From positions 310,001 through 374,000 of the forward strand of contig JAPETS010000018.1 in the NCBI GenBank assembly GCA_026023565.1: DNA of 64,000 nucleotides, written 5' to 3'. The DNA comes from Cirrosporium novae-zelandiae. Taxonomy: Eukaryota. This document shows, piece after piece, positions 1-64,000 of the stretch (positions within the stretch are counted from its first letter, which is position 1; the number at the start of each line of letters is the position of its first letter). Under the pieces are notes generated by a model. The model was not told the origin of the DNA. It saw only the letters and a list, made by a program, of their open reading frames with translations, and searched no databases. A program made the position numbers and the translations under genes.

Positions 1-347
1 AACATACCATCTCAAGACCCTGAAGCTATGCAAGATTCATGTCCTACGTGAACCTATACTTTGGTACTAAACAAGTCCAATACCTGCCCACCAAAACGTT
101 ACACCCACCCCCCCAAGGTAAGGAACGCTTCTAACTGACCATTCAAAACCACAAATAAATAGAAGCTCGTTCCTCAGATTTGTTCTAGCATCTTCCTGAA
201 TTTGTATTACTCCGATAACATGATCGTGGTGGCAATTTGTTTCAAGCACCAAGCCGGTTTTAATCTATTTTGGCCCTGAACACTTTTCTTATGATCTCAA
301 AGCTTGCCTGGTTTTATATTAAGACCCTTTGCAGTTTTAATTTCGAT

Positions 348-1586
348 ATGCACATTCAACTTGAGAGACACCAATACAACCACCGTCGAGATGTTTGGAA
401 GGAATCCCCCATTCTTACAGGCTCAACAGCCTTTGAGCCACTGCCAACCATGAAGAATATTCTTGTCACCGGTGGTGCTGGATTCATGTGAGCTCTATCA
501 CACTCTGCTGGTCCAATGATCCAAACTGACTCCTCATCCAGTGGAAGTTGGATGGCCCGTCACCTAGCCACTGTCTATAAGGACTACTACAACATTATTG
601 TCCTGGATAATCTAGACTACAACTCGTCTATTAACAATATCCGAGCTCTAGAGGGAGCCAGGAACTTCAAATTTGTCTATGGCGACATTACAAAAACCGA
701 GGATGTCATGTCATGTCTTCTCAAGTACCACATCGATACTATCCTCCACTTCGCAGCAAAATCATGTGTCGATGACAGCTTTCGCGATGCTTGCCTTTTC
801 ACGACGGTCAATGTCTTTGGTACACAGGTGCTACTGGACTGCTCCCGGAAGCTAGGCATCACGAAATTCATTCATGTTTCAACTGATGAAGTCTACGGGG
901 AACCAAATGGAAAGGATAGTCCAGCTATTGAAAGTAGTGTATTATCTCCGACAAATCCATACTCGGCAAGCAAGGCAGCAGCGGAGATGATTGTGAATTC
1001 TTACAAGAAAAGTTTCAACCTTCCTATTATTATCACAAGATGCAACAATGTCTATGGCCCTCATCAGTTCCCTGAAAGTATGTTACTGGGTCACTTGCCT
1101 TGAAATTATCCTAACCAAGATCCAGAGGTTGTTCCGCGGTTTTCCCTACTGCTCCTGAAGAGGAAGAGGGTTCCAGTCATGGGAGACGGCACCCACATAA
1201 GGAACTACCTGTACGCTGGGGATGCCATCAACGCATTTGATACGATCCTCCACAAGGGAATCGTCGGTGAAACCTATAACATTGTAGCAGAAGACGCATC
1301 TTCAACCAGAGGAATTTGTTCCCGCTTACTGAGATCCTTGGGTATATCTTGCGATACAGACTACGACCTCGAAAGCTGGATCAGATATGTTGAAGACCGA
1401 CCATTCAACGACCACCAGTACCTATGCAGCGGACACAAACTAAGAGCCTTGGGGTGGAAGCCACGAACGAAGCTGGATGATGGACTCAGGATTACCATTG
1501 ACTGGTACAAGCGATTTGGAGAACAGTGGTGGGGTACCATTCCCGAAGTAACATATCTGGATGGATGGACGCCCAAGTTCTCATGA
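348..1586 (+). CDS. UDP/dTDP-glucose 4,6-dehydratase (extended SDR; nucleotide-rhamnose synthesis), 3 exons
   Basis: NILVTGGAGFIG Rossmann motif restored by splicing intron 488-541 (GTGAGC..CTGAC..CAG). Also HFAAKSCVD, HVSTDEVYG, YSASK catalytic motif and RCNNVYGPHQFPEK across intron 1078-1125, plus DRPFND. Start is either ATG 348 or ATG 450. Confidence 0.92.
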
Positions 1587-3166
1587 AGAACACCGCTCAT
1601 TGTTTTTTTCACGAGGGAATCTTCTACGCCCCTCCGAGATCTCCACCGGGCCCTCTCTTGACCAACACATCACATTCCTCAACCACTTCCGATCTATCCT
1701 CCGACCAACATCCGATGGTCATTGACCTATCAACCAAAACGAAACGAAAACCGAAGACAGTTCAAATCACCCAGAACGCATTCAATAGGAAGCACAAGTT
1801 AGTCAAGTTTTTAACAACGAGAACAGCAAGCTGAGAGGGGAAAAAATAGCGATGAACAAGCATTCATTCAATATCTCCCAAAAAGATAATATCTACACCC
1901 CACCCCCCCCCCCTTTTCAATACCCAAAAAGAAGCATTAGAAAACCGGGGGGCCTACTCTACCCGGGATATACACTACACACACATGCATATATGTATAA
2001 CCCATGATAACTAGATTTAATTTCCATAGATGTATTTTTATTCTTTATTCGGATAATATGCTAGAAATAGAATATAAATCCCTAATTAATATTATTATCT
2101 GAAGGGTTTGTGGGTCTCTGTTTGAATGGATGTTGTGTTATTGTTTTGTTGTATGTACGTATTCATTTATATATCCATCACCCTTTGACATCTTGACATT
2201 AATTACTAGTTATGAACTACTTATCACAAAAAAAAAGGGGGGGGGGGTTCGGGGGGCTTAGCTAGCCAACTTAAAAATCCATCACCAATAACAACAAAAA
2301 CCCAACGTTGGTTTTGCTCACCTAACTCGCACACATACATGCACACACATACCCACCGAGTTCTTCATCCCATCCCATCCACATCCCATCTTAGGTCCAC
2401 CAACCATCCCACATCCCACATCCCAGAATAAGCATATATAGACATAATCCCAACAACCCCTCCCCCCCCCCTTTTCCCCACCTCTCTTCTTTTTTAATAT
2501 CCACATCCAACCCAACCCAACCCTAAAAAGAAAAAAAGAAAAAAGAAAAAAGAAAAAAAAAGACAGAGGTTATATTCTCATCTTCTCTCTCTCTCTCTCT
2601 CTCTTCCTTCCCAAACCAAAAAAAAATTTCAGAAAATCTTTCCGTACTGTACTGTACTTAGATATTTAAAGATGATTTACTTAGGTTAGGTTAGGTATAC
2701 ACAGTAGGGTGTTATGGTGGTACTGGGTTATAGACGATACTTGTATGCATGTATATATGTAATAGTTAGTTGTGAACACACATTTAAAAAAAAAAAAAAA
2801 AAAAAAACTCCATGAATGCAATACACGAACGTATATATTTTCAAAACTAAGCTACCTGCGCCATTACATATATCCTGGCTCCGGTCCAGCCTAATCCAGT
2901 CCGGTCCAGCCTTGATTTATTTATTCCCCCCCCCAAGACGCAAAATAGGAAAGAAAAAACAGCAGCGTAAAAGGGCAGTGAATCGATGTCACAAACATCA
3001 CCAAAATCCAACAAAAGAAAAACCCCTCCCCGCTTATGTTTCTGTTTTCTTTATTTCTTTCCTTATTGCATATCATAAATCCGATCCAATCCAACCAACC
3101 CACAGGGTTAATAAAAACCTGAATAAATATTATGATTATTTATCTCCAACTGCGACCCTTTTTCGT

Positions 3167-5761
3167 TTAAGCGGGGGTGCAGGTGCAGACCTGGCCGGCG
3201 CCGCCGAGGGTGCTGGTGGCGCCGGTGGGATAGACGGTCTGGGTGACTGTTACGGCAGTAGCAGTGACGGTGTAGTACTGAGTGATGGTGGTGGCGGATC
3301 CGGTGCCGACGACGGCGGTAGAGGCTGCGCCGGTTGCGGTTTGGATGGTGGTTGCTCCAGAGTCAGAGCCAGAGCCGGTACCAGTAAGAGTCATAGTGGT
3401 GACGCTTGTGAAGGTGGAGGCGACTGGGGTGGCGCCGGTGCCGGGGATGGTGATGTAGCTAGTATAGGCTGTGGTGTAGTAGGAGGTGTATGCGCTTCCA
3501 GCGCCGGTTCCGGTGGGGGAGCCGGCGGTAGAAACGGACATTGAGGGGATAGAGCCGGTGCCAGCGGGGGCCGAGGTGGAGACGGCAGCTGCTGAGGTGG
3601 GGAATGTGGGGACAGCCATGGAACCTGTGCCAGAGGGCATCATTCCGGTGGCAGTGATGACGGCAGAGGAAATGATGGTGGAGACCGAGGGGGATGATCC
3701 GCCAGCTCCTGTGATGGTGGTGTAGCTGGTGTAGGCTGTGGTATAGTATGAAGTATAGTACGAAGTGTAGGCATTTCCGGTTCCGGTAGCAGCACTGCAA
3801 GGGACAACTGTTGTAGAAACAATGGTGGAGACCGAGGGAGCTGAGCCAGCGGTTCCAGTGATGGTGAAATAACTGGTGTAGTATGACGTGTAAGAACTTC
3901 CGGTTCCGGCAGGAATGCTACCGGTGCCTGCGGGAGCGGTTGAGACTGCGGCTGCAGAAGTTGGGAGAGTTGAGAATAGAATTGGAGTGGTTGAGCCTGA
4001 TGGAACATAGCCAGTGCCAGACGGAATAATACCGGTTCCTGATGGAAGTTCACCAGTTCCGGATGGAATAACGCCAGTTCCGGATGGAATAACGCCAGTT
4101 CCGGATGGAATAACGCCAGTTCCGGATGGAATAACGCCAGTTCCGGATGGAATAACGCCGGTTCCTGATGGGATAACACCAGTTACAGAGGGTATAGAAC
4201 CGGTGCCGGATGGAATAATGCCAGTGCCAGAAGGAATAACGCCGGTGCCGGATGGAATATAAGATGAGACCGAGCCGGTAGGGACCGCACCTGTTGACTC
4301 AGCGTCGGCTGAAGATGGCAGAGCGGAAGAAGGCAAAACGCCAGTGCCCGAAGGAGCAACGCCAGTGCCGGATGGGGTATAGCTCATTTCTGGGCCAGAT
4401 GGGAAGACCGAACCGGTTGGGTAGACTGAACCGGGGAGAGAGATAGAGGGGAAACCAGCAGTGCCAGATGGGAGGCCAGTAGCAGACATGATCGATGAGC
4501 TTGAGCTGCCGGTGGTAACACCGGAGCCACAGGAGCAGCCGGTCAACCAGTAGATAATAGTGATTTGAATCTCAACGTCGAGACTGACGCAAAGGGAGCT
4601 GGTGATGAATGCGGCAAGTTCAGCGCGGGCTTCAAAAGACAAAGCCGCAGCAGTCTGTGCACCACCACATACACCAAGGGCACCGATAAGAGTAGAGCTA
4701 AGGCCAGCAGATGCAGAGCCAGAGAGGAAAGTCTGGATAATGGTAATAACTTCGGTACTCAAGATCACACCGGTGGATACGGTCTCGGTCACTGTGACAC
4801 CAATAGACAACCAAACGATGACAATAGCTCTCAATTCTGCTGAAAGAGAGCAGGATGAGGACGCCAGGAAAGCGGATAGGGATGCAGAGGCGGAAACAGA
4901 CAAAGTCGAGGCAGCCTTGCCTGAAGCACAGGCAGAAAGAGCGGCATGGACGTCAGCAGAGAGGCTTGCACCAACAGATCCGGAGAGGAAGACCGAAAGT
5001 GTCTTTTGTACAGACACGTCGAGAATGCCGGCAGCAGATAGACTACCCTCAATGATAGCACCGATAGAGGCAGAGGTAATAGCAGTGACGCCAGCAGAGC
5101 CAGAAGAAATGACATTTCCTCCAATTGTTCCACTTAACCAAGCCTTGATGGTAGCCTGGAGGGAAGCAGAGAGTGGGCAGCTGGAAGCCGAAAGGAAGGC
5201 CGAGAGTGCAGCCTTGGCGTCGGCCGACAAAGAGCTAGCGACACCACCGGCAGCACAAACTTGGAGCGAGGCTTTGATGGAGACTTCAATTTTAAGGGAT
5301 GCCTTGATAATGGCGCTGAGAGATGCACGAGCAGAGGCGTCGAGAATCGCAGAGACACCAACAGCAGCCTCGGCGGTTATAATTCCAGTGGAAGTACCAA
5401 CCCAGCCACCCTTGGCTGCAGCCTCAGCGCTCACAGCCAGGTATTTCGAAAGAATTTCCAAGACCTCGGCGGAGAGCGTGGTGCTTCCAGAACCCGAGCA
5501 CCATCCCTTGACTTCAGAGACGACGGTGAAATCAAGAGACAATGCACCAGCGGTAGAGATCCATTGCTTCAAAGCGGCTCTTGCGCTGGCGTCGACGTCG
5601 GTATAAGCGGCTCCGACTGCACAAGCTTCAAAAGCAGCAGCCCCTTTTGGTGCGAGCCCGTTGAAGAGAGAGATAGAGACAGTGTTGGGCATGGATGCTC
5701 CGATTGGACTGGAGAGAGCGGCAGTCGCCCAGAGGGCCAAGAGGACGAATTTCTTGAGCAT
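3167..5761 (-). CDS. Secreted Ala/Ser/Thr/Gly-rich repeat protein, probable cell-wall glycoprotein
   Basis: 864-aa ORF with a signal-peptide-like N-terminus (MLKKFVLLALWATAALS). It contains Cys-bearing Ala-rich repeats (C..G....LS....A.L.AFL.SS.C.L), PSGTGVI heptad repeats and YTSYYT blocks, and ends VCTCTPA. Confidence 0.85.
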   Translation of the reverse strand: MLKKFVLLALWATAALSSPIGASMPNTVSISLFNGLAPKGAAAFEACAVGAAYTDVDASARAALKQWISTAGALSLDFTVVSEVKGWCSGSGSTTLSAEVLEILSKYLAVSAEAAAKGGWVGTSTGIITAEAAVGVSAILDASARASLSAIIKASLKIEVSIKASLQVCAAGGVASSLSADAKAALSAFLSASSCPLSASLQATIKAWLSGTIGGNVISSGSAGVTAITSASIGAIIEGSLSAAGILDVSVQKTLSVFLSGSVGASLSADVHAALSACASGKAASTLSVSASASLSAFLASSSCSLSAELRAIVIVWLSIGVTVTETVSTGVILSTEVITIIQTFLSGSASAGLSSTLIGALGVCGGAQTAAALSFEARAELAAFITSSLCVSLDVEIQITIIYWLTGCSCGSGVTTGSSSSSIMSATGLPSGTAGFPSISLPGSVYPTGSVFPSGPEMSYTPSGTGVAPSGTGVLPSSALPSSADAESTGAVPTGSVSSYIPSGTGVIPSGTGIIPSGTGSIPSVTGVIPSGTGVIPSGTGVIPSGTGVIPSGTGVIPSGTGVIPSGTGELPSGTGIIPSGTGYVPSGSTTPILFSTLPTSAAAVSTAPAGTGSIPAGTGSSYTSYYTSYFTITGTAGSAPSVSTIVSTTVVPCSAATGTGNAYTSYYTSYYTTAYTSYTTITGAGGSSPSVSTIISSAVITATGMMPSGTGSMAVPTFPTSAAAVSTSAPAGTGSIPSMSVSTAGSPTGTGAGSAYTSYYTTAYTSYITIPGTGATPVASTFTSVTTMTLTGTGSGSDSGATTIQTATGAASTAVVGTGSATTITQYYTVTATAVTVTQTVYPTGATSTLGGAGQVCTCTPA
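4053..4157. repeat. Coding minisatellite: 5 perfect 21-bp units CCAGTTCCGGATGGAATAACG, with degenerate copies on both sides
   Basis: Read directly; encodes (VIPSGTG)n on the minus strand. Confidence 0.95.
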
Positions 5762-8370
5762 AATGAATGTGGATGACCAATGCTGGTCGTGTAAATGATG
5801 GTGTGTGAATAGTACTGTTCTAGAAAAAAGAATGTGTGAAAGAACTGGACGAAAAAGGACTGGATAGCTGAAGGATCAACTGGATGAGGAACAAGAAAGG
5901 AAACAGGAAAGTGGTTTTATAATAAACCGAACACAACATGCAGATCCGGGTTATCCATCAACTAATGGAATCACATTTTTTTCAGAGCAGGAGATATTTT
6001 GGGAAAGCACCGTGAAAGTTCTTGCACAGCATGCATGCCTCACCAGGATTCGAGGTTTTCTGGACTGTTTCAATGAGGCTAAGGGTTTCCCAGTAGGATC
6101 ATCATTATAGGGACGGATGGAGCCGTCCCAAATGGGTCTGCTTATGGTCCATTGTAGTAGTTGATGGGAAGTCATGGAAGAAGGGTATAGAGAGTAGAGA
6201 CGATGAAACGGGAATGTTCAGGTTGATGGACCACTACCGTGCGGCTACCGGTCGGCTGCTTACTGCCGAAATTAAATAAAGAGAAGCTTAATTTTATGGG
6301 GTAAGCAAACTAATCTTGAAGAGATATAAGACTGGTTGGAAATTAAGGGGAAGCTTTGGAAGGTCATTGAAGGGACTCTTCCATGTCAGGTCTGGATGAG
6401 CGTTTTAGTAAGATCGGCGAAAAGGTGACCGGAAAAGTTGAACGAGCCTCAACTCTCCATCAGGTAATTTAAGCCTCATTTCCCGTTAGACTCTTTTTGA
6501 ATCATCCTTGTAAGCCAGTTCACATGATCCCAAAATAGGTTTCTTTTCTTTCCCGTTATGTCCGACGCAACACCGAACCGGAGAACGGTACTGTGCGGTA
6601 TCCGAGGTAAGGTATTTACATCCCTCGTCCCTGATTATTTCGGACAAACAATTGGTCCTTGGAGTCATTTTTTATCCTTCAAGATGGCGACAGAGGTACT
6701 GTACCTAGGTGGTGAGTTACACAAGTTCCTCTTAGTACAAATTGTCTTTTTGCCCAAACCGATCCTACGACTAAGACTGCAAACTGATTTCAAAACAGAA
6801 TCTGAAACCTATTATCCTTACCGTGTTAGTTGGTCTGTTCTTTAGTCGCCAACTCAACCACACGACTAACTGAAAATCCATCATCATCGCATCCTCGACC
6901 TTCCTATTAAGCTTAAGTCTAGGCTGAATCCTTCTCCCGGCTTGATCTTCTCTCTCCAATATATAGATGGGTTTCCTGAGATGAGCTACCAACGAACTAT
7001 ACAGCCCCCATATACTATTCTCTGACCTCGCCTACCATCAATCGCGTTAGATGTCGTCGTCTGCTTACAAATTCGTCATATCATAGTCTTGGTGGTCCAG
7101 ACAATTATCGAGTGGTCCTAGTTGAAGGAAGAAGAAGAAGAAGAAGAAGAAGCCATTTCATTTTAGACGATATTATTCTCTTACTCGGCTTTGGGCTCAT
7201 CCTGCTGCTCTCTACATCCTTTTGTCCATCTCATTACTCTTCATTGAAAGCAAACGTAAACATACTCTACCAAACATGGATGATCAGGTTATCTACTACC
7301 TTATTAGAGTGACCGTAAATAGGGTGCACCACTAGCTATATCACGTCCTCGGTTGAATTCGTTCAAGTCCTAAAGGCTACTAGTCAATTGCAATTTCAAC
7401 TAGTTATGCACCATCTCCTTTCTTTCAAATGTTTTCAGCACCCAGAAACAGACACTATATAGAGTCAACATACCCCATCACCCTCTCCACTATTTCTTAC
7501 CTCCACCTCATCCAACCTCTAGCCCCCCACAACTCATATCAACAAATTCATTGTCCCATAGCCTCCTATTGTACCAATCTGTCAAAATAATGGCCTTGGG
7601 AGCCTCAGAATGGGCACCAGTATTAACAAGCATGTGTATGTACGGTATATATAAGCCAGCAGTGGGTCTCATAGACAGACTCTCCAGATTCCGTACAAAT
7701 ATGTCATCCAGAAATAAAGAATTCCCATCCTCTATCTATATCTATTCATATCCAATTAATTATTAGGATCCTCGAGTTTTGGTCCTTGAGTAGGTAAATA
7801 GGTTAATTAAGTAGATGGTTAGATTAGATTAGATAAAATAAAAAAATTTAATAAAAAAACCCCCACACTAACTCCACCTCCAACTTCCAACTCTAGATAA
7901 TTATCTCTACTGAGGATGTCATAACCATAACATCGTAACAAACGGAATAAAATAATCACGTAGCCCACAAAACCGCGATTAAGCAGGACTGGCCCCTTGA
8001 TTTATTTATTTCCCTACTACTAAAATCCCATTATTTACGGAGAAAACATCTTCATAATTAATTCGCTTCTTCGCTTTTGTCGTGCGGGAATATGTACAGT
8101 AGGAAGGGAGGTTATTATATATTTCCTTTTGTGATCGATCGATCGATTTGATTTATTTGTTGGCTGGTTGTCTAATTAAAAGAAATTGAAATTCAGTTGA
8201 GCCCGTGATGATTATTTGGTGACATGTTTTTATTACCCACCCACCTACTCACCTACCTACCCATCCACAGTCATTGGACTAGTGGATATAATAAGGACGG
8301 TTACTTGAGACAGTACTTACTTTATAGATTCTTTCTCAGTACTAGTATTATTAACTATTTACTACAAACC

Positions 8371-8401
<31 letters not shown>

Positions 8402-8418
8402 CTACTACTACTACTACA
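8371..8418. repeat. Compound microsatellite (ACA)n(ACT)n
   Basis: Read directly in intergenic DNA. Confidence 0.9.
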
Positions 8419-9292
8419 AGATATACAAAATATACAAAATATACAAGATGCAAAAGATCTCACCCTCCCCCTTTTCTTCCCCCAGTCTCTCTGTTATCTA
8501 TTTATTTCCTCCATACCCCTTCTTCTTCCTTTTTCAACTCATTTAATCCACATAATATTACCCCCCCCCCCCCCCAAAAATATACTCTGTAGTGCCCTAC
8601 AAGCTACAACTAGCTACATACAACTTCAGTATCGACAGACTTCTTAAGTAGCAGCAATAAATCCATCCCCTCTTATCATATACACAACTCCATATAAATA
8701 TCAATATCAAGATATATTTTTCTATCTTTTTGCTAATTTCCCGTTTATGAGTGTGTGATATAGATATGGATAAATATTCCATACTTGCACAACAACAACA
8801 ACAACAACAACATCACCACGACTTTTTTGTTTACTATACTTTAATACAAAGCTCCCAGAATCCATCTTGCCCTTGTCTTGCAATCCGAGGATCCATTTCT
8901 TCATTTCCTTTCCTTTCCCGCCCCGCAATTCCGTTTCAGGTCCACCTCCTTTGCTTGGTTCCTCTCCACCACCATACTTTGTTTTTTTTAAAGAACCATA
9001 CGAGATAGAAAAAAAAGAAAAAGAAGGTATCATGTTAGATCCACGCTCACACTCACCAAAAAGGGAAAAAAAAACGCCAAGTCGCTATCGTTATGGTCAT
9101 AAACGTCCCAGTCAGTCAGCCCAGCAGAAACACATCCAAGAAAACATAAAAGAAAACAACCTGTGAAAGAATGAAGGAATACTGGACCAGACCGGAACCA
9201 GACCATAGGTATCTTATATGATAAAACCATCCTCCCCCAAACTCCCTGCATCCCATTAGAAACGACAATCGGTTCGAACAAAAGAAATGGGT

Positions 9293-11248
9293 CTAGCTTC
9301 TGTATGCGGGTGGTGGGGTTGACATTCTGTCCATGACATCACCCCAACCCCATTGTGATTCTCTTGCCTTTGCACCCCCGGGTACTGATGATGCACCTTC
9401 TTCGGTCCTTGTGGACGAAGGATTTCCATTTCTGGCCTTTTCCTTTTCTTCGGCGACTCGTCGGGCCATTTCGCTAGCCATTTTCATCATAAAGGCTTGT
9501 TCGGTGATCGAGACGCCACCACGAGAAGAGTTTAAGAATGGATTAGGTGTTGGTTCGGAGGTATAGGATGGCGGGACAGTAGACGCCGAAGAAGCCGTGC
9601 GGTGCTGGCGATGAGCTTGGCGTGGTGGGGAGAGGAAATATGAGGATTGTGCTTTCTCGGGTAAATGTGGTCGAGGGAACGCTGATGGGTCAACAGAGAC
9701 TGATTGGGGTTCCTGGGCCTGGAAACTGCGTTCCCAATTCTGCATAAAGCTTGGAAATTCCGATTCCTGTATCGTTGGTATTTCTACCGTGGGTAATTCC
9801 TCATCGCCTCCTTTCTCGTTCGAAGCTGTAAACCTACTGTCTATAGGACTCTTCGGGGGTGTTGTAACCTCGCCATTTTCATTCTCGTTCTCTTCTGCGA
9901 TGACGTCATGCTCCACCGACGAAGTCGCATTTTCTGTAGCATTGGAGAAAGTACTATCGCCACTGACACTCATAGTATCCTTTTCACTTTCACCGACATT
10001 GTCGGTAGAACGTAAACGACGTAGGTTGATAGTTCGATTCTTGCGTTTGCGACCACCGTGCGGCTTACCATGCCATCCGGGGTGAAATGAATTTAATGAT
10101 GCGTTTGACAGCGCTGGGCGTGGGGAAGAAGTTGCGCCATCGGAGAATGTATATGTGGTGCTTGTAGCCCCAGAAAGAGATTGTGATCGGGATAATGTAG
10201 GAGGAGATGGTGTTGCAGGTGTTGTTAAGCCTGGACCATCCCCGCGTTCTGCTGCACCGGCCCAAGCACGGTAGATGGCATCACGGATGGAAGGGGTGAA
10301 CAGAGATAGCGTGCTTTGAGAATCTGTGAGGGCGGCGAGACGAAGGAGATTTCTTTGTGAGAATAGAGAATGTGGTTCGGATCCTGCTTCAAGAGAGAAG
10401 GAGTCTGTAGGATCAAGTAAATGTCCGCAGGAGTCGACTGGGTCCGAAGGAGGGGTTGCAAGTGGGTCGATACCCTCTTCCTGGCTGCTTTTCTCCTCTT
10501 CGCGGGCCTGCATTAGGTTTTCTTGCTCCCGATATTCTGGAACCCATAGTCGAAGCGAAAGTCGATGAATAATTCCAGGTAGTTCGTCCATAAAGACGGT
10601 CCGCAGCTGCTTGTCGATGGTTTTCTGTAGGTAGTCGCGGACGAACGGGATGGAATCAAAGGTAGATGAAACTTTGACAGACTCTAGAGGATCATTGCGG
10701 AAGACAAGAGTTATGCCCTTTTGTCTGGAAAAAACTAGGATTATAAAGGCCGATAGCTTGATATTAGAGAGCGTAAGTTGAATCGGGATTGTGAGACCCG
10801 ACCTTCGCATATGGTTAGAAGAGATATTATGCTATCGTTTGATACGACTTACGCTGCTGCCAAAGGTTCTGGAGAAGCAAAGTTGGGCTTGCCGGAGAGG
10901 TAGGTATTGAGGGGATTGAGCTACACATAAAACCAGTCAATCAAAAGCTAGCGATAGCGAACCATCAACAAAATATCTTACCTGAACGCGAGTTTTCAAC
11001 GTCATGTATGCATCTCCATTATAACACATTTTGAAGATACCACGAAAGCGATCTTCGGCCAAATCTCCAATTTCCAAAATCTCCAGGTCCGGTGGTACCG
11101 AACCCAAATTCAGTTCCGTCACCAATATATCATCGACGATAATGGGGGGTTTGGGATATTTATTTAGGGCCCCAGTTAATAGCTCTCTCGCTCGAGTGTA
11201 AAAGGACGAGTCAGCCGTGAGCGGCGACCAATTGAAATTAAAAGCCAT
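9293..11248 (-). CDS. MDM34: Mitochondrial distribution and morphology protein 34 (ERMES complex, SMP domain), 3 exons
   Basis: [10 protein letters not shown]...[43 protein letters not shown] and [28 protein letters not shown] are typical of Mdm34. Introns at 10981-10921 and 10852-10803; C-terminal PPPAY. Confidence 0.95.
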
Positions 11249-12308
11249 AGCTATATATTTCTCACGGCGGAGACATTCGAGCGGATAGGAAGCGACGCCG
11301 AAGAGGTAGACGGCGACGACGAGCACGGGGGGCCAAGGAGTAGATTCGGGTGGATCTATGTGGACGATAAGGAAGAGAGAAGGATTGATCGCGTGGAGAA
11401 AGTTGCGAGTGTGTGGGTGTGCGAGTATCTCGTGATGATCAAGGAAACTTTGTATCGTACATTCATTCAAGGAAGGAAAATCAAGTGGGCAGGATGATGA
11501 GGATGAATGAAGGATGAAGGGATGCGCGTGAATAGCAAAGATGAAATTATTAACGAGTAAAAATGTCCGTAATCCAGAGAGGAGAGGGAGAAGCAAGTAT
11601 GTTGTTGATACTTGAATGTGTGAATGGGACTGAATGAGGGAATTGGATGAATTGGATGAATTGGATGTGTTCTTCTTCCTGATCCTTGGGAACCCGAAAA
11701 GCGGCAGAATTCGTCCAAGTCGAAGAAATCAGAACGGGGATGACCGCCTAAGGCAGAAGTTCTTTTCTACAGGGAATGGTCTAGAGAAACGTCATTTTCT
11801 TTGGTTATCGGACTCGACCGTCCAATGGGAAAAGTCGGAAAACTTGAAGACCTAAAATCCATTAACCCTACCACCCTCCACCCTCTTTACGACCTGTTCC
11901 GGTCCTGCAGTAACTACAATCTACTTAGGTACACAATTTATGCATGAACCCTTCCCACCGACTCCTCCTCACAGTTCTTCCACTTTTTACTCCTTCTTCT
12001 CACTTCCTCTCCTTTCTTTCTCTGTTTCGAAACCCCTTTAGGCAATTTAGGGTTTAGGGTAAGGGCAAGTGTGTGGGGATCATCATTGTTGATTAGCATT
12101 AGGGTTTGACTTTGTTTCAGTCACAGTCACCCACCAGCCTCCCCCTCACGATAACAAGAACAAGCATATCGATGTATTCGTGTATCCAAACTAACGATCC
12201 AGGTATCATTCAAAATCACTCCCCTATGCTATGCAATCCCAAAAAACAAATTCCAAAACATTCACCATCTTTCCGTAAGGGTATATCCTAGAACCAAACA
12301 TATACGTG

Positions 12309-15300
12309 TCAAGCCAGAGACGGAACGTGTCTCCTTATAATTCCTCTCTCTCTATCCCCACTTCGTTCGGCCATCTTATCTAACTTGACGCTTCTCAACC
12401 CCTGCGCCAGGTCTTCCATCAGACTCAAGCTTCGTCTGTCATCCCCTCTCTCCCCGGTCCGAGCGTTTACACTGGAACTTCCATTTCCCTCTCCGGGTGC
12501 CAACTTTCTTGTCGGAAAACTTGATTTAGTTGGTGGAAAAGGCGGTGAGGACGCCCTCATAAGGAGACGTTCCGGCCTCCCCACCAAGCTTATTTTTTTC
12601 GCTCCCAGGGTTTTCATAATGTCCTCTAGCAGAATCTGCATGGGAATCATGTATGCTAGTGACGTTTCCGGGGACCACCCCAAAACGTGCCCACACAGGT
12701 TTCCCGTTTCATTATCAAAGATCCACGCACCCGAATCCCCAGGGCCTAGAATGGCGTTAGAAAACTGTTGCCAAGATGGGATAAGATATTTCACTCACCG
12801 CCGAAATCCCCGCTGATACACCAACTTGTGGAGAATGACCGTCCAGGCATTTTGATAAGCCTTGTTCCCATTAGAAACCCTTCCTGGACACCACTAGTCC
12901 GCCCACAGCAATGTACTTCCAGCGCATCCAGGTCTCCTAGCCGTAGCATGTCCACCGGATATTGTCCCACGTGACAGAACTTTCCGCCGTCGGGTACACA
13001 GTTATGACCTGACCGACGATCTTCATTGACATCTATGAGCGCCCAATCAACTTCATGCTTGAGACCTTCGCGGTGCAAATGTCGTATGCCCGAGGAGGCA
13101 TGGACAGTGCCGAGAAGGTGGGAGCAAAGGTGATCGGAAGCACGATCCTCAGGGCTAGGGAAAAATGATTCGTGAACATCATCAAGAGCAGGCTGGGTAA
13201 CAAAAAAGGTTTGCGTAGAAAGATCGCTGACACCGGGCGTTTCACCAATAGAAGAGTTGTCATCGTCTGGCTCAGACTCGTCATCTGAGAGATCGAGATC
13301 AGAAAGATCAATATCAGAGAATTGGAAATCTGAATAGGAGGTTGAAGGATTAGTAGATAGACTAGGAGGCGAATCACCGTTTCCTGGAGTTGATTTGTCG
13401 TTCCTATAGAAAGCAGGTAGGTTGATCGGTATGCATTGTGCAGTGGGGTCTTTAGTTCCCGATGCACGGTACTGTCTTGAAAGGTTGATTTCATCTTCTC
13501 CCGCAGACGATTCGGCATCATTTTCATCGTCAGATTCTGGCACCGGTTCCTCCAGCATATGATGGACGGTCATACCCAGAGGCTGTCCGTCAACGAGCAA
13601 CGTTCCGCCGAATGATACTGGGGGATGATGAGCTCCATTCACACAAGCACCAATGGATGCACCACAACTAGGTCGTTCAACGTACGCAGGATTGAGATTC
13701 AGTTCATCTCCGTCATCTAAGATCGGCTGCTTGCACTTCCGATTTTTCCTTTTCTTCCTTGGCGCCATTGAAAAGCGGGCCTTCCCGTCAACAACGATCA
13801 GGTCCCAAATATCTCTGTTTATCTTAAGGTGACGTTCCAGGATTTCTCTAAATACTTCTGTACACTTGCTGCATTCTACTAGTATCGTAGGTCGGGCCGA
13901 ATTTGGTGAGTCTCCGACCATGAATGGTCCAGCGCTACCCGATTCGCATTCGGGGAGTTTGCTGTATAGCCGATCAAGGATGCGTCCGAGACGTCGCATT
14001 AGACATTTATTCCAATCTTCTGATGCCATCTTTGGTAGCCGTGCTCTTGGCCATATCAAGCATTGAGTTGGCTTGGGCTGAACCTTTTCTTCAACCCTGT
14101 TAGCGCTGAATCCGTCGTAAAGCGTCTTGAAAGGTGCGGAAACAGGTGGGGCCTCGGTCCTAGTAATAGGGACTTTTCCTCTGCCGTCATTCGAAAGCTG
14201 GGCTTTTTCTTGTAATTTTTTCGGGCTCAGAGGGGGGAGAGGTTTATCTTCATCAATTGCACAACATTTCTGTAGTCGACATAAAACACTATCATAAAAC
14301 AACGTTTCGAGTCCCTCTAGGGCTGCCATCGAAGCGCTAGATTGGGCATCTCCGTTAGCGGAAATTGCACCCGACAACGAGTCTGCCATGGAAAGGCAGC
14401 ACTGTGCAGCTCGCATATACACACTCCCACATCGGGATGATAATTTCTTGACATAGATATCCTCGATTCGTGACTTGAACATTGCATTGTTGTACTTCAT
14501 TTTCCAGAAACTTTCCAAGGGCATCCAGAGGCCGATTTCCAGGAGAATCAAACCAAAAGTGTAAATGTCATAGGCTTTACGAAAGCAGTAGTTTGATGAT
14601 CTCTTGTCCTGTGGATGTCGATAGATGTTGGGTGCAGCAGGGCCCCTTGAAACAGCATCACCATGAAGATCTGTCGATATAGCAGGCTTCCGGACATAAT
14701 GAGGTTTGTTGCCTGAGGCGTTGGTCGACGAGCCGGATTCATCATCCGGTAATAAAATTATATAGCTACTATCAAATTCTTGGTATCTGTGAGTGGGCCG
14801 AGTTTGATATATAGTAACTCCAACTTCAAAAGCCAAGCGAAAACGGTCTTCAAGGGGAGGAACATGGGAAGAGTCTTCTCTTGAACTCCGTTGGAGCAGG
14901 GTAAGCAGAGACATGTCCTCCAAGGGAGGGGATTTCAAATCTAAACCCTTCCTGGCAAACGTAGATTGCCCGGGATCATAAGGAGGGGGCTCATAAGAAG
15001 GCTGTTCCAGGGGATACTCGGTAAGTCTACTTGATGACTGATCTGGGGTTGGGAAGAAGTAATCCTGTCGTTGTTCAGAGTCCTTACGATGAATTTTTTC
15101 CTCTGGACTTTGGGTCATAAACATCTGTCGTGATCTTGAGAGGTCGTATAATGTGTCGATAGATGCAGTGAGGTCCTTTAGCAGGTCCTCGGCACGTGCA
15201 GTATGAGTTTGACTCCATCTCTCAGCTGAACCAGAAGCCTCGGCAGGGGGGACCTTTTCAGCAGGGGGACATCTTGGGCGCTGCAGATTTTCGGCTTCCA

Positions 15301-15589
15301 ATAATATTTCTTGAATAGAAGCCATAATACTTCCAGCAAGATCGCTTAAACCTGCTTGGTCCAAAGAACTGTCAATATCGCCAGATTCGGACGCGTCACC
15401 CCTGCTCCAATCAAGACCCCATGCAACAACTCGATCTTTCTGAATTCGATACTTGCGTTGCAAAGCCAGGAGTTCTGGATCATCACGGTCCGACAATGGC
15501 GGAGCAACATTCTCGTAGGATGATTTGATATCAGAATATAATTTGGTGAGACCGCGCTGGAGAAAACCTCCTCCACGGACTGCCTCCAT
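12309..15589 (-). CDS. HET-s/LopB (HeLo)-like N-terminus + kinase-like C-lobe + chymotrypsin-like serine protease domain, 2 exons
   Basis: N-terminal helical region (LLALQRKYRIQKDRVVAWGLDWS). Kinase-like segment NIYRHP..AYDIYTFGLILLEIGLWMPL. Protease motifs GMTVHH, VDWALID and GRTSG. Intron 12798-12746 (GTGAGT..CTAAC..TAG) joins DFG to GPGDSGAW. Confidence 0.8.
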
Positions 15590-16356
15590 GTTTAAAATTC
15601 AAAATTAACAATAATAACACAACCAAGTTTGGAATTTGGAAGAAAATCAATTGAACAAGACGAAATAAGTTGGTAGAGGCAGTCTGTTAATGAAGGTAAC
15701 GTTAAAGGTGATGTTAGGCAACGAAATAAGCGGATGGGCAATTTCTGGTGGTTGCTGGTGGTTGAAAATGTTGCTGCCTGTTACTTTTGACAAACCACAG
15801 TAAGGTGGCGAAACAATTAAAATATCACCACCAATTTCTCTGATTTTGTCGGACGACGGAGCAACTATGAAGAATATCTTAAGTATAAATTTTAGGCATG
15901 CGCAATGTAATAATGGTAGCCTTGTCATCAGAATTTGATGAACTGATGTACGTGCAAAGTCCAATCCATTGAGTCTAAGCCATGATTGTCATCATTGTTA
16001 CCTCGGCACCTTGTCACTTAGTTCTAGGCTTTGACAATGCCCCAATGACATGTGGAACACCAGCCACACCAGCCATCAGCCACATTAGCCCCGGCCAAAT
16101 GTAGTATGGGTTTATATGGACTATTATTATCATTTGAATACCAGTTCATTCTCCACAAGCATCTCAATGAACAATGACTTAAACCTAAATGCTTTGGCTA
16201 GAGAAGAAGATCGAAAATAATTTACACTAGAAATTAAGATTAAAATCACTGCATGACCAATGCAAAAATCATGCACTTTCACAACAGCTTTTTACATCTT
16301 AACTATGTAAATCCAGGAGGCCGTAGCATTATACACCGCTTCCAGTAAGCATCCTT

Positions 16357-17895
16357 TTAGCCTCTCCTTGTCATTCTCTTCTCCCTTCTCTTTTGATCTC
16401 TTTCCTTTTCCTTCTCTAGAAATCTTCTTTGCTCATCAGCATTCATTGTTCTAAGTTTCTTCTCACGTTCATCGCGTTTCTTCTTTTCCGCTTCTACTCT
16501 ACGTTCTTCCTCTCTTTCTTCTGCATCAAGGCGTTCGAGCTTATGTTTCTCGGTTGCTCGGGCATTTTGAAGTTTACGGTGGACTTCTGGGCGAAGCGAG
16601 CGAGAGAGAGGTGCTAGCATGTCAGGAATTTGGAGGAATGCCTTGAACACGGGAGAAGGAGGTGCCGAAGGAGAGGAAAGGATCATAGAAAGGTGGATTG
16701 ATCGTGGAGGGTTGCTGAGTTCGTTCAATCTGTTATGCCGATGCGGTTAGCCAAATACAGCAACTAGACGAGAAACTAGGCAGCATTGATTGATGGAGGA
16801 GGTGACGCTCACTTGGTTGGTTTGTCTGCTGGTTGGTCCGAGACAAGAAGATATTCAAAAGTCTCGGGCCCCGCCTCTGTAACAGCACTGGCCAACTCTG
16901 GGGTCAGCAGACGATCCGTGATTTCGGCGCTTTCGCTCATTATAGTCGCCCAGGCAGGCAGCTTCGAATGGTCCTTTGTCGCCGTCAAAGAAACGTCATA
17001 ACGCTCGTCGCGTAAGAATCGCATGCAATCCTTGTTGACAACTGCCCAAACGAAACCCTCATAGGATGAATTGGGGATACCACCTGCCTTTGCAGCGCGA
17101 GCCTCAAGAGCCTCTTGCCCCAACTTACCGCCGCCTAGAACAGGGACAAGGTCTTTTTCCTTTCCAGAGAACGGGTATATGGTCGCAACCATGCGCTCAG
17201 TGGGTGGAGAGATGGAATCAAACAGACCACCCAAAGCAAATTGGCCAATAACAGCAAAAGGGTTGGCACGATTATAAAAGGAGAGTTTAATATCTAAGAA
17301 TGCCACATTTAACCGGCCAGTCGCATAACCGATGAACTCGGAAGTAGAGTTTTGTTTAAGCAATTGATCCGGCTTTGGAATAGCGTCAGGTTCAGGTTCA
17401 GAGTCATTGGTGGGTGATACCTGGGGACGAGAACCAAAACCAACAAGGGCAAACTGGGAGGAGAGAAGGGGATAATGGGACGATATCCATGCTCTAGCTT
17501 TCGACCGATTCGTGCGCGAGCCGTATAAATAAAGGAGGAGAACGATGAGAATTAGCGGGATAGCTATGAGCTCAACAAGAAAGTCACTGGGTTTTGCACG
17601 CTCCCAGACGCGATACCATTTGGTATAGAGAACCGGAGGAAGGGTATTTGCGCCAGGAGTAGGGCTACTGGCTAGAGAGCTTGTGACGGCAGAGGCAACT
17701 GGGGAAATGGATGCTGGAGAAGGATCCGGTGCTCCAGCGAAATCGGCAAAATCTGGGAAAATTCAGTATCCTATAATGCAGCAATTGGGATGAGACAATG
17801 AATAAGATAAGGAATGGCCTACCATCATCGAGGGGAACTTGAGCCGAGGGGTTTGCAGAGCCACCTCCAAACAAGTTTTTGAGCACATCTCCCAT
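16357..17895 (-). CDS. DUF1682 / CCDC47-like ER membrane protein (PAT complex subunit), 3 exons
   Basis: N-terminal TM segment, then EFIGYATGR, FVWAVVNK..MRFLRDERYDVSLT and IMSESAEIT. C-terminal charged coiled coil (EQRRFLEKEKERDQKR). Introns near 17822-17753 and 16812-16730. Confidence 0.85.
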
Positions 17896-18382
17896 GATGA
17901 AGGTATTATTATGCGCCTCGACTATACTACAATGAACAGTAGCAAGTGTGCAGGCGTTGACAGTTGAACAGAGCGGCCGCTGTCAAGTCTTTGAGCGTTG
18001 GGAAAAAGGTTGGCGTTGGCAAAGTGCGCAAAGTGCGATTAGATCAGAGATGCTTGGCAAAAGGGAAATTAGTGAACACCAACTGATTTGATATAATTTC
18101 CTTTCCACTGGAAGCCATTAAGTTACATAGCTGATGTTGAATTTATATAATATCTAAATTTGTCTTCTTGGACTAGACTTTCTACAAATAGGATAGTAAA
18201 TAGTTCGGGCCTGAATGGCCATTATACTGATTACACCAGAATAGTAAAAAACAAAGCAGACATGGTATTTTCGATTGATGTGGGAAAGTCTTGATTATAT
18301 ACACCGATGCTCGACAGATTTGGGTCCTTTTGCATGTCGAAGTTGAAGTCCCACTTAAGCCAAAGGATATCAAGCGGATCCT

Positions 18383-19003
18383 TTATTTTCCCCACCAGGT
18401 CCTGTGGCCCTGTGGATTGCAATATCATCAGTAATTGTAACTTAGATGTGATCGGATTTAGAGCACCGATCACGGTTAAAAATTGTTGACTTACAAGAAC
18501 CATGCGGGCCATGGCGTACATGGTGGCTGTAATGGTCAAGGTCAGCAAGTAATCCTATTACTTTCACTAAATTGAAGTGATATACCTGTGAAAGAACCGA
18601 AGAGGATGGCGTAATATGGGAGTAGAAACGCCTTGCTCCTTGCAGACTATCCGAGAATAATGGTTAGCGGTCCAGTAGATATTTGTAACTTGAGTAAAAT
18701 CAATAGCTTTCTAATTGAACGATGTGCCTTCTTTGATTGACTGATTGCGCCGAATAAAAGAATATGGAACATGACGCACTTTCTGCCATAGACGGAGTCC
18801 ATCAGCCGATTGGTATTGTCGTTGGTAGTGTGGTACGCGGTTCTCGCGGAAAACCCAGCTATGTAAGAAGACAGTCGTTAGTATATTCTATTATCACCTT
18901 GACCAGACGTGCTTTGATATGGAAGAACAACGGGTCAACGGAGACGGCCGGCTGAGATATTATAAAAAACGGTTTCCTTGAAAGATATTACTTACCCCGC
19001 CAT
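18383..19003 (-). CDS. COX7: Cytochrome c oxidase subunit VII, 5 exons, 68 aa
   Basis: Exons 19003-18996, 18858-18780, 18646-18586, 18526-18495 and 18409-18383 all have GT-AG boundaries. They give MAGWVFRENRVPHYQRQYQSADGLRLWQKSARSKAFLLPYYAILFGSFTATMYAMARMVLGHRTWWGK, matching the Cox7 pattern NRV..YQ..FQ...+ one TM helix. Confidence 0.88.
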
Positions 19004-19380
19004 TGTTAATTGATAGCTATCCGAAGTTTGCAAAAGGGTCACAGGGAAGCTGGAGGTTTATGAGAGGAGATGTTCAATGGGTCAGTTAAGATGGTAGAGT
19101 TGAGAGCTGTTGATGAAGAGAGAAGCTGAGCCGGAACCATCATGCCATAAATCGCCGAACACGGCGCTTGAGTTTTTTAATCGCGCGGTTGTCGCTTATT
19201 GGAGATGAAGTTTTGGAAAGATTTCGAAGCTTGAGTAAGTTTATTGTTACTTTTCTACCTCTCAATGACTTTATGGATTTCTCCAACATAAGGTAATTTA
19301 TGATGTTTTAATAAGCATGATTTTCGCAGGATATTTTTCTTCCCTTCACCCTTCACTCTACTCCTCACATCCTCCACCGG

Positions 19381-22005
19381 ATGCCCTCTGCTTTACAAAC
19401 CCTTCTTTCGAGATCTCCCACTCTTAAACTCTTGAAAGGAATTATAGTCTCAGATAATTACGCTTCCATCTCGCAGCGCGATTTATACCCTCCAGTATGC
19501 ACCGATTGCTTCCAGCAAATTTTCATTCGTTCTTATTCTCGAGATTCCAAACCTCGACGCTATGATCTAAGCTTCAAAGACTCGGCCGACTCTCAAAAGG
19601 AATTGAACCATTTACTCGAATACACAGACAAGAAGAAGGTCGAAAAGCCGTCAGGGGAAAAAAATGTGCTTGATGGGCCAACATTCCAGGATGCAGCAAC
19701 CATTGGTGGCCAATTCCCAAAGTCTTATGCGTCGACATCCCCGAAGGTGAAGATAAAACAGCCACCCCCAACAAAACCATTAATTAGGAAACAATACAAT
19801 GACTCTTTTTCTGGGCGACGCAAAAGTTTTAATATCGAAGAGAAGGTGTCAAAAAGAGAGAGACGTAAAGATCCTCTAGCAACCAAGGCATTGACATTCA
19901 ATGAGCTTCAATATGAATCTGATCTCGGGAGGAAGTCTGCGCCCGGTAAAAAGCTTGTGGATGGCCCCGATCGTTGTACAGATTGGGAATTGTGGATTCG
20001 ACTCTTAAACTTCCGTCGTCGAACCTATGGTGTATCAGGTGTCGGCGATATTTGGGACGGAATATATAAAAGGCAAGATAAATTTGTGTTGCCTACCGAA
20101 GGACCGCAGGCGGATGCTCTATGGGGAGCTCTCATTGAGGCTGGATTCGAAAACGAGCATCTTCTAAACGTTGTATGCGAATATGCCCTAAAACTAGAAC
20201 GACTTGAGGGCAGAAAGTGGCAGCAGCTATATGTAAAAGTGATTGGTCATTTCATACAACAGCGTAACGGGCATGCTTATAATTGGCATAAATTGCTAAC
20301 CCGCTTGAACCCTCCTAGCCTGGATGAAGTACGTTGTGTGCTCAAGAATGGAATTTTTTGCATGGAAGGTGGATCACAGTTCCAAATGATCTATGAAGAC
20401 CTTGGTTATCGAAATCTATATAATTTAATCATCCCACAGCTTTGCCATCAAGGAAGACTTCTTGAGGCAGCCACCTGGCACTCTTATCTCATGAATCACA
20501 ACGATACACCATCAGACTTTAAGGTTACAGAGCCTCTGTTAAGGCACCTGAAGCGAACGAAGCAATCCTTTCGCTTACAGGAGGTTTCAACGGAAATGGT
20601 CGCGGCCGGAATTCCTTTGATTTCTCAGGATTCCTCTGTCCATCATGAAGGTATTATGTCTCGCGAATTCATGAACCTAACAATGGGACAAGCTCGTGGT
20701 ATAGCACCAAAAACTATAAACGATGAGACCTATGCAAGGTTCTTCGCAACACGCTCTATTCCAGTAAATTATATTATATCAGGCCTGAAGCTCCTTGGAG
20801 TTGAAGAGCTCGGCCCAATCACCTTGAGGGAGCTTGTCTTGAGGGAAGAGAATGTAAAAAGCATCACCGAACGGCTTACGCAGTTTGAAAACAAAGGGAT
20901 CTCCATTGGGACATCAACATATGCTCGCGTAATTCGACAGTTGGCGTTTGAGGGAAGAGCTGATTTGCTCCAAAACTTACTGGACTCTGATTTGCATCCA
21001 GATGCTTTTGATGATTGGAAGCTCCAAGAGAAGCTTCTTGCATCCTACCTGAAGACCAAGGATCTATTACAATTTGGTCGCACTATGGCCATTCTGCTCG
21101 TAGATTCATCGACCGACAACAAGATAATGGAAACTTGGAATCTACGGCTCCGAGCACAACTGAATGCGGGATACTTCCCCCTAGCAATCGGGACCATTGA
21201 AGAGATGCATCAAAAGCGCATCACGGTGACCCAAAAGTCTTGTATCCGCATGTTCTGGACATTACTTAGACATCGAAATCCTGGCCGGCGGCCTTCGGCT
21301 ACTCGAATTGAAACAGATGATTTAAGATTGTTAATAACGATCTGGAAGAGGGCTGTGGAGAATGGCACCCACTTGATACCCACGGCATGGAAAGAGGCTA
21401 TCCGCCGTCTTGGGATGTTGGGTCGATTTCAGGAACTTGAAAGCCTATGTTTCTGGTTGACGGCTTGGTATGGCCATGACCCATTGAAAGCCATATTTAC
21501 CCCGGCGTTACAGCAAGCGATTGTCCACTGGTACTTTAAGCGAAAAATTAACCTACGGGGTTTGAGGGCGGAAAGAAGCCTCAGCCAAGGCAATAAAAAG
21601 CCACTTCATATCCCTTGGACGCTTGGGTTCGCTTTTCTGAGAAAGCTCGAACAGCGAGGAGTTGATCTTGATACCGTAACCATCGAACGAGCTTTTCGTA
21701 ACCGTCTTCGAATCTTATTCGGTCCTGCTTTCTCTGCGATCCCTAGGAATCGAGCCTTACAAAAACACAACCCTTATACGATAGAAGAGGTCGCGTGTGA
21801 CGCTAATCGGGCCTGGAACGCACCTTTGCATTACGACAAAGATGAGCTTTTCTGGCTCTACCCCAGATACCCGAGTGGTGAGCATAGAGATGTCAAAATG
21901 CAAAAGTATCATGACTTGAGTTTGAGAGTGAGGCGTGCGTATAAGGGACGGCGTGTGATACTGAGGAAGACGGATTCACAATGGGGCCAACGTGAACATG
22001 AGTAG
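19381..22005 (+). CDS. Mitochondrial pentatricopeptide-repeat-like protein
   Basis: Uninterrupted 874-aa ORF with a basic/hydroxylated N-terminus. Helical-repeat character and segments recalled from fungal PPR proteins (LLDSDLHPDAFDD, W+EAIRRLGMLGR.ELE.L). Confidence 0.7.
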   Translation: MPSALQTLLSRSPTLKLLKGIIVSDNYASISQRDLYPPVCTDCFQQIFIRSYSRDSKPRRYDLSFKDSADSQKELNHLLEYTDKKKVEKPSGEKNVLDGPTFQDAATIGGQFPKSYASTSPKVKIKQPPPTKPLIRKQYNDSFSGRRKSFNIEEKVSKRERRKDPLATKALTFNELQYESDLGRKSAPGKKLVDGPDRCTDWELWIRLLNFRRRTYGVSGVGDIWDGIYKRQDKFVLPTEGPQADALWGALIEAGFENEHLLNVVCEYALKLERLEGRKWQQLYVKVIGHFIQQRNGHAYNWHKLLTRLNPPSLDEVRCVLKNGIFCMEGGSQFQMIYEDLGYRNLYNLIIPQLCHQGRLLEAATWHSYLMNHNDTPSDFKVTEPLLRHLKRTKQSFRLQEVSTEMVAAGIPLISQDSSVHHEGIMSREFMNLTMGQARGIAPKTINDETYARFFATRSIPVNYIISGLKLLGVEELGPITLRELVLREENVKSITERLTQFENKGISIGTSTYARVIRQLAFEGRADLLQNLLDSDLHPDAFDDWKLQEKLLASYLKTKDLLQFGRTMAILLVDSSTDNKIMETWNLRLRAQLNAGYFPLAIGTIEEMHQKRITVTQKSCIRMFWTLLRHRNPGRRPSATRIETDDLRLLITIWKRAVENGTHLIPTAWKEAIRRLGMLGRFQELESLCFWLTAWYGHDPLKAIFTPALQQAIVHWYFKRKINLRGLRAERSLSQGNKKPLHIPWTLGFAFLRKLEQRGVDLDTVTIERAFRNRLRILFGPAFSAIPRNRALQKHNPYTIEEVACDANRAWNAPLHYDKDELFWLYPRYPSGEHRDVKMQKYHDLSLRVRRAYKGRRVILRKTDSQWGQREHE

Positions 22006-22779
22006 ATGAAGTATAAAATTTAATGCCAATAACTTTGAAAATATCTCCATGAGAATCCACGTACTGTACTACCGTAGATTTGTATCCACGGTTCCTGGTT
22101 TCGAGATATGCAACAGGTAGGATGACTGATGACCTCTCATAGCGCCCTCCACAAACACCAAGCTTTACATACTATACAAACACGACTAAATATGAAATAC
22201 AAAACCCGTCATAGTCAAGCACCGGCGGCAACAAACACCAGGTGTCCCCTTATGAGCCGAGCCTACTCCAAACCTGAATCGGGAACCTAAATTTAGCTAT
22301 ATTATATCCAGCGAACACCATACGATCATAATTACAATCATAATCACAATCATAACCACGATTATAATAAACATGATATAACAACGCCCAACACTCAATA
22401 CAATCAATCATCAAACACCTCAAGCATATTCACCATATGCTTCCTCCCAGTAGCAATGATTATATACCCAAAGAGTACACCACAACCATCACCAATACCA
22501 TCCCATCCACTCCTCTCCCCGCTTGAAGTTCCACCAAATACCAAATACCAAACATCAAAAAAACCTAAACAGGACCTCCCTACTACCCCCTCCAACGTTC
22601 TTATTCCTATTCCTATTTCCAGGTACATGTATAGTATATATAACATCTCCTTTAAATTCTTCAACCCTTCCAGCTATCCAGCCATTCAGTCAATCAGCCC
22701 ATGAAACCCTTTCCTTCTTCCTCTCCTTTTCCCTCAGCCTTTTTATCATTTCTACTATTCTACTGTTTCACCATTCCCC

Positions 22780-24480
22780 CTTTTAAAAAAACTAAACCTT
22801 TTGGTTACCTATTTTACTTGGTACTTAGTAGTTAAGTAAACTCCTGATAATTAAACCACTTATTAGAATTAATAAATAAATAAAAGTGATAAAAGTGAAG
22901 TAATGATGTTTTCGTTTTTATAGGGTTATAGTATATATATTTTTAGGTTAGGATATCTATAAATCTATAAATCTACGGATTGATAGGTGAAAGTGAAAGT
23001 AAAGTATAAGGGTAAAGAATAGGGAGTGTAGGGGGTAAGAAATAAAGGTAAAGAGAGTAAAGAGTGTAAGGGAGTGAGGGGTGGAGGGTGGTCCTATAAG
23101 AAGGGGAGAAGTGATAAGAGATAATTAAGAGATAAGGAATGCTAGTATAACACGGTAATCGTGGAAATATACAAGAGACAAGATGCAAGGGATAGTGTTA
23201 ATGCAAAATATGAATGATATGAGATGATGTAAGGGATGATGATGATGATGCAAGGGATAAGTTCAGGGTAAAAGTAAAAAAGATAAAGATAAAAAGTAAA
23301 CAGAAAAGCCGAACGTTTTCTTAACAATTTTTAACCCTTTTGTTCCGACGTTTGGTTTATTTGTCTGTTTGTTTATTTGTTTATTAAGTATAAACTCCTC
23401 TTTAAAGAGAACACATGGCGCATAGAAGCAAAAAGGCATATATATATATATAAGTATAGTGAACTCATCCCTTTTTATAATTTTATCTTAAAAACTATTT
23501 AGGTGCTTATAGGATAAATATAAATCGATTAAAAAGTATAATGTTTTAAGTAATTATTTAAAGTTTTAGCTTATATTTTAAGTTTCGGTTCTTCGGCTCC
23601 GATTACGCACTCACGCCGACCTATCGAATTCCGATATAATTTTCTTCGCGTTCTTCAAGTTCTCGGTTCTCGTCAATAATATTTGGTATGGCTTTATATA
23701 TATAGAAAGATTATCTTCGAACCCGTTTATTATATATATATTAGCTTTATTTATTCTTCTGTATTGTTTACGAGTGAACGAGCGATATTATAATATATTT
23801 TATAGTCTTGATTCTGTCTTCGAAGACGATTCGGAGAGAGCGATTCTAAGATATCCGAGACTACGTGCGAATAGATTTTATATAACGTCGTCGTCGTCGT
23901 TGCCGTCGTCACCACTTTTATCCTCGTGGCGAGAGGTTATTTACGTTATCCGAACTTAATTTATTCTTCTTCGTTCTATTGTATTCCTTTATCTTTCTTT
24001 TTATTTCATCGTCGACGACGATAGTATATGTATTTTTACGCCCTCGCCGAGCGAGTTATATTAGCGAACTTTACCACTCTCGAACTCGAATTCGAATTCG
24101 AACCCGTGCGGGACCATGGACCCCGTACGGACTAACCATCTGATTCAAGACTGTGTACGATTTTGACGATCCGTGGGAAACGGGTATGGTGCGGACTGGC
24201 TGCGGACTCACTAACCGATCTACGAACGGTCCGAATAGCTTTTATAATAACAACCAAGGCGTCGATAACGGAAGGATACGATACCGTAGTCGACCACTAA
24301 CACGAGAGTGATACTAATTGATTCTCCGTTTATTCATTTAACTCATCTCTCATCCTTTCTATAGCCTATTAACGTCGCGCGGAATCGTATATTTACCTAC
24401 TTGCCTCACTCTATATCTTCTTCTTTTTCTTCCATCATCTTGCTACAAGGAAACTACTTACTCACTGACTCACTTTCTTT
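22780..24480. mobile_element. AT-rich, RIP-like degenerate repeat block
   Basis: By eye, TpA and CpG are abundant and CpA/TpG scarce. No credible ORFs; lies next to a gag relic. Confidence 0.55.
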
Positions 24481-24924
24481 CTTACCCTCTTCTCACCCCC
24501 ACACTTTCCACACGTACATAAAACCCCTTATCTCTGACACCATTTCTCAAGTAACATCGCCTCACCATGTCCAGCCTTAAGAGCTTTGACCGCTCCATCA
24601 TCTCCAAGGAGATGAGAATGAAAGACATCCTATACGAGTCCTCAGGGCTCGAATATGAAGCCGAGGTTGCAAAAGCGGTCGAGATGAAAGACATGGCCAA
24701 GGTCGTTCAGGATACCGAAGCCCTCGTTAAACTCGAAGGTGAAGTCCACTACTACGGAGACAACAGCGATAGCGATTACGGCAACGAGGATAATAACGAC
24801 AAGTGGACAAAAATCTCCGCCTCGAACGTCCTCGGATAGATCGAAAACGTTACACAGGCTTCGGCGGCCCTAGGTCCCGGAGACCGACAAGAACACCAAA
24901 ATACCTATCCTCGAGGAAACACAT

Positions 24925-25311
24925 TTGAATCGGATCGAATACACGTTAGACAAACTAAAGACGTCGACAGGTTATTCAAGATGGAGCCTGAGAATGACTC
25001 TGTACCTAAAAGCCGAACTTTTATGGGAATACATTGATGGTACGTATACAAAAGCATATGAATTACCGGAAATTGAAGACTTTCCTATGAAAAATGAGGT
25101 ACAAATACGTCAGGCATATGGAATGACCTTGTCTGACCCTATTACACCTGATCAACTCAAGGCGTTAGCGAAAGATGACCAAGAAAGGAGATGGGAGCGC
25201 AAGAAAGATGACCTTCATGTACTCCAGCTGCAGAATGATCAAAGACTTGCACTCGCACTGGTCCGAATTATTCAAAACGTCGAGGGTCAGGCGTCAGAGA
25301 TAGAATCTTAG
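24925..25311 (+). mobile_element. Truncated Ty1/copia-like gag N-terminus
   Basis: LDKLKTSTGYSRWSLRMTLYLKAELLWEYIDGT fits the copia gag N-terminal pattern (KL.G..NY..W...M..YL....LW.Y.DG). It breaks off after DQRLALALVRIIQNV, with no pol downstream. Confidence 0.7.
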
Positions 25312-26337
25312 CTAGAGAAATAGAATACCAGGTCAACAACCTCAACAGGCGGGTCGGCAGCGTAGGGAGTTGGCTAGTGCTTCTAATAGTGTTGGAAGTG
25401 CGAGTCAGGAGAACGGGAGTCGTCGGCTTCTTGTTCGTTTTAATGGTGTTGTCCGGACTGGGGCTTGTGTTCATCCTAGTGGGCGTAGGCTTGAGTTTGT
25501 GAAGGAGTTGATGTGAGCTTTCTTCTCTTTTCCACTGTTCTCTTCTCCTTCTCCTTCCTTTAGACTAGGTTCAGTCAACTAGCGTTATTCGTTCATTCAT
25601 TCATTTACAATTTCCCATTTCTACACTCCGCCCTCAAACTAACTTATCCCAAGACCCACTCCAACAACGGCACCAAGACCCGCTCCCTCCAACAAGAAAT
25701 AGACACAGCCAAGAAACAACAGGAAGAAGTCGCCGCCAACATCAAAAAGAGACGTGAAGAGTCGGATTGCCAGAAGAAGATCATGTAAGTAAGGAAGTAA
25801 ATTTTTCTTCTTCTCTTCTCTTCTTTTATTCTATATTAAAAGCAACAAGGGGGTAAAGAAGGACAGATAGCTAACAGAAGAGTCTAGTGAACGGGACCTT
25901 GCTAAGTGTGGGCTAAAGGCTCCTTGGGCTGCGGATACAGATGCGGCTGAGATGCGTTTGGAGGACTGTTTGTACGGATAGGTATGAATGGACATGGATG
26001 GAACGAACAAAGGTTAGGGGAAGTGCATCGGTATGTGTATATGGTATGCAAGGGGGATGTGTTTTCACCACAGACATGATGATAGTGATGATAAAAAAAA
26101 CTGGCCTGTATCCAAATAGGATGTTATTCACAAACATAAAATATATGATTTGTTCAAGGGAGATCCTACACCCAGCATGCGGAATCCTGGGAGGAAGGAA
26201 AATGCGATGTAGCTCTTCAAAATAACTGCAAGACAGTAAGTGTATTCAAATGGTTTCAAATAGCATAGGCAAAAGCGAAAACAAATTTCTTTTTCTAAAG
26301 TCTCAAGAAGCAAGGCTATTTTTTTTAGTCTCCTCTC

Positions 26338-26494
26338 TGATGTGCTCAGTACGGAAGATATAAAATGGTTTATTAAGTCTAGCTCAGCATTCCTATACCT
26401 AGATATAAGCAGTTCTAGTCGCTTAACCTTAACCAGGTGTTGCGCTTAAGCGCAACCGCTTATAGTACCCGTAACCCTTACTATATCCGTAACA
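26338..26494 (-). mobile_element. Solo LTR (157 bp) with 5-bp target-site duplication CTCTC
   Basis: TG..CA termini (minus strand TGTTACGG...CATCA). CTCTC lies at both 26333-26337 and 26495-26499. A TATA-like stretch and AATAAA occur on the minus strand. Confidence 0.8.
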
Positions 26495-26689
26495 CTCTCC
26501 TAAGAACAATAAAGTAAACCGTTAAATGGTTAATTAGGATGGACGGATTTATGTTCCGGAACTCATTGAATTCATAAACTTAGGATATAAGCTATGACGA
26601 CCGTGGTGATGATGACGATGACGATGACGATAATAATGATAATCCCCTTCTTCGTCCTCTTCTCCCCACCGATCACAAACCCCAACCCT

Positions 26690-27922
26690 TCAAAAACCAC
26701 ACCCCAAATATCCCCTCCAAGTCTCAAACCCAACCTTCTCATAATACCCCCTCATAGTAACCCAATCCACAAACACCATTTCCACACCCCTCCTCTTCAT
26801 ATCCTCCAACGTGCGCACCAGCATCGCCAACCCGATTCCCTTATTCCGGTACCCCTCGTCTACACCTACGCAGGCTACAACGCCCGTTTTCGGGCCGACG
26901 ACGGGGGTGAATGCAAAGTCTTGAAGGATGGGGCTGTCGCATGAGGTCATTAGGGTCCAGCCGACTTGCTGGCCGGTAGGGGTGAAACAGGTCATGATTT
27001 CGAAGTCGCGGTGCATGTGGTGGAGATCTTCGTATTTTGAGACCCAGCCCTGGGGGGTTAGTGGTTTGCTTGCATGATGGGGAGATGGGGGGGGTTGTTC
27101 GTAGTTTTGGGGAATGGGAGTTTGGGAGGGAAGTCCTGTACATACAGTATAACTCGAAAAGTTCTTTCTCTGACCAACTAGGCATTCGGAAAATTGGCTG
27201 GGGTGGAGTGGGTGAAATGTATACCCCTCCTTCTCAGCACGAGCTACGAGTTCGACAGGAGCTTTGTAATTGGTAATATCCTGGTACAAATCGATACAAT
27301 CGTTCTCAGGCTCCATAGTTCCTTCGGAGGAAAAAAAAAAATTAGCCTTGATAAACACTGTTCAAACCTTTCTGGTAGACTAGAGGAAAGAATTTTTCAA
27401 AATGTTGCTACCTTCGTTTTCAAAGAACTCGAGGGCATTCTTGGACAAGTCCTTGGGAACACCAGGCCAAAAGCGGGGGAACACGCTTCCTACAGGCAGC
27501 TTCTCGATTCCATACTTCTTGTAGAGCATATGCTGAGCCCACTCGACCATCGCGGACCCGAGTCCCTTTCGCTGGTGAACCGGATCAACCATGATGACTG
27601 AGATATAACCATTCCTCGTCTCACCATCATCACCACCCCCGCCGTACATATATGTCGCAATAAATCCAATAATAGGCCACTCTCGCCAGTCACTAGGATC
27701 CGTAACTAACAAAGCAGCAAAATGACGCCCATGATCACGCGTAAGAAGATCGGTCAGCCTCTCCTTTGTGATTGGATATGTCGCCGAAAGTGTCTTCTCC
27801 CAAAGCTCATACACGCCAGTCATTGCAAACTCGGCGCTGAAATCTACCATGCCGATACCTAAATTGTGTTGGGGAATCTCAATAGTATAGGAATCGAAAT
27901 TGAGCCGGCGTCTGGATGCCAT
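26690..27922 (-). CDS. Tandem GNAT acetyltransferase (resembles the C-terminal region of Ngs1/GH3-GNAT proteins), 2 exons
   Basis: Two acetyl-CoA motif-A regions: IMVDPVHQRKGLGS and VGVDEGYRNKGIGLAM..VFVDWV...YYEKVGF. Also GSVFPRFWPGVP. Intron about 27411-27322. Confidence 0.82.
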
Positions 27923-28598
27923 GATTTTTGACCGGCTTGATGACAGCTTATCGGAGTTATTTTTGCCAAAAAAGAAAAAAATGTGCAGTAGCAAAAGGTA
28001 AAAAATATCATAGAAATTACGAAGCGACAGAAACACAGCTCCGTGATATTTAAATGTCAAAACATTAGAAATTGCAAAACCAATCATGTAGTATGTGTTA
28101 CTTTATGGTTAATAATAACAAGAGGAAGAAGAAGAACAATCGAAATTAAGGTCAATCAAGCGCCTCGCTCGCTATCAGCTATCTCTCTCATTTTTCCTCC
28201 CGTCTCCGCCCCCAACGTTGTGGGAGGATGCACGGTAGTTAAATCCATCAGATATTAAAGCAAATGACAGGGGTTTGGATCATGAAATTTTCCAAAGTTT
28301 ATTTTCTTTTACAAATTTGGTTCAAGTAATTAATTAGAATGTTCGTTGGAGATTGAAGATTGAAGAGTTGGGAGGTTGGTCTTCTTATCAGGAAACTTCC
28401 GGTTGCTCCGGTGATGGTCTGCTTAGCTAAGACTATGTTGTTTTTCAAATCAATTGTCATCATTGCTAGGGACTAGACTAGGGACCCAAGCTACCTCTTT
28501 TCTGACAGCCCAGAAGGGCCATGGAAACCTGACCCTTTCACATAGACATATCCACATCATCATCAAAGCACCCACCCATCAACCAACGAAGCCTCTCT

Positions 28599-30048
28599 CT
28601 AGGTGGAGTAAGTTGAATCAATATCTCCGTACTTGATGTTTGAATAAGTAACACTGGAGTCCGGATAATTGGCTTCCACATCAGACGGAGACCCGGAAGA
28701 GGTCGAGCATTCACCCCTCTTGACACCGGGATCGCTGCTATCGGCGGTAGTAGGATATGAACTATCCAGCCAGAGCATATTCGCAGCGTGATCATCCCAC
28801 AGACTAAGTGCCAACACCATACCGTTCTCGAGAGCCGTGGAGATGGAGCTGAAGCCACCCTTGGAGGTGAAAGAATCGGTGTCGCCGAATGCGGTCTTCT
28901 GTGCCGTGCAGAACTCAGGGGTGATACTGTTATAATCATCCATGCCTGAGATATCGGTTTTGCTGTTCTGAATCACAACACCATCCTGAACGTACAGGCG
29001 GCGGATCTCGGAGAGCGTGCCGCTCGAGGTCCCGTCGTCGGTGATGAATTGTGTTACCACGGTGAATTTGCTCGTAGTGTCGACAATCTTGTCTTCTCCG
29101 TAGAAGGATGTGTTGCCCATACGGTATGAGTTGAAGTCGCAGCCGTCTTTGTCACAGATGCCGTCGTAACGCTCGTCGGATGAGTCATCGCCGCAGTCGG
29201 TGCCTGAGCACCGAGTTTGTTGTTGAATGCTGCAGGAATGGGGTGTGTAGGCTGCTGACATCTTATTGGCTTCCCAGATATCCAATTCGGGGCAGCAGGT
29301 CCCGTAGTATCCTGTTCCCGAGTTGGAATCGGAGGTTGACGCTGTCCAATTCAAGGTGTTGGCCTAGATGGAAATTAGTAAAATATAAAATAAGAAAATA
29401 GGTTTAAGGAATAGATATAGGATTGAGAGGGCTTACTTCGCCATTGATAAATTTAATGTCATGAGGACATTGAGTATCACAATACCCTGTTCCGTATTTG
29501 GCGCCGGCCTTGTTGTTTGTGAACCTAGAAGTTCCACCGTCCTCGTCCATCTCGATCATGTACAAGGCTCCATTAAGCCCGCATGGCAGGTTAGATACAT
29601 CCACGTCAAAGCTAAATTCCTGGTTCTTGAGTTGGAATAACTTATATGTGCTCTCATCAGACAGTAAGTAGAGACGGGAGCCAATGTTGGTCGTGGACGA
29701 TTTTGTAACAAATTTCAGCGTTAGGGCAGTGCCCGTACTGGTGATACCATAGGTTGAGCTGTAACTAGCGCCGTCGAGGGCACAGTTCTCTGCGCAGGTT
29801 ACCGGGTCGGGGCAAAGATCATCGTTCCATGTGTTTCCGGTGTAGCAGTTTGTATAGCCTGAAGTTGAGTGTAGCCAGCGCCAGTTAGCGTCGATGACAA
29901 CAGACCCAGAAACGGTCGAGCAACCACCGCTGGTGGTGCATTTCTGAATGTTGAGAGTAGGATGGGTTTCGGTGGTATAGGTGCCAACCTGCTGGGCTCG
30001 AGCCTTCGCTAGGAGGCCGAGAGAGGCGAGGGCAATTGCAAAATGCAT
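28599..30048 (-). CDS. cbh1: GH7 cellobiohydrolase (catalytic domain only, no CBM1), 2 exons
   Basis: Signal peptide followed by QQVGT, then [29 protein letters not shown] and catalytic ELDIWE. Also [19 protein letters not shown]. Intron 29436-29364. Confidence 0.96.
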
Positions 30049-31362
30049 AGTGGAAATCAGAGATAAAAGACTGCCTGTTTAACTGATGTGGAGTGAAGAA
30101 GAAATCATAAAAGGGACATAAGTTTGATATATATACTCTTTCATAGTAGCTATATCATCACACAAAAGGTAAAGTATTGTTAATCTACACCTTCCTTTCG
30201 GCTACCCGGCCAGCATATCCGAATTGAATATCAAGAGGTAACATGATATTTGCACTCGATCTAATCAACATATTATGAAAGCGTGGTCGTGAAACAAATA
30301 TGGATTTGTTCCATGAATGACGATGGCAAGAGGTTTTCTGAGAGCAACCCTATTTCTCTTTTGGGCACGGAAATAGAGAAATGCCAAGGGACATATATTA
30401 GAAGTTGTCTCCATAAGAACAAGTTATAAGAAATTTTAAAATTAAAACGGTTATGCATAGGCACCCCTGCTCGGGAGCTTGTCGATCGTTCCGTGCCAAA
30501 AGAGGATCATCCGAGGGCGTTTCGCGGGGTAGTATCCTAGTGTCACTCACAAACCACCCAGAGGTAGTACCTGACTAGAAATCAAGGATAGATGTGGGAG
30601 GTCTTATAGCCATGAGTGATTTGATGAACAATTGGATATGAAGCCGTGAAGAAAATGTTGAGTCGGCGGGCCGCCGGGCCGTGTATTTAGATTTGATATA
30701 CGATAGTACCACTCGTATTCATGTAGGTGTTTATTGATGAGTGACTTGTTAGAAAAAGTGGGAGAATCAAGAGACAAATGTGAACCTAGAGAGGCGGAGA
30801 AATTCAAGAGAAGAATGAAGCCAAGAAACACGGAAGGGGTCGGGAAACTCCAAAGATTTCCAAGCACGTTGTTATTGAACATTCGATGATTAAAATTTTA
30901 TTAATAGTCTTAACAGGGCAATCGCTCACTCCAAGGGATGAATTGTTTGAAGAGTCCATCTGATGGATAGAAGGTGATTACTTGGTAGATGAGTTATAAT
31001 GTTGGAGGGTTAGAATGTTTTTTAGTCGGTCAAAGATTACCGTATTAGATTACGGTACAGTATTGGGCTAATAATTCTTTAGCCATCGACAAAACTTGTT
31101 TGGGGTTTGTTCCGGAACAAATATAATATCGACTATAAATCAACCATGTTCATTTCCTAGACTAGTTCGCTGTAAAAAAATCCAAGGCAGAATAACCAGT
31201 TGATTAGGCACGCTCTTGGAGATTCAAGCATACTTGATCATTTTCGCCGAAACCCATCACAAGAACGGCACTAAGACCGAAATATGTAACGCTTGGGTGA
31301 CAGATTTGAGTGACCGACTATCCAGGCTTTAAAGAAAGACCCCGAAATAGAATTAAGCTAAT

Positions 31363-33789
31363 CTAGGTAGGGCATAGTGTGTAATCCAAAATTGACAGGG
31401 TCAAAATATCAGAATTGGTATTAGTAGCGGCTGAACTAACCGTCTCGAAATCGAAAAGTCCATAGCTTACTATTGGATTATATCGGGTGGGGACAGAGAA
31501 ATAGGTTCCCCATGTAGTTGTGAATGAGCAAGTAAGGGAACTACCCGAAATGCTGCATATTAGTGGATAATTTACGGTGGGCGCGTTGCTGATGGTGGTA
31601 GCTAGTTGCTGTCGAACAACTTGATTTTGGTTGGTAGTAGAGAGTGGTGCAACTGATACGATCATGCCAGTAGTAATTACCAGCCACCCTGAACCATTGA
31701 GAGAAAACAGGGCGGTTGTGGCGGCTATGGTTGCGGTGAGGGGTTGCCAGATAAGGTTGGTACTAGAGGTGGTAATATGAGAAAGATACCAATCCGAACT
31801 GCCATCATTGCCAACAATGCAGAAAGTGGTTGGCGTAGATGCCGAGGATGATGTGGAAGAGGTCGTCGAACTCGTGCTTGTTGTTGATACAGTAGTCGAG
31901 GAAGCTTCAGACGTAGATGTAATGGTTGAAGACGTTGTAGTCGCATCATCAGTAGATGTCAAAGAAGCTTCAGTTGTAGACGTAGAAGTTGAAGATGTCG
32001 TAGAAACCTCGGTTACAGATGTCGTAGAAGTATCGACTGTAGAAGTTGTAGAAGTTGTAAAAGCCTCGGTTGTGGACTCGGTCGGAGATGTTTCAGACGT
32101 GGATATAGTAGTTGAAGAGTCCGTTGTAGAAATCCCGACTGTAGACGTCGTTGATGTCTCACTTGTAGATTGAATAATGGAGGAATCCGTCAAAGAGGTC
32201 TCTGTAGAAGTTTCAGTTGTGGATGCAGCAGTTGAAGAATCCGTCGAGAAAACCTCAGACGTAGATGTAATAGTTGAGGAATCCGTTGAAGATGTAGTAA
32301 CGGAAGACGTCGAAGATGTTTCAGAGGTGGATGTACTACTTGAAAAATCTATTGCAGAACCTTCCGATATAGATATAACAGTTGAATAATCTATTATAGA
32401 TGTCGTAGAAGTCTCTGTTGTAGTAATTTCATCGGAAATGGATGTAGTAGTCGAAAAATCCGTCAATGAAGCTCCAGATGTGGATGTAACACTTGAAGAA
32501 TCCGTTGTAGAAGTCTCTGCTGTAGACAGGGCACTTGAGAAATCTGCTGTAGAAGTTTCAGGCGTGGATGTTGCTGAAAATGTTGAGTCTAACGCTGCAG
32601 GGGGTATTATAGTAGTTGTCAAAGTGTCGGTAGATGCGCCGCTAGAAACGATAGTACTATCTGCAAAAGAGCTGGTAGAAGCAAGAAGACTGTCTGTAGA
32701 TACACCGCTAGAAGCGCTGGTGGAAGCGGATATCATGGAAGTCGAGGAAAAAGAAACATCTCCTGATGAGGTGGAGAATGTGGATGTGCTGCTGACAATA
32801 GAAATGTCCATAGAAGTGCTCGACAAGGAGACACTCGAAGAGGGCGTGCTCGACGAAAAGCCTAAGGTGGTGCTTGAGGTAGTGCTTGACGGAGGTGTAT
32901 TTGATGCAGTTGCTGATAGCAACGATGATGTAGGTGCCGCGTTCGTCGTTGAGCTGCTGCTGCTGGGAACTCCACTGCAGTACCCGAACCCAACCTGGCA
33001 ACCCCCTTGGTATCTACAATAACCATCATCTGAGCCACATTTGTTATTCCAACCACAACACCTTCCAAATAGCGACCCGTTACATGTATATCCTGATACC
33101 GGACCGCAGTCACCGTTTGGAGACACTTTCAACGTAGAGGTCGCAGATGATAAAGTTGAGGTACTAATGGTAGTTGAAGCTAGCTTAGTAGTTGAGGTCG
33201 ATTTCTTAGATGCGACCGGCTTAGCAGCCGAGGCTGGTTTAGTGGTTGAGGCTGGTTTCTTAGTAGAGGTTGGTTTCTTGGTTGAAGTTGGCTTTTTGGT
33301 TGTAGTCGGTTTTTTGGTTGAAGTTGGTTTTTTGGTCGAGGTTGGCTTCTTAGATGAGGTAGTAGTTGAAGATACTCCATAACAGCTACCAAATCCAACC
33401 TGACACCCACTCTTGCAGTAACCGTCGTCAGATCCACATTTTAAATTCTGGCCACAGCAGGTGCCGAAATTGGAGCCAGAACAGGTATAACCACTATTGC
33501 CTCCACAGTTTCCATCAGGAGATATCTTCAAGGATTCCGTTGACGTTTTCGCAGAAGAGGTACCACTACAAGTCCCAAAGGTGCTTTGACATCCGACCTT
33601 GCAATAGCCATCATCGGAACCGCATTTATTATTAGGGCCACAGCAAATACCGAAGTTTGAACCGGAACAAGTATATCCGGAAGAACTTCCACAGTCACCA
33701 TTAGGTGAAGTTGTCAAAGTACTAAGAGGTACCGCAAATACGGAAGAAAAGGACAGCACCAAGATCGATAGTCGTATAAACAACGACAT
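31363..33789 (-). CDS. Secreted protein with three hevein/CBM18-like Cys domains, KKPTST repeats, a Ser/Thr stalk and a C-terminal domain
   Basis: Signal peptide MSLFIRLSILVLSFSSVFA. Three SP.G.CG...GYTC.GS.FG.CC.....CG....YC..GCQ..FG.C units. No catalytic domain recognised. Confidence 0.85.
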   Translation of the reverse strand: MSLFIRLSILVLSFSSVFAVPLSTLTTSPNGDCGSSSGYTCSGSNFGICCGPNNKCGSDDGYCKVGCQSTFGTCSGTSSAKTSTESLKISPDGNCGGNSGYTCSGSNFGTCCGQNLKCGSDDGYCKSGCQVGFGSCYGVSSTTTSSKKPTSTKKPTSTKKPTTTKKPTSTKKPTSTKKPASTTKPASAAKPVASKKSTSTTKLASTTISTSTLSSATSTLKVSPNGDCGPVSGYTCNGSLFGRCCGWNNKCGSDDGYCRYQGGCQVGFGYCSGVPSSSSSTTNAAPTSSLLSATASNTPPSSTTSSTTLGFSSSTPSSSVSLSSTSMDISIVSSTSTFSTSSGDVSFSSTSMISASTSASSGVSTDSLLASTSSFADSTIVSSGASTDTLTTTIIPPAALDSTFSATSTPETSTADFSSALSTAETSTTDSSSVTSTSGASLTDFSTTTSISDEITTTETSTTSIIDYSTVISISEGSAIDFSSSTSTSETSSTSSVTTSSTDSSTITSTSEVFSTDSSTAASTTETSTETSLTDSSIIQSTSETSTTSTVGISTTDSSTTISTSETSPTESTTEAFTTSTTSTVDTSTTSVTEVSTTSSTSTSTTEASLTSTDDATTTSSTITSTSEASSTTVSTTSTSSTTSSTSSSASTPTTFCIVGNDGSSDWYLSHITTSSTNLIWQPLTATIAATTALFSLNGSGWLVITTGMIVSVAPLSTTNQNQVVRQQLATTISNAPTVNYPLICSISGSSLTCSFTTTWGTYFSVPTRYNPIVSYGLFDFETVSSAATNTNSDILTLSILDYTLCPT

Positions 33790-35272
33790 TGTAAACGAGT
33801 GTTGAAGAGGCTGATAAATCAATACACATTAAATAATTTGAATGAATGGACGAGCAATTGTTCTGCGGCTTTAGCTCAAGAGAAAATGGTAAAATTGAAA
33901 AGAAAGCAGACGACAAGATGAAATAAAGTACTCTGAAATCTCCTGCATCTCTAATACCCCTAACTGCATTGAAGATGTAGCTAGATGTACGAATAATAGC
34001 GTCAATCCTTAGTATCTCGGAGAAGCCGTATTGCTGTGGACAGAAAATAGCCATTAGGACCTCGGTTTTGATAAAGACTGGGATGGTGATTTTTGAACTG
34101 AGCGGGCCCATCACTGGGGAGTTTGCCAAGATAATTTATGGAGCGCTGTACTGCCCAAAGAGAAAAAAGAATGCTATGCAGTGGTCCTGAGAGTCACAGT
34201 TAGGCTTGAATTTAGAGTTATAAATACTAGATTTGTCGGTTAAGAGAATACGTAGATTAAGTTATCATAATCCAAATTCGGATTAGGTAGCTCGGTCACG
34301 TTCCCTGACTGGGGTTCAATTCCCGTGGTTAACCCGTTTCTGAGCTTTGTAGGTACTCTGTAACCTACTATGGAAGTCAGCAATTGGTTGAATAGGACCT
34401 AATGAACTGATCTTTTCACAATATAGTTAATCTAGAACCAACGCACATCCTGATAGAGAAAATGGGGGCTATCTGGCGAAGGATCAAGAAGAGTGAATCT
34501 TAGATGAGACGGGAAAGGCGAGAAGTCAGGTGATATCTCCATAGTGGTCAGACCAATGAAATTGTCATAATAGTGCTAATATAATATTATGTTCCACAAA
34601 TTTCAGACAAGAAAATGACAATGTAATTCTAGACAATAGAAAATAAAAAAAAAAACTGCTTTATCTCTTCATATGCAGAATAGCCAAGATGTATATATGA
34701 TCCTTCATGGGATTCAATTGGGCCGTCGAAATTTTCATAGACGAGAAGCACTCGTCGTCAGGCCAAGGACTGTGGCGTCGCAATTCCATCTTCAAACGAA
34801 CCACAATCAAATTGATTCTCTTCCGATGAACACCATGACTCATGGGTCCATGAATTGACAAGTGAGATGAAAATAATTGTTCGGACAGGAAGATAACTAC
34901 CTGGGTAGCTATGGAGTCAAAAAGTACCTTGGATTTTGTCTCATCCACCCCTGACAGAAGTAAACCTCCAAAATACTGTAAACTAACTAAAGTTGGAAAT
35001 CTCAACCTTTTTGATCAACTTAGTCCCTGGGTAAAAGTTTGATAGGCTCGGAGGTTCGGGGCTAATTAAACCCTGTATAATATTGCCAACATATTGTGGA
35101 TACAAATAGATTTTATCAATGAAGAACCCAGTGCCCAAAGGTGATTGTAAAGGCTTACGAACACGGTGGTCAAGGGGACCAATCTAGTGATGAACTTTTT
35201 TGAAGGTAAAGGCTTTGCTCCATCTACGCGAACTTTGGATCCCAAGAGCTCCTAATTAATCACCTCTTCATC

Positions 35273-36594
35273 ATGGAAAAAGTCGCCAACCCTTATCTGA
35301 CGCGAGCCGATACCATTGTCCTGGCAAATCTGTTACAAGATATTGAAGAAGCTGGGCATCCCGCCAGCCCCGATGGAATAAGCTATGACGATCAAACTTC
35401 GATGAACCTCTTGGCTGGACTTGACAAAGAGCCTACCGTCTTCACAGGTTTGGATCAGGAGGGCTTAGGCAGATTTAAATCTCTCGGCAATATTTCCCTG
35501 CAGCCATATATCACATGGGCTCAAAGCGTTGTGCGACGACCAACTGATGTCGTCTTCCTGACCCATATCCTTCTTTACCTAGCTACGTCGATCCCAAGCG
35601 CCATCTTCCTTTTCTACAGATTCTCATGGACACATGGGGTGTGCCATTGGTTGATGCAGGCATACTACTCCGGGCCTTTCACTCTTATGCTGCACAACCA
35701 CATCCACGGGAATGGCGTATTAGACAAGAAATATGCCTGGTTCGACCAAAGCTTCCCGTACGTTCTGGGGCCTCTCATGGGTCATACATGGGATTCATAC
35801 TACTATCATCACGTCAAACACCACCATGTTGAGGGCAACGGCCCGGGTGACCTCTCCTCTACTATTCGATACCAGCGCGATGAGCTGATTGATTTTCTTG
35901 CATATGTTGGTCGATTTCTCGCATTCGTCTGGATAGAACTACCTCTGTATTTTGTCCGCAAGGGAAGGTTAGCATTTGCCATCAAATGCTTCGTTTGTGA
36001 GACTTCCTCATACCTTGCAATATACTTGCTGGCCACGCGCAATTTCCGCCCAACTTTATTTGTTTTCATGCTGCCATTGCTGCAGATGCGGATTGCGATG
36101 ATGATAGGAAATTGGGGTCAGCACGCTTTTGTAGATGAGGTTGAGCCGGATTCCGACTTTCGGTCGAGTATCACATTGATTGATGTATCAGTAAGCATTG
36201 CTCCTTGTGCTAATTGGGGAAGATGAAGCTGACATTTACTATTATTTTCCAGAGCAATCGATACTGTTTCAATGACGGGTATCATACATCCCATCACTTA
36301 AACCCACGTCGCCATTGGCGCCAACATCCTATAAATTTCATAAAGGCCAAAAGCCAGTATCAAAACGAACGGGCCCTCGTGTTTCGAAACATAGATTATC
36401 TAATGATAACCTTCAAACTGTTGCAAAAGGACTACGACCATCTTGCCAAATGTCTCGTCCCGATGGGCGACCAGATTAAAATGAACCATCAAGAATTGGC
36501 GGATATGCTGAGGACCAAAGCGAAGCAATTCAGCGAAGCCGATATCCAAAAGAAATTCCACAAAACTGAGAAAGAAAATGGCAATATGGAATAG
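35273..36594 (+). CDS. Membrane di-iron fatty-acid desaturase/hydroxylase-like protein, 2 exons
   Basis: His boxes HNHIH, YYYHHVKHHH and YHTSHH plus TM segments. Intron 36191-36252 (GTAAGC..CTGAC..CAG) joins LIDVS to SNRYCFNDGY. Confidence 0.85.
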
Positions 36595-38264
36595 CCAAGG
36601 GGTGTGGAAGGGACACCAAGCCACGCCAGATACGTAAAACGAGGGTCGAGCTCTGAATGGCGAGGAAGTCTGCTAGAAAAATGGTGGCATCCCTGAAATG
36701 GCCACACACACACACAATTTTTGAAAGATCGTGTGTAACAGAGGCGTGCCAGCCACGTCAATAAATGATAAGAAATTGATTGAGGATCTGACGGTACTTT
36801 TGTACTTTTGCACAGTACCTTACGGGAAGCCTTGTCCCATTAGAGTAAAAAGCTAGCACCCAACCCTTGAATTAAGCCAATCAACCATTGATAAATAGTA
36901 ATTGTGACATATGTACTAAGTATTATGTGGGGTAATTTCTTTAGATATGAGGGTCATTGAGCAAATAATAAGTATGGCGTATGGCTAGCCCCGAAGGGGG
37001 TACTCGAGTATTGTATTTAAGTGTACCCACCCCTCGGTTGATTGGAGATCCGGCTTCCATCCGGCTCCCTCCTCCCCTCCCATTTGCCAAGCCTCCATCA
37101 AGCAGATCCCCCAGATCCCGGCCTTATCACCACGTGCATACGTCCATTCCCCCTTATCTCTCCCCAACCCCCCATCCATCCCCAATCTATAACTTATCAA
37201 CTTTCATATAAATAAATAAAAAATAAATAAATAAACAAACCTCTATCCCATGACATCTAAAATCCAAACGTTCTTTCTTACTCTTACTGTGGTAGGTATA
37301 GTTTAGTATTTAGGTATGAAGGTATGAAGGGTATGAAGGTATGAAGAACGGCTGACTCGACTAACTGGAGAAGAAGGGAAGAGGCGGGGGGGAGAAGTGA
37401 AACCGTCAAAGAAATCGCATTTTTGGGCTGTTGACTGGATGCCGGTGAATTATGCCCTATTTGCGAATTTGACGCAAGAGGAGGCCCAGCTGTAGGAACC
37501 GGATCTGGGTTTGCTGTACTCGCTGGCAAAGAAGATGGAAGAGTTGATGCGGATGTATGGGGAGTTATCCCAGACGAAAGCAAGGGAGGCGATGCCTGCT
37601 GCCCTAGTGTGACCGATGAAGAGGATTGTTGCTAGGGAAAGATTCTCCTAAATTCGGCTCTTGGGCTGGATAAGAAGTTTTTAATTTTATCTCGTTTCCT
37701 GCCGCTAGACTTCTGTCCGGACATTTTGGGTTTTTGTGAGGAAATGAAAAGATGAGATGGGAACAGACTCACAGTTAGGCTGTCTATTCTTTTTCCATTC
37801 ATTTAACTCCGCAACAGCTTAGCACATGAGGCTGGACTGGCAGACTCGAATGGCTACCACTAATTGGTGCGTTAAAGTAAAAGGACCTGATTGGGATTCA
37901 CGTAGAACAGAAAAAATAGTTGGATATATATATGCATGAGGCTACCACACTCCATTGACCTGTTGAACCCCTGTTTCGATTGCAGATAAATAGCGCTTAT
38001 CATTTCAAGGGACTTGATTTTCACTGGAGCTTCATTCTGCTTCAAGACCTTCTTGATATGAGGAGATAAATGCATGCTGCTTCTTTTGAAACCAATATTG
38101 TTACCATAAGTTCTTAGGTTGTCAATAGTGGTTGGCAGTCAAGCAGCAACTAGGGGTCCGAAAATAAAACAGACGCACAACTTCGTTTCCTCACTAGAGT
38201 CTACTCTATGTATCATTATTTTTCTCCCTCAATGATATGGTGTATTATTATTATAATTCTATTT

Positions 38265-39330
38265 AAATTTGATGGCATCAAAACCGAGGGGGACATCGAT
38301 TAGGGTGCCGAGTTCATCGTGTCGCGAATAGCATTTGTCGATATTAACTGAGGAATCGTCGACCCGATGCCAGATGGCGAGAGAAAGGGGACGGCAAGAG
38401 AGGGGCTTAATGAAGAAGGGAAAGGATGGGTGGGTGAATTATTAGGTTTTGTGATAGCGAAGGGGGGATAAGGGTAGTATGAATGCTTATACCGCGGACA
38501 TCGTCTCCGAGGTGATGTTAATGGACATGCTCGACGAGGCGGGACAGGATTCTTCCAATGTCGAAGGGGGGTCATATATCATTCGGGGTGAACTCCCTAA
38601 TGTTATCCAAATGGGTGCGTGTTGCTGAGTTATGCACTACACCATGCTCAATATAATATGCAATACTAGGCTACTCACAATAACCTAGTCGTCTTTTGAT
38701 AACTCAACACGTTTGACCATATCAATTGATTCTTTATCTAGAGGGACGCGGCCATCGTTGATACCTGCAATGGGTCTCGTGATTGGGTCCTGAAGGTGAA
38801 GTGCTTCTGCTATGACCTCTGGCTCTTTTTGTGTGAGTGGTTCTACTACTACCTCGACTGCCTTCGCGTCTTTACTAAATGTAGGACCGGATTCTGCTTT
38901 TGAACTGGTTTTCCAATGGTCACTATTTCCACCTTCTTCTTACCCGAAAGTTGAGCATGACGGTTTAGAAGGCCGTGTTCTATCTTCTTAACCTCATCGA
39001 GCTTTTCATGTTTCTTGCCGCCTTTAAGGCTAACAAAATATTCTATCTCAGCTATGAGAAATTCTCGAACGCGAAGGACGCCGGAGCGAGGGGGGGGGGT
39101 TCGTTTCGAAAGGACTTGTTAATTGATGTCTAGGTAATGGACATTTGATTTTGGTTGAACTCTAGCTCACTGCCGTCAGGTTTGTCGACCTAGGCAGATA
39201 GAAGTCAGCGATACCATCATAGAGACTTGAGTCATAGATAATTAAAGTCAATACCTTCGCAAGTATCCCTTCGTACTGTTCGACGGCCTTGGCATCTTTG
39301 ATCTTCCTTTTGCACTTTCTACACCAGACC
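38265..39330 (-). pseudogene. GRS1: Decayed, internally deleted glycyl-tRNA synthetase copy
   Basis: Collinear GlyRS-like segments: KDAKAVEQYEGILAK; SFRNE..PRSGVLRVREFLIAEIEYF (class II motif 2); GPTFSKDAKAVE; NIREFTPNDI*PPFDIGRIL (motif 3); RVDDSSVNIDKCYSRHDELGT (anticodon-binding domain). Stops and frameshifts throughout. Confidence 0.88.
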
Positions 39331-39927
39331 CATCCAACAAATCCCAGCCCTCCAAATATTTATTAAAAAAAGCTCTTCTCGATTAAGTCATCGCAAAGCT
39401 ACTTCGAAGCATGATTGAAAGTAAAATAAAAGCAGCACCTACGGAGTAACATAGTCAAAATAAAATAATTCATTGAGGATGACTGATACTTGAAGGTTAT
39501 AAATTCGAAGGGGCTCATCACTAACTAAGCCAAGGCGCATTTGTGGGAATAGAGATGCTAGAGAACTTTTTTTTAGTAAGAAAGTATTAGAGGTGTTGGA
39601 TTCATTTCATTGGGGGAGAAGAAAGAAAGAAAGAGAGGGAGGGAGCCGCTCTATGTATGTATGTGATGTATATGATGTAGGTAAGTTAATATAGATTTTA
39701 GAGATGCTGCGTGCCGATACGATAAAAGCATAGCCCGCTAGATGTCTGTTGTGTGGTGGATTTGTAAACACAATCGAATATGTTGGTTAGTAGCTCAGTT
39801 TTCTAGGACTTTGATCGAAGGAATTTAAGTGTTCTAGGTAAATACTTTTAGGACATCCCTCATTTCCAAGTCCCTCCCCCGACTAGATGATCAATCGCTG
39901 GCCTAATATAACACCCCAGAAACCTCA

Positions 39928-41979
39928 TCACCCCGTACACCTCTCCCACGGCTCTCGATACCGCAACCCCAAGCCCTCAAAAACAATCTTCTCCGCATCC
40001 TCCCAACTCCCATCCACACCCTCCTTTCCCTCCAACTCTACCACCTTGCCCGTAACCCGATCCCGAATACCCGTGCTATCAAATTTCCACCCCTTAGTGT
40101 CCTTGGCATACCTTCTCAAATCCCTCTGGAATGTGGTTCCTGACGTCCATCCCAGGACCGCGCATCCGATGGTGCGCCATGGGGAAACGAGAATATCGAC
40201 GCGGCGATGGATATTTGGGTTTTTAGCCTTCGGGTCGGAGTTTTGTTTTGGGAAATGTGGGTTTTGCCATACGACGAGGGCTTTGTCGAGGGTGTCGAAG
40301 CCGGTGGCAGAGGTGTTCTGAGCGCGGTAGGGGTGGCTTTGCTGGTTGCGGGAGGAGTGAATGGTGAATATTTTTAGGGTGTGGGTTACCCAGCCTTCGT
40401 TCTCCAGAGAGCTGATGATTTTTGGGATTAGGTTAAGGGTGGCGTTTGGATTACGGTGGGAGAGAATTATGTCCACGTCCCCGGGTTCAACTTTGCCGCG
40501 ACGATATCCGCCGACGATGGCACATTCGATATCGGATTCACCGGTCACACGCTTGGCGTGTTTTGTGACGGTTGCGGCGATGGATTCAATCTCAGTACGT
40601 GGGATCTTGACTTGGAGTTCGTCGTAGTATTTCACGCCGATTTGCTGCGCTCTGGTTAGGGTGCTCCAACCAAATTCGACAATGTCGTCGAGATCCTTCC
40701 AGCCTTTCTTGTAATAAAAATCCCGGGCGGTTTCGGCTCCAACACCCCAGATCTCGTAAAAACGACGAAGGACTTTGAGGGCTTCGTCGTTTTCAATGTC
40801 CTCGACTTCTTGGATGTGTCCATCATTGTGCTTCCATTCCCGAAATAGTTGTGCTATCTTGACATCGCAGCCAGGCAAGGCAAGTATTTCACGTGGATTG
40901 GAAATGGAGTAAGGATACGCTAGTATAGATGCAATACTGGTGCTATATGCCCGAACGCCTACCTCATCACATCTAAGAATCCTGGCGAGCTTGATTTTCT
41001 GAAGTTGATTGATGAAATCTTCATTTGGTGAAAGAGAAGGTGTGGAGCGTTCACAGGCGTAGATTTTATTTTGCTTAACCCAATCTAGCATTTCCGGGAG
41101 TTCACCACTGATATCTTCATCATGTTGCGATGTGGTCTGATGCAATAGGCGTGTGGGTTTGGTTTTGCTATATCTCGGCCTAGCTTTTATATGCTTTTGT
41201 GTGATGGATGTAGGTATGTATTGATGGGTATTCCAAGTCTGCTCGAAACTGTTTGCATCCCCCTTGGCTCGATCCAATATGCTCTGCGGTTTACTTGATT
41301 GGGCAAATAGAGGCTTGTGCCTGAAATTTGGTTCTACGAGAGATTGGCTGGCTGGAGGTACAGAAGTACGAGTGTCATCAGGTCGAGGAATAGGATGACC
41401 TTCATAGACAATATACTCCTCCAGTGGTAGGATTTGGTTACTTTGTATCGAAGCATCTAGCCAAGCAAGCTTGATGATTTTGATATGCCCTTCAAATCTT
41501 TCCTCCGCAAATTCCGAAGTAACTGAAGGAGAGGATAGAATACCATGTGTCTGATTCCAAGGAGAATGCACACCGTTCCCTCCATCTCCAGATTCGGTAT
41601 TCGAGCTATCTTCTGTATTCAATTGTTTCCTTTCCTCTAGAATTCCCAAAGGCGGAGTAAACTTCCTTCGTTTTGAAGAAGGCTCTGGGTCTCTTGATAC
41701 CTCCTCAGTCCATACTTTCCCACGACGCAATTCGAATTCTGCTCGCTTCTTTTGTTGTATTTTTCCAATAACCAGCGTTGCTTCGCTAAGATCATATGTC
41801 AATGGGGCTCCTCGTGACTTCAACTTGACTTCTATCGTGCCCAATTCCTCAAGAGTCAGGTGTGTCGATAAGACAAAGGTAGGAGGTAGGATACTCAAAT
41901 CGGGAGTCGAGGCGCTGGCTCCAAGAGTGGAGCAATTTGTCGACGATAGACTTGATAGTTCCTTGGTAGCCGTAGTCAT
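39928..41979 (-). CDS. POL4: X-family DNA polymerase with BRCT domain (Pol4/Pol mu-like)
   Basis: BRCT-like N-terminus and HhH motifs LPGCDVKIA and IWGVGAETA. Catalytic VGGYRRGK..GDVDII and RRVDIL. The LGWT motif is typical of the Pol mu/TdT branch. Confidence 0.9.
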   Translation of the reverse strand: MTTATKELSSLSSTNCSTLGASASTPDLSILPPTFVLSTHLTLEELGTIEVKLKSRGAPLTYDLSEATLVIGKIQQKKRAEFELRRGKVWTEEVSRDPEPSSKRRKFTPPLGILEERKQLNTEDSSNTESGDGGNGVHSPWNQTHGILSSPSVTSEFAEERFEGHIKIIKLAWLDASIQSNQILPLEEYIVYEGHPIPRPDDTRTSVPPASQSLVEPNFRHKPLFAQSSKPQSILDRAKGDANSFEQTWNTHQYIPTSITQKHIKARPRYSKTKPTRLLHQTTSQHDEDISGELPEMLDWVKQNKIYACERSTPSLSPNEDFINQLQKIKLARILRCDEVGVRAYSTSIASILAYPYSISNPREILALPGCDVKIAQLFREWKHNDGHIQEVEDIENDEALKVLRRFYEIWGVGAETARDFYYKKGWKDLDDIVEFGWSTLTRAQQIGVKYYDELQVKIPRTEIESIAATVTKHAKRVTGESDIECAIVGGYRRGKVEPGDVDIILSHRNPNATLNLIPKIISSLENEGWVTHTLKIFTIHSSRNQQSHPYRAQNTSATGFDTLDKALVVWQNPHFPKQNSDPKAKNPNIHRRVDILVSPWRTIGCAVLGWTSGTTFQRDLRRYAKDTKGWKFDSTGIRDRVTGKVVELEGKEGVDGSWEDAEKIVFEGLGLRYREPWERCTG

Positions 41980-42756
41980 TATGGATGCACCAGCAAGTAA
42001 AATAATGTGAAGAGCAATTCAGCAAAATCATTGTATGCAAGAGGTCGTTTGCGAAAAGGATATTAGTTAATCAAGGTGGATGCAATTGAGCTATTCTTTC
42101 GATTGAAATTCGGCACATTTTTTGGTCTTGCATCGAAATAGCAACTATACCTTAGTATGCTACTGCAGTAGGCATGGGAATTTTTGAGAAGAAAACTAGG
42201 TGTTAGTCCTCGAGTCAAGATGCGTATGCAAAAGGCAAAAGGTTGTAGTGTAGTATCAAATAACGCGTTGGGGTTAGCTAAGCCCAGAATGTACCAATTT
42301 AGGCCTTAGGCATCAATTGCTTAGTTTAATGCGCCCGGAGTTCCCTCTACCGAAATTTCTTTCCATCTACTTCGTACTTTGTATCTTCTACCCAATTCCT
42401 ATCCTTTTCCCAGAGATAAACTTTCTGTCATTTTCTCTTTTGGAGAAAGGACTTAATATGCTTCTATAGAATTTTGTCACCACAAGAGCTGTGCTTACTT
42501 ACTAAAATCTTATCATATATGCAAGGAATGTTGATTGGTACCTGTTCAATATCATTGAGCATTCCTCATCAACGTGTTGGAACATTCCTGTCAGCTCAAT
42601 AGAATATATCGACTACTTTCTATTCAAGTATTCGAGCAGAGATGGAATGTACTTCGTTAATAAACTTGTTGTTACCCTCGTTCTCATGGTATGAGGTTCA
42701 CTTTGACTTGAATGAGTTGCTAGAGTATTTTCTAGCAGCAACTCCCTATTTCACAA

Positions 42757-44399
42757 ATGTGGTTTCCATTATATTTCCTTGTTACTACAATAATCATCGC
42801 GAGACCTACTCTTGCGTACTACTCTTTAGAGGACAATTACAGCGGTGGCCCCTCTTTCCTCGATTCCTTCGATTTCTTCATCGGTCAGGATCCGACAAAT
42901 GGTTTTGTGACTTATGTGGATAACGACACTGCTGTAGCAACCGGTCTCTTTGTTGACAATGGAAAATCGGTAAGATTAGCAGTGGACGCACTCAGTACGC
43001 TGGACCCAAATGGACCAGGCAGAAACAGTGTTCGTATAACAAGCAAGAAAATTTATAACCATGGCCTCTTTATTGCTGATATATCTCATATGCCTGGAGG
43101 AATCTGTGGCACATGGCCTGCGTTTTGGACATTGGGTACAAATTGGCCCGATGATGGTGAAATTGGTACGTCTTCAGATAATCTTCCAAACCTCAAGATA
43201 CTAACCAAATTTCAGATATCATCGAGGGGGTGAACAATGCCATGAATAATCTCATGGTTCTTCACACCTCGGATGGTTGCAGCATCCAAAGCGATATTCA
43301 AGACCAGCTTGGATCCGTCATAGGGGACGACTGCTATGCATTTTCGGATCAGAATACCGGTTGCAGAATCGCAGCCCCTGATCACTACCACACGTATGGG
43401 AAGAATTTCAATGCCATAGGAGGAGGCATTTATGCAATGGAATGGACTTCAGAGGCAATCAAAATCTGGTTCTTCCCGCGATATCAAATCCCAAGGAATA
43501 TCAACTCAGCTCCTGACCCAAGTTCTTGGGGTCCCCCTACTGCCAATTTCCAAGGCTGTGACATCGATTCACATTTCAGAGATCATTCAATTGTATTCGA
43601 CACCACCTTCTGTGGAGACTATGCCGGAGGTGTCTGGGAATCAAGTTCATGGTATAAGTTTATCCAAATTTGTGTGTCTAATCTCCAACTAACACAAAAG
43701 AGCAGTGCTCGTCTGCCATCTGGATCAACCTGCAACAATTACGTTGCCAATAACCCTGGAGCATTTGCACACGCTTACTGGCAAATAAATTCCCTTGCGG
43801 TTTACCAAAATGTAAGCGCCAATTCCACCACCATCACCACCACCACCTCCTCCTCATCACCTCAATCCCAGGCCACTATAACCCACACCGTTCCAGTAAT
43901 TCCAAAGCCCGAAAACTCTCATTCTAGACGCCCGACGATGACGGGTCTTCCAGGTGGCCATCATCATCATCCACCCCATCACCCTTTCCCTCTAGCCCCC
44001 GGTCCAGTTATCGTTTCTCCCTCCTCCGACATTCCGTTCCCTCCTCTAGGTCCTGGTCCTGTTATGATTCCTCCTTCCATGGGCGTGTTCCCCTTAGGTC
44101 CCGATCCAGCTATTTCTCATCATGGCAGTCCCATTCCTCCGTTTGTCCCAGACATAGGATTATTACCGCCAATACCATCAATACCATCAATACCACCAAT
44201 ACCACCAGAAGCCAGCCTCGGTCCTCTTTCATTTGATCCTTTCGACATTTCCCTTACTACTACTAACCCCCCTTCTTCAAGGGTTATTGCTCTGGATGAT
44301 CTAATAATGGAATCCCCGGCTCCGACTAACTTTCAAAATTGTTTGCCCCCGTACGTTAAAAGAATTGTCGTTACCACCACTGTGACATTGTCTTGCTAG
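42757..44399 (+). CDS. GH16 endo-1,3(4)-beta-glucanase with Pro-rich tail, 3 exons
   Basis: Signal peptide, DPTNGFVTYV, GRNSVRI and CGTWPAFW. Catalytic GEIDIIEG is formed across intron 43167-43215. Second intron 43652-43705. Confidence 0.93.
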
Positions 44400-44515
44400 G
44401 AATTTGGTATCAAATTTTTAAACCTGTCTGCCCCTCCCTCCGTACGTTGAAAGAATTTTCGTCACGACGACAACTGTGACATTGTCTTGTTAAGGAATTT
44501 GAATTTGGTATATCA
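44332..44515. repeat. Diverged tandem duplication (about 85-100 bp units) of the GH16 gene 3' end
   Basis: CCGTACGTTAAAAGAATTGTCG..ACTGTGACATTGTCTTG..GGAATTTG recurs as CCGTACGTTGAAAGAATTTTCG..ACTGTGACATTGTCTTG..GGAATTTG. Confidence 0.85.
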
Positions 44516-45580
44516 TTTGATTTGATTGATTTGCTTGGAAGCATTGACAAAAACTTGATTTTCTGGAAAAAGTAAAGTTTGTTGTTGCAATGTGATTTTG
44601 GAAAAGAAGTACAATTCAAAGGACTCTCTTGGGATTTTCTAGTATAGACATGAGTATTAGAAAACTAGGTAGTATTGCTTTATGAATCATGATATTAGTG
44701 GTAGCTAGCCTGCTTTCATTTTTGATAGGAACAAGAAAAGAAACACTACAGCTCCCACCTACCCCTGTTTTTCAGCCTGGTATGTTTTCTCTTTTTTCTT
44801 TTCTTTTTTTTCATAAAAGAAATTAGAAAAAAAAATTGCCATAGAGTTCACAGTTTGGGATTGGATTTGGAATATCTACAGTGACTTTGATATTAACCAA
44901 ATTATTATATAAGATATGCATGTAGTTCATGCCTCATTTCCACCACCTCTTGCGTAGCACATTGCTACGGCGTACCTAGGTAGCTAGGTTATATAGTTAT
45001 ATATCCTAACACTGTAGCAAATCTCCGACGTCCTTTTTTTGGTTTAATTAATTAATTAGGTAATTAAGAGTATTAGCTTAATTACCTTCTAACACACATA
45101 CATATACACAGGCTCTAGACTACATCATTATCATCACCATCAAAAAAATCACTCAACCTTAGTAATAGTAACCATATTATAAATTACGCACTAAACCCAT
45201 ACTCAATATAACAAACATATACAATACAATACTAAGTTACTCGGAATAATATCCCACTCACCTTTTTGACAACAACTTAACCATCAAACATCAAACATCA
45301 AACATCTTATAACTACCCCCCCATCCCCCCCCCCTCCTTCTTCATTCTACATAAAAGATCCCAAGAAAGAATATTAATGGAACGAGGGGGAGAGTGAGTG
45401 ATAAGGAAAAAAAAAAAAAAAAGCAAATCCACATACCACTCAAAAGTATTCTTTTATAAAAAACCCCTAATTTTGCTTTTCAGCTTTCTCAAAGATTCAT
45501 ATAGTCTAATAAAAGGAAAAAAAAAAAAAATCTTTAAGAAACTTTTGTTTCGTTTTTTAAACCGGCCATAGAGATATATG

Positions 45581-45611
<31 letters not shown>

Positions 45612-45904
45612 AATATTAATCTCAAGGTGTTTTGGTCTTACTTAGGATTATATGTATGTGCTGTAAGGTTAGGTCTCTCTATGATTATTTAACTTCTTTA
45701 AATGTCTGGATTTGGAAAATAGGAGAACCGGTGATTGGGGGGGGGGGGAGTGGAGTTGAAAATTGGATTTGGTATGGATGGATGGATGATTGTGATTTTT
45801 GGATATGGATATGGATGTGGATATGGATTATGTATTGCCTACTCCTATCTATGCTTCATGCTTCCCCCCCCCGTTCTCCCTCCTTCAAAAAAAAAAAGAG
45901 ACAT

Positions 45905-47552
45905 TTAAGCATCCTCAACCTTCCACCCCCCCGGCATCATCTTCGTATAAACCATGCCCGGATCATACTTATTTCTAATATCTTTCAAGCGCCTAAGATT
46001 TTCCGCCGGATAGCCCTGAAAAACAGGTTGAATCGCATCAGCATCATTCAAATACAGATACTTGGAACCCAAGTCGCGACTGTCGAGCCAGGTGGTAATA
46101 TTCGCATTGATGGAGGTAAGGAAATTGTTTATTTTGTCGTCGTCGGCGGCATCGGACCACATGTAGCTCTGCTCGACCCAGATGTAGGGCCCGCGGGACT
46201 CGGAGATGCCTTGCGGGTTTCCGCCGGCCGCGTTGCCGGCCGCGATGTATTGGTGCGTGATTGGCATGAAGGCGAGACCGGCAAAGAAGTTTGTCACGTT
46301 TGCGAGTTGCGTCTGTACGGTTGAGAAGTAGGTGTCGTGGATCATGGTGATGGCTTCCTTGGAGGCGCGGAGAGAGACGACGAAGAAGCGCTGGCGGAAG
46401 CCGTAGCCCTGGCCGCTGGCGAAGGGCGCATCGGTTTCTTGGGTGTAGTTGTACATAGAGCGGTGGGCGTAGGTGGTTTCTTGGGGTGTTAAAACCGGCG
46501 CGGTGAAGTTTTTTAGGACTGCTGGGGAGGAGTGGTTGCCGCTATAGAACATTGTTGCGTCGTAGGTTGGGGCGGTAAGGGAGCTTCCCCAGCGTGCGAC
46601 GGGCGTGACGGCGGCTTTGGGGTCGCTGGATCCGTATAGTGCGAAGTTGTATACACTGTCGATCCATTGGTCGGCTACTCCGGGGCCGTAAGATGCCTCG
46701 CCAACATAGACTGAGGGGACAACAAAGGTTTTTAGGTCGAATCGGGTGACGATGCAGAAAGAGTTTCCTCCGCCTTTCAGGGCCCAGAATAGGTCCGAGT
46801 ATTGATTTGTCGCTGTGGCTTCAACGATGGAACCGTTGGCTAGGACACACTGTTTTCGACTTTAGTCTCACGGGAATGAATCTGATGGTTGATGGTATTG
46901 GGCTTACCTCGAATGCGCGTATATTACCATTGGAGGATGCGAAGCCATGTTCGTAGCTGAAGAAGGAAATGCCACCGCCGAGCAGAAAACCTGGCACTCC
47001 CACAACACCCATACGGCCGCCTACAATGGTCAAACCGAATGGCTCCAGGTATTTGTACACAGCGCCCCATCTATTTCCTGGCGCGACAGAGACAGTTCCT
47101 TCGTCGTCTGAAAGCTTCAGGGACGTTAGTTTCGAGCTTGTGAGCAAGACGCCAGATGAGTTAATGTTAGCAGCATTGTCGATCGGCATGTGACCCCCTC
47201 CTCTGATTGCGAAAAGGGTATTCAAGCGTGTCAGAGTCGTGACGGCGCAAGACACTTCCTCAGCGCTCGATGGAGCAAAAATACAGGCGGGACTTAGCCA
47301 GGCGCTTGCGGACCAAGATTCTATAGCAGGATGTGATTAACTATGCGCACCATCTTTAGATTTGACGAGTCCCAACTCACCCTCATTCTCAGTATTGTAC
47401 TCTGTCGTGTTTGGAAAGTAGGTCTGATTCGGGTAACTGTGCCGAAAGAAATCACAAGCTTGAGCAGGAGATGCTGTTGTTTTGTTTAGGCCAAATGCAC
47501 CAACAGAGGTGGCAGCAATGCCAGTAATGGTAAGGAAAGGAGAATACCGCAT
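45905..47552 (-). CDS. Secreted FAD-linked oxidoreductase (BBE/VAO-type), 3 exons
   Basis: Signal peptide; FAIRGGGH (covalent-FAD His); VGVPGFLLGGG; DLFWALKGGG; C-terminal YLNDA...LKDIRNKYDP. Confidence 0.9.
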
Positions 47553-48371
47553 TTTACAATAAGATTGAGTGGAGATGAAGTGATTGTTCTGAAGCACTGT
47601 ACAGAAGAAAAATAACCAAGCAACTTGAGGATTCCATGCCTTTATATACCTTTTAGTTCATGATATGTTAATTCCAACGCTCCGGCTGCCAAGGGGGCTT
47701 AAAGTCTTGGATCCCCCATGTTGACATCGATATAATGAATTCAATGAGGTAGGCAGCAATATTTGTTGAAGTGGCAGTGGGAGAAGTGGTGGAAAACAAG
47801 TATAGAACAGCGGGAGAAGACTGACTAGAAGCCTAAGAGGAAAAAGGCCTGGAGAAATCCCAAGGAATAGGCTTAAGATTACGGTTAGTCGCCAATAGCA
47901 GATGGAAATTCAAATCATTAAAATTACGTGTTAGAGAATATAAAACAAAGCACCCTTTTTTTTTCGTGACAGTGTGCGTATTTATGGGGAAAACAGGTTT
48001 AAAGTTTCGAATTCGAATTCGTGTTCGGCCAGTTCGTGTTCGTGCCCGAGATTAGATTAGATTCGAGTAGATTAGATTAGATTATATCATTAATAGTACT
48101 CCATATTAACTGTGACTAGGTATAACCATGCATTTAGATGTTTCTTTCTCGCCTTTCTACGGTAAGGGAATCTCTGGACGTTGGAAGCTAAATGCGCGAG
48201 TTCCGATCAAATGCCGTTTTGTTCGACTTCTTTTTTTTGGCTGAGGTAGGATTGATAATATGGAGCTTTTATTTTATTCGTCTTCCCATCCATTTCTATC
48301 CGTCTGCCTCTCGGAGCGAGTCTAGATTCTAGGGCAGAGCTTGCGGTGAATAGGCAGACACATGGATAAAT

Positions 48372-50190
48372 TCATACTATCGCATCCGTACTCGCATCCG
48401 CAGTTCTTTTCCTATCACCCTCACTCCTCTCCTCCGCAACTCTCACCACCTCCTCGTTCCCATTTTCATCTTCGTCCACAACAACCTCCCTTTCTCTCAT
48501 AATCCTTTCCCTCCTTCTTTCAACCCACCTCAAAAACGCCCCCCACCCCGCCCACCCAGCTAATCCCACAATAATAAACCCCCCGCAAATTCCCGCGCCA
48601 ATCAAATCATATGCATCACCCGCGTTCTGGACGCCCTTCCAGCCTCCCATATTGTCTGGGACCTCGCCATTCGGAAATTTTAGGTTCAGGATTAGTTGAA
48701 GGAGTTGCAAAGTGCCGACAGTGATTGCGACGAGAACAGTTAGAACGGTTAAGATTGTAGTCGTGTAGAGGAAGAGGAGAGGATTGGTGGGGGAGAGGGC
48801 AGTGTGGTTTAAGCCTTTGGAGGTGGAGGTGTAGAGGGATAGCATTAGGGCTGCGTCAAGGGTGTCAAGGAGACACATTCCGGCTGTTAGAGGTGTTAGT
48901 TGTGGTTTTCTTGGGAGAGACGTGAGTGGCTAATAATGATGATTCATTTTATTGTCCGCATGTCACCTTCAGGTTATGGCGGACATATGGGTGGGATAGG
49001 GAGGGGACAGATTATAATGATGTGGATGAGGAATGAGATGAAATGAGAAGGAGGTCATCCCTGTGAAAAGAACAGGAAATATCATAATCAGCCAGATATT
49101 CGTTCCTCGTGTTGCTTCGATACTCGAGATTCCTAGCAATGCGATTTCACTGCTGGTGTCAAATCCTAATCCGAAGAGCACACCTAGTGGATACATCTTC
49201 CAGGGTCGATCCACAACACGAAAAGCCCATCGAAGCAGCGCGAACATGCATCCGTGGCCCTCGATTTTAAATGATTTACCTTCAGTGTCGTCGTCTTCCG
49301 AGGCGGGGTCGGTGTCGATGACGTGACGGAGGTGCTGGATCAGTTTGTATAGGATGTAGCCGTTCATGATGCCAAGGAGAAGGAGAAAGGCGGCGGAGAC
49401 GGAGGTGCCGATGATACCACCAACCCGGGAGAAGGAGTCGAAACGGGAGGAGATTCCTGCGGCGGTGGCGGCAACTATAATGGAGGTTATGATTACGATG
49501 CTAGGGGAGGGGTCAGTCATGGTGCGTGTGGGGGAGGGGGAAGGGTACAAACGTTGAATGACCGAGAGAAAAGAAGGTTCCGACTGTTACGGGACGCTGG
49601 CCTGTTGCTATTAGGCGGCGGGTCATTAGGTCAATTGCCTGTTTCTTGTGGTTAGTTTAATGGGGATTGAGGACAAGAGGTGGTAAAATGGAATGGGACT
49701 AGGATCGAGAGGCGAGACGTACCGATATATGATCAGCGTCCAAGGCATGACGAAGACCTAGGGACCAGGCAAGTGCAGCGGTTGGGAGGAGGGAACTATC
49801 TTCATTTTAATAGAGATCATTTAAATACTTTCAATACAGATCTAGTGGTGTATTGCTTGATGTAGTAGAAGAGAAAATTGTATAGAGATAAAACATACGC
49901 ACCCATGAAATTTCTATAGCAACCCCCAAAACATGATCCATCAGTTATTTTTCTCAACCGAGTTTCCGCCTTATCTCAAAAATGTCTCCCTTGAATGGGT
50001 GACTTCAGCTGAATCCGATACTCACCAAGACAACTGCGACTACAGCCCAAATGCCCGCGTTAACCAACAGTAAAGCTACAATAATCGCAATCGCTGCGAG
50101 AGGGATGTGCTTAAGTATAGGAACCCGAACATGGTAGTCTAAGCATTTTTGCTTGAGGCGATGAAAATGGAGGAAGTTGGGGCGAGCCAT
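48372..50190 (-). CDS. nic1: High-affinity nickel transporter (NiCoT family), multi-exon
   Basis: Signature LRHALDADHI (near 49722-49755), FFSLGHS and MYPLGVLFGLGFDTSSEI, plus MCLLDTLDAALM. Confidence 0.92.
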
Positions 50191-51154
50191 TGAGTTCGTG
50201 GAAGAGAAGAAGACGGTGATTGAGGACTTGATCAATTGAGAGAAAGAGATGCCGAGGGGGGGGGGGGGGAGATGAAAAACAGGAAGAGAATAAATGTATA
50301 CAGCGAATAAATGTATTGGTGATGTTGATTTCAATGGGGGGGCCCGACGGCTTGCGGGTGAGCGGCGGGGGTTTGTGAAATAACATTTATCTCTTATCGC
50401 AAAGTGCGGGGCTGGAATAAGGCGGAATGAGCGCTTTACTGTGGTAGTTGGCATAGAAGGCCCTTGGATAATGGATTGTTTATTATGCTGAGGGCGCATG
50501 CCTGCTATTCATATCCCATTGAGCATGACTGTCTATGCATAGCAACCTGGTTCGATGTAACTATGGTATAGCCTACTTGAGTTATATAATGATTTCTATG
50601 ACTGCTTTGGCTGGGAGTGTAGTTGAGATGATATGGGAGAGTGGAGATGTAAATCTTGTGATAGGTGGCATTGTTTTTGCAGTTTCTTTGTTTGATTATG
50701 CTCTGCGATATCGCCGTCCTCCTAGTCCTTCTTATCACCCTTGTCGGATATTTCCTCCAGGAGTTCCTATTTTTCGCATCTTCAAGATTCAAAGTCTTAT
50801 TCCATTTCTTGCTCCCAACGGTCCGCCTGCATATTGCTGTTCGGACATCTTCTCAATCGCTACTGCCAACCCAGCCAACATCGCGATAAAAAGTTGATTG
50901 GCAGGTGTTGACAAAAATAATTTGGCTGCAAATTATGAGCTTCTTTTGGGGTACTCACGTAGAATAACGAGATCTATCTGTGGTTGAGTTAGTAATTTGA
51001 ACTGGTAGAATTTCAAGTCGTGGATGTCTAAAAGGGAATGAAAGAACAAAATTGGGTTGCGTGGTTGGGTAGTGAGATTCTGTGATCACAATAGAGTCTT
51101 TGTGCTTGAAGGGCTCGTTATGTATACAGTTACGTCTCTTATTTTCAACAAGAA

Positions 51155-51226
51155 AGCATGGTGGCGCAGGGGAAGCGCGCGGGGCTCATAACCCTGAGGA
51201 CCCAAGATCGAAACTTGGTCATGCTA
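51155..51226 (+). tRNA. Initiator tRNA-Met (CAT)
   Basis: Cloverleaf with A1-U72 pair, anticodon CAT and three G-C pairs in the anticodon stem. T-loop ATCGAAA (A54); oligo-T terminator downstream. Confidence 0.95.
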
Positions 51227-51997
51227 CAATCTTTCTTTTTTTGTTTTTCTCTTCTCTGTTTTTTACTTTCTGTAGGTTCGCCTATCGATGTGTGGAAAGC
51301 TTACCGAGTTTTTTTCACGTGGTCTCATTCAATTTGTGGGTCATGTGCCGGAACCCTTGGTTTAGACTCCGATGGGATAAAGCTCGAAATTATTGTAAGA
51401 CGAATCTTCGAAGGATTTTATTGCCAGTAAATTCTCGATATATCTACGTTTTGTTAATATCAAATGCAATCAGAAGAATAAATTTGAAAACGTCAGTCGA
51501 GCAAGAAAGGTCCTGATGCGTACCAATCGAAAAAGTTTGTCGCGATTGACCCAAAGGGACCTAAGCGTTGTTAGCGATAAACTAAAAATCGGAGGACAAG
51601 ATGGAATAATATTAGTGAGGCGAAAGCCATGACGGCATACCAAATGTTCATGAAAGGTTGGCGATTCAGGTCCTGGAATATATCAGTATGCCATATAAAG
51701 GTAAGGAAAACTGTGAACGCTATATATAAGTAACGAGTCCCCATACCGCTTTATGAGGTGTAGTATGGTTTTCCCATATCGAACCTATGAATATTAGCAA
51801 ATGATCAGTCCTAGGAAATGTAAATATTATGATATTAAAGAGTATTGCATACCTCCCAAGGCTGCCAGAGCTAGTTAGGTATATGTTCTGGAGTTAGGGT
51901 TAGCACTGAGGCGAGGTTTAAATAAAACGTATGGAAGAATAGAATCCTACCATAATGGAGGTCCTTCAAGGCTCCTTTGAATACTAGGCAGTTACAC

Positions 51998-52834
51998 CTA
52001 CCACCCAACGAGGATGTTCCATTCGTTTTTGGTAATTGGTGTGACCTCGCTGGCGGTGTTTGGAGTCTTCGGTGCTTGTCTGTACCTAGGGAATTGTTTC
52101 CGAGGCTCAGGCTTTGGACTAGTAGAGTCTTTGCTCAAGGCAATTCCTGTTATTCTAAATTTCTTCTCATAAGCCTCCTTGATGTGTAAAACAACATTAT
52201 CATCTACCTCAAGATGATCATATGCACGCTTGATATAGCCTAGTGATAATGGTCGACCCCCATATGTTGTAGAAATACGGTAGAGGAGGTGGATGCAAGT
52301 GTCGATATAGGCTTCATAGGAAAGGGGAATCTCAGAGAATGATAAGGCGCTGAGGCGACGTTTCAGTGAATAAATGTTGTCAACATCAAGGATGGCAAGG
52401 CCCTCGCCGCTAAATAATATTTCATTCTGGATGATGGACCGCCTTATGAGGTAGGAATTCTGGATAGTATGGTCCCCGTCGATGCCACCTTTAATACACT
52501 CAAGCCAGCGAGGGCTTACAAAGTATTTCCGCTCTGCTTTCCTCCATATTTTGGAGATGAGGTTATACGTCCGTAGGTCCAAGGGAGTTATTGGGATTAT
52601 TGACATGTCTGCACCACCGAGGCCTGATGGAGAGGTGATTCCGACATCAATGATAAATGTAATATGGAGTTGTTTGGCTTGCAGCTTTCGGGATAAATAC
52701 TCGAGAGCAGGTATAGTAGACGTAGAGAGTGGTCCTTCCATGAGATCAGACAGACGACGAAGAGGGTAGGATATGGAGTCTTTGTTGATGCGGCCAAAGC
52801 CCCGGCTGGAGATGGGACATATTGGAGAGATCAT
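51998..52834 (-). CDS. Hypothetical fungal protein
   Basis: 278-aa ORF with globular, protein-like composition (LIRRSIIQNEILFSGEGL; PKTPNTASEVTPITKNEW). No function recognised; start codon uncertain. Confidence 0.7.
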   Translation of the reverse strand: MISPICPISSRGFGRINKDSISYPLRRLSDLMEGPLSTSTIPALEYLSRKLQAKQLHITFIIDVGITSPSGLGGADMSIIPITPLDLRTYNLISKIWRKAERKYFVSPRWLECIKGGIDGDHTIQNSYLIRRSIIQNEILFSGEGLAILDVDNIYSLKRRLSALSFSEIPLSYEAYIDTCIHLLYRISTTYGGRPLSLGYIKRAYDHLEVDDNVVLHIKEAYEKKFRITGIALSKDSTSPKPEPRKQFPRYRQAPKTPNTASEVTPITKNEWNILVGW

Positions 52835-53917
52835 TGTAATTCAGTTGAGTGGAGGAGAGGAGATGTAAGAGAGAGGATCTTTTAGAATGAACGAAAGGAA
52901 TATGAATATCCCCAAAAGTTCTCCAAGAAATTGAATCCGAGCTGAATGGTAATACAGCGATTTCAGAAAGAGATATAGATTTCAAGACTGTAAAATCTAA
53001 TTAGGGAATGTGGAGATATCAACACGATACTTTCTACCATAACAAAACAATCAACGCGAGTTCCAACCCATGCTTACTTTAGTAACAGTAAAGGTACGGC
53101 ATAGAGCATTGCATATGCAGTCAAATCTCATCGAGGTTGACATATCTGCATAAGGCTAGGCAAGTACCCCAAGTCTACAAAGCGGGGACCTCGGAGCCAT
53201 TTTTAGAGAAGCGTGCTTTGATAATTGTCTGGATACCCAAGATCCACAACAATGGATAAAGAAAAGGAATATTATTTGATTGGCTATGGTAAGGAGATAA
53301 GGTGAGATATTTGACAAGTTTGTTACTTTGTATCATGCGGGGAGAGAGCATCGAGGCCCGAAGTGGGGGATTGGAAATATAAAAATAGGAAATTTTGGGA
53401 TGGCGTGACTAGCTAAGATCAATGAGGAATAGTCACCCATAACTTTAACTCTAGAAATAGCTCAGAGAGCACCAACACGTCTTTCCAGGTTTTGTCCAGC
53501 AGTTAATAGTATCAAACGGCCCCAACTTGAAACTCATTTTCTGCACCCTGCATTATGCCTTAGTGTGATGGTTTGGCTTATCACAAAAACACAGGCGCTT
53601 AGGATCCAAAAATATCATCATTCACCTTTCCATAAGTCTACTCTAGAATCAACTCGACTTCCTCCTTGGGCCTTGGTTCATTGTCTAAGAGCAATTGATT
53701 TGAGAGCCAAATACTCTTAATTGAAAACTTTTGTACGGTACAGTACAGCGTAATAAACTAATTAAATACATAATATTGCCCAAGTTTCGGAGCTATTAAC
53801 GAAACCATAGATAGTTATGCCTCCTATTTGAAAAATCCCCCCAACCTAATTGAATGTATACCCAGATTCAATGTTCCGCCCAAACGCCTGATGATGCCCA
53901 GAAATATCAAAAGCACC

Positions 53918-55780
53918 CTACCTCCTGCGGCGTCGCCTCCGAAGTTCCCAATCACCAGACCATCCATAAAGTTCATCCTCTTCCTCAAAATCCTCTTTCT
54001 CTAGAGAGTCATCCTGAGAGGACTCCTGTATATTCTGTACAGTCTCTTCGGCTTCCTTCTGTTGAGCTTCAGGATTGTGATCAGCCTTGAAGCTTGATGG
54101 GCTCAGCCCAGTCTCAACCTCACTGCTGCTTAGTAAGAACTTCCCGAAATAGTTGATTGCACTCAGAATCTCGTCTCCGGTTGGGACAATGCTTTCCTTA
54201 GGTACCAGAAAGCCATAGCTACCCGTGTCACGAAGCTTGATTTGGTATGAATACTTTACTCCAAGTTCATGATAGAACCAATCCAAGGCACTGCCCCCGG
54301 CAGCTTCCATTCTAATGGTTTCATTCTCGACGCTTCCATCGACAGCCACTCCACCTTCACAAGCCGATGACACTCCATAGATTTCTCCGTGGGTCAATCG
54401 AATTGACTTTGCCAAACCCATGGCAAGTTCTTCCAAGTTCTCTAGAGAAGGAGGGGTGATGACGCAGGTGTATGAATAGGGATAAAGGATTTGCTGAGAG
54501 TAAGAGTGTAGATCGATAAATCCGACGAATTCAACATTGTTGTCTTTTGTTTCATTCCGAGCCCAATCCGCAAAACTCTGGGCCTCGACGGCTTCAAAAG
54601 GTTCATCTCCAGCATAACTCTCTGAGCAGGGATTGCTTCTGGTCTTTTCACCATCCCATTGGAATCCCCAAGCCCGTTCAAGATCAATGCCACGACAAAA
54701 GCGGATTGAGGTTTCTTGCCTATTCTTCCGCCAAAGCCTATCAACCTCCCACGTATAAATGTATCCATCGGGGTTCAACGTCGGTATAAATACCCAGTCG
54801 AATTCTTCAAGAAGTTTAGTAACGCTATAGGATTTCCCATACCAGGTAATCAACGAATAGGCAACATAATTCACTGTAGAGGTACTAATCCACTCACGAG
54901 CATGGGATCCTCCGGAAATGATGATAGTCTTCCTTGGACCAGAAGGTCGCTCTGAATTAGTAGGATGCACTCCCACACGAATAGCTGGTATATTTCGTCC
55001 TTCGGCCGTCGTACCCACACTGATCAAGCGGACATGAGATTTAAATAGATCACCAAGCAAGCGCATCCAATGTACAATTGTATTTAAAGGTTGATAATCG
55101 TCAAAGAATGGGTTCGATTTGCTCTCGTGCGAAGTTCGAAGGGTTAGCGAAAATGGGTTGTAGCTGGAATCACGTCGACCGGATGGGTCCACTTGGTATA
55201 TACTTTTGGCCAAATCATCGATTAATGGCGTAGGAGCATGCTCGAGAGATTTAGGAAGTAGCCCCAGAAGTGATGGGACCTAAACGAACAGCGAGAAAAT
55301 AAGTCTGATGGTTGGCATAGAACTTGATGGAGGATATCTTACAACGTCCTTAGCTAGTCGAATATCAACCCATTCATGAGTAAATTCCCAAACATCAAGA
55401 AAAAGAACATTAACGGCTTCTGAAAGTGCCTTTGCCTCTTCGACATTGCGGATTTTGAACCGTAGAACAACATCATTTCCATAACGAGCGACGTACTTGG
55501 ATGGTGGAAATTGAGAGTTTCCTGATTGGTCGCCTACAGCCTTTCGCTGACTCTCTGGCACCGTCCAGATGGATTGTATGATATTATTGCAAATCTTTGA
55601 CCATAAACTGGTACTTGTATCGATTGATACTGGAGGAGGGAACGCTGGTGATTGAGGTGGGGTTGTGAGAGGTTGAATGCGTACTTGATTAAACGGACTT
55701 GCAGAAGCCAGCTCCTGGATTGGAAGCACAGAGATAAGAATGATCATGCATATTCCACGGAAGAGATTCGAGAGGGGCAT
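53918..55780 (-). CDS. ECM14: Inactive M14 zinc metallocarboxypeptidase Ecm14, 2 exons
   Basis: Signal peptide and prodomain; Zn motifs HAREWI and DLHSYSQ; RLWRKNR. The catalytic Glu position is Lys (YQIKLRD), as in Ecm14. Intron about 55342-55280. Confidence 0.92.
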
Positions 55781-57062
55781 TTTGCGGTCTTGATCTATTA
55801 ATTATCAACCCTCATCAGACGAGAATGTCAACAAAGTCAGTCGTCTAGGCGTTGATGAAAGATGTTGGTTAATACATTTAGCAGCAGCGAAAGATATGAT
55901 GGCAAAGAGGGTACGAAAGTGGTTGCCTGGCGTGTCATGGATGTTGTAATTTCGATAGGTAATTATTACATTATTGTACAAGTACTTTTTGTGCAGCAGA
56001 ATAAAAAGGTCCTGATCAGAAGCAAAAACAAAACTTTGATTGCGAAAGGGCTGAGGGGGAGGTGTGGAGGCCGGAGGAAGCCATGATGGTTAAAAGAAGC
56101 CTGAGGGAGAGCCGGAGGGAAAGCCCCTCGTTGCGCCTCTTTGCGCCCCCTCGGGATGGTTAAAACTGATCCGTGTCACCGTGGACCAGTTGGTACCAAC
56201 CACTTCAGCTAAACCGGTTAGACTATCCAAACCAGTTATTTGGGATTCAAATTAGAAGAAACACTAGAAGGTAACAATGCTTTTTAGTTTGATGGCTCTT
56301 AGCTGTCTTGGGTAGTTAAATGGACTAAATGTATTCAAGTCAACAGTCCATTAGGGGACTTGATAGCATTTCATAGGAGAGAGAAGTCGTTCATAGAATG
56401 GTAGGGGTAATTCTACCATTCGCTGATTGGGTAGCCACACCAATGCCACAGCCTCTTTTGGGGAAGTGTGTTGGGCTGTTGGCGTGGTTGGGTCTACATC
56501 TTATTGTGGTTCTGTTCATACTGCCAGTCATTGTCACTACACTTAACAGCTCCTAACTAAAGCAACGAAGAACTTCTATTCTCGAAAGAAAGGAAAAAAA
56601 AAAAAAACCAAAAAAAGTCCCCAAAGTACCCCAGTCTGCGTCAGCTTTCTCCACAAATCCCTCACAGACCTCACAGGCTCAACGGGTTACTCAAACTTCA
56701 AATCTTTCAACACAATTACTTTGACCGTTATGTATAAACTACTTTGAAGTCTCGAATTGGAATCCTTCTCATTCTTCTCGGTCGCTATTCGCTGTTGCTT
56801 GAAGTCTAGGTCTGTCCACCTCGCACCACTGGCATCCGCAACAACCGCTGCGACATCCCCCGGAAACATAATAAGTACATACATACATACATAGAAATAA
56901 TTCGGCCCCATTAAACAATCCCTATCATCAAAGTCCTACGAGTCCTCCTAAATTCTGACACAACCTCTAACCTCCTCACTCATCCTCACTCAATCTCTCT
57001 CAATCCTTTTTTGCCTCCCTCACCCTTCTCTCATGATACCTCCACGCCGGCAATAATGAGCC

Positions 57063-60000
57063 ATGCCCTGGAAGGGTCTTTATGCAAGTCAATCAGCAAG
57101 CGATGTCGAACTCCGCAGGCGCAGCACGATGGATGTTGTTCGTGCCAGCAAACTCTTTCCAGCGATAGATGAAGCCCAATCATCCGATCCGCCTGCCATT
57201 CCTCGTCACCTGGAACGATCTATCACCTCTGCAGCCATGGACAATAGAACCAGAAACGGAAATGGAAATGAATATGGAATTGATAATAATGATCGTGTCC
57301 TACCGTCCTTGGATACCCAGCAACAGTTGCCAAATCAGAAGAGATTCAGTCTGTTAAAATTCAAACATGCGTCGGATCCTCAGTTGTCTGCATCCTATAA
57401 TCGCGACGAAACGCCTCCACCGCTTCCAAGTGAGTTGTTTTGAAATACATATTTTCCCGATTAAGACGTTAGACCTGGTTTGCTGATTTGATGTTTGCTC
57501 TTCTTGCAGCGCCTGCTATTATTACCACATCCCCAACATCGGATTCGCTCGACCGTCCCGTTAAAAAGAAACAAAAACATAAGCTTCTTGCGCGTTCCAA
57601 GGGTGTACCTGAAAGGGATCCAGCTATACGGAATACTTTCAATCGATCATTGAGCAAAAGAAGTTCTATCTTTGGAACATTACATCGAAACTTTGCAGAG
57701 GAACACAGCATGAGCACCCCAAATGTGAGGCAGTCTTCTCATATAACATTCGATGCGCCCAATGAACCCGGAAGACTTTCGACAGCGTCTGCTCGAGGCG
57801 CCCCTCCCGCATATGGGGATGAGTCCAATTCAGCATTAGCAGTTCCAATTTCTCGACTTTCAGAGTCGTCTCGCTCAGACAGAAGCTCCAGCGATCAAAT
57901 TGCTTATGCTACTACAACTACAACTCATACGATATCGACGACGACAACCTTTTTTCGCTTGCCTCGGAGAAAGAAGGAGAAATCTCACCTTTTCCCGCTA
58001 CCGCTAAAAACTTCAACCCCGGAGATATCAAATACAACTTCCCAAGGATCGCTAAGCTGTGAGAATTCGGAATCGCACAGACACTCACAAGCTGACTCGT
58101 TTCATATCAATTTTGGAGTCGCTGGATCTCCGAATGGCAGTCAGCTACCCTCTCCGACCCCTTCTGCTCTTGCTGTCACTTCAATTGGGTTTGCAGGACC
58201 AGCTGCTCCGCTCATTAGACAGGGTTCCAAATCCTCTGTTAGGTCAGCTATGTCGTCCTCAAATCTCGCCCCATCATCGAGGTTAAGCAGAACCGGTAGA
58301 TCATCAACGATGGGTTCTGGGATTTGTAATTTGGATGGTGGACATTCCGCCCGCACATCTACCTCCACAACAGGTCGCAAAAGTTTTGGTGACCTTTTCA
58401 GTCTTTCCCATCGCTTCAAGCCGGGATCGGACCCTTCATCTTCACGACATAGTGCAGGCAATATACCTCCTGGAACTCCGGGCTCGACACAGTCAAAACC
58501 AAATTCATTTAGTTTAAATCGCGAACCCGAGCCTATCTCATACCCAGAGAGGGAAGAAGGTGATACGCCTGGAAAGTATCTGGATCGACTTCAGGAAGCT
58601 GTGCCGCGAAGTTTACTTGCTGGTATATTATCGAAATCGGCCGATGAATTTCACCGCAATAGTTTACGAAGCTACATGCGGAAGTTTTCCTTTTTCGGAG
58701 ATCCAATGGACATGTCAATCAGGAAATTATTGATGGAAGTTGAGTTACCTAAAGAGACACAACAAATCGACAGGGTCATTCAAGGTTTCGCCGATAGATA
58801 TCACGAGTGTAATCCCGGGATATTTTCTTCATCAGATCAAGCATATTATATTGCCTTTTCTTTATTAATTCTTCACACTGACGTCTTCAACAAAAACAAC
58901 AAGCGAAAAATGCAAAAGGCAGATTACGTAAAGAATACCGCTCCAGATGGGATCGCAAATGACATTCTCGAATGCTTCTATGATAACATATCATATACAC
59001 CATTCATTCATGTCGATGATGAAGTTGATATCCGAGGTGACCGCCATTCGTCCAAGTCTCGAAAAGGCATATTCAAACCCGGAAACATCAAGGTCGTCAA
59101 TACAGAGCGATTAAGAAGTTCATCTAAAGAGCCCGTAGATCCATATACATTAATCATGGAGAACAAACTTGACGCCCTCCGACCTACATTAAAAGACGTC
59201 ATGACTTTGGAGGATCCTTATAATTACCTTGGAACCGCCGATAGACTTGATATATCCCAGTTACATGCCGCATTCCTCAAATGTGGAGTCTTGCAAATTA
59301 AATCTCAAAGGTCGAGGCCTGATGCATTCGTATCTCAAGCAGGCATATCAAACCCTCTTCAATCTCAGCCGGGTGTCGTAGGACTCAAAATTGCAAAGGT
59401 TGGACTCCTCTGGAGAAAAGACCCAAAGAAGCGGAGAACTAGGTCTCCATGGCAGAAATGGGGTGCTGTTCTTACCGGGCTACAGCTCTACTTCTTTCGT
59501 GACACGAACTGGGTCGAGTCGCTCGTCAGACAATACGAGACTCATTTCAAGTACCAGAATGATCAGGGTCCTGTGATTTTCTCGCCGCAACTAGAAAGCT
59601 TTGTTCCTGATAATCAGACCTCGACCGATGATGCCGTAGCTTTAGTAGATTCCAGCTACAGAAAGCATAAGCATGCTTTTGTAGTTTTCAGACATGGCGG
59701 TTTTGAGGAGACTTTCCTTGCTGACACTGAAGGAGATATGAATGACTGGCTTGCAAAATTAAATTATGCTGCTGCTTTTCGGACTGCCGGTGTTCGTATT
59801 CGAGGATCAGTGGGGCGTGGATATGACAACGATGACCATCCACCCGAATCTACGATGACATCAGTCTCAACGCCCACAGGAGATGTGTCTATACGAACCG
59901 GGAAGATAGACAGTGAACAGGCTCAGGAAATTATGGCCCAGCGACGACAACTGATGAGTGAGAAGATCTACGAAGCGGACGAGAGACTAGAAACTGCGCA

Positions 60001-61498
60001 TAGACAACTGGATCTTCAATTGAGAAATGCCAGGCATCTTCAGGTCCTATCCCCAATCCTACCGAAGACAAGAGAACAAATACTTATGGCAGCTGGACGA
60101 ATGTCTGCCAAATTAAAATGGGTGAGAATGGAGATTTGGCGCCTGAAATGTCACAAGTGCATTTTACAAATGGATCTTAACCAAGAGACCAAAGACATTC
60201 AGAATCACCCGGCTCTTCTGCGAAATTTATCATCCGCTGCTATCTCGGCTACATCTCATCCAAATTCTAGCAGACCAACTCTGGGAAAGATTGATTCCCG
60301 AGCGGATAAATCAATCAAATCATCTAGACATACCTCGATAACATATCCACCTAATATGGACGGAAGTTTGCTGGATGCAAAATCTCCGGATGAAACATCT
60401 TCGGCCGGACCTTCCAGACAACCAAGCCGCCATAGCACTAACAAATCTTGGGATTTACCTACCATGGCATTCAGTCCCCATCAAAGCTTTTCTGGACCTA
60501 TTCCTCCAAGGAGCCCAACCTCTCCTAGACTCGCGCCACAGAAGTCATCACTCAGCCTCCGAAGCAGGTCGGATCAAGCGAGTGTAAGAAACACGTCAAG
60601 GCTTGCAACTCCTAATCAAAACGTTGACCATACCCAAAATGTCGATCAAGATGAACAGAGATTCCTTGAGGAAAACAAATTAATCGATGCGACTGAGGCT
60701 AAACCCATTGCTCAGCGTCCAGACACAGCAGATTCCGACCATGAACGTCTAGTTGTATCACCAGAGCCAGATAATACCGATGGCCGCACTAAAGTCCGTC
60801 GAAGCTTGCATAAGACTCTCAGGGATTCTACCATATCGTCTCACTCGGGACATCATCGAAGTCGAAAAGGAAAAGACTCAGCATCCAGTGCTGGCGTGAC
60901 TGAAGATGCTTCATCAGTAGCAGGAAGTGAAGGCCTTCCTAGGACAGGTCGCAGTTTCACCGTCCATGGGAAGAAAGCATCCGTCGTCAATTTCGGCTCT
61001 GAGTGGCAAAGTATGTCTCCCGAAGAGCGTCTAAAATTACGAAAGCAGGCTCAAGGTGAAGATGGCAGAATGAAATTCACATCTGCTATTGATGATATTA
61101 GTGACGCCGCATCGGCAGACTTTAGCGACAGGCCCCGGCCCACATCGAGGCTTAGCACCAGTACCATGACCACCGCCAGGAGCATGCAACAGCCAGATGA
61201 TTATATTCGAGATAATGGTACTTTAGGTTCTAGGCCAATTTCCCAAGGCCAGCGATCTGCAAGTACTATGACTACGGCAAAAAGTCAACTAGATGATGAT
61301 GATGCCAGCACCATAGGATCTGGGTCTGGAGGCTCCCAGTCAGTGAATGATGAGCATAAATCATCAAATGGAATCGATGCAAGAATTGCTGAAATAACCC
61401 CAGTCGATACATCTATTGATGCCAGACACAGCATCGATATGGAATCGCCAAAGGGGACCACTTATCAACATCATGAAGCAGATCCTACTCCTGCCTAG
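57063..61498 (+). CDS. Sec7 + PH domain ARF guanine-nucleotide exchange factor (Syt1/Sec73-like), 2 exons
   Basis: Sec7 glutamate finger LPKETQQIDR and AFSLLILHTD. PH domain from KVGLLWRK to WLAKLNYAA. Intron 57430-57509. Confidence 0.9.
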
Positions 61499-62447
61499 AT
61501 ACCGTATATTAAACTTTCACGTTTTAGACATCTGAAATGCGCAGAACAAGCATCGAAAGATTTCAGATACAGGTAATTTATTTAGTTCATGGGAATTAGA
61601 GCACCCAGATTCGGCATGGGATGCCATATCATTTTTATCCATTCTACTTTTCATCTTACGAGGGATTGTCTTCAGTTTTTAAGGGAAGGATTGGGGAAAT
61701 AAAAGTCAGCTATGCAGCGTATTTCTTTTTTGTTACTCTTCGGTCACTCGCAAGGACAAATGACAAGGACACATAGGAGGCGTTGTCGTCTATCTATTCA
61801 TTCATATCCCCAGCCGGGATTTTTCTTTTCTCTTTTTGCGATGGGGATTATTCAATGGGATGTGGGCCTGTTTTATTTAGCTAGGTAGCTCCTTCTAGCC
61901 TAGATGTTATTATGTGGCTGACCAATCCAGGGAGGATAAGTAGGTTGGATGGTCTTGGTCCTATGAAGGGTATGGAAAGGAATTGATTTTTTTCTATGCG
62001 AAGCTTGATTTATTTTTGCCTGTCTGTAAATACCTTTATTTAGTAATCATGTCCATGATAGATAATTACCAAGACCGTCTAGAGTTTTGTTAGAAGTAAG
62101 AGTGAAGAGGGTTCACCAGGTTGGCACTTTGCTTAGTATACAATTACTCGTCCATACCATGACGATCAATGTAAGCTTCTATTCCTAAGTTAACGAATGC
62201 CTTACTTGCCTTCCCGGCTGGTCAGATATATATGATGTGTGATTGATTGGCCATCCGGGGAGGCACAAAATATAAATCAAAACGCATAACTTCGGCGATG
62301 GGTAGGTACACAGTTAACGTAATCTCTACCCAGAAGTTCGGCCACACGCCAAAAATCCATTTCCTGTTATCATCAACTTCAACTAACCATGTAACTATTA
62401 TTGATTATAAGAGAGAATTAGAAGAAGAAAAATGAAAAAAAGATATT

Positions 62448-62534
62448 CGCCCGAGGGGGGGATCGAACCCCCAGCCTTCCGGTACAGCTTTCTTCGTAAA
62501 AGCCGGACGCTCTATCCAATTGAGCTACCCGGGC
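62448..62534 (-). tRNA. tRNA-Lys (TTT) with 13-nt intron
   Basis: GCCCGGG acceptor stem; TCCGG-CT-TTT-A[CGAAGAAAGCTGT]A-CCGGA anticodon arm; TTCGATC T-loop; T-run terminator. Confidence 0.93.

Positions 62535-64000: not shown

Follow-up and report, generated by a model that had tools for sequence, protein, structure and literature searches.

An orthologue of the Aspergillus nidulans signalling protease SltB in Cirrosporium novae-zelandiae, with a missing pseudokinase N-lobe

The gene on the minus strand at positions 12309..15589 of the window (the whole stretch of Cirrosporium novae-zelandiae DNA analysed, 64,000 nucleotides) is an orthologue of A. nidulans sltB (AN6132, recorded as 'protein sltB'). 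SltB first cleaves itself; it goes on to cut SltA, a transcription factor, in the control of cation and alkali tolerance (PMC4985261). The window protein is very probably a self-cutting zymogen of the same kind, activating SltA. The first-pass annotation had suggested a cell-death or immune switch with no described mechanism. However, the mechanism of SltB is published (PMC4985261), and the gene is most likely not a new death switch but a member of this system. The label 'HET-s/LopB domain protein', anticipated for the homologues, does occur in their database records.

In BLASTP the window protein aligns with SltB over aa 217-1003 (E 3e-131) and aa 6-155 (E 2e-37). The top match of SltB in this genome is the window gene (E 2.7e-110), and the two are reciprocal best matches. 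The matches of SltB to six other loci of the genome are confined to the pseudokinase, with E 3e-14 at best, and a single full-length copy is found with the window gene as query. A quick tree, the sole phylogeny, places the protein within the SltB clade (SH-aLRT 93) on a long branch (1.17). The SltB residues Ser1142, Asp1036, Gly1140, Gly1156, Phe1126, Glu743, Tyr568 and Trp722 are identical in the window protein. The N-terminal bundle is 46% identical to that of SltB, the protease parts are 50-66% identical, and the domain identities are near the family mean. The two proteins share the whole architecture, the nucleophile serine (Ser1142 = Ser935), the intron position, the partner gene sltA and AGGCA sites in the promoter. 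They differ in length (1272 aa in SltB, 1075 aa here), and in the window protein the pseudokinase N-lobe (about 100 aa) is gone and the HGNINS loop is degenerate.

All gene features below are on the minus strand. The reading frame starts with the ATG at 15589 and ends with the stop codon at 12311-12309. Exon 1 (12799..15589, 2791 nt) encodes aa 1-930 plus one base, and exon 2 (12309..12745) contains the GDSGAW motif, the end of the protease, a disordered tail and the stop. The intron between them (12746..12798, 53 nt, phase 1) lies directly before the nucleophile motif. Its signals are GTGAGT...CTAAC...TAG, with the branch motif 15 nt from the intron end and a second GT 4 nt inside the donor. 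The Aspergilli have sltB genes with a single intron and an alternative +4 donor (PMC4557415), and the A. nidulans intron was confirmed by cDNA (PMC4557415, section 3.4). The spliced frame encodes 1075 aa with no internal stop, and the database protein P0001 (1075 aa) is 100% identical to it and has the identical splice; the proposal that this intron joins the nucleophile motif to the protein is thus upheld. The motifs YRHP, YDIYTFGLILLEIGLW, TVHH, DWAL and GDSGAW are at aa 323, 340, 674, 848 and 933, respectively. The intron position is common to 14 other loci; three further loci have an acceptor with no donor found, and 37 have no acceptor there. Of the 120 relatives listed, 77 have serine in the Ser935 column and 43 are gapped there; the two gapped relatives that were inspected are frames of the first exon alone, which stop at the intron.

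The protease consists of two parts. The first (aa 640-679, 13553..13672) contains GASIG, from which bacterial chymotrypsin-fold proteases align, and TVHH. The rest (aa 782-985, 12582..13246, spanning the intron) is 50% identical to SltB. Between them lies an acidic, serine-rich, disordered insertion (aa 680-781, 13247..13552) with a mean identity of 20%. This stretch had been taken for a linker preceding the protease, but it is situated within it, between the histidine and the aspartate. Asp848 (13048-13046) and Ser935 (12734-12732) align with D1036 and S1142 of SltB. The probable catalytic histidine, judging by conservation, is His677 in TVHH (13561-13559; SltB His874). H676, H677 and D848 are kept in 120/120 relatives listed; His677 is kept in 65/66 rows, and in two paralogues from this genome only the second histidine of the pair is retained. 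His820 (SltB His1008) is equally conserved (65/66). The SltB authors left the catalytic histidine unfixed, and their His1033Ala substitution caused only partial loss. Of the published candidates, His925 is not conserved and His1033 is conserved in 58/66; both were rejected. The serine protease recognized at first pass is intact, with TVHH, DWAL and GDSGAW present, and the low-confidence model matches the chymotrypsin fold.

The protease is preceded by an alpha/beta domain (aa 519-605, 13775..14035) that was overlooked in the first-pass annotation. It matches rice NARROW LEAF 1 (NAL1) from residue 90, and the ATP-binding domain of NAL1 comprises residues 89-172 (PMC12012508). The SltB suppressor site E743 corresponds to E549 in this domain and is kept in 63/66 rows. 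The full-length window model is weak (pLDDT 52.5, pTM 0.38) and matches NAL1 with Z 14.0 and rmsd 4.8 over 267 aligned residues. The model of the C-terminal module of one relative, L033, is better (pLDDT 80.6, pTM 0.79). Its top match is NAL1 (Z 22.6, rmsd 4.2, 290 aligned; Foldseek E 1.6e-9), whereas the next non-NAL1 match (Z 18.0) covers the protease only. Sequence-profile searches of solved structures reached neither NAL1 nor any protease. In NAL1 (PDB 7y77, 8pn2; PMC12012508), as in the window protein, a chymotrypsin-fold protease comes after an alpha/beta domain, and there is a tandem His-His, the second of which (H234) is catalytic in NAL1; its substrates are also transcription regulators. 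However, identity is 14-18%, and NAL1 has no HeLo-like or pseudokinase half. Its N-terminal domain is short, it assembles into a hexameric cage, and it is an ATP-binding protein. We found no mention of the NAL1-like fold or of the His874 assignment in the published SltB papers (PMC4557415, PMC4985261), and the literature search gave no relevant paper linking NAL1, serine protease and Ssy5. The Slt pathway thereby gains a candidate catalytic residue, His874, and a NAL1-like module starting where the SltB cut was mapped, and proteases that cut transcription factors in fungi (SltB) and plants (NAL1) are linked by fold.

The N-terminal half of SltB was called 'enigmatic' by its authors. In the window protein it starts with a HeLo-like helical bundle (aa 14-158, 15116..15550). 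Pfam HeLo scores 15.2 bits, below the cut-off of 23.2; SltB itself scores 22.5, and two orthologues, from N. crassa and P. anserina, exceed the cut-off with 33 and 29.2 bits, respectively. The profile matches 20/20 relatives (best E 1.9e-9), HeLo is the first match in the atlas comparison (0.91), and the model contains helices, so that the earlier reading of a HeLo-like N-terminus stands. However, the match begins at profile position 24-36, and the hydrophobic first helix that most HeLo proteins have, with a membrane-targeting role (PMC12881547), is absent: hydropathy is 0.02 in the window protein, with a family maximum of 0.75-0.82. The highest 19-residue hydropathy in 62/70 family rows has a maximum of 0.75 and a median of -0.13. 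By the same measure, four of the six HeLo paralogues in this genome reach 1.57-2.06, and the remaining two 1.01 and 0.44. The bundle is followed by a conserved PY-type motif, PPPY (aa 201-204, 14978..14989; SltB aa 283-286). P202 and Y204 are kept in 120/120 relatives listed, and [PL]PxY is present in 54/63 diverse relatives and missing in 9/63, including the one from Podospora. The bundle and the PY motif are additions to the description of the SltB prodomain: no mention of a HeLo-like or MLKL-like N-terminus or of the conserved PPxY was found in the published SltB papers (PMC4557415, PMC4985261). The literature search gave no relevant paper linking SltB and HeLo, or on a fusion of HeLo, kinase and peptidase S64 or trypsin-like domains, and the locus tags NCU07513 and Pa_7_4390 were absent among the 40 matches listed of 5921. 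A complex prediction pairing the N-terminal half (taken as aa 12-450) with SltA's N-terminal region (aa 235-470), for which alignments were not used, scored 0.00, which counts neither for nor against binding.

An sltA/ace1 gene is present in the same genome (G000:C52, near 607000). It encodes a three-finger protein, P0505, found by a zinc-finger pattern; several database records of relatives of this protein bear the name 'ace1', and A. nidulans SltA is not among the matches listed. SltA recognizes the sequence AGGCA, and sltB is autoregulated (PMC4985261). Four AGGCA sites, putative SltA targets, occur upstream of the ATG (15677..15898), at 15677, 15716 and 15894 on the plus strand and at 15775 on the minus strand. 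All are within 310 nt of the ATG, and 0.59 sites are expected in 400 nt, a span picked after the sites were seen; over 700 nt the expectation is 1.44, and 68/1000 samples are as high, which is not significant. The enrichment appears common to relatives: 33 promoters, several of them from close relatives, contain 127 sites against 53 expected, with 31/33 above expectation; a control region lying further upstream yields 75 sites as well.

Together these observations suggest the following mechanism. The protein would be a zymogen located in the cytoplasm, and its serine protease of chymotrypsin fold, with the triad His677-Asp848-Ser935, would cut its own chain once. The cut is probably near aa 495-526 (14012..14107), by analogy to SltB 692-722, itself an estimate (PMC4985261); in the alignment K703 and W722 of SltB correspond to K506 and W526. 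Of this scheme, the present analysis shows how the gene is built, its orthology, the conservation of the triad residues, the folds, the presence of sltA in the genome and the promoter sites. On the other hand, autocleavage (guessed for this protein at first pass and demonstrated for SltB), its dependence on Ser1142, the cleavage of SltA, the need for the N-terminal half, the cytoplasmic location and the feedback are known from A. nidulans only (PMC4985261). The products would be an N-terminal prodomain (the HeLo-like bundle, PPxY and the pseudokinase C-lobe) and a C-terminal NAL1-like module (the alpha/beta domain and the protease). The processed enzyme would then cut the N-terminal part away from SltA/Ace1, a zinc-finger factor, and SltA's C-terminal portion would enter the nucleus, drive genes of cation and alkaline-pH tolerance, and feed back on the sltB promoter via the AGGCA sites. 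The HeLo-like bundle and the C-lobe may serve as a folding aid or scaffold rather than a pore, the pseudokinase N-lobe being possibly dispensable. Degradation of the prodomain controls yeast Ssy5, and PPxY may analogously recruit a WW-domain ubiquitin ligase of the Nedd4/Rsp5 type to remove the prodomain. Ssy5 of budding yeast (peptidase S64), too, is a chymotrypsin-like zymogen that processes itself, has a large prodomain and cleaves zinc-finger transcription factors to activate them, but its prodomain, signal and substrates are different, and the authors of the SltB work find nothing to indicate that the two are orthologous (PMC4985261). Pfam S64 (PF08192) matches 8/20 relatives weakly (best E 0.0079), and gives no match for P0001; a search of the genome, which had no positive control, gave none either. 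The N-terminal half could have come from a HeLo-pseudokinase gene fused to a NAL1-like protease and turned to signalling, which suggests that an immune-type HeLo-pseudokinase was recruited to stress signalling early in filamentous ascomycetes.

The truncated kinase-like domain noted at first pass has the fold of a kinase C-lobe (aa 226-446, 14252..14914), with a degenerate catalytic-loop position. In the window model it matches kinase C-lobes, including that of the rat MLKL pseudokinase (Z 13.6, rmsd 3.2, 157 aligned). The 1075-aa protein contains no HRD and no Gly-loop, and its sole DFG (aa 928) is in the protease; with VAIK also absent, an active kinase was rejected. Lack of VAIK, HRD and DFG agrees with the definition of the SltB domain (PMC4557415), but only the C-lobe is present, whereas two lobes, as in SltB 325-589, are usual in the family, though a variant trait. 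The N-lobe site (14915..14977) has 20 aa here and 113-121 aa in 116/120 relatives; the reading frame is continuous across it, and therefore the missing N-lobe is not an intron miscall. The region is short in 4/120 relatives listed and in one further case, P0239, in the diverse set. P0068, P0104 and P0110 have a similar loss and form their own clade in the quick tree, so that the N-lobe was apparently lost here and, separately, in one other lineage. This suggests that the loss is tolerated and that the N-lobe can be spared. No mention of N-lobe loss in orthologues was found in the published SltB papers (PMC4557415, PMC4985261).

The loss of about 100 aa, together with the degenerate catalytic loop, speaks against the zymogen reading, though, as A. 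nidulans SltB needs its N-terminal half. It could mean that the gene is decaying or deregulated, the zymogen being inactivated or uncoupled from its control, and the long branch agrees with that. However, the frame is open, the intron is intact, every protease residue is kept, the domain identities are ordinary for the family, the promoter sites and sltA are present, and the other lineage with a similar loss suggests tolerance. Decay is thus very unlikely.

In another reading, also very unlikely, SltB would be an MLKL-like protein that was tamed but keeps a hidden second function through a membrane-acting prodomain. The freed HeLo-like and pseudokinase half would normally be cleared by PPxY-dependent ubiquitination and ESCRT, and the C-terminal half may assemble like NAL1 and sense ATP-Mg via the alpha/beta domain. 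Such a prodomain would account for the rescue of growth of ESCRT (vps) null strains when SltB is lost, or when sltA is lost and the SltB protein with it, and for the C-lobe allele sltB57, which rescues while cleavage of SltA and salt tolerance stay unchanged.

The same rescue, the HeLo-like N-terminus and the autocleavage, which does part the two halves (PMC4985261), fit the one-gene cell-death or immune switch, where autocleavage would free the HeLo-like domain to permeabilize the membrane. HeLo/HELL-pseudokinase proteins are discussed as MLKL-like (PMC12881547), and the model of aa 16-441 matches full-length MLKL (Z 13.6, 270 aligned). However, the rmsd is 22.8, the model is of low confidence, and Z values of about 13 between helical structures can be unspecific. 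HET-S is absent among the fold matches listed, which leaves room for a likeness to it. Like MLKL and the fungal HeLo/HELL-pseudokinase proteins, the SltB family appears to have a helical bundle followed by a pseudokinase, but, unlike these and HET-S, it has a fused protease and no hydrophobic first helix. Healthy, growing mycelium of A. nidulans cleaves SltB constitutively; all tagged SltB forms are cytoplasmic with no membrane association, including an N-terminal GFP fusion, although that double-tagged protein is non-functional; and fragments 1-477 and 1-590 are null, with no toxicity reported (PMC4985261). Further, the vps20 deletion is rescued by sltB56 itself, an allele whose product ends after the HeLo-like domain. 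The single full-length copy and its slow, tree-like conservation across classes are unlike variable fungal immune clusters, and its neighbours are housekeeping genes. The known job of SltB is activation of SltA, and a death switch is highly improbable. An assembly error that removed the N-lobe from an ordinary full-length sltB is extremely improbable: the record is labelled a metagenome-assembled genome and is redundant (two contigs have identical HeLo matches at near-identical places), but the frame runs through the site without a stop, the catalytic-loop residues next to it are degenerate too, as expected after real loss, and other species have a like deletion.

The neighbours of the sltB orthologue in the window are housekeeping genes. 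The set of flanking genes recurs in 0/79 related loci (32 of these at least 15 kb), with no conserved partner cluster seen; a single ORF, 20 kb off, is matched in 4 of the 79. HeLo/HELL-pseudokinase proteins without a protease are encoded elsewhere in this genome, at L090, L092 and L096.

The gene at 15589 to 12309 of the window (minus strand, spliced translation) is very probably a working sltB, the orthologue of AN6132 of Aspergillus nidulans, which encodes the protease activating the transcription factor SltA. Its product would cut its own chain near aa 495-526, and the half with the HeLo-like bundle and the pseudokinase C-lobe would be kept as a prodomain or scaffold. SltA activated by SltB would then confer tolerance of cations and alkali and feed back positively on the gene's own promoter. 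The first-pass annotation, which proposed a one-gene cell-death/immune switch, read a real feature correctly, but this feature is a member of an already published two-gene pathway. New here are an SltB variant without the pseudokinase N-lobe and an improved SltB domain map.

Removal of the 53-nt intron 12798-12746 (donor GTGAGT, branch motif CTAAC, acceptor TAG) leaves 1075 stop-free codons. The spliced product is identical to the database protein P0001, a Cirrosporium novae-zelandiae entry that its source labels hypothetical, and contains all motifs named in the first-pass annotation where they were placed. An intron at the same point occurs in 14 other loci, whereas three have an acceptor without a donor in the pattern search and 37 have no acceptor. 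A. nidulans sltB has one intron, which cDNA confirmed at the matching codon, according to section 3.4 of PMC4557415. Judged by comparison with these loci and A. nidulans, the proposed intron is real. A second GT lies 4 nt inside the donor (12798-12791, minus strand), and splicing from it would yield 941 aa, with the catalytic Ser lost; PMC4557415 reports use of the same +4 donor in four Aspergilli. GT at +4 is present in 5 of 15 introns examined, and is also common in ordinary donors.

Homologue searches yielded 467 matches among 8000 candidates for the window protein (the 120 listed are mostly from Eurotiomycetes) and 416 among 7999 for a Podospora query (the 120 listed are Sordariomycetes where named). 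Additional members are found in several lichen-related classes. The A. nidulans member by cluster look-up is AN6132, 'protein sltB'; NCU07513 and Pa_7_4390 were also returned. P0001 aligns with SltB in two segments, aa 217-1003 (E 3e-131) and aa 6-155 (E 2e-37). The best match of SltB in the Cirrosporium genome is the window gene (E 2.7e-110), six other loci matching in the pseudokinase part only, and a search with the window protein, in which only the best candidates were scored, found one full-length copy. A quick 70-row tree places the window protein, on a long branch, basally in the SltB-containing clade (SH-aLRT 93). His676, His677, Asp848, Pro202 and Tyr204 are invariant in the first 120 relatives listed, of which 77 carry Ser and 43 are gapped at the Ser935 position. 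A set of 150 cluster representatives was reduced to 63 diverse near-full-length proteins; these keep His676 and Asp848 in 62 cases and Ser935 in 51 (11 gaps, one Asn). The SltB mutation-site residues Ser1142, Phe1126, Gly1156, Glu743, Tyr568, Asn544, Thr972 and His1033 are all identical in the window protein.

The partner gene sltA is also present in the genome, as judged from sequence. A search with a zinc-finger motif located a three-finger gene at G000:C52:605503-608535 (a contig of the Cirrosporium genome; locus L097, protein P0505). Several of the records related to it bear the name ace1. Ace1 is the SltA homologue (PMC4985261), and sltA and sltB are reported to co-occur across Pezizomycotina (PMC4557415). 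Conserved parts of P0505 are a helical N-terminal region (about aa 240-375) and, ahead of the zinc fingers, a MARRKK stretch, near the proposed SltA cleavage zone. Several relatives are mislabelled 'copper-binding transcription factor' in public records.

SltA binds AGGCA and drives sltB, according to PMC4985261. Four AGGCA matches lie at most 310 nt from the ATG of the window gene. The expectation is 0.59 in 400 nt, with 3 of 1000 samples as high, this span being picked after the sites were seen, and 1.44 in 700 nt, with 68 of 1000 samples as high. The 700-nt promoters of 33 relatives (those of 79 related loci in which a start could be called and 1500 nt of upstream sequence was present, some of them close relatives) contain 127 sites vs 53 expected, and 31 of them exceed expectation; the next 700 nt upstream contain 75.

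At the N-terminus the predicted model shows four long helices. Pfam HeLo matches all 20 aligned members (best E 1.9e-9); the window protein scores 15.2 bits, under the cut-off, and the Neurospora and Podospora orthologues are above it. For aa 1-165 the atlas ranks a HeLo cluster first (score 0.91, 147 shared features), which is a lead only. Residues 16-441 of the model align with MLKL (Z 13.6, 270 aligned, rmsd 22.8). As the first-pass annotation expected, many family members carry the database label 'HET-s/LopB domain protein'. PPxY-type motifs bind Nedd4/Rsp5-type ligases. Such a motif is found at aa 201-204 and in 54 of the 63 diverse members, the Podospora orthologue being without it; SltB is reported to be ubiquitinated (PMC4985261). 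The distance from this motif to the C-lobe is 113-121 aa in 116 of 120 relatives listed, 20 aa in the window protein and 11 aa in three others. In the quick tree the latter group in a clade of their own, away from the window protein; this points to two separate N-lobe losses without proving them. P0239, a protein of the diverse set, is an additional short pseudokinase case. That the shortened gene is a decaying sltB copy is improbable.

Autocleavage, proposed in the first-pass annotation, is established for A. nidulans SltB, but its published purpose is transcription-factor activation rather than cell death or immunity. According to PMC4985261, SltB is cut in vivo near residue 692, mainly intramolecularly, into a pseudokinase half and a protease half, the latter inactive alone; Ser1142Ala blocks both this cut and SltA cleavage from 78 to 32 kDa; and fragments 1-477 and 1-590 have null phenotypes. 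The two-domain picture is repeated in PMC11011638 (2024).

A cell-death switch would fit the ancestry of the HeLo-like fold and the suppression of vps deletions by sltB alleles (PMC4557415), otherwise unexplained. Nevertheless it is very unlikely, since cleavage is constitutive in healthy cells, every tagged form is cytoplasmic and none associates with membranes (both PMC4985261), sltB56 rescues although the HeLo-like part is still encoded, the family is conserved in single copy, and a hydrophobic helix is lacking. In HET-S the first helix targets membranes, as PMC12881547 reports. The first helix of the SltB family is not hydrophobic by sequence (maximum hydropathy 0.75, median -0.13, 62 of 70 rows), unlike most of six HeLo paralogues in the genome; four of these are at 1.57-2.06 and the others at 1.01 and 0.44, and thus the contrast is not absolute. 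Moreover, MLKL is not known to need a hydrophobic first helix, so a membrane role retains a small probability. The words 'HeLo' and 'HET-s' are absent from the main text of both Mellado papers (PMC4557415, PMC4985261), and 'MLKL', 'NAL1', 'PPxY' and 'cell death' from that of the 2016 one. Literature searches, with most subscription journals outside coverage, gave nothing relevant on a link of the SltB family to HeLo or NAL1. An assembly error at the N-lobe deletion is the least likely explanation.

The C-terminal module was modelled in an intron-less relative, L033 (pLDDT 80.6, pTM 0.79). This model matches rice NAL1 over the alpha/beta domain and the protease (Z 22.6, rmsd 4.2, 290 aligned), whereas bacterial alpha-lytic-type proteases rank lower (Z 18.0) and match the protease only. 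NAL1 is again the top match of the window protein's own, weaker model. In NAL1 the match begins with residue 90, where the ATP-binding domain starts (PMC12012508), and in SltB just past the published cut zone; thus the released half would be the whole NAL1-like module. The protease fold match sets in before TVHH, at the GASIG motif, and the acidic stretch is a predicted disordered insertion. The SltB papers (PMC4557415, PMC4985261), modelling residues 900-1192 only, name His925, His1008 and His1033 as catalytic candidates. In 66 rows His925 is not conserved and His1033 is present in 58, both being rejected; His874 (His677 here) is present in 65, with His1008 equally conserved. In two paralogous proteases of the genome the first His of the pair is lost and the second retained, and the catalytic H234 of NAL1 is likewise the second of a pair (PMC12012508). 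We infer that His874 is the catalytic His, which would explain the reported only partial loss in His1033Ala.

The neighbours of the window gene, 9293-11245 (minus), 16357-17762 (minus) and 19321-22005 (plus), are of housekeeping type. They include an upstream CCDC47 homologue (Pfam E 4.8e-70), a downstream gene without a Pfam match, presumably MDM34, and a weak PPR-like ORF; none of these is beside sltB in the 79 related loci.

Two further genes, L094 (G000:C66:70500-75500, minus) and L095 (G000:C41:1447500-1452500, plus), share the SltB protease build, with the His motif, the acidic insertion, DWAL and a frame break right before the nucleophile motif. In both, the SltB Ser is replaced by Cys (GDCG), and neither shows a HeLo or pseudokinase half. 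L094 runs on into a possible zinc finger, a stretch rich in Cys and His. PMC4557415 reports that no protease-only relatives were found. The stand-alone HeLo or HeLo-like pseudokinase genes L090 (G000:C23), L092 (G000:C119) and L096 (G000:C37) have MLKL-like architecture and are better death-effector candidates than the window gene; their first helix is more hydrophobic. Identical HeLo hits at G000:C35:340429-341010 and G000:C47:340428-341009, and a zinc-finger hit with the same pattern, point to contigs duplicated in the assembly.
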